Of a stretch of DNA of 36,779 nucleotides, positions 1 to 36,779 are shown piece after piece (the stretch's first letter is position 1; every line of letters begins with the position of its first letter). The stretch is from a virus. The translations under genes and the position numbers were made by a program. The notes under the pieces were generated by a model. It worked only from the letters and a program-made list of their open reading frames with translations. It did no database searches and was not told the origin of the DNA. The DNA is taken from the UHGV virus genome UHGV-0182470. The stretch is one strand, 5' to 3'.

Positions 1-79
1 AATGTAAAGACTGACTAAGCATGTAGTACCGAGGATGTAGGAATTTCGGACGCGGGTTCAACTCCCGCCAGCTCCACCA
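1..79 (+). ncRNA. ssrA: tmRNA (SsrA) 3' portion, partial at left window edge
   Basis: Positions 1-79 read AATGTAAAGACTGACTAAGCATGTAGTACCGAGGATGTAGGAATTTCGGACGCGGGTTCAACTCCCGCCAGCTCCACCA, which I recognise as the 3' end (T-arm/acceptor, CCA) of enterobacterial tmRNA; 5' part lies outside the window. Confidence 0.85.
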
Positions 80-80
80 A
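35..80. repeat. attL core: 46-bp direct repeat shared with attR
   Basis: Sequence 35-80 is identical to 36439-36484 (ATGTAGGAATTTCGGACGCGGGTTCAACTCCCGCCAGCTCCACCAA); flanks diverge immediately outside. Confidence 0.85.
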
Positions 81-89
81 ATAAATCAA

Positions 90-119
90 GGGGTTACGTG
101 AAAGCGTAGCCCCTTTTTC
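90..119 (+). terminator. Rho-independent terminator downstream of tmRNA 3' end
   Basis: GGGGTTACG / CGTAGCCCC stem (G-U wobble) with TGAAAG loop followed by TTTTTC, ~10 nt after the CCA end. Confidence 0.6.
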
Positions 120-202
120 TTTGGTAGTGGCGGCAAAATGGCGACAGACTTTTGCGTCCATCTTGCCTGTCGCCATCTTGAAATCATGCAAAGAGGTTTC
201 AC

Positions 203-685
203 ATGGAAGAACTTCACTTTGTTTACATCAATGCAAATGGTCGTATCGGTGTTCACTCTATACAGAGCATCAGTTATAGCGAAAATCATATACAGGGCAT
301 TTGTAAGAACACCGATCGAATAAAAACCTTCCGAAAAGACCGCATTCTTAAACAGTACGATTCACCAGAACAAGCCATTCAGGAGTGCGCGTCATTCCTC
401 CCCGAAAACTACTCACATCTCACCAAGCAGTCTGGTCCGAAAAAAAATACATTCGATGTGTGTTTCACCGGATTTAAGAAAGCAGATAAAGAAAGATTGG
501 TTGATAAGGCGAATGAACAAGGATTAACGGTAAGAACCTCTGTAACCCAAAGCCTTCAGATGCTCTGTTGCGGTTACAATGCAGGCCCATCAAAAGTATC
601 GGCAGCCAGGATGAAAGGCACAATCATCATAGATGAGCCTGGCTTTATACATTTTCTTGAAACGGGTGAGATCCCAGATGAATAA
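203..685 (+). CDS. Cargo protein with C-terminal BRCT-like domain (N-terminal region ending in a TFRKDRI motif reminiscent of WYL domains)
   Basis: 160-aa ORF with AAGAGG RBS 6 nt upstream; C-terminal segment VCFTGF...GLTV...GYNAGPSKVSAARMKGTIIIDE resembles the BRCT domain at the C-terminus of NAD-dependent DNA ligase; sits between attL and ogr. Confidence 0.55.
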   Translation: MEELHFVYINANGRIGVHSIQSISYSENHIQGICKNTDRIKTFRKDRILKQYDSPEQAIQECASFLPENYSHLTKQSGPKKNTFDVCFTGFKKADKERLVDKANEQGLTVRTSVTQSLQMLCCGYNAGPSKVSAARMKGTIIIDEPGFIHFLETGEIPDE

Positions 686-711
686 AAACCTGCCGTAGCA
701 GGTTCTCTTTC

Positions 712-930
712 TCAAAAATTCATATGCCCCTGACCACCTGGCAATGGATGTGGAGGAGCAGTAGCAATCAGTGCGGGTGTCACAATAAACCGGACCACTG
801 TTTCATGGGTAACAAAAGTGCTCCCGCAGTTAATATTTTGGCACTGGCAGTAACGCTCTTTGGTGCTTTCTGTTACTTGAAAACTGCTCCTTGTGTGCGC
901 CGCATGACCACACTTCGGACAATTCATCAT
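712..930 (-). CDS. ogr: Ogr-type zinc-finger late gene activator (ORF extends to 975; likely start at the internal Met)
   Basis: Translation MMNCPKCGHAAHTRSS...KERYCQCQNINCGSTF...HPLP matches the C4 zinc-finger pattern of P2 Ogr / 186 B; located next to gene D as in P2. Confidence 0.85.
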   Translation of the reverse strand: MMNCPKCGHAAHTRSSFQVTESTKERYCQCQNINCGSTFVTHETVVRFIVTPALIATAPPHPLPGGQGHMNF

Positions 931-998
931 ATCCAGATCCCTACCTTTGCTATCAGAATCATTGTAATGATACACAAAATATCAATATTGAGAACACT

Positions 999-2099
999 TT
1001 ATTCCATTTCAAGATCATCAATCTTCACTTCGAGTTCAATACTGGTTGTAAAACCGTTATCCGGGCTGACGGTATGTGTCAGAGTCGTAATGGTCCATTC
1101 CGCATCATCTATCGGCTGTTTAAAGCCACTGACTTTCACTGGCATTTCCGTGTAGAGATCTGCCCGACCTTCCGCCAGTTGTAGCGAGAATGACGCAACG
1201 CCGCGTTGCAGGCGTTCCCACTGCATTTTCGCTGCCCGTTCAGCGTTGCTTCGGTTGGCATAAGTGCGATTAAGTACCAGCACGTTTTCATCCGTACCCA
1301 CCAGGTAATCGCCCTGCTTCGCTTCTGGCTCTTTCTTCTGCTTCTTAGTTCTGCGCTTACGCTTCACCGTGGTGCTTTCTTTCTTCGCGGGTTCGCGGGT
1401 ATGCAACCAGCTGGCAATTACGCCCGTGTAGGCTCCGCGATCTGCCAGGGTAAAGCGGTGACTGTCGCCGTCCTTGCGTGTGATAGTGATCACCGGCAGT
1501 GGTTTACCAGTGGCGCTTTTGCCCTGTCCCTGCCGGATGAATAACAGATTGCCATTTTTCACCGACGCGATGGCACCGTACTGGCGCGCCAGCCGCATCA
1601 GAAAACTGCCGTCACTCTCATTAGTCTGGTCTATATGCTCCACGGGCTTATCCGACAGGTCTTTACCCAGTGCCATCTTCAGCTTGTGACGCGCGGCTAT
1701 TTCCTTCACCACTTCCCCGACAGTGGTCTTGTGCCACGATTTTTCACGGCGGGTATTCAGCGTTTCCCTAAAATCAGCACTTCGCGCCCGGATAGTCAGG
1801 CGATCCGGTGCGCCAGTGTGTTCAATCTCGTCCACCGTGAATGCCCCTTTCGGGAAAAGCGGCTGCCCCTTCCAGCCCAGCGCCAGCGTGATGACCGCAC
1901 CACGGCGCGGCAGCACGATTTTTCCGTCGGCGTCGTCCAGTTCCAGATCAAGCTGGTCTGCTTCAAAGCCCCGATTGTCCGTCAGCGTCAGACTCATCAG
2001 GCGGTTATCCAGCACAGTGGTGATATCCTTTCCCTCAATACTGATGCTGAATGCGGGAGTTTTGTTGCCTTTGTTAAGCAGTTCAGAGCTGAAATTCAC
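999..2099 (-). CDS. D: Tail protein D (late control gene D family)
   Basis: 366-aa ORF; position (end of tail operon next to ogr) and sequence character match P2 gpD; overlaps stop of U by 4 nt. Confidence 0.85.
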   Translation of the reverse strand: MNFSSELLNKGNKTPAFSISIEGKDITTVLDNRLMSLTLTDNRGFEADQLDLELDDADGKIVLPRRGAVITLALGWKGQPLFPKGAFTVDEIEHTGAPDRLTIRARSADFRETLNTRREKSWHKTTVGEVVKEIAARHKLKMALGKDLSDKPVEHIDQTNESDGSFLMRLARQYGAIASVKNGNLLFIRQGQGKSATGKPLPVITITRKDGDSHRFTLADRGAYTGVIASWLHTREPAKKESTTVKRKRRTKKQKKEPEAKQGDYLVGTDENVLVLNRTYANRSNAERAAKMQWERLQRGVASFSLQLAEGRADLYTEMPVKVSGFKQPIDDAEWTITTLTHTVSPDNGFTTSIELEVKIDDLEME

Positions 2100-2581
2100 G
2101 ACAGCAGCCCTCCCACCGTTTTACTGATATCGCTTAAGGCAGACGTTGCCGTATCCTGCAAATTATTCAGCTGCGCACTGAGATCACCGAACATATCGGA
2201 CAGGGATTCATCCACCCGTTTGAGCGACAGCGTGAACTCAATCCGGCGCGGCATACCATCGCGGAAAAACTCCGTTTTAGTCTGATTCAGTCCCTCAATC
2301 ACATACATGCCGTAAATCGTGCCGCTGCCTTCAATCAGGGGCCATGCTTTTCCCTGTTCTGCCATCTGCTCCAGAGCCAGCAACGACAGCCTGCCGCCCG
2401 TTATCTCCGGCATAAGAACACCAGAAAGCGTCAGCATGTCGTTGTCCGGTCCCAGAAACTGCATGGACGGACGTCGGTTGACCCGGCTGTTTGCCGCATG
2501 TCGCCAGCTGCGTTGATACTGCAGTTCCTGATACGGCACAGTGCGCAGCATAAACACGTACAATCCCAGCACCATCATCAT
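2096..2581 (-). CDS. U: Tail protein U
   Basis: 161-aa ORF between tape measure and D, translationally coupled (ATGA overlaps) as in P2 T-U-D. Confidence 0.85.
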   Translation of the reverse strand: MMMVLGLYVFMLRTVPYQELQYQRSWRHAANSRVNRRPSMQFLGPDNDMLTLSGVLMPEITGGRLSLLALEQMAEQGKAWPLIEGSGTIYGMYVIEGLNQTKTEFFRDGMPRRIEFTLSLKRVDESLSDMFGDLSAQLNNLQDTATSALSDISKTVGGLLS

Positions 2582-5500
2582 GCGTCGTATCCCCCCTGAT
2601 CGCTGTAGTTACTCCTGGCTTTTGCCTTCAGCCTGCGTTCACGTTCATCAAGCTGGCGGGCCACCTCCCGCGCAATATCCTGCGCACTTTGTCCTGGCTG
2701 CGTCTGAATGATGATCTGCGTCGGTGCCTCAATCCGTTGAACGGGCGGCACAGTGGCTGCACGACTCACCATCGCTTCGCCGCCTTTCGAGGGAAGTGCC
2801 AAAGGATGCAACGGTGGAAGCTCTGCAGGCGCGGCAGCAACGCCCATCATTCCGGCAACAACGGCAGCCAGTGAAGCTGTATTTCTCCGGCTGGTCACAT
2901 TTGCCGGGCCGTTAACAATTTCCGGCCCGTTTTCACCGACGATGCCAAACTGCCCGCGCGGGATATAGCCGCCGCTGTCATACATCCCCGCAAAGCCATA
3001 TCCCCATGACGGAAAACCACCCGATGGCATCATCACTTTACCGTCTGCATTCACCGTCGCAGGTTGCTGACGCGTCACGCTTTCCGGCAGTTTCGCCTTT
3101 GCGGCCTCTTTACTGACAATGCCGAGTTTTTCCAGCAACCAGGATACGCCGGATTTCAGGGAGTCCAGCGGATGCATGACCATATTCAGCCCTTCCGCCA
3201 GCGCCTCCCCGAATCGTCGCCCCATTGCCGCTGCGCTCTGCAGTTCGGCAGAAGTCGACTTAACGGGCGTCAGCAAATCAGTAAACCAGCCCCACAGCGC
3301 CTGCACTTTGTCGCCAATCCACTGGAACACAGGCTTAAGCGGTTCGAATGCGGCACTGATGGGTCCTGCCGCCGCTTTGAATCCTTCCACCACGCCACCG
3401 AGAAATGCGGTGATGGGTTGCCAGTATTTCCAGACAACCAGCGCCACGCCCGCCAGTGCAGTAACCACAAGACCTATCGGACTGAGCAGAGCACCTAACA
3501 GACCAGATACGGCATACAGGGCAACGCGCAGCATCGCCAGTGGACCAGATGCCAGTACTCGCAGCACCGTGCCTGCGGCGGCCAGTCCACCGCGCAGTAC
3601 CGCCAGAGGATTCATAAACATCACAGCAGCAGCACGTAAACCGGATAATCCAGACCGGAACAGTGCAACCGGCGCACCTGCTACAGTTTTCAGGACATTC
3701 CCCGTCAGTGATGCCGTGCGACGCAAAGACGACAACGGAGCAGTAAGTAAACCCGCTGCGTTGCCCGATGAAGCAAGCCCGCGTCGCAGCAGTGCCAGTG
3801 GAGCGCCAGCTAACCAGGACAACGCGCTGCTGGTTCGTGTTACTGCTGCGGTAACGGAAGGTAACGTTTTGATACCCAGCACAGAGAATCCCAGACGGAT
3901 GACTGCCAGCGGCCCCAGCACTGCAGCCAGCGCCACCGCTAAGGTGCCGAGGCCTACGGTAACCGCAGCCACAACAGCCGCTACTTTCATCAGTGTGCCT
4001 GTCAGTTCCGGGTTAGCTTCCACCCAGCGGCGCAACGCCCCCGTGATGCTTTTCACCGTGTACAGAATATCCATCAGCGGCTGGCGCAGCGTTTCGCCCA
4101 GGCTGCTGAAGGTGTTCTGCGCTCCGGTTTTGACCAGCAACCACTGAGCAGAAAGTGAGTCTTTGTTGATGTCGGATTCTTTCTGCATGGAACCGAGCGC
4201 ATCATTGCCCGCTGTCAGTTTTAGCTGGCGCTGCAGTTCCGGAAGGTTGTTTGCCAGTTTCGCCGCGTCATCACCAAACTCTTTACCAAACAACATGGTC
4301 ATGGCAGACAGACGCTTGTCCTGCGGCAGTGCGTTCACCTTCTCCAGCACACGCTGGATAGTTCCCATCGCATCCTTCGTCATCTGCTTTTCAATCACTT
4401 CAGGATTGAGTTTCAGCAGATTCATCCCTTCAAAGAAACTCTTGCTTTGCATGGTGGCAATGGACAATTCACGCACCATCGCGTTTGCTGCACTGGCTGC
4501 AACCTCCGGTGCAGCGCCCAGTGTCAGGAAGGTGGAACCCAGCGCCGCCGCTTTACGATAATCCAGACGGTCAGCCACACCGCCCAGACGCTGCATCACA
4601 TCAATGATGTCCGCCCCTTTCGACATGGCGTTATCATCCAGAAAGTTCAGCGCATCACCGAGCTGTTCAATATTGCGGGTTGGTATTTTGTAGAGCTGGG
4701 CGATTTTCCCCAGACTTTCTGACAGTTCATCCGCTGGCAGCTCAAAGGCTGTTGCCGCTTTTGCTGCCGTACTGGCGAAGGCCAGCAGGTCACGTTTCTG
4801 GTCCTCCCAGCTGTCGTCAGGGTTTGCCACATTCATGCGCGCACCACCTTCAACCAGTGCGGCGAAGTCCACAGCACCGTTTTCCATTGGCAGCTGTTCA
4901 CTGGCAGCTTTGATGGCATCCTGCATTTCGTAAAAACGCGCAGTGCGGTTGCCATTATCGTCACGCAGACCATTGACCTGCTTTGCCACACCTTTCATGG
5001 CATCTTCCATGCTGGTATAGCTTTTTACCGCCGCCATCACTGGCGCGCCCATTGCCAGCCCTGCAGCCGTGGTGGTGGCTCCGGCTCCTGCGATGCGATC
5101 GCGCACTTCAAGCCGTCTTGAGTATTGTTCTCTGGCAACGTTCATCCGTGCCTGTTGTTCACCCAGACGTTTAAGTGCTTTTTGCTGGCCCTCCAGTGCC
5201 TGACGAGTTTCTTCGGCATTTTTCTTAAGTTCTCGCTGGGCACTACTGAGTTGTCTGGTATCAATCCCTGATTCTTTAAGTGCCTGACGTTGTCTCTGGA
5301 CCGCCCCCAACAAGCCGTTATAGGTCTGCTGAAGTTCCTGTACTCGTGTTTTGGCCTGACTGAATAACTTTGCTTGCGCGGCGGTTGGCCTGTTAGTGGC
5401 AGCAAATTGTGTGGCGAGTTTTGCCGCCTCTTCGCGGGCTGTGTTCAGGTTGTTGGCTGTTATGGCTAGTTGCGAGCGCGTCTTGCGAAATTCATCAATT

Positions 5501-5655
5501 CTGCCAGCCTGCTTATTCAGTTCTTTGAGGCTGTTTCGGGTATTCTGAATTGCGCCAGCCAGCTCTTTCGAACTGGCCTGTGCAGCACGGAATGGGCGGG
5601 TGAGTTTGTCAACCGCATTAAGAATGACCTGCAGGCGCAGGTTATTATCACTCAT
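2578..5655 (-). CDS. T: Tail tape measure protein
   Basis: 1025-aa ORF, coiled-coil N-terminus, Ala/Gly-rich hydrophobic repeats (LxxxAGxP...) in the middle; position after E/E'. Confidence 0.9.
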   Translation of the reverse strand: MSDNNLRLQVILNAVDKLTRPFRAAQASSKELAGAIQNTRNSLKELNKQAGRIDEFRKTRSQLAITANNLNTAREEAAKLATQFAATNRPTAAQAKLFSQAKTRVQELQQTYNGLLGAVQRQRQALKESGIDTRQLSSAQRELKKNAEETRQALEGQQKALKRLGEQQARMNVAREQYSRRLEVRDRIAGAGATTTAAGLAMGAPVMAAVKSYTSMEDAMKGVAKQVNGLRDDNGNRTARFYEMQDAIKAASEQLPMENGAVDFAALVEGGARMNVANPDDSWEDQKRDLLAFASTAAKAATAFELPADELSESLGKIAQLYKIPTRNIEQLGDALNFLDDNAMSKGADIIDVMQRLGGVADRLDYRKAAALGSTFLTLGAAPEVAASAANAMVRELSIATMQSKSFFEGMNLLKLNPEVIEKQMTKDAMGTIQRVLEKVNALPQDKRLSAMTMLFGKEFGDDAAKLANNLPELQRQLKLTAGNDALGSMQKESDINKDSLSAQWLLVKTGAQNTFSSLGETLRQPLMDILYTVKSITGALRRWVEANPELTGTLMKVAAVVAAVTVGLGTLAVALAAVLGPLAVIRLGFSVLGIKTLPSVTAAVTRTSSALSWLAGAPLALLRRGLASSGNAAGLLTAPLSSLRRTASLTGNVLKTVAGAPVALFRSGLSGLRAAAVMFMNPLAVLRGGLAAAGTVLRVLASGPLAMLRVALYAVSGLLGALLSPIGLVVTALAGVALVVWKYWQPITAFLGGVVEGFKAAAGPISAAFEPLKPVFQWIGDKVQALWGWFTDLLTPVKSTSAELQSAAAMGRRFGEALAEGLNMVMHPLDSLKSGVSWLLEKLGIVSKEAAKAKLPESVTRQQPATVNADGKVMMPSGGFPSWGYGFAGMYDSGGYIPRGQFGIVGENGPEIVNGPANVTSRRNTASLAAVVAGMMGVAAAPAELPPLHPLALPSKGGEAMVSRAATVPPVQRIEAPTQIIIQTQPGQSAQDIAREVARQLDERERRLKAKARSNYSDQGGYDA

Positions 5656-6084
5656 CGTTGGCCCCGCTTCTCTGAATCGCTTTATACCGCCATTCCAGCA
5701 CTTCGGTCAGCGGCATAACGTCAGTAACGGATGGCGGCCAGTGAAAGATGGTGGCGATATCAGCCACCAGATCGTCAACCGTCAGGCTGTCGGTAAACCG
5801 GCAAGCACCGACTTCTTCAACAAAAAAGTGACAACCTCAACCGACATGGCAGTGAGATCTGCCGGGTCCATCTCTGCAATTTCCTGTGCAGTCAGTGCCG
5901 GACTGGAGATGCGGGGGATCACGGTCATCATCGCGTTCACATCCATATCCATAATGGCCTGCAGGCGTGTACCGCGCAGCGCACCGGACTGCGGTTTACG
6001 CAGCACAATTTCGGTGATTTCTGTTTTACCGCGCTTGATGGGGGTATCCAGTTGAATAGTCTTTTCAGTCTGCTTATCGCTCAT
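5649..6084 (-). CDS. E+E': Tail assembly chaperone E+E' (-1 programmed frameshift product)
   Basis: Minus-strand reading ...GTC ACT TTT TTG TTG AAG... (heptamer at 5821-5827 on + coordinates); the -1 frame stays open for ~58 codons (FFVEEVGACRFTDSL...WRYKAIQRSGANDE) and stops at TGA overlapping the T start codon. Confidence 0.8.
5782..6084 (-). CDS. E: Tail assembly chaperone E
   Basis: 100-aa ORF upstream of tape measure; contains slippery heptamer T_TTT_TTG near its 3' end. Confidence 0.85.
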   Translation of the reverse strand: MSDKQTEKTIQLDTPIKRGKTEITEIVLRKPQSGALRGTRLQAIMDMDVNAMMTVIPRISSPALTAQEIAEMDPADLTAMSVEVVTFLLKKSVLAGLPTA

Positions 6085-6138
6085 TTTGCTGTCCTGTAAA
6101 TTGGGTTCTGGCGCGGTATCCCGCGCCGTTCAGATACA

Positions 6139-6654
6139 TCAGAGGCCGAGGGCGTTGCGGTGCGCTTCCATCAGGTCCACACCGTCCACAATTTCCACCA
6201 TGTTGATAAGGTCCACTTCATAGAGCACCTCACCATTTATAGTCAGCTTCGCGTAGCTGTTGGTACTGGTCACTTTGGTGGTGTTGCTTTCGCCCGTCTT
6301 CCACTCGCCGGAATCCACTTCTTTGTGACGTCCACGCACCACAAGCTCCACGGCCTGCACTTCCCCGGTATCGTCACGCTGGATAGAGCCGGTAAAGCGC
6401 AACTGGATACCATCCACCGTGGCTTTGCCCATCTGCTTAAACAGCAGCAGTTCAGTACCACCAATGGAAAATTCCGTATCCAGTGCGCCGTCATCCAGCC
6501 CCAGATCCACATCCACTGCACCCGGCATTCCGCCGCCGCGATACTTCTCATATTTGCGGGTAAATTTCGGCAGCGTCAGCGACTCAACGATCCCCTGCCA
6601 GTTGTTCCCGTCATTAAACAGGTTCAGGTGTTTTAATTTGCGTGGTAAAGCCAT
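6139..6654 (-). CDS. FII: Tail tube protein FII
   Basis: 171-aa ORF; size, position after sheath gene and sequence consistent with P2 gpFII. Confidence 0.9.
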   Translation of the reverse strand: MALPRKLKHLNLFNDGNNWQGIVESLTLPKFTRKYEKYRGGGMPGAVDVDLGLDDGALDTEFSIGGTELLLFKQMGKATVDGIQLRFTGSIQRDDTGEVQAVELVVRGRHKEVDSGEWKTGESNTTKVTSTNSYAKLTINGEVLYEVDLINMVEIVDGVDLMEAHRNALGL

Positions 6655-6663
6655 GTTGTCCCC

Positions 6664-7836
6664 TTACGCGCTGACCTGGCTGGAGAAATTCACCAGGTAC
6701 TGATCGGTGATGCGCTGACGCAGCATCAGGTTTTCAAGTGGCGGCACTGGCGTGTAGTCGTAGTCGATGGTGAGTTTTCCGGCTTTCAGCGTGTCTTTGT
6801 CGTTCACCGACTCATCCAGCCAGCAATCACCACCAATGAGATAGCCCTGACTGACCAGGCTGCGCATTTTGGCGCGGATACCCTCGATAATGTCGCGGGC
6901 CAGCGACGGATTCAGCGGTTTATCCACCGCCCACATGTGCGCTTCTGCCATCGTGTCCGTCAGCACCTGCGCCGTGCGGGTGTAGTTTTCGAAGGCAAAG
7001 AGCGGGTCATCACTCAGGCAGCGGGAACCCCAGAAGCGAAAACCGTCTTTGCGGATAAGGGTGGTGACGTCGTTCTGGTTCAGCAGTCCCGCATCGGTTG
7101 CCGGGTCCTGCAGATCCCAGAACACATCAGCAGAAATTCCGGTGACACCGTTAACGCCCACGTTGGACAGGCTTTTGTGCCATCCGGTCTGCTCGTCAAT
7201 TTTGGCGCGCAGACCAAGCGCACGGGCGGTGGCATAAGCCGTTGCTTCGGCATTCAGCACCGTGTCCCAGCCAGTAAAGTCGGGCCAGATCAGCATTCCT
7301 TCACGCTGACTGAAGTTTTCACGGTAAGTGATTGCTTCCTGCACCGTCTTGCAACCATACGCTGACAGGTAAGCAAATCCACGCAGGCTTTGCGCCACGC
7401 TCAGCAACTCAGTAGCTACCGCCTTCGTGTCGTGACCTGGCACGCCGAGAATGCGCGGTTTAACGCCGAGCTGTGACTGGGCAGATAACAGGGCTTTCAT
7501 GCCTGTTTTTTTACCTTCAGCGGTCACTGCTCCGATGATATTGGTCGTGGTTTCTTCTTCCGTTTCACCCTGCGGCACACGCACAACAACGGTCACGGGT
7601 TTTGCCTGGTCAGCGATGGCATCCAGCGAACGAGCCAGCGTGCCTGACTCACCCGCTTTACCGCTGGCAGTCAGCACATCAGTGATCAGCACGGGTTTAT
7701 TAAGAGGAAACATTTTTGCATCGGCATCATCGCCCGTGCAGACCATACCCACGATGGCGGTGCTCACCGTGGTAATGGATCGGGTGCCTTCGTTGACTTC
7801 AACAACGCGCACCCCGTGGTGGTAATCCTGAGCCAT
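6664..7836 (-). CDS. FI: Tail sheath protein FI
   Basis: 390-aa ORF starting [14 protein letters not shown]..., typical contractile sheath; first gene of F operon. Confidence 0.9.
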
Positions 7837-7912
7837 AGTGGCGAACCTCCTGATTGGATTAGGCTTCGCCCTATGTTGAAGTGATTGTGCCTGACAAACA
7901 GCTAAGCGCAGT

Positions 7913-7930
7913 TGTACCGTTATTCACACA
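7913..7930. promoter_or_regulatory. Ogr/B-type late activator site (TGT-N12-ACA) of the FI-operon late promoter
   Basis: TGTACCGTTATTCACACA ~80-95 bp upstream of FI start codon; shares extended motif TGTACCG-N5-CACACAAA with the site at 21181. Confidence 0.55.
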
Positions 7931-7978
7931 AAATGACGGTATTTGTCTGCTTTCAGGGATAATCAAAATAATGCTGAT

Positions 7979-8551
7979 TCAGGGGGATTCATTACTCTTA
8001 TTTGCCGGAAATTTTCTATAAATTGTGGAAACACCCACATCAAAAATCAGTGCAATACGCTGTCTTGATTCTCCGGCCTCGAGTAAGCGTCCAATCTGTG
8101 CCCACTGTTCGGTAGTCAACTTAGGACGGCGTCCACCTACTCTGCCTTTGGCGCGAGCTGCAGCAAGCCCCGCCCTGGTACGTTCAACTATCAGTTCGCG
8201 TTCCATTTCAGCCAGGGCACCCATGACATGAAAAAAGAAACGGCCCATTGGGGTACTGGTATCAATACTGTCAGTCAGGCTTCGGAAATTCACACCTCGC
8301 TGGCGCAACTCTTCTATCAACGTAACAAGATGCCGCATACTGCGCCCCAACCTGTCCAGCTTCCAGACAACCAGCGTGTCTCCTGCCGATAGTGTCCTGA
8401 GCAGTTTTTTCAGCCCCGGTCTGTTGGACTTAGTGCCACTGATTTTGTCCTCAAAAATCCGCTCACATCCCGCGCAGTTCAGTGCATTACGTTGCAAATC
8501 GGTGTTCTGGTCATTTGTTGACACGCGTACATAGCCAATAAGCATGATCAA
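7979..8551 (-). CDS. Serine recombinase, DNA invertase (Hin/Gin/Cin/Pin family)
   Basis: 190-aa ORF MIMLIGYVRVSTNDQNTDLQ...GDTLVVWKLDRLGRS...C-terminal HTH; catalytic Ser motif YVRVST; lies 50 bp from an invertase crossover-type site. Confidence 0.9.
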   Translation of the reverse strand: MIMLIGYVRVSTNDQNTDLQRNALNCAGCERIFEDKISGTKSNRPGLKKLLRTLSAGDTLVVWKLDRLGRSMRHLVTLIEELRQRGVNFRSLTDSIDTSTPMGRFFFHVMGALAEMERELIVERTRAGLAAARAKGRVGGRRPKLTTEQWAQIGRLLEAGESRQRIALIFDVGVSTIYRKFPANKSNESP

Positions 8552-8600
8552 TCCCCTGAATAAAAACCGGGGATGATGCCAGTTAGCCGTTATCTCTGCA

Positions 8601-8626
8601 TTTTCATAAACGTTGGTTTGGGAGAA
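8601..8626. repeat. Invertase crossover site, left (hix/gix-like)
   Basis: TTTTCATAAACGTTGGTTTGGGAGAA; its reverse complement matches the first 14 nt of the site at 10056-10081 exactly (TTCTCCCAAACCAA). Confidence 0.75.
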
Positions 8627-8956
8627 GCCAGATATGTCATTCAGCGAGGAGCTAATGTCAATGGAGCATGGATACGCTGGTCAGATGGTGCAATAGAAGT
8701 ATTTGGAACTGGTGGTTCCAATGATAATGGGCTGGCTAAAGTCGTTTATCCAATTGCACTACCTAAGCTTTCACGTTTTATCAGCATAGCGGAAAGAATA
8801 AGAACAGATTACGAGGCCACACCTAATAACGTTCACGTTTCAATGATCGTGGATGACCAGGTCAGTAATACAGGTTTTTATGTCCGCTGCCAGATGTACG
8901 ACGGAAGACCATCAACAAGTGCTTTTTCCTGGAGAGTTTATTGTGCGCCTGTTTAA
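8601..8956 (+). CDS. Silent alternative tail-fibre C-terminal segment (no own start; fused to H constant part after inversion)
   Basis: Open frame from the left crossover site (...VGLGEARYVIQRGANVNGAWIRW...RVYCAPV) in the same phase as GLGEA in H. Confidence 0.6.
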
Positions 8957-9140
8957 TCCTGTTACTTTGACTGAAGTAATCCCCGGTCTTCATGACGTGA
9001 CCGGGGCTGTGGAATTACCAGAAGATAACTGGTTTTTTACTGCATCTGAAATCCCTGAAGGAATGGAAATATCTGTTAACGAGAAGGGCGAACCCATTCT
9101 GATTGAGATTAAACCATCTCAGGTGGAACTGGCCAGATAA
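8943..9140 (+). CDS. Alternative small tail-fibre assembly/chaperone-like ORF (silent orientation)
   Basis: GTG start with GGAGAG RBS 6 nt upstream, overlapping the end of the alternative fibre segment; 65 aa; assignment by position only. Confidence 0.4.
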   Translation: MRLFNPVTLTEVIPGLHDVTGAVELPEDNWFFTASEIPEGMEISVNEKGEPILIEIKPSQVELAR

Positions 9141-9375
9141 CCCCCGGCGCGGTGCTGGTATCTGCTTCCATCACCGCGTCGATATTACCAACATCATATT
9201 CAGTCATTTCCGGTTCCGGTGGTGCTATAAACTCTCCGTCAGAATAGAACCAACCGACGCCTGCATCTATATGATCAACATTTATAATTTCGCAATTAGA
9301 GAATAAATCACCCTCTCCATCCCAGATAATAATATTTTTCACCACGCCATGTTCAATCAGAGCAAAATTACTCAT
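9109..9375 (-). CDS. Small tail-fibre assembly/chaperone-like protein (expressed orientation)
   Basis: 88-aa ORF starting at the stop of H (ATGA overlap), inside the invertible segment; assignment by position. Confidence 0.5.
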   Translation of the reverse strand: MSNFALIEHGVVKNIIIWDGEGDLFSNCEIINVDHIDAGVGWFYSDGEFIAPPEPEMTEYDVGNIDAVMEADTSTAPGVIWPVPPEMV

Positions 9376-11117
9376 CAGGCATACTCCTCAACAATAACTA
9401 TTCCCGGGGCACCGTCACCTCCCGATTGAGCCTCACTTCCGGCAGGTGCGCAGGCTCCGCCTCCGCCAGCACCAAAGCCCTCAGCTTTACCACCACCACG
9501 TCCTCTGAATGATGAAGAACTTGCACCACCTATACCGCCTGAACCTAATGGTGTATCCCCCCCGGTACCACCTGCTACAGCTTTAACAGAGATAACCATT
9601 GCTCCTGGTGTTTTTGCACTACAGCGAAATGCTCTTAGTACAGTGCCGGACGATGTCGGACTGGCACCCCATGAAATACCCTGAATATATGATGTGTTTG
9701 CAGATGCTCCCCCCGCGCCACCGCCTGTACCACCAGGTGCAGTTATCATGGAACCGAAATAAGTTGTGCCACCTTCACTACCTGAATTTCTTCCGGCTCC
9801 CCCCCCTTTACCTGCAGCACCGATAATAACGTTGACTTCGAAATCATTATCAACCTCGAAAAATGCTTCAATAAATGCGCCGCTCAATCCAGCTCCGGCT
9901 GTTGCCTGCTGATTTTCTGTTGTTTCAGGAACCCCACCGCCGCCGCCGCCACCACCAGAGGCAATGACCCTTATCTTTTTTGTCCCTGGTGTTGGGATAT
10001 ATTTTCCAGAGCTTTTAAAAATATTCGTGTTTAACAAACGACCAGAGAATCTGGCTTCTCCCAAACCAAGGTATGCGAGAAGACCAGTTACATCCTTTCC
10101 ACTCAAATTAGTCAACGTATTGTCCAGCGGTTGTTTACCTGCCAGCGCATTAAGCATTGTCGTGGCAAAGTTCGGATCATTCCCCAGTGCCGCCGCCAGT
10201 TCGTTCAGTGTATCCAGTGCCGCAGGTGCAGAACCCACCATTGCTGCAATCGCTGATTTCACAAAAGCCGTAGTGGCAATCTGTGTATTGTTGACCGACT
10301 GCGCCGCCGTGGGGGCTGTTGGCGTTCCGGTGAGTACCGGACTCGACAGCGGCGCTTTCAGTGCCAGCGCATTGTTAATGGTGGTACTGAATTTCGGATC
10401 ATTGTTAATGGCTACGGCTATTTCTTTCAGCGTGTCCAGCGTGGCTGGCGCACCATTAATAAGAGCCGTCAGTGCCGCCTGAACAAATGCTGTGGTCGCA
10501 AGCTGCGTGGTATTATTCCCCGCCGCTGGCGTTGGCGCTTTGGGGGTTCCGGTAAACGTCGGACTTTCTTTGGGTGCATACTGTGAATGCGGGTCCGGTG
10601 CGGCAAGATGTTTTGCCATCAGGTCATCCACGTACACCTTCAACTCCAGTGCTTTGTCATCCACATACTTGCGGGTTGCCAGCACTACAGCAGGGTCGAT
10701 TTTCAGGGTGATATTGTCCGTGCTGCTGGTTATCAGCGCCATGCGCACGGTCTGGGTGCGCCCGCTGCCTTCAGCCAGTTGCGGCTTATAGCTTTCCGGG
10801 CAGTTGCCCACGGCAATCAATGCCCCGGACTCATCAAACAGGCCCACTTCACGGATCCACCAACCGCCCTCGTTTTCAGGGATCACCTGTTCGGCAATAA
10901 TCTGGCTGCTGTTCTGCGGGTCGATATAGAGCATATTCAGCGCAGCCCGGCGTTTCTCATTTACCAGTGCAGTCTGCTTTGCGTCCGGCGTTGGCAATCT
11001 TCCGCCGCCATCGCCGACCGCCATATGGGTAATTTTTAACGGCACACCGAGCGCGGCGGCGCTGGCAAGTTTCGCCGCGCCAATATCCGTCAGCAGGGTA
11101 TAAAATTTTGTGCTCAT
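9375..11117 (-). CDS. H: Tail fibre protein H (constant N-terminal part 10082-11117; variable C-terminal part inside invertible segment)
   Basis: 580-aa ORF with repeated QLATTAFV / QIATTAFV motifs and Gly-rich C-terminal region; follows baseplate gene I. Confidence 0.85.
   Translation of the reverse strand: MSTKFYTLLTDIGAAKLASAAALGVPLKITHMAVGDGGGRLPTPDAKQTALVNEKRRAALNMLYIDPQNSSQIIAEQVIPENEGGWWIREVGLFDESGALIAVGNCPESYKPQLAEGSGRTQTVRMALITSSTDNITLKIDPAVVLATRKYVDDKALELKVYVDDLMAKHLAAPDPHSQYAPKESPTFTGTPKAPTPAAGNNTTQLATTAFVQAALTALINGAPATLDTLKEIAVAINNDPKFSTTINNALALKAPLSSPVLTGTPTAPTAAQSVNNTQIATTAFVKSAIAAMVGSAPAALDTLNELAAALGNDPNFATTMLNALAGKQPLDNTLTNLSGKDVTGLLAYLGLGEARFSGRLLNTNIFKSSGKYIPTPGTKKIRVIASGGGGGGGGVPETTENQQATAGAGLSGAFIEAFFEVDNDFEVNVIIGAAGKGGGAGRNSGSEGGTTYFGSMITAPGGTGGGAGGASANTSYIQGISWGASPTSSGTVLRAFRCSAKTPGAMVISVKAVAGGTGGDTPLGSGGIGGASSSSFRGRGGGKAEGFGAGGGGACAPAGSEAQSGGDGAPGIVIVEEYA
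10056..10081. repeat. Invertase crossover site, right (inside tail-fibre gene H)
   Basis: TTCTCCCAAACCAAGGTATGCGAGAA, inverted relative to the 8601 site; encodes the GLGEA peptide shared by H and the silent alternative fibre segment. Confidence 0.75.
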
Positions 11118-11719
11118 GGATTCACTCTCATTGTGTCAATAACATGGACCGCCCCGCCTTCATGCACGGTGCCGCCAGAAATAATTGTTTCGTTGATATA
11201 CGGATAGATCGTGATTTCTTCGCCAAGATAGCTTGCAGCCCCCACCCAATGCGGACCGCTGGTCTGCAGATTGATGGACATGCCGATCATGTGACGGCTA
11301 CATGGTTTGGCATCGCTTATCAGCCGCTCAAGTTCCAGATAGGTATCTTCAGTGATGCCCTGGTCCTGCACGCCGATATCCAGGCGAAACGTGCCCGGTG
11401 TTTCTCCGGTCTGCCACCACTCAATAATGCGGATCAGGAATCCGAACGGTTCCACCACCCGCCGCACGGCACTGGTGGTTCCTTTATGCTGATGAATATA
11501 AAAAGCATCCTTCACTACCTGGCGTTTGACGCTTTCTGTCCAGCCCTCGTCCCAGCGATCCACAGAGAACGCCCAGGCGAGATAAGGCAGGAAGCTGACC
11601 GGACAGGTAGCCGGATTCCACAAATCACGAAGCGGCACCTGCAGATCAGAAATCCCGCTGCAGGTTTGCGCCAGTCGGCGCTCCAGTGGTGTTGAACCCG
11701 GTGGCAGCAGACTATTCAT
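11114..11719 (-). CDS. I: Baseplate/tail protein I
   Basis: 201-aa ORF; position between J and H and sequence consistent with P2 gpI. Confidence 0.85.
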   Translation of the reverse strand: MNSLLPPGSTPLERRLAQTCSGISDLQVPLRDLWNPATCPVSFLPYLAWAFSVDRWDEGWTESVKRQVVKDAFYIHQHKGTTSAVRRVVEPFGFLIRIIEWWQTGETPGTFRLDIGVQDQGITEDTYLELERLISDAKPCSRHMIGMSINLQTSGPHWVGAASYLGEEITIYPYINETIISGGTVHEGGAVHVIDTMRVNP

Positions 11720-12659
11720 CCGTTCCTCCGTTGGTTACGCTCCACTGCGTACATGATGCCGCCTGTGTTTTGTTCAGGACCACATCCGCCAGAGGAGAAG
11801 CCAGCTCCACACGCTGCACACCCTCAACATGCAGGGCGGCAAAGATGGCGCTACGGCGAATATCCCGCCCAAGACGCGTCTGACTGGCGATGTACTTCTG
11901 CAGGCTGGCTTTTGCCGCTGCCATTACCGGCTCTGCTTCCGGTCCCGGATAGAGAAAAATGCTGGCTTCCACGCGATACGGGATGATTTCTGCGCTGCGA
12001 ACCGTCAGACGGTCAGCCACCGGGCGGACGTTCTCACTGTTCAGAGCTTTTTCCACCACGTCCAGCAGGTCTTTTTCTGCAGTTCCGTCGCCTTCGCGAC
12101 TCAGGACAGTCAGCACCACCTCTGCAGGTGCCGGACTGGTTGCACTGGCATCCGCCACCCGACCGTCGGCGCTTCGGGCATGAAATTCATAAGCTGCAGT
12201 TGGCCCCGCAACTGATAGCCCTTCAAAGGCTGCAGCCACACGCAGGCGTAACGCTTCATCACTTTCCATCACAGCCGCGACGGGCGGCACAGCGTCATTA
12301 TCAGCAGGCGTCACCGTCAGGCGTTTCACGTTGTAATTGGCAGCGAGCTGGTCCAGATCGCTCCCTATGGCATAAGCCGCCATCACCGCCTGCGCGGCTT
12401 CGTTAATGCGCTGGCGCAGAAGCAACTCACGATAAGCGTTCTCCTGCAACAATTTGGTGACGGGTTCAGATTCCAGTTCCAGCGTGCGGATCACTGCTTC
12501 CTGCTCATCTTTCGGATGAAGCGCCACAAATTCTGCCTTGCGTTCGGCAAGCAGCGTCTCAAAGTCCGGCACATCCACAATCTGCGGCGCAGGCAACTGC
12601 GAAAGGTCAATCACTGCCATTCTCTGCTCCTGTTGATACGGAAAGGGAAACAGGCACAC
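11712..12659 (-). CDS. J: Baseplate assembly protein J
   Basis: 315-aa ORF between W and I. Confidence 0.85.
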   Translation of the reverse strand: MCLFPFPYQQEQRMAVIDLSQLPAPQIVDVPDFETLLAERKAEFVALHPKDEQEAVIRTLELESEPVTKLLQENAYRELLLRQRINEAAQAVMAAYAIGSDLDQLAANYNVKRLTVTPADNDAVPPVAAVMESDEALRLRVAAAFEGLSVAGPTAAYEFHARSADGRVADASATSPAPAEVVLTVLSREGDGTAEKDLLDVVEKALNSENVRPVADRLTVRSAEIIPYRVEASIFLYPGPEAEPVMAAAKASLQKYIASQTRLGRDIRRSAIFAALHVEGVQRVELASPLADVVLNKTQAASCTQWSVTNGGTDE

Positions 12660-12966
12660 CGTTATTACGCCGCCCGATCAGCTCCACCACCATTGAACCG
12701 TCAAAATTGCTATTGATGGTGATGGAATCCAGCGTCAGCCGTGGCTCCCAGCGACTCAGCGCCACATACACTGCCGACATGACCTGCAGGCGTAATGCCG
12801 GATTTTGTGGCTGGTCTATCAGTGTCGACAGCAGGGAACCATATTCACGACGGGCAATGCGGCTACCCTGCGGTGTCAGTAGAATGTCCCGCACCGACTG
12901 ACGCAGATGGTCAATATCAGTAATGGCTTTACCGCTGGTATTGTTCATCCCGCTATAAAGCGTCAT
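12607..12966 (-). CDS. W: Baseplate protein W (gp25-like)
   Basis: 119-aa ORF, position and size match P2 gpW. Confidence 0.85.
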   Translation of the reverse strand: MTLYSGMNNTSGKAITDIDHLRQSVRDILLTPQGSRIARREYGSLLSTLIDQPQNPALRLQVMSAVYVALSRWEPRLTLDSITINSNFDGSMVVELIGRRNNGVPVSLSVSTGAENGSD

Positions 12967-13541
12967 ACCGGGCCTCCGGTTGTGTCGCCGCCTTTCAGGA
13001 CGCCAGTATGCTGATGTGCATCAACCACAATTCCGTTAGAACTCATTGCACCGCCGCCCTGGGTAACACCACCATTGATCACTACTTCGCTGTTAATGCG
13101 TGTGCGGTCAGCCTCCAGTACAAACTCACTGGTTTTCATGGTGATATTGTCGGCGGTCTCAATGACCATTGATTTGATGCCCCTGACATACCAGCGCCCG
13201 GTGGCGGGTTCGTATTCAAACCAGCCGCCGTCAGGATGCTCTGTCACGCAGGCATCCGCCGACGTCGACGGTGGTGCGAACTGATTCGAATAGATGGCGG
13301 GCAGCGCAAACGCGGTTTCAAGATTTCCGCCCAGACTCAGCAGCACCACCTGCTCACCTTCCGATGGTTTCCACCATGTGCGGGCATTCCCGGCACGCAG
13401 CGTCAGCCAGCTGATCCAGTTGGTTTCGAGGTCGCCAGTTTTCACCCGACACAGCCAGTTTGCCCTGTCCACTTCGGTGACTACACCTGTGCGGATCAGG
13501 TTGGTGATAAGGCGCATGATTTCGGTTAATTGTGCGTTCAT
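12963..13541 (-). CDS. V: Baseplate spike/hub protein V
   Basis: 192-aa ORF MNAQLTEIMRLITNLIRTGVV... resembling P2 gpV. Confidence 0.85.
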   Translation of the reverse strand: MNAQLTEIMRLITNLIRTGVVTEVDRANWLCRVKTGDLETNWISWLTLRAGNARTWWKPSEGEQVVLLSLGGNLETAFALPAIYSNQFAPPSTSADACVTEHPDGGWFEYEPATGRWYVRGIKSMVIETADNITMKTSEFVLEADRTRINSEVVINGGVTQGGGAMSSNGIVVDAHQHTGVLKGGDTTGGPV

Positions 13542-13761
13542 AGGGAAAGGTTGCCATCAATAGCAAGCAGTAGACAGCCTTTGTAATTGTATTAGACATA
13601 GAACAAATGCCTTTCAATGGTCTGCGTTAGAGCATTAATACGTTGCAAAAGGTCGAATGACGTTGCGCAAGTTAAGAAGTTCAATGCTCTTAAAAAAGCA
13701 CTTGAAAGCTACGCCTTTAATTATTAAAAGCCAATTAATTTAGGCAGTTACTATGTTATCT

Positions 13762-13793
13762 TTGACACAAAAGATGTTTATTGACAATATATA
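13762..13793 (+). promoter_or_regulatory. Putative sigma70 promoter of the DUF262 cargo gene
   Basis: TTGACA at 13762-13767 followed ~17-18 bp later by AT-rich -10-like hexamer (CAATAT/AATATA); ATG at 13820 with AAGGAG RBS. Confidence 0.35.
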
Positions 13794-13819
13794 AATTCAA
13801 TCTAACAAGGAGAAAAATT

Positions 13820-15595
13820 ATGCCAAATGAAAATCTTGATATTGACTCAAGGACTACCGAGCAATTATACGAATGGTATTTGCAAGGAAATTTGATAGTC
13901 AATAGACGTTATCAAAGGAAACTTGTATGGTCTCTAGAAGAAAAGACTTCTTTAATATCTTCTATGCTGCAACAATATCCTATTCCGTTATTATTATTTG
14001 TTACCATCAATGAACAAAGAGAAATATTGGATGGAATGCAAAGATTAGAAGCAATTATGAGCTTCATCGAACAGAGATTTTCATTAGATGGACAATATTT
14101 TGATTTGGACTCTATAGCTTTAACAAAACAACTTAAAGATAATGGAACTTTAATTCAGAAAGAACCAATCCTTTCCCGTGATTCTTCAGCAATTATTGCA
14201 CGTTATCGATTTGCAATATCAGAATATAGCTCCACAAATGAAAATATTGACGAAGTATTCAGACGAATAAACTCAAACGGGAAGATTTTATCCAAACAAG
14301 AATTACGTAGTGCAGGAACAGTTAGTAACTTCTCTGAACTGGTCAGATCGATATCAACATCGATCAGAGGTGATACTAGCCATTCTGACATTATGAATCT
14401 CCAGCAAATGCACAAAATTTCAATCAGTAACGATAGATTGGAGTACGGGGTAAATATCGATAACCACTTTTATATAAAACATCATATTTTAACAAGACGA
14501 AGTATTCGTGATTCTGATGACGAGGAATTGATAGCCAATATCCTTGCATATATCAGTCTAGAAGAAAAACCCACATCTGGGTCAACTTCTCTCGACACAT
14601 TCTATGGTCAAGGAAACTCCTCTCATGCTCATGGTGTCAGACAGCAATTAGAGTCTTTCATTCAAACCAATAACGCTGCCACTATTAAGCAGAATTTCAT
14701 AGCTGTATATGAATTAATTACAAGCCTATATGACGGAAAAAATGATACTTTTAGAAGCCATATTTTAGGGGAGGATAATTCATCTCAAGAATGCCCTCGT
14801 TATTATCAAGCTGTGTTTTTGTCTATTTATGAACTTCTTTTCAACCAAAATATGCAATTAATTGATAAAGAAGGTTTATTCTCGCAATTAAAAAACACTG
14901 GCAATACCATAATTATGGTTACCGATGGTGGCCGCTGGGCTGCAAGCACTCGTGAAAAAAGTGTTAATGATCTTGTTGCATTAATAAGTCGCTACTTCCA
15001 ACCTGCTCCTCAAAAGTATGTGAATCATGCTTGGGTAACTGAAATTCGCAATCTATTAACAAATTCTAGAACTGAACAACCAAGTTATGATTTCAAACAG
15101 GGGTTCTTTAATTTATCAGGTAAAAATGAATTTGATGATGAATGTTTAAAAGGAATATTACAAACTTGCGTAGCAATAAATAATATTGGAAAAAGCGCAA
15201 AAGGCTATATTTTAGTTGGTATTGCCGAAAATAAATTAACCGCAGATAGAATTCAACATTTATATGGAGTAAATTCAATTGAGTTCAATGGGTTCTATAT
15301 AAACGGAATTGATCATGAAGCAATGTTAGTCTCTGGTAGCATTGATGGTTACTTTATGTTAATAAAACAAAAAATACAAGGATACAATTTCACTGAAACT
15401 CTAAAACAGCAGATACTTAAGAATATTGAGTTTTGCTCTTACAATGGCTTACACATACTCAAGATAACTATTCAGAGCACAGGTCAAATTTGCGACTTTG
15501 AGAATATGTTTTATATCAGACAAGGCTCATCGACTGATCCAGTTACGGATACACAAAAAATCTCAGCCCTATTTAACTCTTACATGAACAGCTAA
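13820..15595 (+). CDS. DUF262 (ParB/GmrS-like N-terminal domain) protein, candidate defence cargo gene
   Basis: 591 aa from ATG 13820 (AAGGAG RBS; ORF track start 13781 is upstream in frame); N-terminal region ...RRYQRKLVWS...ILDGMQRLEAI matches the DGQQR signature region of DUF262; visibly AT-rich relative to flanking phage genes; opposite strand to S and V. Confidence 0.7.
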   Translation: MPNENLDIDSRTTEQLYEWYLQGNLIVNRRYQRKLVWSLEEKTSLISSMLQQYPIPLLLFVTINEQREILDGMQRLEAIMSFIEQRFSLDGQYFDLDSIALTKQLKDNGTLIQKEPILSRDSSAIIARYRFAISEYSSTNENIDEVFRRINSNGKILSKQELRSAGTVSNFSELVRSISTSIRGDTSHSDIMNLQQMHKISISNDRLEYGVNIDNHFYIKHHILTRRSIRDSDDEELIANILAYISLEEKPTSGSTSLDTFYGQGNSSHAHGVRQQLESFIQTNNAATIKQNFIAVYELITSLYDGKNDTFRSHILGEDNSSQECPRYYQAVFLSIYELLFNQNMQLIDKEGLFSQLKNTGNTIIMVTDGGRWAASTREKSVNDLVALISRYFQPAPQKYVNHAWVTEIRNLLTNSRTEQPSYDFKQGFFNLSGKNEFDDECLKGILQTCVAINNIGKSAKGYILVGIAENKLTADRIQHLYGVNSIEFNGFYINGIDHEAMLVSGSIDGYFMLIKQKIQGYNFTETLKQQILKNIEFCSYNGLHILKITIQSTGQICDFENMFYIRQGSSTDPVTDTQKISALFNSYMNS

Positions 15596-15638
15596 TCAAT
15601 CGCCATCTCCACAGGAGCTGGCTTATGGATAAAAACAA

Positions 15639-15672
15639 AAGACGAGAGGGTTATTTAAACCTCCTCGTCTTT
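15639..15672. terminator. Bidirectional rho-independent terminator between DUF262 gene and S
   Basis: AAGACGAGAGGG ... CCTCCTCGTCTT hairpin flanked by A-tract upstream and TTATTTTG downstream. Confidence 0.6.
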
Positions 15673-16117
15673 ATTTTGATAGCTCCTCCTTTATGCTCAT
15701 AATAATATTTTCTTCTGTTTTATAAGATAAGCCCAATAAAGTACGTTGCGGATATTTCGCGATTAAACCTTTTTTATTTACGCGATCACGCAGACCGTAA
15801 TGGTGAACACGGGCAATGCGCTGTACCTTACCTTCAAACTGTACGCTGGCAGAATCGGCGCTGGCGGCAGTTTTCAGGTATTTTGTGGTGCGCAGCTTTG
15901 CAAACATCTGACGTTTGATACGCCCCTTTTTACTGCGTGCTGTTACCCGTCGCGGTTCATAACTACTGCCATCTGGATTGCGCTGCATCCTGATGTTCTT
16001 CTGTTGTGTCCTGCGCAGTTCCTGCGCCAGTTGGCGCATCATGCGGCTTCTTGCGGCTGGTTCCAGATTCGCCAGCAAGGCACTCAGCCAGTCGTCAACT
16101 TTCTGCAGTTCAGCCAC
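15671..16117 (-). CDS. S: Tail completion protein S
   Basis: 148-aa ORF, position after R; P2 gpS-like. Confidence 0.85.
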   Translation of the reverse strand: MAELQKVDDWLSALLANLEPAARSRMMRQLAQELRRTQQKNIRMQRNPDGSSYEPRRVTARSKKGRIKRQMFAKLRTTKYLKTAASADSASVQFEGKVQRIARVHHYGLRDRVNKKGLIAKYPQRTLLGLSYKTEENIIMSIKEELSK

Positions 16118-16562
16118 GTTTCACCGTCCACATTTCTTCAGGTTCATCAGGTTCCGCTACCGCTTCAACGTTCGACACGCTGCCGTCAGTGCTGACCAGC
16201 ACACGTTCCGTCAGTTGCAGGTTAAGGCTGATATCACAGACATCGTTACGCAGAATATCCACCTCAAAGGTAAATAGTTTTTCCCGTAACGCCGGGTTAT
16301 TGATGGCATCGGGCTGGTTATCCCGCAGCCACAGCAAAACCGGGGCCATCAGCAGATTCTGGTCGCCGCTGAAATCCTCAATCACCGCGTTCAGGGTGTA
16401 ACGGTACTCCCACGACATGGAGCTGGCCCCCGTGGCAACCAGCGAACCGTTATCCACAAACAGATGCAGTTTGTCCGGGTTATTGCGGACATAAGGCACC
16501 GCTTTACTGAGGGCGTGGCGCAGGGATTGTGGTTTGTTCACTGTTTCGCTCCTGACACGCAA
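16110..16562 (-). CDS. R: Tail completion protein R (true start probably internal to the tracked ORF)
   Basis: 150-aa ORF preceding S; overlaps end of lysC. Confidence 0.8.
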   Translation of the reverse strand: MRVRSETVNKPQSLRHALSKAVPYVRNNPDKLHLFVDNGSLVATGASSMSWEYRYTLNAVIEDFSGDQNLLMAPVLLWLRDNQPDAINNPALREKLFTFEVDILRNDVCDISLNLQLTERVLVSTDGSVSNVEAVAEPDEPEEMWTVKRG

Positions 16563-16794
16563 TAATCATGTCCACTTTGTCTGCACAGACCGTCCAGGCG
16601 GCCTCCGTTTCATCCAGCAACGCGTTCAGATCACCGTTAGTGCGCGGCGTTGCCTGAGCCAGCCGACACGGCGTCACTCGCGGACAACCACTGACGGTAA
16701 GCTGTACCTCCGGTGAGTGCCGGACGTTCCCGCAGCCGGATAATGTCAGCAGGCAAAGGAGTATCAGCCCAGCGGCGTAAATCCTCGTTCTCAC
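16504..16794 (-). CDS. lysC: o-spanin LysC (outer-membrane lipoprotein, Rz1-like)
   Basis: Signal peptide with lipobox LTLSGC; ORF starts inside lysB in another frame, as in P2 lysB/lysC. Confidence 0.8.
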   Translation of the reverse strand: MRTRIYAAGLILLCLLTLSGCGNVRHSPEVQLTVSGCPRVTPCRLAQATPRTNGDLNALLDETEAAWTVCADKVDMIIACQERNSEQTTIPAPRPQ

Positions 16795-17065
16795 GTTTCA
16801 GTTCCTCAATCCGGTGTTGTCGTTGTCTCAGCAGCGCGCTGGTCTGTTCTGCTTCGGCATAGAGCCGCGCCTGCTCCCGGTTATTGGTTTCAGTCAGAAT
16901 GGACAGACCGATCAGCTGGCTGTTTTTCTTCGTCAGTTCCTGCGCTTTACTTTTCAGCGCCGTGCGCTGCGTTTCGATGGTGTGGCTGGCGCTGTTAAGC
17001 CGCCACGACTGCCAGCCCAGCGCAACGAGTGCCAGCGCCACCACTACTGCCAGTGCACGCGTCAT
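16637..17065 (-). CDS. lysB: i-spanin LysB (Rz-like)
   Basis: N-terminal TM helix (ALAVVVALALVALGW) followed by coiled-coil region; downstream of endolysin. Confidence 0.8.
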   Translation of the reverse strand: MTRALAVVVALALVALGWQSWRLNSASHTIETQRTALKSKAQELTKKNSQLIGLSILTETNNREQARLYAEAEQTSALLRQRQHRIEELKRENEDLRRWADTPLPADIIRLRERPALTGGTAYRQWLSASDAVSAGSGNAAH

Positions 17066-17577
17066 AGTCCAGCTCCTTTAAGGCACCAGGCCATCTCCCG
17101 CGCACGGCGGTTATCCAGCCCCTGATTAAACACACCTTTTACATAAACCCAGCGCGGCAACTGTCGGCATGCATCCGCCCAGCGCCGCTGATTGAGTAAT
17201 TTCACCAGTGTGGAACTGCAGGCATTGCTAGTTCCCACGTTGAAGGCAAACGACACCACCGAGTCATACACCTTTTGCGGCGGCTGTTGCTTCACACACC
17301 TTTCCAGCACCCGCTCCACACGCAGCACATTAGAGATCAGTCCTTCTGCTGCCTGTCGTTCCGTAATGGTTTTGCCGGGAATGACGCCCGATGTATTACC
17401 AATGCCGTCGGTCCAGACACCCGCGCTGCACTGATACGGCTGCAGACGACAGCCTTCGTAATCGGCAATCAGTTTCACCCCCTCTACGGAGGTGTGAAGC
17501 TGCTGAAAACCCGGCAGAGTGGCAGCAATAGCCAGCACGGTCCCGACAAGGCAACGTTTAACGATTGATGGATTCAT
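17062..17577 (-). CDS. K: Endolysin, SAR-type lysozyme (P21 R-like)
   Basis: N-terminal hydrophobic SAR-like segment (CLVGTVLAIAATLPG), lysozyme core, C-terminal ...LRRWVYVKG...RRAREMAWCL resembling P21 R. Confidence 0.8.
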   Translation of the reverse strand: MNPSIVKRCLVGTVLAIAATLPGFQQLHTSVEGVKLIADYEGCRLQPYQCSAGVWTDGIGNTSGVIPGKTITERQAAEGLISNVLRVERVLERCVKQQPPQKVYDSVVSFAFNVGTSNACSSTLVKLLNQRRWADACRQLPRWVYVKGVFNQGLDNRRAREMAWCLKGAGL

Positions 17578-17773
17578 AATCCTCCCGCGAGATCTGCCCG
17601 TCGCGCAGAAGCTGGTAGGCTTTGTGTTTGTAGTACCAGTTGATAGCCAGCATCAGCACACCAATCATCAGGCCACCCAGCGTTGAGGCATCCTTGATGG
17701 ACAAATCGCCCAGCCAGGCCAGCACGACGGCGATGCAATACGTGATAAAGGCGCTGATTCGCTCAAGCGTCAT
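17558..17773 (-). CDS. Y: Holin (two predicted TM segments)
   Basis: 71-aa ORF with two hydrophobic helices, immediately upstream of endolysin. Confidence 0.7.
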   Translation of the reverse strand: MTLERISAFITYCIAVVLAWLGDLSIKDASTLGGLMIGVLMLAINWYYKHKAYQLLRDGQISREDYESINR

Positions 17774-17776
17774 AAT

Positions 17777-17980
17777 TCAGTCCCATAGCTGGACGGTCTG
17801 CACGGTGGTGGTTGTCGGAATGTCCGGCAGCTCCACCTGCAGCCCGTGAGGTAAAAAGGGGCCGTATTCGGCAAGCCCCGGATTTGCCTTCAGTACCTGC
17901 TCCGTGACACCCTGCGTGCGCCCGTAATGACGCCAGCAAAGTGCGTCCACCGTGTCATACTGATGCGCACGCACTTTCAT
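17777..17980 (-). CDS. X: Tail protein X
   Basis: 67-aa ORF between L and holin, P2 gpX-like. Confidence 0.8.
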   Translation of the reverse strand: MKVRAHQYDTVDALCWRHYGRTQGVTEQVLKANPGLAEYGPFLPHGLQVELPDIPTTTTVQTVQLWD

Positions 17981-18507
17981 CAGATAAGCTCCACTGTGCA
18001 GTGCGGCGCATCCTGCACCCGGCTGATGGCCCAGCGGGCGTCACGCCATAAATCACCGCTTGCTTCCGCCAGTTCCTCGCCTCGCTTCGCACCGGATGCC
18101 GTGGCGTCATAGTCCTGGTAACGTTCGTTGAGCATGGCGCGTGCCCAGCAGTAAACCGCGTTGAAATAGTGCTGAATGCGCTCGCTTTTGCCGTCCAGTT
18201 GTTCCGCCGGGACTTCTGCCAGCGAGGCATACCCCAGCATCTGCTGGCGTCTGCGAAACTCATACAGCTCTGCGTTGACCTCCGAAATTGCCGACAGCGC
18301 AACCTGCTTTAAACGCGGCTGCGTCACTGTGCCGTCAGTGCGCATGACACTGCGAAACTCCGACAGGTCCACATCAGGCCAGAACGGCGTATTTCTGATG
18401 ATTTCCGCCTGTTCCGGTGCCTGTTCTGGCGCAACAAACTTCATGCTGCTTTCTCCTGAAATAGAGGGCGGTGGACGGAGTTTTGATGTGGCTGTGTCTT
18501 TCGCCAC
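17980..18507 (-). CDS. L: Head completion/stabilisation protein L
   Basis: 175-aa ORF following M. Confidence 0.85.
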   Translation of the reverse strand: MAKDTATSKLRPPPSISGESSMKFVAPEQAPEQAEIIRNTPFWPDVDLSEFRSVMRTDGTVTQPRLKQVALSAISEVNAELYEFRRRQQMLGYASLAEVPAEQLDGKSERIQHYFNAVYCWARAMLNERYQDYDATASGAKRGEELAEASGDLWRDARWAISRVQDAPHCTVELI

Positions 18508-18539
18508 CCCGTGCCGCCCGTGCGCGGGGGCACGTTCTG

Positions 18540-19190
18540 TCAGCGGCTGTCATTGCGCAGTCTGCGCTCCAGCTGCTGTTTGTCTTTTTTCACGCCACAG
18601 CGGGGATCGAGCTGTAACGCATGGTTGAGATGATTAAGGGCGGAAGCCGGATTGCTTTCACTCAGGACAGCTCCAATCGCTTTATGCAGACGCGCCCGTG
18701 ACTGGTCCGGCATATCCAGACCGTCTGTCAGCTCCAGCGTCTGCAACAACAGATCGGCATCAAAGCCGGTGGCGGCAAGCATTGCGCTCTGCGCGGCGTC
18801 TGCCATTTCCTCTGCCAGCACGGTCTGCACGTTGCGGTTACCCAGCGGCATCACCCAGCCATGACGCAGGGCATGACGCCCGATCTCCAGCGCCCCGGCA
18901 TAATCTCCGGCATCAATGCGCCACAGCATCACGTACATCAGCACGTCATCCTGTTGAGCGCCTCCGGCAGCCAGGACACCCTCTGCCCAGGCGGCGTACT
19001 TCGGCAGCAGCTCCACCTTGATTTCCGCTTTTTTGACCGTGGACTGAACGCCCTTGAGACGGCGGCGGTCTTCCGCCAGTTGCAGCAGCATCAGGTCATA
19101 GCCCGATGCGTGGCGAACACTGCCGCCCTCGCGGGCGGCCTGTTCAGCCTGAACGCGCAGGCGATGCTGCCGTGCGGGACTCAGGCTCAT
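18540..19190 (-). CDS. M: Terminase small (endonuclease) subunit M
   Basis: 216-aa ORF following N; P2 gpM-like. Confidence 0.85.
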   Translation of the reverse strand: MSLSPARQHRLRVQAEQAAREGGSVRHASGYDLMLLQLAEDRRRLKGVQSTVKKAEIKVELLPKYAAWAEGVLAAGGAQQDDVLMYVMLWRIDAGDYAGALEIGRHALRHGWVMPLGNRNVQTVLAEEMADAAQSAMLAATGFDADLLLQTLELTDGLDMPDQSRARLHKAIGAVLSESNPASALNHLNHALQLDPRCGVKKDKQQLERRLRNDSR

Positions 19191-19193
19191 GGA

Positions 19194-20252
19194 TTACGCT
19201 CCGGTTTCGGCTGCGGCGGCGCTGAAATCACCAATCTGGATGTTTTCCACCAGTGCGGCGCAGCGGTAGTCCTCAACCACATAGGCTTCGTTAACGGATT
19301 CAAAGTTTTCAATCCGGTCACGTTTCGGGTTGTCGATAACTGAACGGCGGCGGGTGTCTTCCTGCCAGTAGATGGACAGGTTATCCAGACGGGTGATCAG
19401 CAGCGCATTCGGCGGGAAGAACGGCGCGCGCACGGCCTGCAGGCCACCCATGCGTTTCTGACTGATGATCATATCGGCAGCCAGTTTTTCACTGTTTTCC
19501 TGCTCTTTGTTGACCAGCGGGAAATACTTGTCAGACAGCAGTTCACGACCGCAAATCACCACCAGATCGTCATCGTCCTGATAGACCACGTCGATAAGCT
19601 CGTTAACGGCATCCATCACCACGGCGTCCAGGTTGGCATATTCGCCCCCTTTCCCGACTTTCACCGCACCCGGTGTGGTTTCACCGCCCGTGGTGGTGCT
19701 GCCCATGACGTGATCCGGTGCATCCTCACGGATTTTCTGCAGCCAGCCTTTATTCACATCCTGCAGTAGCGGGTTTTCGCTACGGTTGGAGGTTTTCGCA
19801 CGCTTCACGCCGTTAAAGCCGATCATGATGCGGTCCAGTGCCTGACGTTTCACGATGGCGTCACGGATACGCACCTGAAAATCCTGAAACTTCGCCCACA
19901 GGTCCAGCTTCGCGTAGGTCAGTACCGTGTCAAAGTTGGTCTGCTCGCATTTATATTCCACATCGACCATCAGCGTCGGATCGACAGGTTCACGCTCTTT
20001 CGCGGTGGTATCAGTGGTTCCGGCAATGGTGCTGCCAACTCCCAACCCCAGCAGCTGACCGGACTGCTCAGTCACTGGCGTGACGTTAATCAGCGTCAGG
20101 AAAGCGGCGGACTGCTGGATCTGGTCTTCCAATGTCTGCTGCACGGACGGCTCTACGGTGAACTTGCTGGACAGTTCTTCAACTGCCACACCGTTCAGAC
20201 GCGCCAGTTGCTGCAGGTAAGCGTTAAAAGCAAAGCGGGTATTCTTCTTCAT
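19194..20252 (-). CDS. N: Major capsid protein N
   Basis: 352-aa ORF following scaffold gene. Confidence 0.9.
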   Translation of the reverse strand: MKKNTRFAFNAYLQQLARLNGVAVEELSSKFTVEPSVQQTLEDQIQQSAAFLTLINVTPVTEQSGQLLGLGVGSTIAGTTDTTAKEREPVDPTLMVDVEYKCEQTNFDTVLTYAKLDLWAKFQDFQVRIRDAIVKRQALDRIMIGFNGVKRAKTSNRSENPLLQDVNKGWLQKIREDAPDHVMGSTTTGGETTPGAVKVGKGGEYANLDAVVMDAVNELIDVVYQDDDDLVVICGRELLSDKYFPLVNKEQENSEKLAADMIISQKRMGGLQAVRAPFFPPNALLITRLDNLSIYWQEDTRRRSVIDNPKRDRIENFESVNEAYVVEDYRCAALVENIQIGDFSAAAAETGA

Positions 20253-20268
20253 CAGGTTTTGTGCTCCA

Positions 20269-21102
20269 TCAGCAATTGGTCAGAGTGTCAGCGGGGGCGT
20301 TACCGCCTGTTGCACGCTGGCGGTAGTCCTGGCGGCTGTCTTCATGGCTCAGCTTGTCCACCAGTTCGTTAAAGGCGGTCTGCTGTGCCTGCAGGGCAGT
20401 CTCCAGCTCAGACAGGCGTTCTTCCTGCTCAGACAGGGATTTTTCGGTGCGCGCACTCAGGTTCTGCTGCTCAGTGGCGACCAGTTCCACGGCCTTATGC
20501 ACATCAGAGAACCGGGCGTCATCGGACTGCTCTTTTTTGGTGAACAGCGCCGTGACACGGGCAAACAGGGACGGCTTGTCCTCCTGGATTTCTTCCAGTT
20601 CGATCACCGTTTCCTCTGCGGCGGTAAAGAGATTGGCGGGATTCTGCTTGCGGTTTGCCAGCGGGTTATGGGCTGCACTGGCGCTGAATGTCAGCATTTC
20701 AGTGCCCAGACTGGCAGGGTCATCAGTGGCAGCCAGGCCGACCAGGTAGGCTTTGCCCGTATCAGCGAACTTCGGGCTGACTTCCATAGAGGTGAATAAT
20801 TTCTGGCCTTTTTTCACCAGTTCCACCAGGGACTCCGTTGGCTCAACGTCAGCATACAGCGCCATCTTGCCTGCCAGCGGACCTTCCGTGATTTCTTCAG
20901 CAAACAGCGCCGTCACCTTGCCGTAGCGGTTAAAGGTGCTGTCCGGCAGATAAGACTTGATGTGCTCAAGGTTAATCAGCGCGGTATACACCGCCGGGTT
21001 ATAGCTGGCTGCCATCTGTTCCAGCCATTCACGCTGGATTTCGCGTCCGTCGGTGGTGGCACCTTCCACCCCGATGCGAAAACGCTTTGCTTTCACTGTC
21101 AT
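20269..21102 (-). CDS. O: Capsid scaffolding protein O
   Basis: 277-aa acidic coiled-coil protein, divergent from P. Confidence 0.85.
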   Translation of the reverse strand: MTVKAKRFRIGVEGATTDGREIQREWLEQMAASYNPAVYTALINLEHIKSYLPDSTFNRYGKVTALFAEEITEGPLAGKMALYADVEPTESLVELVKKGQKLFTSMEVSPKFADTGKAYLVGLAATDDPASLGTEMLTFSASAAHNPLANRKQNPANLFTAAEETVIELEEIQEDKPSLFARVTALFTKKEQSDDARFSDVHKAVELVATEQQNLSARTEKSLSEQEERLSELETALQAQQTAFNELVDKLSHEDSRQDYRQRATGGNAPADTLTNC

Positions 21103-21180
21103 GAGCCGTGCTCCGTTAGAAAAAACTTACTGGAGCCTTATGGTTGCGGTGATGGGGGCAGTGAAACAATGCGCGGTATT

Positions 21181-21198
21181 TGTACCGACAACCACACA
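21181..21198. promoter_or_regulatory. Ogr/B-type late activator site (TGT-N12-ACA) in the divergent O/P promoter region
   Basis: TGTACCGACAACCACACA in the 142-bp O-P intergenic region; extended similarity to the site at 7913. Confidence 0.55.
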
Positions 21199-21244
21199 AA
21201 CCGCAGGCGGGGAAAGCCTTCATTCAAGGCTGTAGGTTTGTGCC

Positions 21245-23011
21245 ATGAACACCACACTGACACCCGCAGATCTCGATCCCCGTCGGCAGGCCATGCTGCT
21301 GTACTTTCAGGGATACCGCGTAGCCCGCATTGCTGAAATGCTGGGCGAGAAAGTTGCAACCGTTCACAGCTGGAAAAAACGCGACAAGTGGGGTGACTAT
21401 GGGCCGCTGGATCAGATGCAGCTCACCACCGCCGCACGCTACTGCCAGCTCATTATGAAGGAGCACAAAGAAGGGAAAGATTTCAAAGAGATTGACCTGC
21501 TGGCGCGCCAGTCTGAGCGCCACGCGCGGATCGGCAAGTTTAACAATGGCGGCAACGAAGCCGACTTAAACCCTAACGTCGCCAACCGCAACAAAGGCCC
21601 GCGCCGTCAGCCGGAAAAGAATGTCTTCACCGATGAACAGATTGAGAAGCTGGAAGAAATCTTCCATTCCTCCATGTTCAACTACCAGCGCCACTGGTGG
21701 GAAGCCGGAAAAACCAACCGCATCCGCAACCTGCTGAAGTCACGCCAGATCGGCGCAACCTTTTACTTTGCCCGTGAAGCCCTGATTGACGCCCTGCTTA
21801 CCGGGCGTAACCAGATTTTCCTTTCCGCCAGTAAGGCACAGGCCCACGTCTTTAAGCAGTACATCATCGACTTCGCCAAAGAAGTCGAAGTGGAGCTGAA
21901 AGGCGATCCGATGGTGCTTCCTAACGGGGCCACGCTTTACTTCCTAGGCACCAATGCCCGCACGGCCCAGAGTTACCACGGCAACCTGTATCTGGATGAA
22001 TATTTCTGGATCCCGAAATTCCAGGAGCTGCGCAAAGTGGCTTCCGGTATGGCTATTCACAAGAAATGGCGACAGACCTATTTTTCCACGCCATCCAGCC
22101 TGACCCACAGTGCTTATCCGTTCTGGTCCGGTGCGCTGTTCAACCGTGGGCGCAACAAAGCCGACAAGGTGGACATCGACCTGTCCCACAGCAATCTGGC
22201 TCCCGGTCTGCTGTGTGCAGACGGGCAATACCGCCAGATAGTCACCGTGGAAGATGCGGTGCGCGGCGGCTGTAACCTGTTCGACCTTGACCAGTTGCGC
22301 ATGGAATACAGCCCGGACGAATACCAGAACCTACTGATGTGTGAGTTCGTGGACGATCTCGCGTCCGTGTTCCCGCTCAGCGAGCTGCAGGCGTGCATGG
22401 TGGACAGCTGGGAAGTCTGGACCGACTTTCATGCACTGGCCCTGCGCCCGTTTGGCTGGCGCGAGGTGTGGATCGGTTATGACCCGGCAAAAGGTACGCA
22501 GAACGGCGACAGTGCCGGATGCGTAGTGGTGGCTCCGCCAGCCGTGCCTGGCGGTAAGTTCCGCATTCTTGAGCGTCACCAGTGGCGCGGGATGGACTTT
22601 CGCGCCCAGGCTGACGCCATCAAAAAACTGACCGAACAGTACAACGTGACATACATAGGTATCGACTCAACCGGCGTCGGTCACGGGGTTTACGAGAACG
22701 TGAAAGCGTTCTTTCCTGCCGTCCGGGAGTTCGTCTACAACCCCAATGTTAAAAACGCCCTGGTACTCAAGGCCTACGACATTATCAGCCACCGCCGTCT
22801 GGAGTTTGACGCCGGATACACCGACATAGCGCAGTCATTTATGGCAATCCGTCGCGCCACCACCGCCAGCGGCAACCGCCCGACCTATGAAGCCAGCCGC
22901 AGCGAAGAAGCCAGCCATGCTGATCTGGCCTGGGCAACGATGCATGCACTGTTTAACGAACCGCTGCAGGGCGAGTCCGCCAATACCAGCAATATTGTGG
23001 AGATTTTTTGA
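21245..23011 (+). CDS. P: Terminase large (ATPase) subunit P
   Basis: 588-aa ORF divergent from O; P2 gpP-like. Confidence 0.9.
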   Translation: MNTTLTPADLDPRRQAMLLYFQGYRVARIAEMLGEKVATVHSWKKRDKWGDYGPLDQMQLTTAARYCQLIMKEHKEGKDFKEIDLLARQSERHARIGKFNNGGNEADLNPNVANRNKGPRRQPEKNVFTDEQIEKLEEIFHSSMFNYQRHWWEAGKTNRIRNLLKSRQIGATFYFAREALIDALLTGRNQIFLSASKAQAHVFKQYIIDFAKEVEVELKGDPMVLPNGATLYFLGTNARTAQSYHGNLYLDEYFWIPKFQELRKVASGMAIHKKWRQTYFSTPSSLTHSAYPFWSGALFNRGRNKADKVDIDLSHSNLAPGLLCADGQYRQIVTVEDAVRGGCNLFDLDQLRMEYSPDEYQNLLMCEFVDDLASVFPLSELQACMVDSWEVWTDFHALALRPFGWREVWIGYDPAKGTQNGDSAGCVVVAPPAVPGGKFRILERHQWRGMDFRAQADAIKKLTEQYNVTYIGIDSTGVGHGVYENVKAFFPAVREFVYNPNVKNALVLKAYDIISHRRLEFDAGYTDIAQSFMAIRRATTASGNRPTYEASRSEEASHADLAWATMHALFNEPLQGESANTSNIVEIF

Positions 23012-24039
23012 TGGGAAAGAGTAAGAAAAACCGCGCTGCGGCGACGAAACAGCTCCAGCTTAAAAACCAGACTACAGCCGAAGCATTCAGCTTCGGCGAT
23101 CCCGTTCCTGTTCTGGACCGCCGAGAACTGCTGGACTATGTGGAATGCGTACAGATGGACCGTTGGTATGAGCCGCCCGTCAGCTTTGACGGACTGGCGC
23201 GCACCTTCCGCGCTGCCGTGCATCACAGTTCCCCGATTGCAGTAAAGTGCAACATTCTGACCAGTACCTATATCCCTCATCCGCTGCTCAGCCAGCAGGC
23301 TTTTTCGCGTTTTGTGCAGGACTATCTGGTATTTGGTAACGCCTACCTGGAGAAACGCACGAACCGATTCGGTGAAGTTATCGCTCTTGAGCCTGCGCTG
23401 GCAAAATACACCCGACGCGGATTAGACCTGGATACCTACTGGTTTGTGCAATACGGTATGACAACCCAGCCGTATCAGTTCACGAAAGGCAGCATTTTTC
23501 ATCTGATGGAACCGGATATTAATCAGGAGATCTACGGCCTGCCCGGTTATCTTTCTGCCATTCCGTCAGCCCTGCTCAACGAGTCCGCCACGCTGTTCCG
23601 CCGGAAGTATTACATTAACGGTAGTCATGCAGGCTTCATCATGTACATGACCGATGCCGCGCAGAACCAGGAGGATGTGAACAACCTCCGCAACGCGATG
23701 AAAAGTGCCAAAGGTCCGGGTAACTTCCGCAACCTGTTTATGTACTCGCCTAACGGCAAAAAAGACGGGCTTCAGATTATCCCGCTATCAGAAGTCGCAG
23801 CGAAGGATGAATTTCTTAACATCAAGAACGTGAGTCGGGATGACATGATGGCAGCGCATCGTGTGCCACCACAAATGATGGGGATAATGCCTAGCAATGT
23901 TGGGGGGTTTGGGGATGTGGAGAAGGCGGCAAATGTGTTTGTGCGAAATGAATTATTACCGTTGCAAAAAAGGATGCGTGAAGTAAATGACTGGTTAGAA
24001 CAAAAAATTTTGCGATTTGAGCCATATTCTTTGGGATGA
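23008..24039 (+). CDS. Q: Portal protein Q
   Basis: 343-aa ORF coupled to P (ATGA overlap). Confidence 0.9.
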   Translation: MMGKSKKNRAAATKQLQLKNQTTAEAFSFGDPVPVLDRRELLDYVECVQMDRWYEPPVSFDGLARTFRAAVHHSSPIAVKCNILTSTYIPHPLLSQQAFSRFVQDYLVFGNAYLEKRTNRFGEVIALEPALAKYTRRGLDLDTYWFVQYGMTTQPYQFTKGSIFHLMEPDINQEIYGLPGYLSAIPSALLNESATLFRRKYYINGSHAGFIMYMTDAAQNQEDVNNLRNAMKSAKGPGNFRNLFMYSPNGKKDGLQIIPLSEVAAKDEFLNIKNVSRDDMMAAHRVPPQMMGIMPSNVGGFGDVEKAANVFVRNELLPLQKRMREVNDWLEQKILRFEPYSLG

Positions 24040-24096
24040 TTTCTCTTGTAAATCAACATGCTTTGCTGTTCGATAGAACAAACCAAAATTTGATTA

Positions 24097-24557
24097 GTGG
24101 GAAAAGTTCATGGTACAGCAAGTATGGTTTTTTTTAAGGCAATTGAGAAAGACGATCTTAGATACTGGGGAAATGATAGTTATCCCGATGACTCATCAGT
24201 TTTCTATCGCTATGACAGTTTTGTAGCGAATCACAAAAATGTAAAAGACGGTGATATTATTATTATTACCAACAGAGAAAATATTTTAGGTATATCTGTT
24301 ATTGAAAAATTAGAAACACAGAGCATTAATAAGAAGCGTAACAAATGTATTAACCTAGACTGCAAAGCAAAAAAATTCTTCAAAGGAAAACTATAAAATC
24401 AGAGTGGCGTTGTGATAATGGCCATGAATTTGATGAACCCAGAGTGGTTTTTGAGCCAGCTAAAGAATTTATAGCATACTGCGGCAACCAGTACCGTAAA
24501 TTATCCAATATTACAATGTCACAACTTATAGATGAAACTCCACGCTACAATGGGTAA
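24097..24557 (+). pseudogene. Zinc-ribbon-containing ORF split by a frameshift in an A7 tract (24097-24396 in frame 0, continuing to 24557 in frame +2)
   Basis: Frame-0 ORF ends ...KCINLDCKAKKFFKGKL; the same region in frame +2 reads ...KKILQRKTIKSEWRCDNGHEFDEP...YCGNQY... One extra A in the A7 run at ~24370-24376 would join them into one ~153-aa protein with a Cys/His zinc-ribbon-like pattern. Confidence 0.45.
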
Positions 24558-25070
24558 ATGTCCATCCAAGAAGTTAACTATCAATGGGCTGTTGCTTTGC
24601 TTACCGCCCAACATACTATTATTCTGGAGCTCAACGCCAGCGAAGCTGATAAAGACACCCCCACTTTAATGGGTGAAGATCAACGGCAAATTGTAGAACG
24701 GCAAATAAAACAACGAAGTGGGCAAAAAACATTTCGCGACCAGCTATTAAAATCAAATCCTACTTGTGCGGTTACGGGCTGTAAGCTTGTTGATATTCTT
24801 GATGCTGCTCACATTAATGTATATCGAAACGATAGTCACAATCATATTAGCAATGGATTATTGCTCAGAAGTGACATTCATACTTTATATGACCTAAATC
24901 TTTGTGCTATAAACCCGATAACAAAAACCATTCATTTTTCAGTGGAAGCCTTGGAAAATGGATATTCGAAATTCGAAGGTTTAAAAATAAATACCCAACA
25001 CAACATAGCAATAAAACCACTATTAACAAGATGGCAGTTATTAAAATCTCAAAACTCTATTGATATATAA
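24558..25070 (+). CDS. HNH endonuclease-domain protein
   Basis: 170 aa; motifs RSGQKTFRDQLL...CAVTGC...LDAAHI...NGLLLRSDIHTLYD fit the HNH (restriction-type) signature; ATG abuts the TAA of the upstream ORF (TAAATG); AT-rich. Confidence 0.7.
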   Translation: MSIQEVNYQWAVALLTAQHTIILELNASEADKDTPTLMGEDQRQIVERQIKQRSGQKTFRDQLLKSNPTCAVTGCKLVDILDAAHINVYRNDSHNHISNGLLLRSDIHTLYDLNLCAINPITKTIHFSVEALENGYSKFEGLKINTQHNIAIKPLLTRWQLLKSQNSIDI

Positions 25071-25085
25071 TAAATAGCGACAACC

Positions 25086-25117
25086 GAAGGGAGCGTTTAT
25101 AATTAAAAGCTCCCTTT
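25086..25117. terminator. Bidirectional hairpin terminator between convergent cargo genes
   Basis: GAAGGGAGC ... GCTCCCTTT stem flanked by A/T-rich sequence. Confidence 0.5.
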
Positions 25118-25126
25118 AGCAGGAAA

Positions 25127-26155
25127 TTAGAGCACTAGGGGATCAGTGACCCATGCTTTATTATGGTTTTCTCGATAACAATCATAAATTAATAAATCCG
25201 TTCTTGTATCCGGTGGAAGTTCAATTTCAGGAATGTAATAACTTGCTGGATTGCTATTATCTAATGAAATTGAAAAGTTTTGATTAACGATCGTTGATAG
25301 AGACGTATTGGCTTCCAATAAGCTAAACGGGCCATATTTTACACAGTACATTACAACACAAGCAGCAACTGCATCCATTACATTTTCTAAAGTGGAAAAG
25401 TGGAATGCTCCTGATCTATCATGTTTAGTTTTATTATATGCATTATACCATGACAAAGATGTTGTAGGGGTACTTGCATTCCACCCATCAAAAGGTTTGA
25501 AATGCCTTAATCCGTCATAATTCAAATATTGAATTTTATATTCAGACAAATAACACTTATCTAATAATTTCACATAATCATTTGTGGAGTATCGACCATT
25601 TGAACGAGATAAATTCGAATTACCAATGATTGACACCCATTGATTTTCAACCTCAGTACAAGCAAGAATTAATAGCTCTCTACATTTATGACTGTAAGAA
25701 ATCAAACCATGGGCACTTGGTTCTACATATAGAAAAATATCATCGAGTTTTTCTATCAAAACTCTTAGAGCTTGCTCTGTTGCTCTTTTTTCAAACTCAT
25801 CGATACCTAATGCTGTTTCTGTATCATTGACATAATATAAGGATGGCCGCCACACTCCCCTAGTTACATGTCCAATTTCATTATCTAAAGGAGATATGTT
25901 CTGAGCCCCAAATACTCTCCGAACCCAATCATTGAGAGTTCCACTTCGTTGCTCAATAACAGTTAACCCAACTGATATTACATTAAATCCCACGTCACGC
26001 CCATACAGATGCACAAAATGACTTGTTGTTTCATAAGCGTAACCGAATTTGTGCTTTTGATGTACTGTTGTTTCAAAATTAGGAATGCGTGTATGAGTGT
26101 TTTCGTACCAGATTCCGTTCATCATCACCTCTAATGAGAGTCGATTATATTTCAA
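25127..26155 (-). CDS. Hypothetical 342-aa AT-rich cargo protein
   Basis: Long uninterrupted ORF on the minus strand in an AT-rich island between Q and the putative cos site; no confident family assignment (contains an RSGAFH, i.e. R-x4-H, motif). Confidence 0.6.
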   Translation of the reverse strand: MKYNRLSLEVMMNGIWYENTHTRIPNFETTVHQKHKFGYAYETTSHFVHLYGRDVGFNVISVGLTVIEQRSGTLNDWVRRVFGAQNISPLDNEIGHVTRGVWRPSLYYVNDTETALGIDEFEKRATEQALRVLIEKLDDIFLYVEPSAHGLISYSHKCRELLILACTEVENQWVSIIGNSNLSRSNGRYSTNDYVKLLDKCYLSEYKIQYLNYDGLRHFKPFDGWNASTPTTSLSWYNAYNKTKHDRSGAFHFSTLENVMDAVAACVVMYCVKYGPFSLLEANTSLSTIVNQNFSISLDNSNPASYYIPEIELPPDTRTDLLIYDCYRENHNKAWVTDPLVL

Positions 26156-26233
26156 TGGATTATATGGATGATACTACACTAAGTTGTACCTATGACAGAT
26201 ACTATTTTAGCCACTTCAGGCATACAGCGCGCG

Positions 26234-26252
26234 CTCGTATCCCCGCCACGCC
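26234..26252. other. Putative cos cohesive-end site (P2/186-like)
   Basis: Reverse complement reads GGCGTGGCGGGGATACGAG; first 13 nt match the 186 cos sequence GGCGTGGCGGGGA as I recall it; GC-rich island in AT-rich surroundings. Confidence 0.4.
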
Positions 26253-26583
26253 TGCTCGCTTTATGTAGTGGTTTTCATGCACCTGCATGACATGAGTAAA
26301 AGCCCGCCAGTTCTGGCAGGTGTCTGCAAAAACGATCCTCAATCGATCATGCGATTTCATGCAGCATAGTCATGCACTGCCAAGGGAAGCGTTAATCCGT
26401 ATCTGATAACCGCTTGAAAAACGAAACATACTGGTTTACAACAATAAAAATCCGCTGTGAGCGAAGAGCAGAAGTTACAGCATAAAAAGCAATATGGTTG
26501 TGTACCATAGAGCTAAACATTTAAACAAGTTATGTGCTGTATCGATATACTGTGACTCAATATCTAAAACATGGAGGGTGAAT

Positions 26584-27057
26584 ATGTCTTCTTCTACATC
26601 ACAACTACAGCATGTTACAACATCGACAACAGTAAACTCGTCAAGTTACTCCCCCGTCAAATTGCAAGATCATGAAGCAGCATCGAATTCTGGACCTGGT
26701 GGACATACAATTAGAAGACATGTTGGCAAGGATGCCAATTACCTGATAGATCGATTAGATCGATTTCCTAAACTCTGTGTAGCTTCAACATTTACAAACT
26801 TATCAGTAGCAGAACTATCAGCTACCGAGTGGTTCAATTCATTTCTTATGGAATTTACAGAGTGGTATAAAGATCCTAATCGCACAGAGGTTAGATTTTC
26901 AAAGGAATTAGACATTGAACAGGATGTAGGCACTTACGTTAAACGCGATAATCCAAACAATATATTGACTGCAAAAAGAATTAATTTAGTCATGAAAATT
27001 GAAAAGTTTAACGGAATGCCTCATTTCATCCTCACTGCATATCCTGTTAAGGGGTGA
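26584..27057 (+). CDS. Hypothetical protein, toxin-like (Ser/Thr-rich N-terminal linker + compact C-terminal domain)
   Basis: ATG 26584 with GGAGGG RBS (track ORF starts upstream at 26494); 158 aa; motif GGHTIRRHVGK; translationally coupled to the next gene. Confidence 0.6.
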   Translation: MSSSTSQLQHVTTSTTVNSSSYSPVKLQDHEAASNSGPGGHTIRRHVGKDANYLIDRLDRFPKLCVASTFTNLSVAELSATEWFNSFLMEFTEWYKDPNRTEVRFSKELDIEQDVGTYVKRDNPNNILTAKRINLVMKIEKFNGMPHFILTAYPVKG

Positions 27058-27061
27058 TAAT

Positions 27062-27721
27062 ATGTCAAAAGAATATACTAAACTAGATAATTTTATACGG
27101 TCCTACTTCAATCAAGATACCGTATGCGAACTTGAGTCAGATGATCTTGGAAAGATTATTGATTTATATCTTTCTGATGTTGGTCAGAATGGCGTAAAAG
27201 AACTTCTAATTGATATTTCAAAGTTTATTAATGATAATAAAAATCAAAGCCTTGATAAATATTTTGAGAATAAGTTCAGCTCTTATCTTGACATAACTCC
27301 AGTTGAAAAATTCATCTCACTCTTGAATTCAAAATATCTCGAAAAATATCCTGAGATAAAATCCACTGCCGTGAAACATTTTGTATTTTCTACTACACCA
27401 AAGAGAACACAGCATAAACCAAGAATAATTAAAAGATTTCCTTCAATGGTTCCAGCACTTAGTTTTGAGTTTTCATCAGAACGAATCGCTGATTCCAATG
27501 CTTTGTTTCGAGGAAAAGTTTTTAAGCGTAACAACATTAAGCGCGGAGCCAGAAAACCATATTATATACTGGTAAACATCAAACCAAAACAAGAGGCGGC
27601 TATAAAGGTTTCTTTATCTAAGAGTAAGAGTCGTCAACGTCTTTACGATTCACTTAAAAAATCCATTGAAGCTACAGATATTGTTTTGCAAAATAATAAA
27701 GTCGAAAAAATGAAATCATAA
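27062..27721 (+). CDS. Hypothetical protein, immunity/partner-like, basic C-terminus
   Basis: ATG 27062 with AAGGGG RBS, 4 nt after stop of upstream gene; 220 aa; Lys/Arg-rich C-terminal third. Confidence 0.6.
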   Translation: MSKEYTKLDNFIRSYFNQDTVCELESDDLGKIIDLYLSDVGQNGVKELLIDISKFINDNKNQSLDKYFENKFSSYLDITPVEKFISLLNSKYLEKYPEIKSTAVKHFVFSTTPKRTQHKPRIIKRFPSMVPALSFEFSSERIADSNALFRGKVFKRNNIKRGARKPYYILVNIKPKQEAAIKVSLSKSKSRQRLYDSLKKSIEATDIVLQNNKVEKMKS

Positions 27722-27730
27722 CGTGAAGAA

Positions 27731-27757
27731 AATAGCCACTCCTAGTGGCTATCTTTA
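27731..27757 (+). terminator. Rho-independent terminator after the two-gene module
   Basis: ATAGCCACT / AGTGGCTAT perfect 9-bp stem, 3-nt loop, followed by CTTTAATT. Confidence 0.6.
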
Positions 27758-27941
27758 ATTGTTATCCCAAAACCATCTCCTAGGGAGGTGGTGATTGATT
27801 TATAAGATAGTTAAAACCAAAAACATTTGACAGTAGTAAAGAGAAAGTTGCGTCCATCAGTTGAAGTCAAAGCATAAAGCGGACGATCACTTATCAAAAT
27901 GGCCGCCCACCTAACTCCTCGTTTCACTCGTGCTAAAACTA

Positions 27942-27971
27942 GCCCCCATCAGAATAAATCCTCCTGGGGGC
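27942..27971 (-). terminator. Rho-independent terminator after dinI-like gene
   Basis: GCCCCC...GGGGGC hairpin immediately downstream (minus strand) of the stop at 27980, followed by a U-rich tract on the minus strand. Confidence 0.5.
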
Positions 27972-27979
27972 AACGTTTC

Positions 27980-28210
27980 TTAATGCAGCCAGCTGTCGTC
28001 TTCCCACACCTTCTGCATAATTTTCATCACTTGTTTTCTTTCTTCGTCCAGTTGCAGTCCGGTCAGTTCCACACCGTTAGAGCTACCTTTGCGGATACGA
28101 ATTACCGTTTTGGGATACAGGGGGCGCAGATTGCGGTAAAGCTCGGATTCAAGGGCGTCCAGTGTAGACTGGCTAACCTTCTGCTCTTTATCGATCATTA
28201 TTTCAATGCG
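27980..28210 (-). CDS. dinI: DinI-family protein (ORF track extends to 28285; start at MRIEIMI)
   Basis: MRIEIMIDKEQKVSQSTLDALESELYRNLRPLYPKTVIRIRKGSSNGVELTG...KIMQKVWEDDSW aligns along its length with E. coli DinI as I recall it. Confidence 0.8.
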   Translation of the reverse strand, partial: RIEIMIDKEQKVSQSTLDALESELYRNLRPLYPKTVIRIRKGSSNGVELTGLQLDEERKQVMKIMQKVWEDDSWLH

Positions 28211-28223
28211 CATAAAAGTCACC

Positions 28224-28412
28224 TCAGCTGATGACATCCATTGAGCGGTTGTATTCGTGGGTTCTGATTTTTGCCATAAGTTCATCTGTCAGTTCAGAAA
28301 CCCACTGCAGGGCCAGCCCCTTCTCTTCATCACTACACTCACTAGCCGCTACAAGCTTAAGAAAAAAATCAATGCGCTGGAGCTTCAAAGACTCCAAAAA
28401 ATAGTCCTGCAT
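28224..28412 (-). CDS. Small acidic hypothetical protein, first gene of LexA-boxed operon (Tum-like antirepressor candidate)
   Basis: 62-aa ORF immediately downstream of a LexA box and upstream of the dinI-like gene; functional assignment is inference only. Confidence 0.4.
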   Translation of the reverse strand: MQDYFLESLKLQRIDFFLKLVAASECSDEEKGLALQWVSELTDELMAKIRTHEYNRSMDVIS

Positions 28413-28454
28413 CTTTCCTCCTATGACACCAAAGCAATACTGTATATATAACCA

Positions 28455-28470
28455 CTGTTTATATTTACAG
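28455..28470. promoter_or_regulatory. LexA (SOS) box
   Basis: CTGTTTATATTTACAG is a perfect CTGT-N8-ACAG palindrome with AT-rich spacer; a second half-site-like CTGTATATATAACCAC lies just upstream. Confidence 0.65.
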
Positions 28471-28564
28471 TATATAATAATCTTACTGATGTAAAACGTT
28501 TTTTTATGCTCATCAGCCTGATATGCCTGGTATTATTAAGAGCACGAATTGTTAACCCGCGTAA

Positions 28565-30979
28565 TTAATACAGGTTTCGCCACTTATCATCTTCCTGCAA
28601 ACGCTGGTTCCGATAGAAGATACGCAGGCCTGCTCCTGATGGAATACTGCCGCCGCGAAGCAGTAAATCGACCTCTTTCTCGCTGCCATCAAATCCCCTG
28701 GACTTCAGTTCATACACGAGCTGCTGTCGCTGATGATCTGTAATTCGCTGTTTGTAGTCTTTACGCCGTTTCGGTTTCACAAGGCGTAACCTTGCTGCCA
28801 GTTCCCGGCGCTCTTTTTTGCTCATACTGTGCAGGTAATCGTGCAACTCCTTGTCATCCATGCGGGTGATATCCGTTCTGGTATCTCCATCAGCTGATTT
28901 GTCTTTCCCTTGTTGGTACAAATTTTCAGCAAGGGGACAGTTATTGCCACGAGTCCAAGGGGCGCAAGCGCCCTGGTCGGCTGCCGCCTCCTGAATGTCA
29001 ACGGCCTTACGAACCATTTTCCACTTCACGGCATGAGTGCAGATCTTGCCCTCTGCAATAGGTGACCAGATGCCATAAATACGAATGCCGTGATCGCCAT
29101 AGGCGGTCGGCTCTTCGTTGATTTCATAAGCAGTTCTGATGAGGTGATATTTGCGGGGAACCAGTACGCCGCCCTGCTTCATGATGTAGGTGGCAAAACA
29201 ACCAGCATCAGCAGCAGCCAGGATTGCATCAAGGCGCGGGTTATCCAGTACCGGCGCACCTGCTTTTTTGTCCCCCTGTTGCCTTGCCGCCTGACCAGCC
29301 AGCAATCGCAGTTCACGGTAAGCCTGACGCCCCGGAATGCCAAAGAAGCGGAATTGCTGAACACGATGCAGAGACGCCCAGGCATTAACGTATTCAGCAT
29401 TATCACGCAGGGATTTCCCCGTTTCCTTGCTGATCTCGCCAGCCAGACCACGCCCGTCAATGTTCTTACTGATGTATTTCGCGATGTAGCTTGTTGGCGT
29501 ACCTTTGCGCGGGTTAATCAACTCAGACTTAAAGCGCGGTCCAGTGTTATTGCCCAGCTCCTCGCGGTCTTCACGGATGGCAAACTTACGCAGTAATGCA
29601 GTGATGGCGCGGCGGTCTTTTTTGCGCATAAAACACAACAGGTGCCAGTGAACTGTACCGTCATGATGCGGCTCAGCCACCCGCACGCCATACCAGCGCA
29701 ATCCGGCTTTGTGCATCGCCTTACGAAATGCAGCAAACATGCCGACCAGATAATCACTACTTTGTCTTACCGTCGCATTTGTCCAGGTTGGGTTGGGCCT
29801 GCCGTTATTTAGCGTGGAATGGAAACGTGACGGACAGGTGATGGTGTAGAAAACGGCGCAGTCACCGCGCATTTCCGCGATAAGCTCCAGACCTTTAACA
29901 CAGGCCATCATCTCATTGCGGCGATGCGCAGGGTTGCTGCTGCTGGCGTTTACCACATCCTCCATGTCCAGCGTGTCGCCGTCTTCGTTCACCAGTTCAT
30001 GAGAACGGAAAAACTCCAGCGACTTACGGCGCTGCTCACGTTTATGCATCACGGCTTCATAGCTGACATAAGGAGATGCTTTTTTGCTAACCAGGCAGAC
30101 AGCGCGCAACTGCTCTTCCCGCCATTCGCAACGCATCTTCCATAATTTCCGATACCACCAGTCAGCGCACAACATACGCGCCAGCGAACCCGGAATGAGT
30201 TCATAGGGCACGGGTTTACGGCGGTTTCTTTTCCGGCGGAGTTGCTCAAACGCAGGCGGGATGACATCCAGACGCAGGGTTTCCGCTGCCACCTTTTCCC
30301 ATGTATTGCGGATTTCTTCTGGCTTAACGTCATCGGTGACATACAAATCGCCACAAGCTGCATCAAGGCACATGCTCATATGCGCAGCGACAAGGGTAGA
30401 CAAGCGTTTCACCTGATCCTGACTCATTTCAGGCAGGATCAGCAGGCCGTCCAGCCCTTCATGGCTTGCCATAAAGCGAAAAGAAGTGGATAGCTGACTG
30501 TCGCGTACATGCTCCAGTCGTTCCAGACATGGCTTAATCGTCTCACGCAAATAGCGGGAATAAGCCTTTGGCCTGCCCAGGCTGCTGAAGTATTCAATAC
30601 GTTGCATCAGCGGCTTGCTGATATGGGAAGGCTGGGCATTGACGTCCGCCAGAATGACCATGTCCGGGTTAAAACGCTGCTGCTCATGCGCCAGCTTTGC
30701 CCGACTAATGAGCTTATCCTGCTCCATTTCGCGCTGGACAGGATCACGGGATTCATTAAAGAAATAACGCTCCCAGACCTGATCACTCAGCGCCTCACGG
30801 CGCAGCTGTTCCTGCTCGTTATCGGCAGCGTACAGAGTGATCAGATTTGAAAGCGCAGAAACCGGCGCAACTTCCGCCGGGTCCAGATAAGGGTTAATGG
30901 CCTTTTTCGGGCTGTTCCATGAGAATGCTGCGGCGACCTCGTTAAAGCCGCTGCAGTTGTTCATATCAGCATGGCTCAT
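28565..30979 (-). CDS. A: Replication initiation endonuclease A (rolling-circle type)
   Basis: 804-aa ORF; size, position and sequence character match P2/186 gpA. Confidence 0.85.
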
Positions 30980-31833
30980 GCACGCACTCCGTACACGGCA
31001 GAACTATCCACGCCACGCGAAGGATCAAATCCCACCCAGCAGCGCGGCCCGGAAACAGCGATGATTTCTGTTGCTGATTTACCCTCGCCAGCTGCCACAC
31101 CGATGCTGCGTTTTACCTTGATATAGTGGTGAGTAAAATTGCGATACAGCGAACGAATCAGGGATGTGTCACTGTTAGAAACAATGACCGGATGTCCTTC
31201 AGATGATCGATGTTCAAGAACGGATGCCAGGTGATACTGGTCATCTTCAGTGAAACCATCAGTGTGATAGCCGGAAAACGTACCGTCATACGGCGGATCG
31301 CAATACACCACATCCCCCGCCTTCAACATCGCCAGCGTTTCATCAAAGCTGGTGCAGATAAACGTTGCCCGCTGGGCTTTTTCTGCAAATGCGCGAATTT
31401 CTTTTTCAGGGAAATACGGATTTTTATAATTACCGTAGGGAATGTTGAAATGCCCGCTCTTGTTATAGCGACATAAACCACGGTAACCGTGACGATTGAG
31501 ATACAGGAAATATACCGCTTTCATGAAATCAGTAATTTCAGTTGAGTAATTAAACTCCTGCCTTATGTTGTAATAAGCTACCTCCCTGTTTGCGATCTCA
31601 AATAAAACTCTGGCGCGAGATATAAACGATTCACAATCAGCGGCAACCTTTTTATAGAGGTTGATTAAATCAGGATTAATATCCGCAACCAGATAGCTGG
31701 GGTAATCCGTCTCCATCATCACAGCACAAGAACCCGCGAAAGGTTCAACCAGTCGCGGGCCAGCAGGAAGATGTTTTTTCAGTTCGGACATTATGGCAGT
31801 TTTATTTCCCGCCCATTTCAGGATGGTGCTCAT
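30976..31833 (-). CDS. dam: DNA adenine methyltransferase (Dam-like)
   Basis: From internal Met [11 protein letters not shown]...[10 protein letters not shown]...DPPY; motifs I and IV of Dam-type MTases; overlaps A start (ATGA). Confidence 0.85.
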
Positions 31834-32057
31834 ACAGCACCTCCGTTGTAATGTTTGCCTTTCAGCTCTGCGATTTCCTGACAGGTAATGCAAAGCTGCA
31901 CACCCGGAATGGCACGGCGGCGTGCTGGCGGAATTGGCGCTTCACACTCAATGCAAAGCACGCGGGACACGCCCGGCGTTTTGGCACGGGCAGCACGGAT
32001 ATGGCGTTGGCGTTCTTCTTCAACGCGCTGCTGTACGAGATCCATTGCATCAGCCAT
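31830..32057 (-). CDS. TraR/DksA-family C4 zinc-finger protein
   Basis: 75 aa with CIECEAPIP...CITCQ spacing typical of TraR/DksA phage proteins. Confidence 0.7.
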   Translation of the reverse strand: MADAMDLVQQRVEEERQRHIRAARAKTPGVSRVLCIECEAPIPPARRRAIPGVQLCITCQEIAELKGKHYNGGAV

Positions 32058-32296
32058 TAGTGGATCTCCTGCGCTTCGTTCTGGATTGCTTCAGCAGTCA
32101 CACGAAGCAGTTCTGCCGCTTCGACGTGGGTTAGCTGGCGGGATGTGATATGACACGCCAGGCTATCAAGGCGAGCTGCCATTGCTTCAGCCCTTGCCCG
32201 GCGTTCTTCCAGACGAGCCTCTGTCAGTAAAATATTAAGCCCTGCGTCATCCGGTCCGGTTTTGGTCGAGAGGGTTTCAATATTACGCATAATCAA
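32057..32296 (-). CDS. Hypothetical early protein
   Basis: 79-aa ORF in the early operon, coupled to neighbours. Confidence 0.5.
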   Translation of the reverse strand: MIMRNIETLSTKTGPDDAGLNILLTEARLEERRARAEAMAARLDSLACHITSRQLTHVEAAELLRVTAEAIQNEAQEIH

Positions 32297-32357
32297 TTCT
32301 CCTAAATTTAGATAAAGGGATGCCCGGCGGGTTTACGCCATTAATTTCATTAGTTGG

Positions 32358-32699
32358 TTAATTCGGCATGGTTAGCCGTCTGGGAAATAAGCTCACCACT
32401 GCACGAAAATGATTCATTGCTTTAATCAACTCCCGCTTTTCGTCAGTGGTCAGCTCATTAATGCTGATGCTATGACGTTCAGCTGGAATTTTTGCCATAA
32501 AGAATATGGCAGCCAGTGCCCGTTTATTTTGTTCGCTATTAATATCCCGTGGATTACGCATATCTTTAATAAACTGCTCAAGCTCTGACTCAATATTCAG
32601 GCCAAAAACTTTCGCTCTTAACTCCGCAATATGATTAAGTCCATTCAGGCGCTCACCGGGGCTTAATGGAACAGTTGCTGCAGCGCCATTAATTGCCAT
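32358..32699 (-). CDS. Hypothetical early protein
   Basis: 113-aa ORF in the early operon. Confidence 0.5.
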   Translation of the reverse strand: MAINGAAATVPLSPGERLNGLNHIAELRAKVFGLNIESELEQFIKDMRNPRDINSEQNKRALAAIFFMAKIPAERHSISINELTTDEKRELIKAMNHFRAVVSLFPRRLTMPN

Positions 32700-32721
32700 A
32701 CTTCATATCCCCCAAACGCAG

Positions 32722-32946
32722 CTATCGTTCTTTGTTCTTACGGTAACGCTCAAGAGGAGATACATTTTTTCGTATCGTCTCTTTAACCTGCTCTCCCCGT
32801 AAAAACGTCCCATCCTTTAACGTGAAAAAGTAACTGCCATCGCCCGACAATGACGGATAGCAACAGAGCAAATCATCTTCAGGTACTGAATAACTCTCCC
32901 CTCTGTAACGAAACTGATAAACCACTTCACTTTCTGCCGCATACAT
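32722..32946 (-). CDS. Hypothetical early protein
   Basis: 74-aa ORF with ACGGAG RBS-like sequence upstream. Confidence 0.5.
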   Translation of the reverse strand: MYAAESEVVYQFRYRGESYSVPEDDLLCCYPSLSGDGSYFFTLKDGTFLRGEQVKETIRKNVSPLERYRKNKER

Positions 32947-33113
32947 TTGGACTTTCTCCGTTTCCTCGTGGTCAATTCAGACAGCAATTCATCTTGTGAA
33001 TGACATGGATGCCAGCGTTTTCCATCCTCACCCGTGATCCAGCCGTGACCGTAGTGCATTGCCGGACTTTGTTTTACCAGCAGCGACGCAAATGATGGTT
33101 CTTTCGTCAGCAT
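32817..33113 (-). CDS. Hypothetical small early protein (3' extent uncertain; overlaps next ORF in another frame)
   Basis: ATG at 33113 with GAGGTG RBS; N-terminal ~55 aa look protein-like, the remainder overlaps the 32722-32946 ORF. Confidence 0.3.
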   Translation of the reverse strand: MLTKEPSFASLLVKQSPAMHYGHGWITGEDGKRWHPCHSQDELLSELTTRKRRKSKCMRQKVKWFISFVTEGRVIQYLKMICSVAIRHCRAMAVTFSR

Positions 33114-33120
33114 AAGCACC

Positions 33121-33630
33121 TCACAGCAAACCGAATGAAGCACCGAGGCCAGTCACAGTATCAACTGCACTCGCCATCGCAGGGTTAGCCTGTAAACGGG
33201 CCTGCAATGAAACAGCCGCCAGCGCCATCAGTCGTGTTACAGAATTAATGCTGCTGATGGCATCACGACGACCGGCACTGGTTTTTACATCGCCAGATAC
33301 CGCACCTGCAGCAACACGCCCGATCTCTGCGGTTGCACTCATGACGTAATGCGGCAGTTTCTCTTTTGCTACCTCATTAATCGGTACACATGGCAGGCAG
33401 TGAATCTGTGCCAGAAAACCATCTATCAGCGTTGAATCTTCAGTCAGATCGGTAAGCAGCCAGATTTCTGGCGCATTGAGCTGATGCGGTTGATCTGGGT
33501 TGAGTTTGTTTCGCAGAGTCTGGACATTCATTCCTGCACGTTCTGCCAGCTTCGCCATATTGTGACGAAGTGCAAAAGCTCTACAGGCTTCATCAAAATG
33601 CGGGTGTTTGGAAATCTTATAATCAAACAT
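33121..33630 (-). CDS. cII: CII-like lysogeny establishment regulator (186 CII family)
   Basis: MFDYKISKHPHFDEACRAFALRHNMAKLAERAGMNVQTLRNKLNPDQPHQ... aligns closely with phage 186 CII as I recall it. Confidence 0.85.
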   Translation of the reverse strand: MFDYKISKHPHFDEACRAFALRHNMAKLAERAGMNVQTLRNKLNPDQPHQLNAPEIWLLTDLTEDSTLIDGFLAQIHCLPCVPINEVAKEKLPHYVMSATAEIGRVAAGAVSGDVKTSAGRRDAISSINSVTRLMALAAVSLQARLQANPAMASAVDTVTGLGASFGLL

Positions 33631-33662
33631 GCTACCCCCTTAGAAAGTTCTCATAATTGAAC

Positions 33663-33905
33663 TTACTTACCAACAATGACGCGGAAGTTGGAATGACCGA
33701 GGGATTCACGGACCTGATCGGTTTTGTACATTAAATAACGCAGGCTTACGCGGCCTTTGTTTTTTTCCTTCTTGACCATGTATTTAGCAAGCTGACCATG
33801 GTGAATTTTTTGATACACAGAGCCGCGGGAGATACCTTCCCATTCAGCGAACTCAGCAGGCGTTGCCATCTCTTTTGGTACACGAATTGAAATATCAGTA
33901 CTCAT
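33663..33905 (-). CDS. apl: Apl/Cox-like excisionase and lytic-switch regulator
   Basis: 80-aa HTH-like protein, first gene of the lytic operon, divergent from cI. Confidence 0.65.
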   Translation of the reverse strand: MSTDISIRVPKEMATPAEFAEWEGISRGSVYQKIHHGQLAKYMVKKEKNKGRVSLRYLMYKTDQVRESLGHSNFRVIVGK

Positions 33906-34021
33906 AGTGCAGTATCTCTTAGTTTGGTTTCGTTTTATCTTGTTTTATGTGGTTTGGTTTTGCTTTTCAAACCATGAATGGATATTAAGATCACTTTTTA
34001 TATACGTCAAGAGGTTTGATT
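33906..34021. promoter_or_regulatory. Lysis/lysogeny switch region (divergent/face-to-face promoters and operators)
   Basis: 116-bp intergenic region between apl and cI with repeated GTTTGGTTT elements and an inverted GGTTTG...CAAACC pair. Confidence 0.5.
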
Positions 34022-34654
34022 ATGAGTTTAATCAAAGCGGGAAATGATAGTGGTGGGCGCGATGCAATTAACAGGCTTATTAAGGCTTACAACTTCAGCT
34101 CACGACAGCAGCTCTGCGAACATCTGGAAGTATCCAAAAGCACTATGGCTAACAGATACTTAAGGGATAGCTTTCCTGCCGAATGGGTAATTCAATGTGC
34201 CCTTGAAACAGGAGCTTCCCTTCTATGGCTGGCTACTGGTCAAGGAGATATGTATGCGTGTGAGAACGAAGAAACAAATCTCAAAAATGAACCTCCCGTC
34301 ACTGTAAGACCACTTTCTAAGATCGTTGCTCCTAGCATCAAACGTGTTGAACTGAAGAACGGCGAACTGCAGGCAAGTGATGAAATTCTTCTTGATAGCA
34401 GCCTGCTCGATGGTGACTCATCCAACGCTTTATTTGTTAAAACAGCTAATAATAGCTTTGTAGTGGATACGTCCGTTAAACAAGTCAGTAATGGCTTCTG
34501 GTTAGTCGATATGGACGGAGTTAAAAGCATCGTCAAAATTGCGCGCATACCCGGAAACAAAATAGTAGTTAGCCAAGATGACACTTCATTTGAATGTTCT
34601 GTAGATGATGTGGAAGTCGTAGGACGTGCAGTCAAAGTAATCAAGAACCTCTAA
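34022..34654 (+). CDS. cI: CI immunity repressor (186 type)
   Basis: ATG 34022 with AAGAGG RBS (track start 34016 is a TTG); N-terminal HTH region; immediately upstream of int. Confidence 0.8.
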   Translation: MSLIKAGNDSGGRDAINRLIKAYNFSSRQQLCEHLEVSKSTMANRYLRDSFPAEWVIQCALETGASLLWLATGQGDMYACENEETNLKNEPPVTVRPLSKIVAPSIKRVELKNGELQASDEILLDSSLLDGDSSNALFVKTANNSFVVDTSVKQVSNGFWLVDMDGVKSIVKIARIPGNKIVVSQDDTSFECSVDDVEVVGRAVKVIKNL

Positions 34655-34657
34655 CTT

Positions 34658-35674
34658 ATGACCATCAGAAAACAGCCGAACGGAAAATGGTTGTGTGAGT
34701 GCTATCCCAATGGACGCAATGGTAAGCGCGTGCGTAAGCAATTTGCTACCAAAGGCGAAGCCATTGCATTTGAAAGCTTCACAATGGAAGAAGTGAACAA
34801 AAAACCGTGGTTAGGAGAAAAGGATGATCGGCGACACCTATCAGAATTAATTGAGCTTTGGTATTCCCTGTATGGTCAGACACTCGCAGACCCCAAGCGC
34901 CTCATGGCGAAACTTAGAATTATCTGTAATGGTCTAGGCGACCCCATCGCCTCAGAACTGACAGCCGGTGACTTTACGAAATACCGCGAAGCACGGTTAA
35001 AAGGTGAAGTACGAAATGAAGATGGCACGTTTATGTCGCCCGTTAAGCCCCGCACGGTAAACCTTGAACAGCGCAATCTATCATCTGTTTTTGGTACGCT
35101 GAAAAAGCTGGGCCACTGGTCAGCCCCCAACCCGCTTGCTGGGCTGCCAACATTTAAAATTGCTGAGAGTGAATTGGCGTTCCTGACCCCGGAAGAAATT
35201 AAACGTCTGCTGGATGCCTGCGCCGATTCTCAAAGCTCCAGCCTGCTTTTGATTGCAAAAATATGCCTGGCCACCGGCGCACGCTGGAGCGAAGCCGAAA
35301 ACCTGCAGAGTCATCAGGTATCAAAATACCGTATCACTTATACCAAGACCAAAGGCAAGAAAAACCGAACTGTGCCTATTTCTAAGGATTTATATGAAGA
35401 ACTGCCTAAGAATAGGGGGAAGTTATTCACCCCATGCAGAAAAGCCTTTGAGCGTGCAGTAAAGCGGGCTGGTATCGATCTGCCAGAGGGTCAATGTACT
35501 CACGTTCTGCGTCATACATTCGCTAGCCATTTTATGATGAATGGTGGAAACATATTGGTTTTGCGGGATATCCTAGGACATTCAGATATAAAAATGACCA
35601 TGGTCTATGCACACTTCGCCCCAGACCATTTAGAAGATGCCGTAACTAAAAATCCTTTATTTAATTTGAGGTAA
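34658..35674 (+). CDS. int: Tyrosine integrase
   Basis: 338 aa; C-terminal catalytic region HVLRHTFASHFMMNGG...LGHSDIKMTMVYAH with R..H..R..Y signature. Confidence 0.9.
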   Translation: MTIRKQPNGKWLCECYPNGRNGKRVRKQFATKGEAIAFESFTMEEVNKKPWLGEKDDRRHLSELIELWYSLYGQTLADPKRLMAKLRIICNGLGDPIASELTAGDFTKYREARLKGEVRNEDGTFMSPVKPRTVNLEQRNLSSVFGTLKKLGHWSAPNPLAGLPTFKIAESELAFLTPEEIKRLLDACADSQSSSLLLIAKICLATGARWSEAENLQSHQVSKYRITYTKTKGKKNRTVPISKDLYEELPKNRGKLFTPCRKAFERAVKRAGIDLPEGQCTHVLRHTFASHFMMNGGNILVLRDILGHSDIKMTMVYAHFAPDHLEDAVTKNPLFNLR

Positions 35675-35684
35675 GTAGTAATTT

Positions 35685-36353
35685 ATGAATAGCGAACTAG
35701 AGTTACTTATAAAAATATTATTCCCTTCCCTATCTGCCATTATATCCTTATTAGGGCTTAAAACAGGGTGGACTTATAAAAAAGATAAACTATTCACATC
35801 ACGTAAAAACATTAGCGAATTTTCATATCAGATGTATAAAAGCAGTGAAGATCCGACCTTCAAAAAACTGGCGGAAGATTACGGCATTGCTGCATTAACC
35901 AAAGATAACACATTGACAAAAAAACAAAGACTAATATTACTCAACACAACAAACCCCGTTAGCGATATAGATAATTATTCCAAATGTCAAAGTCTAATTT
36001 CCATTACCACCCATAAAGAAATATTCGCATGGAATAAAAAAAGATATAAATACAGCATATATAGAAAATTAATAAAAATCATAACAACTCTAATTTACTT
36101 CATGAGCAGTCTCATCGTAGCACTTCCTTTCAGTTATTCTGTTGTAGTAAGTGCTAAGATGATGGAGAAGATAAACCATCTAACTACTTGGCAATACTTT
36201 GGTTTAAGCAGCTATTTTGTGGTATCGGGAGTAGCAATATGCTTTATCTGCCTAGATAAGCTCTCCAAGATTAAGATCGCCGAGAGATTAATCGTTTCGA
36301 ATAGGCGTTTAGGCGACAAATGCAGTGGCGGCACTTTGGCGGCAGAAAGTTAA
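35685..36353 (+). CDS. AT-rich cargo membrane protein (two predicted TM helices)
   Basis: 222-aa ORF between int and attR; hydrophobic segments IKIITTLIYFMSSLIVALPF and YFGLSSYFVVSGVAICFICL. Confidence 0.6.
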   Translation: MNSELELLIKILFPSLSAIISLLGLKTGWTYKKDKLFTSRKNISEFSYQMYKSSEDPTFKKLAEDYGIAALTKDNTLTKKQRLILLNTTNPVSDIDNYSKCQSLISITTHKEIFAWNKKRYKYSIYRKLIKIITTLIYFMSSLIVALPFSYSVVVSAKMMEKINHLTTWQYFGLSSYFVVSGVAICFICLDKLSKIKIAERLIVSNRRLGDKCSGGTLAAES

Positions 36354-36438
36354 AAACCCATAAAACGGACAGACACCGCATAAATCTAACCAACTGAAAA
36401 TCAAAGCAAATCATTGTTTTTACAGACATTGAAATGCT

Positions 36439-36484
36439 ATGTAGGAATTTCGGACGCGGGTTCAACTCCCGCCAGCTCCACCAA
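36439..36484. repeat. attR core: 46-bp direct repeat (displaced ssrA 3' end copy)
   Basis: Identical to 35-80; preceded by non-ssrA sequence, so this is the partial duplicate. Confidence 0.85.
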
Positions 36485-36611
36485 TCATGATTGGACGGTA
36501 TAAGGACAACACCAATAAAAACAGGAAGTTAGCAGTCTCAGCAGGACACCGACCAGACGGTGAAGAGACATAAAAGGATACGCAAAGGAGCCGCGGCTCC
36601 TGGTGACATGA

Positions 36612-36635
36612 AAGCCCACAGATGTGGGCTTTTTC
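36612..36635. terminator. Rho-independent terminator in host flank
   Basis: AGCCCACA GAT TGTGGGCT hairpin followed by TTTTT. Confidence 0.6.
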
Positions 36636-36643
36636 GTTGATGG

Positions 36644-36779
36644 TCAGAACGACCAGTTCACACCAGCTACCCCGTTCCACGGGGATTCCACACCGGCACC
36701 ATGGCTATACCCCACCCCAAGATGCCCGCTTAACGTACTGCTGAATGAGGCTTTAATACCTGCCTGGTATATTCCACGT
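36644..36779 (-). CDS. Host gene 3' end, beta-barrel outer-membrane-protein-like C-terminus (partial)
   Basis: Minus-strand frame open to the window edge, ending ...GVGYSHGAGVESPWNGVAGVNWSF-stop; aromatic-X-Phe terminus typical of beta-barrel proteins. Confidence 0.4.
   Translation of the reverse strand, partial: RGIYQAGIKASFSSTLSGHLGVGYSHGAGVESPWNGVAGVNWSF

Follow-up and report, generated by a model that had tools for sequence, protein, structure and literature searches.

Two adjoining genes on the plus strand form a compact cassette in the 36,779-nt stretch of viral DNA analysed (the window), which represents a P2-like prophage. The features of the locus are as follows.

26447–26520, plus strand: conserved 5′ flank of the cassette, common to the E. 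coli copies and the Klebsiella copy
26451–26465, minus strand: terminator-like hairpin in the 5′ flank, from a scan for terminator-type hairpins
26493–26509: palindrome TATGGT-N5-ACCATA within the 5′ flank, a candidate operator
26522–26551, plus strand: sigma-70-like promoter from a promoter scan (TAAACA, 18 nt, TATACT)
26572–26577, plus strand: ribosome-binding site (RBS) of ORF1, GGAGGG, of which GGG is invariant in 6/6 aligned loci
26584–27057, plus strand: ORF1, 157 aa (ATG at 26584, TGA at 27055–27057)
27050–27061, plus strand: coupling junction, comprising AGGGG (RBS of ORF2), the ORF1 TGA stop and TAAT, then the ATG of ORF2
27062–27721, plus strand: ORF2, 219 aa (ATG at 27062, TAA at 27719–27721)
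27732–27752, plus strand: terminator hairpin ATAGCCACT-CCT-AGTGGCTAT, with a 9-bp stem and 3-nt loop
27772–27792, plus strand: second hairpin (9-bp stem), confined to the E. coli copies
28565–30979, minus strand: gene A, the replication gene

These coordinates bear out an earlier sequence-only reading of the region as two open reading frames 4 nt apart, each with its own RBS and followed by a 9-bp hairpin. The RBS-like AGGGG of ORF2 (27050–27054) overlaps the end of ORF1, making translational coupling plausible, and both the 3–4 nt gap and the G-rich bases immediately before the toxin stop codon were kept in 6/6 loci compared. An in-frame ATG further upstream (26494), which would extend ORF1 to 187 aa, was rejected as the start because in relatives the reading frame from it is shifted or interrupted by a stop; the PGAP annotation is likewise of the 157-aa form. 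The region is AT-rich, as had been noted, at 31–38% GC against ∼52% in the phage backbone, and its GC3 is 0.24–0.28 against 0.58 for the portal gene.

The cassette also lies where it had been placed, between cos and gene A, at the locus of the P2 accessory genes old and tin. A cos-like 19-mer, GGCGTGGCGGGGATACGAG, was found on the minus strand at 26234–26252, in a block of 150 bp that P2-like phages conserve; the end of the portal gene lies at 24039. This position, in the gpQ–gpA variable region next to cos, matches the P2-like defence hotspot, which holds old and tin and many validated systems, and whose cargo also includes non-defence genes such as partition systems and a cytolethal distending toxin (Rousset et al. 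2022). An RNAse_A_bac, CdiI_2 and HNH_2 arrangement is one entry in the hotspot table of that study, where it was neither curated nor assayed (Rousset et al. 2022). In the main defence loci of P4 satellites, 6/8 randomly picked unknown genes were protective against phages in a published study.

Overall, the promoter scan showed no enrichment over shuffled sequences; in six copies, each from a different genomic context, the −10 TATAC did not vary and kept the same spacing to the ATG. The Klebsiella copy has the same 5′ flank block although it occupies a different phage position, and the palindrome within this block may be an operator. Terminator-like sites numbered five between 26100 and 28000, against 1.2±1.0 in shuffles. 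The hairpin after ORF2 had been described as a terminator with a perfect 9-bp stem; it is present as described, but the T-run that follows it is weak (CTTTAATTGT). Since it lies between A-rich and T-rich runs, it could work in both directions. A hairpin occupies the same site after the stop codon in the Klebsiella and genomic-island copies, with different stem sequences. An antisense or structured RNA partner was considered and rejected, as the 5′ and 3′ flanks folded no better than shuffles on either strand (z from −1.6 to +0.2), and Rfam searches found no RNA family in the cassette or nearby. The −10 box, the RBS, the 3–4 nt gap and the terminator hairpin were retained across all six contexts: the pair is an autonomous unit with its own promoter and terminator, always moving together.

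The sequence-only reading had suggested that ORF1 resembles small nuclease-type toxins and, from sequence alone, had assigned neither protein to a named family. Profile search upheld the resemblance and made family assignment straightforward for both proteins. ORF1 matched Pfam PF18431 (RNAse_A_bac) at 72.9 bits (E = 4.9e-20; curated Pfam cut-off 27 bits), residues 40–154 covering model positions 1–113 of 113, so that its sequence spans the bacterial RNase A-like toxin domain in full. The closest solved relative, by sequence and as the top Foldseek match, is the toxin chain of the CdiA-CT/CdiI complex of Yersinia kristensenii (PDB 5E3E_B), at only ∼20% identity. The AF2 model of ORF1, made with a shallow alignment, was poor (pLDDT 54.7), and the only meaningful Foldseek matches to it were both toxin chains of 5E3E (probability 0.99, TM 0.37–0.49). 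The Ser/Thr-rich N-terminus followed by a compact domain, described previously, corresponds to a tail of residues 1–38 and an RNase domain of residues 39–157, the latter opening with the His/Arg/Lys-rich motif GGHTIRRHVGK (aa 39–49), also as reported. Four codons specify a putative active site, identified by homology.

26719–26721, plus strand: H46, aligned with His175 of the Y. kristensenii CdiA-CT
26752–26754, plus strand: R57, aligned with Arg186
27034–27036, plus strand: T151, aligned with Thr276
27040–27042, plus strand: Y153, aligned with Tyr278

Mutation of these Y. kristensenii residues abolishes RNase activity and toxicity (Batot 2017, PMC5435912). Among nine divergent relatives of ORF1 the His, Arg and Thr were invariant, and Tyr alternated with Phe, an alternation reported earlier for the RNase A-like toxin family (Batot 2017, PMC5435912). 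Beyond the RNase domain and its 38-aa hydrophilic tail ORF1 contains nothing else: no signal peptide, lipobox, VENN, CdiA, PAAR, Rhs, LXG, WXG or hydrophobic N-terminal domain was detected, and the highest Kyte–Doolittle 19-residue window was 0.8, indicating no hydrophobic segment.

ORF2, previously proposed to be an immunity-like partner, proved to have two parts.

27062–27361, plus strand: CdiI_2 domain, ORF2 residues 1–100, acidic (pI 4.7) and predicted to be helical
27362–27721, plus strand: basic C-terminal extension, ORF2 residues 101–219, ending in a conserved helix, SIEATDI

Residues 4–76 matched PF18593 (CdiI_2) at 38.7 bits (E = 1.7e-9; curated Pfam cut-off 26.7 bits), and a profile of the domain found, as its best PDB match, the chain that partners the toxin in 5E3E (5E3E_A, CdiI of Y. 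kristensenii; E = 0.005). The N-terminal part of ORF2 is thus, as far as homology can tell, a cognate member of the CdiI_2 family. A CdiI_2 immunity protein would be expected to be a single domain of ∼100 aa, whereas ORF2 has 219 aa. Its C-terminus is strongly basic, as the earlier reading had it (residues 101–219, net charge +20, pI 10.8), and gave nothing significant in Pfam, NCBIfam, PHROGs or PADLOC, nor did searching the PDB with a tail profile. Homologues of residues 101–219 were confined to a handful of long relatives, and a whole-protein profile recovered no tail-bearing proteins beyond the ORF2 family among 1.84 billion representatives. The AF2 model of ORF2 was also poor, again with a shallow alignment (pLDDT 46.5; below 50 over residues 100–189, with a helix at 185–204), and Foldseek searches with it returned only noise. 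In distant relatives of ORF2 the C-terminal module differs, one of them carrying an H-NS in complete form. An RGARKPYY motif in the ORF2 tail suggested a degenerate DNA-binding domain of H-NS, but this was rejected because profiles of ORF2 and of the H-NS-fused relative aligned over the N-terminal domain only.

To judge from patterns of substitution, both genes are functional and under purifying selection. In all but the closest pair of copies (window-L002), dN/dS in the RNase and immunity domain was 0.1–0.3 (ORF1 0.11–0.34, CdiI_2 domain 0.08–0.21; closest pair 0.54 and 0.32 respectively). The tail, conserved within the family yet faster-evolving, had mostly 0.4–0.6 (range 0.22–0.78).

The pair was found in 12/5426 complete E. 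coli genomes and falls into ∼10 protein clusters; RefSeq names are already in place for both proteins. No relative was found at the DNA or protein level in 50,697 deposited phage genomes, and neither protein was found in GTDB searched at one genome per species. The pair occupied the gpQ–gpA region of an E. coli P2-like prophage and, in Klebsiella, the gpS–gpV interval of another P2-like prophage; further copies lay in a lambdoid prophage, flanked by its P and Q genes, and in a siphophage, a satellite-like element and a non-phage genomic island. The cassette mostly adjoined known or candidate defence genes in temperate-phage variable regions. Neighbours matching defence models included an AriA/Old-like ATPase, PDC-M68A, PDC-S31 and, at E = 1e-157, the PDC-S49 KAP NTPase, with an RmrA-like gene further along the same prophage as the last. 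A neighbouring HNH gene and a 342-aa gene were discounted as parts of the system, since strain PSS-12 and every other context have the pair but not these genes. Of the checks proposed from sequence, searches with family profiles gave the matches described above, but PADLOC-DB 2.0.0 gave none for either protein (E up to 1). The rarity of the cassette, the lack of a PADLOC match and the presence of non-defence cargo in the hotspot count against a role in defence.

Comparison with related systems shows what is distinctive here. The CdiA-CT/CdiI pair of Y. kristensenii ATCC 33638 (PDB 5E3E; PF18431 and PF18593) shares with the cassette its toxin family by sequence, the GGHxxxRHVGK motif, the His/Arg/Thr/Tyr site, an immunity protein of the same family with a YFNQD motif, and a gene order of toxin first, then immunity. 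By analogy, ORF1 would be expected to be a metal-independent RNase with an active site blocked by its immunity protein. Unlike CdiA-CT, however, ORF1 is a free-standing, temperate-phage-borne protein of 157 aa with its own RBS and ATG; the cassette has no CdiA filament, VENN, cytoplasm-entry domain or CdiB, there is no gene of CdiA or CdiB size in the window, and ORF2, with its added basic tail, is twice the length of the Y. kristensenii CdiI. [quoted passage not shown] Such longer toxins are far commoner, most of 182 matches being ∼277–290 aa. In Rhizobium and Bacillus the toxins are linked to secretion through an Hcp–VgrG cluster and WXG100 fusions, respectively, whereas ORF1 has the RNase domain only and the prophage has no linked delivery genes. 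The Rhizobium immunity protein, at 220 aa, has a C-terminus unrelated to the ORF2 tail. Both families are already known; what sets the cassette apart is its free-standing, phage-carried form with an extended immunity protein.

The reading we favour, with a probability of about one half, is that the cassette is an intracellular toxin–antitoxin-like module, probably acting in abortive infection or in competition between mobile elements. The absence of a delivery domain and the presence of a cognate immunity protein imply that the pair acts inside the cell that produces it, in the manner of type II toxin–antitoxin systems, and the adjacent gene architecture and homology to a solved toxin–immunity complex fit this class; a part in phage or plasmid exclusion is suggested by genomic context. 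As accessory cargo of the cos-proximal gpQ–gpA variable region of a P2-like prophage, gene 1 would encode a small cytoplasmic RNase, its His/Arg/Thr/Tyr site intact and free of export or delivery domains, and gene 2, translated in step with it, a CdiI_2-type immunity protein whose N-terminal domain, on the model of the 5E3E complex, would cover the active site and exclude RNA. An incoming phage might lower or divert the immunity protein. The ORF2 tail, which is long, basic, fast-evolving and probably disordered, is a candidate degron or sensor. The freed RNase would then degrade tRNA and rRNA, halting both cell and infection. Immunity proteins of the CdiI type normally are stable and bind tightly, which counts against reading ORF2 as a labile antitoxin. 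A literature search found no published test of the RNase/immunity pair.

A selfish addiction module, killing cells that lose the pair and so retaining itself, the hotspot cargo or the prophage, with no anti-phage function, is an unlikely competitor. Its two-gene toxin–antitoxin-like architecture, its constant association with mobile elements and a relative close to the repA gene of a small plasmid in Pantoea would all suit such a role, and sequence cannot tell addiction from defence. Against this, the repeated neighbours in phage variable regions are of defence type, rather than replication or partition genes, and many toxin–antitoxin pairs once labelled addiction modules later proved to be anti-phage.

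A more specific, and rather doubtful, proposal is that ORF2 is a two-part switch, in which the RNase is kept in check by an unchanging CdiI_2 domain and an exchangeable C-terminal module (the basic tail here, a complete H-NS in one relative) releases it on infection. The module might sense the state of nucleic acid or the nucleoid, or be attacked by phage proteins directed against binders of this kind.

Use of the RNase as an interbacterial effector, exported (for example by a T6SS) or freed at phage lysis to kill neighbours lacking ORF2 while lysogens are protected, is improbable. The RNase family is defined in CDI, T6SS and T7SS toxins (PMC5435912), the Rhizobium relative with the 220-aa immunity protein lies between Hcp and VgrG, and one genomic-island copy has a PAAR gene nearby, on the opposite strand; but ORF1 has none of the export or delivery features sought above, the prophage contains no secretion or adaptor genes (Hcp, VgrG, PAAR and WXG100 were looked for), and a free 17-kDa RNase would lack any domain for receptor binding or translocation that could bring it into a cell. 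It is very improbable that the pair is a tool of the lytic cycle, the RNase shutting down the RNA of host or competitor while P2 grows, or countering host defence, with ORF2 as timer: the genes are phage-encoded and adjoin cos, but they are accessory and rare, occupy unrelated positions in unrelated phages as well as a non-phage island, and have their own constitutive-type promoter and flanking terminators, typical of cargo expressed in the lysogen. That the pair is inert and decaying, a toxin tip and its immunity gene orphaned on detachment from a polymorphic toxin gene, is hardly credible and largely refuted by the selection analysis. Orphan cdiA-CT/cdiI cassettes are common beside CDI loci, but here an intact start codon, RBS and promoter are conserved, the catalytic residues are invariant, and dN/dS stays far under 1 where synonymous divergence exceeds 1.

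RNase A-like toxins and CdiI_2 proteins are known as interbacterial weapons, and the cassette is the same pair stripped of its delivery parts, moving among unrelated temperate phages in variable regions otherwise full of defence genes. Were it protective, a compact RNase-based system would join the repertoire of the P2 hotspot, as a clean example of warfare toxins reused as intracellular immunity and, given a solved homologous complex, a tractable case for the conversion of an immunity protein into an infection-sensitive antitoxin; were the switch proposal also true, contact-dependent-inhibition hardware would have been rebuilt as a new, sensor-bearing, phage-borne family of abortive-infection systems. 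If not protective, it would be a well-defined addiction module missed by current tools for defence annotation.

Parallels exist among other systems. RnlAB and LsoAB are likewise toxin-first bicistrons borne on mobile elements, in which an RNA-cleaving toxin is restrained by a protein partner, and the P2 exclusion genes old and tin share the locus of the cassette; none of these has any sequence relationship to it. Ribocin (RbcN) of Pseudomonas aeruginosa is highly divergent from ORF1, and the accessible part of its description mentions no immunity partner and gives no phage link. It is a small free-standing RNase A-like protein in which His, Thr and Tyr are required for activity and which, unlike the cassette, targets host (C. 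elegans) ribosomes at helix 69.

Both genes match families known from a solved toxin–immunity complex. The first open reading frame, ORF1, covered the whole of the Pfam model RNAse_A_bac (PF18431; E 4.9e-20, 72.9 bits, cut-off 27), and its sole PDB relative was 5E3E_B, the toxin chain of the Yersinia kristensenii CdiA-CT/CdiI crystal, which was also the top Foldseek match of an otherwise poor structural model. Residues 4–76 of the second, ORF2, matched CdiI_2 (PF18593; 38.7 bits, cut-off 26.7), and with a profile built from diverse versions of the CdiI_2 domain the top-scoring PDB entry was 5E3E_A, the immunity chain from that crystal (E 0.005). Both genes are therefore homologues of the solved complex, with gene order kept. 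The sequence-only reading had proposed a small nuclease-type toxin followed by its immunity gene and had suggested profile searches; these assigned both proteins to families and bear that pairing out. The two families are known and already named by annotation pipelines (RefSeq ‘RNase A-like domain-containing protein’ and ‘contact-dependent growth inhibition system immunity protein’, respectively). The layout of the cassette is as follows.

Cassette features in the window
26584–27057, + strand: ORF1, 157 aa, ATG to TGA
27062–27721, + strand: ORF2, 219 aa, ATG to TAA
27732–27752: hairpin with a 9-bp stem, 3′ of ORF2
27772–27792: second hairpin

The residues required for RNase activity and toxicity in Y. 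kristensenii CdiA-CT, which needs no added metal to degrade tRNA and rRNA (His175, Arg186, Thr276 and Tyr278; Batot et al., PMC5435912), correspond to H46, R57, T151 and Y153 of ORF1. Across all relatives compared the His, Arg and Thr were invariant, and the Tyr position held Tyr or Phe, an alternation already described for the family (Batot et al., PMC5435912). ORF1 has three extra residues at positions 56–58 (window 26749–26757), reading IDRLDRF versus L-G/S-RF in every relative; this insertion beside the catalytic arginine looks like a 9-nt duplication and makes two arginines, R57 and R60, candidates for that role. The RNase domain is preceded by only 38 hydrophilic, Ser/Thr-rich residues, and a scan of ORF1 for delivery parts found no hydrophobic stretch, lipobox Cys or further domain. 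We predict with high confidence that ORF1 is a metal-independent endoribonuclease whose active site is blocked by the N-terminal domain of ORF2.

ORF2 is twice the normal length for an immunity protein. Its basic C-terminus, remarked on in the sequence-only reading, has a net charge of +20 and a pI of 10.8 over residues 101–219, a region with no match in Pfam, PDB, PHROGs, NCBIfam or PADLOC and with very low AF2 confidence except in a terminal helix carrying a conserved SIEATDI motif. The long form is very rare: searched with a profile, 1.84 billion representative proteins gave only 13 matches, which outside this family comprise a few other long CdiI_2 proteins (193–261 aa) with different C-terminal parts. 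One metagenomic protein, P0026 (59–775 of the 1-kb contig L014), fuses CdiI_2 to a complete H-NS with its N-terminal oligomerisation and C-terminal DNA-binding domains, and starts 2 nt after an RNase A-like toxin gene ends; all four long relatives looked up in their contigs directly followed such a gene. The picture suggested by these sequences is of a constant toxin-holding domain joined to an exchangeable C-terminal module. The H-NS fusion hints that such modules may bind nucleic acid, but no similarity between the ORF2 tail and H-NS was demonstrable.

The adjacent ORFs, their 4-base spacing and ribosome-binding sites (GGAGGG 5′ of ORF1; AGGGG ahead of ORF2, within the final ORF1 codons), the 9-bp-stem hairpin and the AT-richness were all as first described. 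GC content was 31–38% against ~52% in the phage backbone, and GC3 0.24–0.28 against 0.58; terminator-like sites numbered five in 26100–28000, compared with 1.2 ± 1.0 in shuffled sequence. An in-frame ATG at 26494 was rejected as the ORF1 start because the codon is not conserved in relatives. Across cassette contexts the −10 box (TATACT, at fixed spacing to the start codon), ribosome-binding site and coupling junction were conserved and the terminator hairpin was present, its stem sequence differing from copy to copy, from which we conclude that the cassette moves as a self-expressing unit. About 65 nt past the terminator (27806–27870) were similar in the E. coli and Klebsiella copies, at different phage positions, and more weakly in the lambdoid copy; folding gave no stable RNA structure for this stretch, which may belong to the mobile unit or be a scar left by recombination.

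The cassette is rare, being present in 12 of 5426 complete E. coli genomes (chromosomal in every case), 0/50,697 deposited phage records, 0/185,579 species-representative genomes and four IMG/VR contigs, with ~10 toxin and 13 immunity clusters at 90% identity. Both genes occurred together, 3–4 nt apart, in every locus examined.

Locations of the pair
E. coli P2-like prophages: gpQ–gpA region, neighbours varying by strain
Klebsiella P2-like prophages: tail genes S to V
Lambdoid prophage: replication gene P to antiterminator Q
Another siphophage: tail-tip to lysis genes
Integrase/H-NS island
Satellite-like element with primase and integrase: a more distant relative

Nei–Gojobori dN/dS, calculated at synonymous divergence reaching and exceeding 1, was 0.11–0.34 for the RNase domain (0.54 for the closest pair, the window and E. 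coli PSS-12), 0.08–0.21 for the immunity domain (0.32 for that pair) and mostly 0.4–0.6 for the basic tail. These low values indicate that both genes are kept by selection; the tail evolves at several times the rate of the immunity domain.

A defence-system scan, also suggested earlier, was run with PADLOC, and no model matched ORF1 or ORF2. Neighbours of the pair in other phages did match its models for established or candidate defence proteins.

Neighbours matching PADLOC models
E. coli PSS-12: AriA/Old/AbiLi-like ATPase, E 3e-15
Lambdoid phage: KAP NTPase, PDC-S49, E 1e-157
Klebsiella: PDC-M68A/endonuclease effector, E 1e-22
Siphophage: PDC-S31, E 6e-23

The lambdoid prophage (L010) has an RmrA-like peptidase ~5 kb downstream, and this single phage holds several defence-type cargos (5185–7092 and 13936–15578: KAP NTPase; Peptidase_M78, RmrA-like, paired with DUF4411). 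The gpQ–gpA region is a hotspot with 1,650 arrangements among 18,150 loci, containing old/tin, newly validated systems and also non-defence cargo; a supplementary table of that study enters the very arrangement found here (RNAse_A_bac + CdiI_2 + HNH_2 ...) once, under the curation threshold and with no assay (Rousset et al. 2022). Of eight unknown genes picked at random from the principal defence loci of P4 satellites, six were protective (2026 study).

With fair confidence, the pair acts within the producing cell in the manner of a type II toxin–antitoxin system, coupled translation fixing the proportion of the two proteins; intracellular action is argued by the lack of a delivery domain in ORF1 and the moron-like layout. 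From genomic context, we put at about even odds that the pair is selected for abortive infection or for keeping out competing mobile elements; on that reading, depletion or diversion of the immunity protein would set off the toxin, with the basic, fast-evolving tail a likely degron or sensor. Rival accounts make the pair a purely selfish addiction module or a tool of the lytic cycle. A competition toxin, secreted or released, is opposed by the missing delivery domain. Relatives that serve secretion systems differ from ORF1: most matches of the RNase profile search belonged to a Pantoea-type family of 277–290 aa with an N-terminal domain of ~160 aa containing hydrophobic stretches, a Rhizobium relative lies between Hcp and VgrG, and a Bacillus relative is fused to WXG100. 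A decaying remnant is strongly contradicted by the selection data. Our literature search found no paper testing this pair; the novelty lies in a pair that stands alone on phages, in its spread as an autonomous module through variable regions rich in defence genes, and in an immunity protein lengthened by C-terminal modules that can be exchanged.

RNase A-like toxin genes also lie beside an S24 peptidase and umuC on a Pantoea plasmid (L022, 4563–9014) and beside YolD and UmuC in the Bacillus temperate phage RBClin15 (PMC11526630). Error-prone polymerase genes in this position on two unrelated elements may be coincidence or reflect a shared SOS-linked context.

The host is a P2-like prophage (~700–35700; integrase 34658–35674). 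Positions 1–79 (+) of the window are the 3′ end of tmRNA (ssrA; Rfam RF00023, 76 bits), and since the prophage directly adjoins it, integration may have occurred at ssrA. The proposed placement between cos and gene A holds: a cos-like 19-mer (26234–26252) lies within a 150-bp block conserved among P2-like phages, and beyond the cassette come a DinI-like gene and then replication gene A, both on the minus strand. The portal gene ends at 24039, and the portal side of cos (24040–26160) holds AT-rich cargo, namely a small hypothetical gene and the HNH_2 and 342-aa protein genes listed below; in PSS-12 an OLD/AriA-like ATPase takes the place of this cargo.

Other cargo in the window
13781–15595, + strand: 604-aa protein, GmrSD_N (DUF262) and Schlafen AlbA_2, matching PADLOC NsnA and PD-T4-2_A
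24558–25070, + strand: HNH_2 endonuclease
25127–26155, − strand: 342-aa protein, only match phrog_19461 (function unknown, E 2e-222)

The 604-aa protein gene occupies the variable S–V tail region, where Klebsiella P2-like prophages have the RNase/immunity pair.

Follow-up and report, generated by a model that had tools for sequence, protein, structure and literature searches.

Where in this genome does DNA damage connect to prophage induction? The question is raised by a two-gene operon on the minus strand of UHGV virus genome UHGV-0182470 (36,779 nt, here called the window), which is separated by 152 intergenic nt from the replication gene A upstream of it (804 aa, 28565-30979). The window is an E. 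coli prophage, and over a 4.6-kb stretch it is 99.9% identical to ten chromosomes of this species. A preliminary description of the locus had pointed to phage 186, in which SOS induction works through a LexA-repressed antirepressor gene, tum, and had put forward the first gene of the operon, a 62-aa ORF, as a Tum-like antirepressor. We are confident that the locus is tumA-tumB, the operon for SOS induction in a P2-family E. coli prophage of the Fels-2/DuoHS type, with TumA acting against the CI repressor. The features discussed below are collected in Table 1.

Table 1. Features of the tumA-tumB locus and of its surroundings (window coordinates)
Feature	Position	Strand	Description
604-aa protein	13781-15595	+	GmrSD_N (1.7e-17) and Schlafen AlbA_2 (5e-6); among the tail genes, on the opposite strand
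HNH_2 endonuclease	24558-25070	+	Cargo island
342-aa unknown ORF	25127-26155	-	Cargo island
Free-standing CdiA-CT RNase A-like toxin domain	26494-27057	+	PF18431, 6.6e-20
CdiI_2 immunity protein	to 27721	+	PF18593, 2.1e-9
Terminator-like hairpin	27935..27971	-	GCCCCCA...UGGGGGC stem, then UAGUUUUAG; closes the two-gene operon
tumB	27980..28213	-	77-aa DinI-family protein; C-terminal half of 186 Tum
Shine-Dalgarno GAGGTG of tumB	28220..28225	-	Direct reading; overlaps the tumA stop TGA (28226..28224)
tumA	28224..28412	-	62-aa acidic protein, predicted helical hairpin; maximal ORF; putative antirepressor half of Tum
Shine-Dalgarno AGGAGG of tumA	28417..28422	-	Direct reading; 4 nt before the ATG at 28412
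SOS box 2	28438..28457	-	CAGTGGTTATATATACAGTA; 16/20 against the consensus by direct reading; colicin-type second LexA box
SOS box 1	28453..28472	-	TACTGTAAATATAAACAGTG; first six bases are the proposed -10
Proposed -35 TTTACA of the SOS promoter	28490..28495	-	5/6 against TTGACA; counterpart of 186 p95
D12-class Dam-like adenine methyltransferase	30976-31893	-	Pfam 4e-76; immediately upstream of gene A
cI	34016..34654	+	186-type immunity repressor, presumed TumA target; Phage_CI_repr 8e-33, Phage_CI_C 2.5e-40

We took as a LexA operator a 20-bp palindrome close to TACTGT(AT)4ACAGTA. A perfect CTGT-N8-ACAG box had been reported upstream of the operon, and indeed the exact core at 28455-28470 is the sole one in the 36.8-kb window, where chance would yield 0.51 occurrences of the core alone. 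Over its full length the 20-mer CACTGTTTATATTTACAGTA (28453-28472) agrees with the LexA consensus TACTGTATATATATACAGTA at 17 of 20 positions. With up to three mismatches to the consensus allowed, no other LexA box was found in the window, and none of 100 shuffles produced such a match. The "half-site-like element" that had been noticed beside this box turned out to be the second box of a colicin-type double operator. Minus-strand positions 28472..28437 read TACTGTAAATATAAACAGTGGTTATATATACAGTAT, which corresponds to two LexA boxes (28472..28453 and 28457..28438) sharing an overlap of 5 nt, the second with an unusual left half, CAGTGG. From the end of the box 1 core to the ATG the distance is 42 nt, in good agreement with the roughly 45 bp given before.

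A plasmid search with a 38-nt stretch of the operator returned 1,039 records at 80 to 97% identity, mostly small mobilizable plasmids. In one of these (locus L004, positions 1501-1536) the operator reads TACTGTATATAAAACCAGTGGTTATATATACAGTAT and the colicin K gene follows 42 nt downstream. Boxes 1 and 2 are identical to this colicin K (cka) operator at 33 of 36 positions; the shared 36-nt element has the form TACTGT-N8-ACAGTGGTTAT-N4-ACAGTAT with the same unusual CAGTGG as the left half of box 2. As in colicin operators generally, the two LexA boxes overlap by a few bases and the second has a degenerate left half. However, the likeness to cka ends at the operator edges, and the cka promoter (TTGACA-17-TAGGTT) is separate from the boxes and immediately upstream of them, whereas box 1 of the window appears to contain the -10 element. 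Two LexA dimers occupy the double boxes of colicin genes and hold basal expression very low, with none detectable (PMC2994835). We infer that box 2 would likewise be occupied by a second LexA dimer; such a double operator would mean tighter repression and a higher induction threshold.

Among 83 related loci with near-identical tumA, the -35 hexamer, the spacer and the whole of box 1 are invariant, and in box 2 the outer positions are kept and the central spacer is variable. The centre of box 2 (28444-28447) in fact varies more than any other part of the intergenic region, reading ATAT, GTAT, ACAT, GCAT, GCGT, CTAT and others. This variation is perhaps neutral; alternatively, it could adjust LexA affinity and with it the induction threshold. 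Every divergent TumA locus examined (53 to 94% identity) harbors a strong LexA box 35 to 59 nt upstream of the start. In 186 and at the more divergent TumA loci there is a single strong box; the double operator is specific to the group formed by Fels-2, DuoHS and the window. One locus with identical tumA (L009, IMG/VR UViG 2634166506_000002) has lost box 1 and the promoter region, in place of which it carries unrelated G+C-rich sequence, and the right half of box 2 is all that remains of the operator. LexA may no longer control this prophage, or the prophage may no longer be inducible.

A generic sigma-70 promoter scan called no promoter upstream of the operon. We propose one by comparison with 186 p95, annotated as TTCACA-18 nt-TACTGT: in the window, TTTACA (28495..28490) is followed at a spacing of 17 nt by TACTGT (28472..28467). 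The proposed -10 matches its consensus at just three of six positions, and both hexamers belong to the stretch that is invariant in the 83 loci. Judged by this analogy, the -10 would lie within box 1, and the operator would overlap the promoter.

The product of tumA has a pI of 4.6 and a net charge of -5, as expected from the "acidic ORF" of the preliminary description, and the second gene is as clear a DinI-family member as had been stated. Its product matches Pfam DinI (PF06183) over residues 14 to 76 with E = 6.6e-23 and 81.3 bits, against a gathering cutoff of 24.2 bits, and aligns with the structure of E. coli DinI (PDB 1GHH) at E = 3.9e-6. TumB matches E. coli DinI over its whole length and harbors the conserved acidic C-terminal motif WEDDSW; unlike E. 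coli DinI, it is phage encoded and translated from a site that overlaps the tumA stop. A gap of 10 nt separates the two genes, which do not share a reading frame. We found no positive sign of recoding that would yield a TumA-TumB fusion by readthrough or frameshift, and a stop codon closes the tumB frame immediately before 28285 on the upstream side. A hairpin at 28235..28218, considered as a translational-coupling or attenuator element, was rejected, its fold being no better than that of shuffled sequence (z = -0.31).

A terminator had also been proposed at the end of the operon. The hairpin found there has a 7-bp G+C-rich stem (27971..27942) followed by UAGUUUUAG, with a folding energy of -22.3 kcal/mol (z = -2.6). 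A simple terminator scanner missed it (27971..27935) because of its long loop and interrupted T-run. It is a plausible terminator, short of the textbook form.

The identity of the 62-aa protein was less apparent. Searches of the Pfam and PADLOC family libraries with TumA gave nothing, and PHROGs places it in phrog_698, of "unknown function". In RefSeq the product (WP_001154434.1) is a "hypothetical protein", elsewhere it is occasionally a "levan regulatory protein", and the second gene is labeled "DinI-like family protein". A search of 1.84 billion representative proteins recovered 66 TumA relatives, mostly of 55 to 75 residues, and an alignment of 31 of them revealed the conserved motif LQRIxLxARLVAxxxCxxxDKELALxWIAELT. 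The comparison with 186 Tum that had been called for gave no alignment by BLASTP. Alignment of the 31-sequence profile with 186 Tum by hhalign, in turn, matched residues 3 to 44 to residues 3 to 44 with a probability of 94.8% and E = 5.4e-8. Judging from this profile and its 42 columns, TumA is homologous to the N-terminal half of 186 Tum. TumB, for its part, is 40% identical to residues 71 to 145 of the 146-residue 186 Tum. The two genes are therefore the two halves of 186 tum, in support of the antirepressor role proposed for the small ORF.

In the AF2 model of TumA (pLDDT 86.9), helices 2-23 and 28-61 form a predicted hairpin whose turn holds the conserved Cys26. The only hits of a Foldseek search of the PDB with this model were designed or generic hairpins at E values above 1; a profile search of the PDB with TumA returned nothing, so that no solved relative was found.

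The 186 record bears out this model of induction. Directly after gene A it annotates p95, a LexA site and tum, whose "expression [is] repressed by LexA" and which "inhibits CI DNA binding". Internal starts are also annotated, giving DinI-like truncated products that "modulate SOS induction", and the start of tumB falls at the exact place of the 186 internal GTG start, which has its own Shine-Dalgarno sequence, AAGGAGG. The SOS operon of 186 (p95-tum-orf97) thus resembles that of the window in its location after gene A, in a LexA box over a TACTGT hexamer (the -10 in 186, the proposed -10 in the window), in a TT(C/T)ACA hexamer (-35 and proposed -35, respectively) located 17 to 18 nt upstream, and in being paired with a 186-type CI. 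In contrast, 186 Tum is one polypeptide of 146 aa and the window has two separate genes, 186 has one LexA box and the window two overlapping ones, and orf97 is absent from the window, where convergent cargo takes its place.

Much closer relatives are already known. Tum resembles an antirepressor fused to DinI, and Fels-2 and PSP3 carry tum split in two (Lemire et al. 2011, PMC3121763). A 661-bp region of the window is 97.8% identical to phage Fels-2, which annotates its counterparts of the two genes as "hypothetical" (STM2728) and as "DinI family; similar to TumB of PsP3" (STM2726.1); a further 55 Peduoviridae records cover at least 88% of this region. With Fels-2, with PSP3 TumA/TumB and with tum of the P2-like prophage DuoHS of E. 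coli HS, the window shares the split operon, 97 to 98% DNA identity and the same double operator. TumA is identical at 61 of 62 residues to Fels-2 STM2728 and to the DuoHS tum product, the HS locus showing just a few base differences from the window and a single amino acid change (T51S). The operon is the already known tumA/tumB form of the 186 SOS operon, and its genetics have been published for a near-identical allele.

Indeed, the requirement of the small ORF for induction, listed earlier as a check to be made, has already been shown for this near-identical allele. In the Phollow study, tum of DuoHS was deleted in-frame by fusing start to stop, and this deletion and, separately, lexA(Ind-) each abolished mitomycin C-induced lysis and virion formation (preprint PMC11195241; Nature Microbiology 2025, PMC12055606). 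The deletion primer, whose two halves are ATAGGAGGAAAGATG and TGAGGTGACTTTTATGCGCATTG, joins start and stop of the 62-aa ORF of the window exactly: the primer matches 28426..28412 and 28226..28204, and of the two stretches searched for in the window, the one that ends at the ATG is found at 28432..28410 (one mismatch) and the one that starts at the TGA at 28226..28204 (exact match). Given these genetics, the gene could be annotated tumA, which would close the gap in RefSeq and PHROGs.

The same experiment bears on whether the DinI homologue, alone or jointly with TumA, might be the real inducer, tumA translation being merely needed for tumB expression. Such a reading could draw on the overlap between the tumA stop and the tumB Shine-Dalgarno sequence, on the small hairpin that can form there, and on 186, where both parts reside in one polypeptide. 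However, that hairpin is no stabler than shuffled sequence, and the DuoHS deletion left the ribosome-binding site of tumB intact and induction was still lost (PMC11195241, PMC12055606). Furthermore, the antirepressor activity of PSP3 reportedly maps to the upstream gene, according to a personal communication of G. Christie via Bunny et al. 2002 (second-hand in PMC3121763), and in Gifsy prophages non-polar dinI deletions had no significant effect on induction (PMC3121763). We consider TumB a highly improbable inducer and keep TumA as the antirepressor.

A similar arrangement is found in the Gifsy and Fels-1 prophages. Their antirepressors GfoA, GftA and FsoA are, like TumA, small proteins encoded together with a DinI homologue in one LexA-repressed operon, and the repressor is likewise uncleaved; they act in trans on several prophages (PMC3121763). 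However, the gene order is reversed (dinI first), the phages are lambdoid and the repressor family is unrelated, and we found no sequence similarity between these antirepressors and TumA.

Beyond the operon, the window sequence departs from Fels-2 and HS exactly at the terminator hairpin. A low-GC cargo island (24000-27900; 0.32 to 0.42 versus 0.50 to 0.58 in the backbone) lies between the portal gene Q and the tum terminator, where 186, Fels-2 and DuoHS instead have an orf97-like gene after tumB; the window thus has a terminator and a different cargo island where Fels-2 and DuoHS have that gene. In addition to the genes listed in Table 1, the island holds a 99-aa unknown ORF. The 604-aa GmrSD_N/AlbA_2 protein elsewhere in the window probably serves anti-phage defence, as cargo of a P2 hotspot. 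On the other side of gene A, the methyltransferase gene is also present in Fels-2 and DuoHS, whereas 186 has a PAPS-reductase-like gene there.

LexA-controlled DinI homologues are common prophage cargo, and here foreign low-GC cargo comes after the operon; tumA-tumB could on these grounds be an SOS-regulated accessory module, damping RecA in DinI-like fashion for the benefit of the host and having no part in the induction of this prophage. Against this, the position after gene A is conserved in 186, Fels-2, DuoHS and about 180 fetched loci, which were collected with single proteins as queries and which, together with the divergent family members, have the LexA-controlled, DinI-linked layout in common. 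The homology of TumA to Tum by hhalign and the DuoHS genetics also speak against an accessory module, and we find that reading barely credible. The tum operon is the only visible route from SOS to derepression in the window.

This leads to the repressor. The CI of the window is 92% identical to that of Fels-2, 40% to that of DuoHS and 32% to that of 186, and no S24 peptidase domain was found in it above the Pfam threshold. With this 186 CI architecture, which lacks the peptidase domain, an antirepressor route is therefore expected. Direct binding of CI by the TumA of the window would fit this route; biochemical CI binding is known for 186 Tum alone.

The pairing of TumA with CI was nevertheless not one to one. 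In 80 IMG/VR contigs the encoded TumA is 100% identical to that of the window. Gene A in these loci is 95 to 99% identical to the window protein, CII 93 to 100% and TumB 83 to 99%, but CI ranges from 34 to 99% and falls into 17 clusters at 70% identity. The CI of DuoHS, a prophage in which this type of TumA has been shown to function, likewise shares just 40% of its residues with the CI of the window. 186-type Tum proteins (85 to 99% identical) are similarly paired with CI proteins 41 to 97% identical to 186 CI. Since an identical TumA stands beside such different repressors, TumA is not immunity-specific and, if it acts by binding CI, must recognise something conserved. These loci (L009-L088) have identical TumA and an early region of 93 to 99% identity, and relative to window positions 34016-35674 their CI and integrase (53 to 97%) have been swapped mosaically.

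This pattern is awkward for lock-and-key binding of CI, and one invariant protein serving many immunity types would be explained if TumA induced the prophage without binding CI, acting instead on a conserved partner such as CII, Apl or a host factor. The DuoHS papers establish that tum is required for induction, and the binding partner is outside their evidence (PMC11195241, PMC12055606). However, the homologous N-terminal region belongs to a protein, 186 Tum, that is recorded as inhibiting CI DNA binding (Shearwin 1998 as cited in PMC7708051), and CI does offer a conserved surface. Indeed, in the 42 distinct CI sequences paired with the TumA of the window, the N-terminal signature SKST.A.RY.RD.FPA.W.IQCALETG.SL.WL is strongly kept throughout, and in the C-terminal domain only scattered positions are conserved. 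We therefore regard a partner other than CI as unlikely and retain CI as the presumed target of TumA.

Within CI, N-terminal domains separate the partners of Fels-2-type proteins from those of 186-type proteins better than C-terminal domains do. On the other hand, a divergent TumA locus (L104) and a 186-type Tum locus (L170) have CI N-terminal domains that are 90% identical, and conservation in these loci extends to the entire early region, so that shared lineage could explain the N-terminal pattern. Read from sequence conservation, the comparison points to the DNA-binding domain of CI as a candidate TumA target, without making the case for it. In loci L009-L088 the N-terminal HTH domain of CI is far more conserved than the C-terminal oligomerisation domain, which raises the question of how heteroimmunity arises.

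Taken together, the operon would work as follows. In the lysogen, LexA would sit on the double overlapping operator, covering the -10 and the transcript start, and keep the operon silent. Upon DNA damage, activated RecA would trigger self-cleavage of LexA and the operon would be transcribed. TumA would then bind the 186-type CI and block its binding to the operator, allowing the early lytic promoter to fire and the prophage to be induced. TumB, made from its own ribosome-binding site, would probably tune RecA filament activity; that it acts on RecA filaments as DinI does is presumed by analogy and, given that loss of dinI had no measurable influence on Gifsy induction, is the weakest step of the scheme.

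Our additions to the known system are minor refinements, namely the profile-level homology to Tum, the colicin-type double operator and the association of one TumA with many CI types. The last of these suggests a tentative proposal, which we hold to be possible rather than probable: the invariant TumA could be a broad-spectrum antirepressor that recognises a conserved patch of the CI N terminus (around RD.FPA.W.IQCALETG) and cross-induces heteroimmune relatives, with the threshold set by the double operator and its varying box 2. Neither a broad-spectrum TumA nor a threshold set by box 2 was found in the accessible literature.

Through this operon, DNA damage, also that caused by antibiotics, can induce the prophage, so that the operon governs phage release and gene transfer. 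This concerns a sizeable part of the species, since 1,263 of 5,426 complete E. coli genomes (about a quarter) match the surrounding 4.6-kb region, most of them over part of it. The occurrence of one TumA with many CI types furthermore makes a testable prediction, cross-induction between co-resident P2-like prophages: if TumA is indeed broad-spectrum, SOS induction of one Fels-2-like prophage would cross-induce its heteroimmune relatives in the same cell.

Follow-up and report, generated by a model that had tools for sequence, protein, structure and literature searches.

Defence hotspots have been described for P2 and P4 (Rousset et al. 2022; PMC9122126), and the interval from the integrase gene to the attachment site (int-att) is a minor defence hotspot of P2 prophages that accounts for 3% of P2 systems, with only recognised systems counted (PMC13586616, NAR 2026). 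That prophage cargo beside int can be defensive is already established. SieA of P22 is an inner-membrane protein of 162-164 aa with three transmembrane (TM) segments that is alone sufficient to block DNA injection (PMC10883804), and GapS1 is a validated single-protein anti-phage defence (10.1101/2023.03.28.534373). We analysed a window of 36,779 nucleotides (the whole stretch of DNA under study), in which a 222-aa open reading frame (ORF) lies between int and the att core of a Fels-2/186-like prophage, and compared it with these systems.

Like the P2 int-att hotspot, the locus is the same slot, variable and with known defence genes, whereas its cargo falls outside the recognised defence families and PMC13586616 does not include this protein. 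With SieA the ORF product shares a small size (222 versus 162-164 aa), a single-protein format, three predicted TM segments, a predicted inner-membrane location and probable expression from a prophage, yet the two have no detectable sequence similarity, differ in genomic position and phage type, and are set apart by a predicted cytoplasmic domain of ~100 aa that is too big for SieA to hold. GapS1 sits in the identical slot in three related prophages, there also as a single gene starting at the int stop, but at about 500 aa it is a soluble protein of the PD-(D/E)xK type and not a 222-aa membrane protein. Resemblances to the membrane effectors of abortive infection (RexB and the TM proteins of CBASS, Thoeris and retrons) and to SNIPE (PMC13190303) lie in membrane anchoring, a functional part predicted to be cytoplasmic, carriage on mobile elements and proximity to defence genes; unlike those effectors and the SNIPE nuclease, the ORF product has no partner gene, no enzymatic signature and no Pfam or PADLOC match. 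The gene belongs by position to a known hotspot class and by protein family, judged from sequence, to nothing described. Shown here are the base-precise insertion point, from the int stop to the arm repeat, and the single-gene, promoterless format.

The ssrA prophage and its cargo gene

Evaluating the ends of the window, we found an identical 46-bp core at 35-80 and 36439-36484 (ATGTAGGAATTTCGGACGCGGGTTCAACTCCCGCCAGCTCCACCAA) that matches the tmRNA/ssrA 3' end and so identifies a complete prophage in ssrA, a whole Fels-2/186-like element of ~36.4 kb lying within the window. The first-pass annotation had placed its cargo interval against attR with an end at 36438, and both the label and the coordinate are exact, the att core starting at 36439. 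The features of the prophage ends and of the cargo region are:

35-80, + strand: attL core, the ssrA 3' end and left copy of the 46-bp direct repeat
88-115, + strand: strong terminator-like hairpin with a 12-bp stem and a T run behind it, immediately past the attL core
33663-33905, - strand: Cox/Apl-like excisionase gene
34016-34654, + strand: 186-type CI repressor gene (Pfam Phage_CI_repr and Phage_CI_C)
34658-35674, + strand: tyrosine integrase gene of Fels-2/186 type (Pfam Int_N and Phage_integrase)
35675-36325, + strand: inserted AT-rich cargo cassette of 651 bp with a single gene, from comparison with empty and other-cargo relatives
35685-36353, + strand: cargo ORF, 222 aa, ATG start, between int and the att core
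36326-36345, + strand: direct repeat, GGCGGCA twice with 11-bp spacing, presumed Int arm-type site pair
36326-36438, + strand: attP P-arm, conserved in SEN8, RE2010, SopEPhi, Cartapus and Klebsiella phages
36439-36484, + strand: attR core, a displaced ssrA 3'-end fragment

The apl-cI-int segment shows 88% nucleotide identity to Fels-2 and 95.5% to a Klebsiella prophage record, and the CI repressor gene is presumed to be the first gene of the lysogenic operon. The hairpin at 88-115 appears to be a phage-supplied replacement terminator for ssrA; in the circular phage it would sit just downstream of int-ORF-attP, after the att core.

A 222-aa AT-rich ORF between int and the att core, as the first-pass annotation had described it, is present at 35685-36353, starting 10 bp past the int stop and ending 85 bp before the att core, with a GC content of 34.5% (GC3 35.9%), lower than the 46.5% of int and the 49.5% of the whole window. 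PGAP/RefSeq annotates the identical ORF as a hypothetical protein (WP_001083625.1), and a literature search found no paper on WP_001083625. Annotation that goes no further than 'hypothetical protein' would suit a chance or decaying, functionless ORF, a reading to which we give next to no credence and which the conservation data exclude. The probability of 222 stop-free codons at the ORF's composition is ~4e-8 (the other five frames hold 9-25 stops), dN/dS is 0.07 (P0008 versus P0012, the sole pair with unsaturated synonymous sites) and the architecture is kept in 76 clusters at 50% identity; the cargo ORF is therefore a real gene and not a chance reading frame. Saturation at synonymous sites makes dN/dS uncomputable for most homologue pairs; in all pairs pN lies far below pS. 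A lack of homologues had been named at the outset as a sign against the gene; homologues exist, and they are under purifying selection.

Several other segments of the window carry accessory genes. Inside the tail-gene region, a 33% GC island holds a 604-aa ORF (13781-15595, + strand) with GmrSD_N and Schlafen AlbA_2 domains and a resemblance to PADLOC NsnA and PD-T4-2_A, which is probably a second defence cargo in a known tail-gene hotspot. Adjoining the replication gene at 28565-30979, an AT-rich island (24000-28300, 32-43% GC) includes an HNH_2 protein (24558-25070), an unassigned 342-aa protein (25127-26155, - strand) and, overlapping each other, a CdiA-CT RNase A-like ORF (26494-27057) and a CdiI_2-like ORF (26999-27721), which form a putative toxin/immunity-like pair inside a prophage hotspot. 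Just inside attL, DNA of 44% GC carries ORFs at 203-685 (160 aa, with a weak PADLOC PDC-S48 match) and 724-1155 (143 aa), separated by a terminator-like hairpin at 687-704; the ORFs in 203-1155 may be cargo on the other attP arm. The DNA past attR (36485-36779) is another island and not core chromosome: in strain VCSW8 (L001 5045-8880) a frameshifted AIDA-repeat autotransporter and a recombinase fragment follow attR, and in other strains (L005-L008) a P4-like integrase followed by AIPR or NACHT genes. These further islands indicate that mobile elements are stacked in tandem at ssrA.

A variable slot between integrase and attP arm

Comparison with relatives defined the borders of the insert. 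In the empty slots of Xenorhabdus (L019) and Plesiomonas (L022) the motif TGGCGGCAnnTTGGCGrCA stands 0-5 bp past the int stop, and in occupied relatives, with ORFs of 343, 424 and 518 aa, cargo begins where the empty-slot arm repeat sits. The part of the core that was searched for lies 130-136 bp past the int stop in empty slots, at 134-136 bp in Xenorhabdus and Plesiomonas, and 1149-1679 bp past it in occupied ones, and in the window the core marker is at 784 bp. BLAST similarity to SEN8, RE2010, SopEPhi, Cartapus and Klebsiella phages begins exactly at 36326, where the motif starts (its GGCGGCA copies are at 36327 and 36338), and this, with the position of the motif in empty slots, gives an insert of 35675-36325. 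The arm repeat differs in relatives L024-L027, which have an integrase about 70% identical, and a repeat that changes with the integrase would fit Int arm-type sites.

The conserved attP arm supplies the final nine codons of the ORF (GGTLAAES plus stop), a 28-bp overlap (36326-36353) by which the reading frame runs into the presumed Int arm-binding sites. Since the 207-209-aa homologues stop earlier, free of the arm-repeat overlap, and the C-terminal tail has pLDDT <50, this tail is probably a by-product of the junction. The same overlap, together with the probable coupling to cI-int transcription, would be expected of a helper in the phage's own cycle, acting in lysis timing, integration/excision or prophage maintenance (addiction). 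We consider such a role very improbable, because the gene is absent from most close relatives, including the functional phages Fels-2 and SEN8, homologues also occur outside prophages, and the shorter homologues lack the overlap. SEN8 has essentially no insert in the slot, and in the Fels-2 record the similarity that runs through int breaks off some 170 bp short of the end, which would leave no room there for a cargo gene.

Surveying the slot at 80 P2-family integrase loci, one per species, we found an AT-rich ORF of 159-595 aa at about 20, starting -29 to +18 bp from the int stop, and nothing in the slot at the remainder. Eight of the 20 slot ORFs have Pfam matches, all of them defence-type: CAP12/Pycsar TIR, AAA_21 with OLD TOPRIM, KAP NTPase (twice), HNH, RiboL-PSP HEPN, FRG and a pPIWI-associated nuclease. 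The three slot GapS1 genes, in E. coli ETEC1702, Klebsiella sp. WOUb02 and Klebsiella phage ST437-OXA245phi4.1, score 393-429 bits against an NCBIfam curated cut-off of 320. Most slot occupants in relatives are uncharacterised genes. A 401-aa protein is found in the same slot of RE2010 (L002 3589-4794), Cartapus (L004 4090-5295) and LF82 (L104 3527-4732); the Cartapus record labels it 'putative RES protein, NAD+ binding domain', searches of Pfam, PADLOC and NCBIfam gave no match, and it is another candidate defence gene.

Among complete E. coli genomes, 222 carry an integrase at least 80% identical to that of the window, and in all five other E. coli relatives sampled the slot is occupied, each time by a different single gene. 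The cargo ORF is present in 29 of 5426 complete E. coli genomes and an integrase at least 95% identical is likewise present in 29, so that cargo and int allele seem to travel together and not to be freely shuffled. The cargo position proposed by the first-pass annotation is accordingly a true variable site, which relatives have either empty or filled with different AT-rich single genes, and its suggestion to look for different cargo in the slot of related prophages was borne out by the five genes in five E. coli and by the 80-locus survey. The ORF has the location, the varying content and the recognised defence genes in relatives that define the P2-family int-att hotspot, and since the slot in relatives contains known anti-phage genes, the cargo is most likely a phage-exclusion or defence gene. 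Guilt by location in the int-att slot is weak evidence.

Family, architecture and predicted topology

An identical protein is encoded on 740 contigs, and the 90% cluster to which it belongs has 183 members, drawn from E. coli and Salmonella. When 1.84 billion cluster representatives were searched with a profile, 76 relatives scored E<=0.001, and 39 of these reached E<=1e-10; the 76 are representatives at 50% identity, spread across Proteobacteria (one from Burkholderia ubonensis), mostly 200-230 aa long and alignable end to end, and the same length and architecture persist in homologues down to about 20% identity. Profile searches of a 5.8-billion-protein set added few distant named relatives among the matches listed, and all members of the 90% cluster and the homologues are named 'hypothetical'. 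Because tblastn gave no match among the 50,697 phage records of INPHARED, a full-length match to phrog_21256 (E = 6.6e-155) presumably reflects a family member taken from a prophage, and prophages and chromosomes are the only known sources of the gene. By this alignment phrog_21256 is the same protein family as the cargo ORF product. It is annotated as function unknown, as are all of the only three families that a PHROGs scan returned at E<=1, and as the sole match it agrees with the earlier statement that the protein has no similarity to phage core genes.

Searches of Pfam, NCBIfam and PADLOC gave no significant match. At E<=1, Pfam offered only a sub-threshold Man-6-P_recep match, the 33 diverse homologues examined have no Pfam family in common, and the best PADLOC-DB v2 (2023) scores, E = 0.007 for Cas2_II and 0.012 for 1TM-TIR, are both insignificant. 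No sequence relative was found in the PDB, where the profile matched only designed helical proteins at E>=0.011, and a model of the central domain only (pLDDT 54.6) was too poor for a fold search; no relative of known fold was detected. Pfam-A includes models for the Imm, SieB, RexB and GtrA families, and none of T4 Imm, SieB, RexB or GtrA was matched. Across these comparisons the protein resembled neither SieA, Imm, SieB or RexB nor any PADLOC family in sequence or fold.

Where two hydrophobic helices had been noted at first, we found three segments (aa 5-25, 129-155 and 171-191), and the TM topology prediction that had been suggested as a check gave three helices in an N-out/C-in orientation:

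35697-35759, + strand: hydrophobic helix 1, aa 5-25, N-terminus predicted periplasmic
35763-36065, + strand: K/R-rich soluble domain, aa 27-127, predicted cytoplasmic, conserved
36069-36149, + strand: hydrophobic helix 2, aa 129-155
36195-36257, + strand: hydrophobic helix 3, aa 171-191, followed by a conserved amphipathic helix predicted to be cytoplasmic

In the AF2 model (mean pLDDT 72.6), aa 2-26, 124-149 and 168-205 form long helices, and a small domain made up of a beta-hairpin and four short helices lies between the first two. The pattern of K/R residues is constant in 33 diverse homologues with identities to the window protein as low as 17%: essentially none before helix 1, 3-8 in each flank of the central domain, 0-2 in the loop between helices 2 and 3, and a positively charged tail after helix 3. 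By the positive-inside rule this conserved pattern indicates an N-out/C-in protein with its ~100-aa central domain in the cytoplasm, and the product is therefore predicted to be an inner-membrane protein with three TM helices, exposing to the periplasm only ~4 N-terminal residues and a loop of ~15 residues. The central domain is the most conserved region (2.11 bits/column versus 1.3-1.9 elsewhere), and the near-invariant residues of the protein (A69, A70, L77, R82, L85, W116, Y138, P148 and A199) are mostly structural. No catalytic signature or conserved catalytic motif was seen across the family, and the central domain is apparently non-enzymatic. A PD-(D/E)xK-like reading of 'NPVSDIDNYSKC' was dropped, as its acidic residues are unconserved in distant members.

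Homologues in E. coli, Siccibacter colletis and Cronobacter turicensis (46-67% identity) occupy the same int-att slot of Fels-2/186-like prophages, 9-14 bp past the integrase gene, and homologues both in the slot and outside it are lone genes. Defence genes adjoin the homologue in four of five contexts outside the slot: ThsB_TIR with a caspase-like protease; a C5-methylase with DUF2357/PDDEXK_7 and Vsr; Abi_C; and AIPR in a decayed P2 remnant.

A homologue in Klebsiella quasipneumoniae (L009 6001-6624; 50% identical, 45% GC) is a lone gene flanked by LysR regulators and aromatic-catabolism genes, in a neighbourhood free of phage genes, and its cluster is found on at least 1000 contigs. This context fits with none of the explanations tried, and a lone copy among metabolic genes indicates that the family is not tied to phages or defence islands.

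Topology and neighbourhood together bear on the main rival to the function proposed below, namely that the protein is an abortive-infection membrane effector with its own cytoplasmic sensor, in which the cytoplasmic domain would sense a phage product and the helix 2-3 hairpin, perhaps oligomerised, would depolarise or permeabilise the inner membrane so that the infected cell is killed or arrested. A conserved part predicted to be cytoplasmic and flanked by membrane helices would suit such an effector, as would distant relatives adjoining Abi_C, AIPR and TIR genes, and TM proteins in known defence systems are generally taken as suicide effectors (PMC9122126). We nevertheless judge this unlikely: there is no partner gene for sensing or signal generation, the neighbours being int and att; a constitutive pore-former made from the repressor operon would need tight self-inhibition; and no residue pattern or fold links the protein to a known effector.

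The K. quasipneumoniae copy, widespread and set among metabolic genes, is what would be expected if the gene served a lysogenic conversion unrelated to phages, altering envelope physiology, stress tolerance or host interaction. The int-att neighbourhood of other temperate phages also holds non-defence conversion genes, such as gtrABC and oac next to int-att in P22 and Shigella phages. Against this stand the absence of a GtrA, acyltransferase or other Pfam match, the defence type of every recognisable slot occupant in relatives, and the defence genes beside the homologue in the four contexts just listed, and we regard such a conversion role as distinctly unlikely.

Expression, proposed function and meaning

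A simple consensus scan found no promoter-like or terminator-like site on the + strand from 33757 to the window end. The first-pass annotation had spoken of a moron, and what stands of that label is the composition, which differs from that of the phage genes; in the strict sense it does not apply, the gene having no promoter and terminator of its own (a 10-bp gap follows int, and none is found in 35675-36438). The cargo gene instead looks like an extension of the cI-int operon, with a Shine-Dalgarno-like GAGG 13 nt from the ATG, a poor spacing. In phage 186 the lysogenic promoter pL also transcribes int. This promoter faces pR between apl and cI (PMC7498355). As there is no room for a promoter after int, the gene is most likely transcribed by read-through from cI-int and would thus be expressed in the lysogen.

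From these data we infer cI-int co-transcription, a membrane topology and an anti-phage function, which can be put together as follows. In the simplest reading a single cI-int-ORF transcript would be made in the lysogen, and its last product would insert in the inner membrane by three TM helices, N-out/C-in, with a domain of ~100 aa on the cytoplasmic side, between helix 1 and the hairpin of helices 2 and 3. This single protein, acting alone, would protect the lysogen from other phages at the inner membrane, and it would do so by interfering with entry of the genome or the earliest steps that follow, in the way P22 SieA does, which we favour over cell suicide. The choice of the entry stage follows from the presumably constitutive expression from the repressor operon, the missing partner gene, the apparently non-enzymatic domain and the SieA-like format. 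A lysogen-expressed, single-protein, inner-membrane anti-phage function is our leading reading, held tentatively. The predicted cytoplasmic location of the conserved part speaks against a block of entry and would fit a sensor or effector no less well.

It is also possible, if somewhat doubtful, that this ORF is the first, experimentally tractable example of a hitherto undescribed family of single-protein factors acting against phages or in exclusion, which on that reading would take in ~76 clusters at 50% identity from Enterobacteriaceae to Burkholderia. Such proteins, with three TM helices and a cytoplasmic domain for which no fold relatives were detected, would act in a way that present defence catalogues do not cover, for example through recognition of an injection or early protein of a phage on the inner side of the membrane.

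Should the protein have no anti-phage activity, the gene would be an ordinary accessory gene. If it is anti-phage, it would represent a compact one-gene membrane defence family that the libraries searched do not recognise, and the int-att slot of Fels-2/186-like prophages would be worth mining. The three GapS1 occupants of this slot suggest that its unannotated single-gene occupants deserve testing, and the cassette format, running from the int stop to the first arm repeat with no promoter, provides a simple harvesting rule for thousands of prophages.
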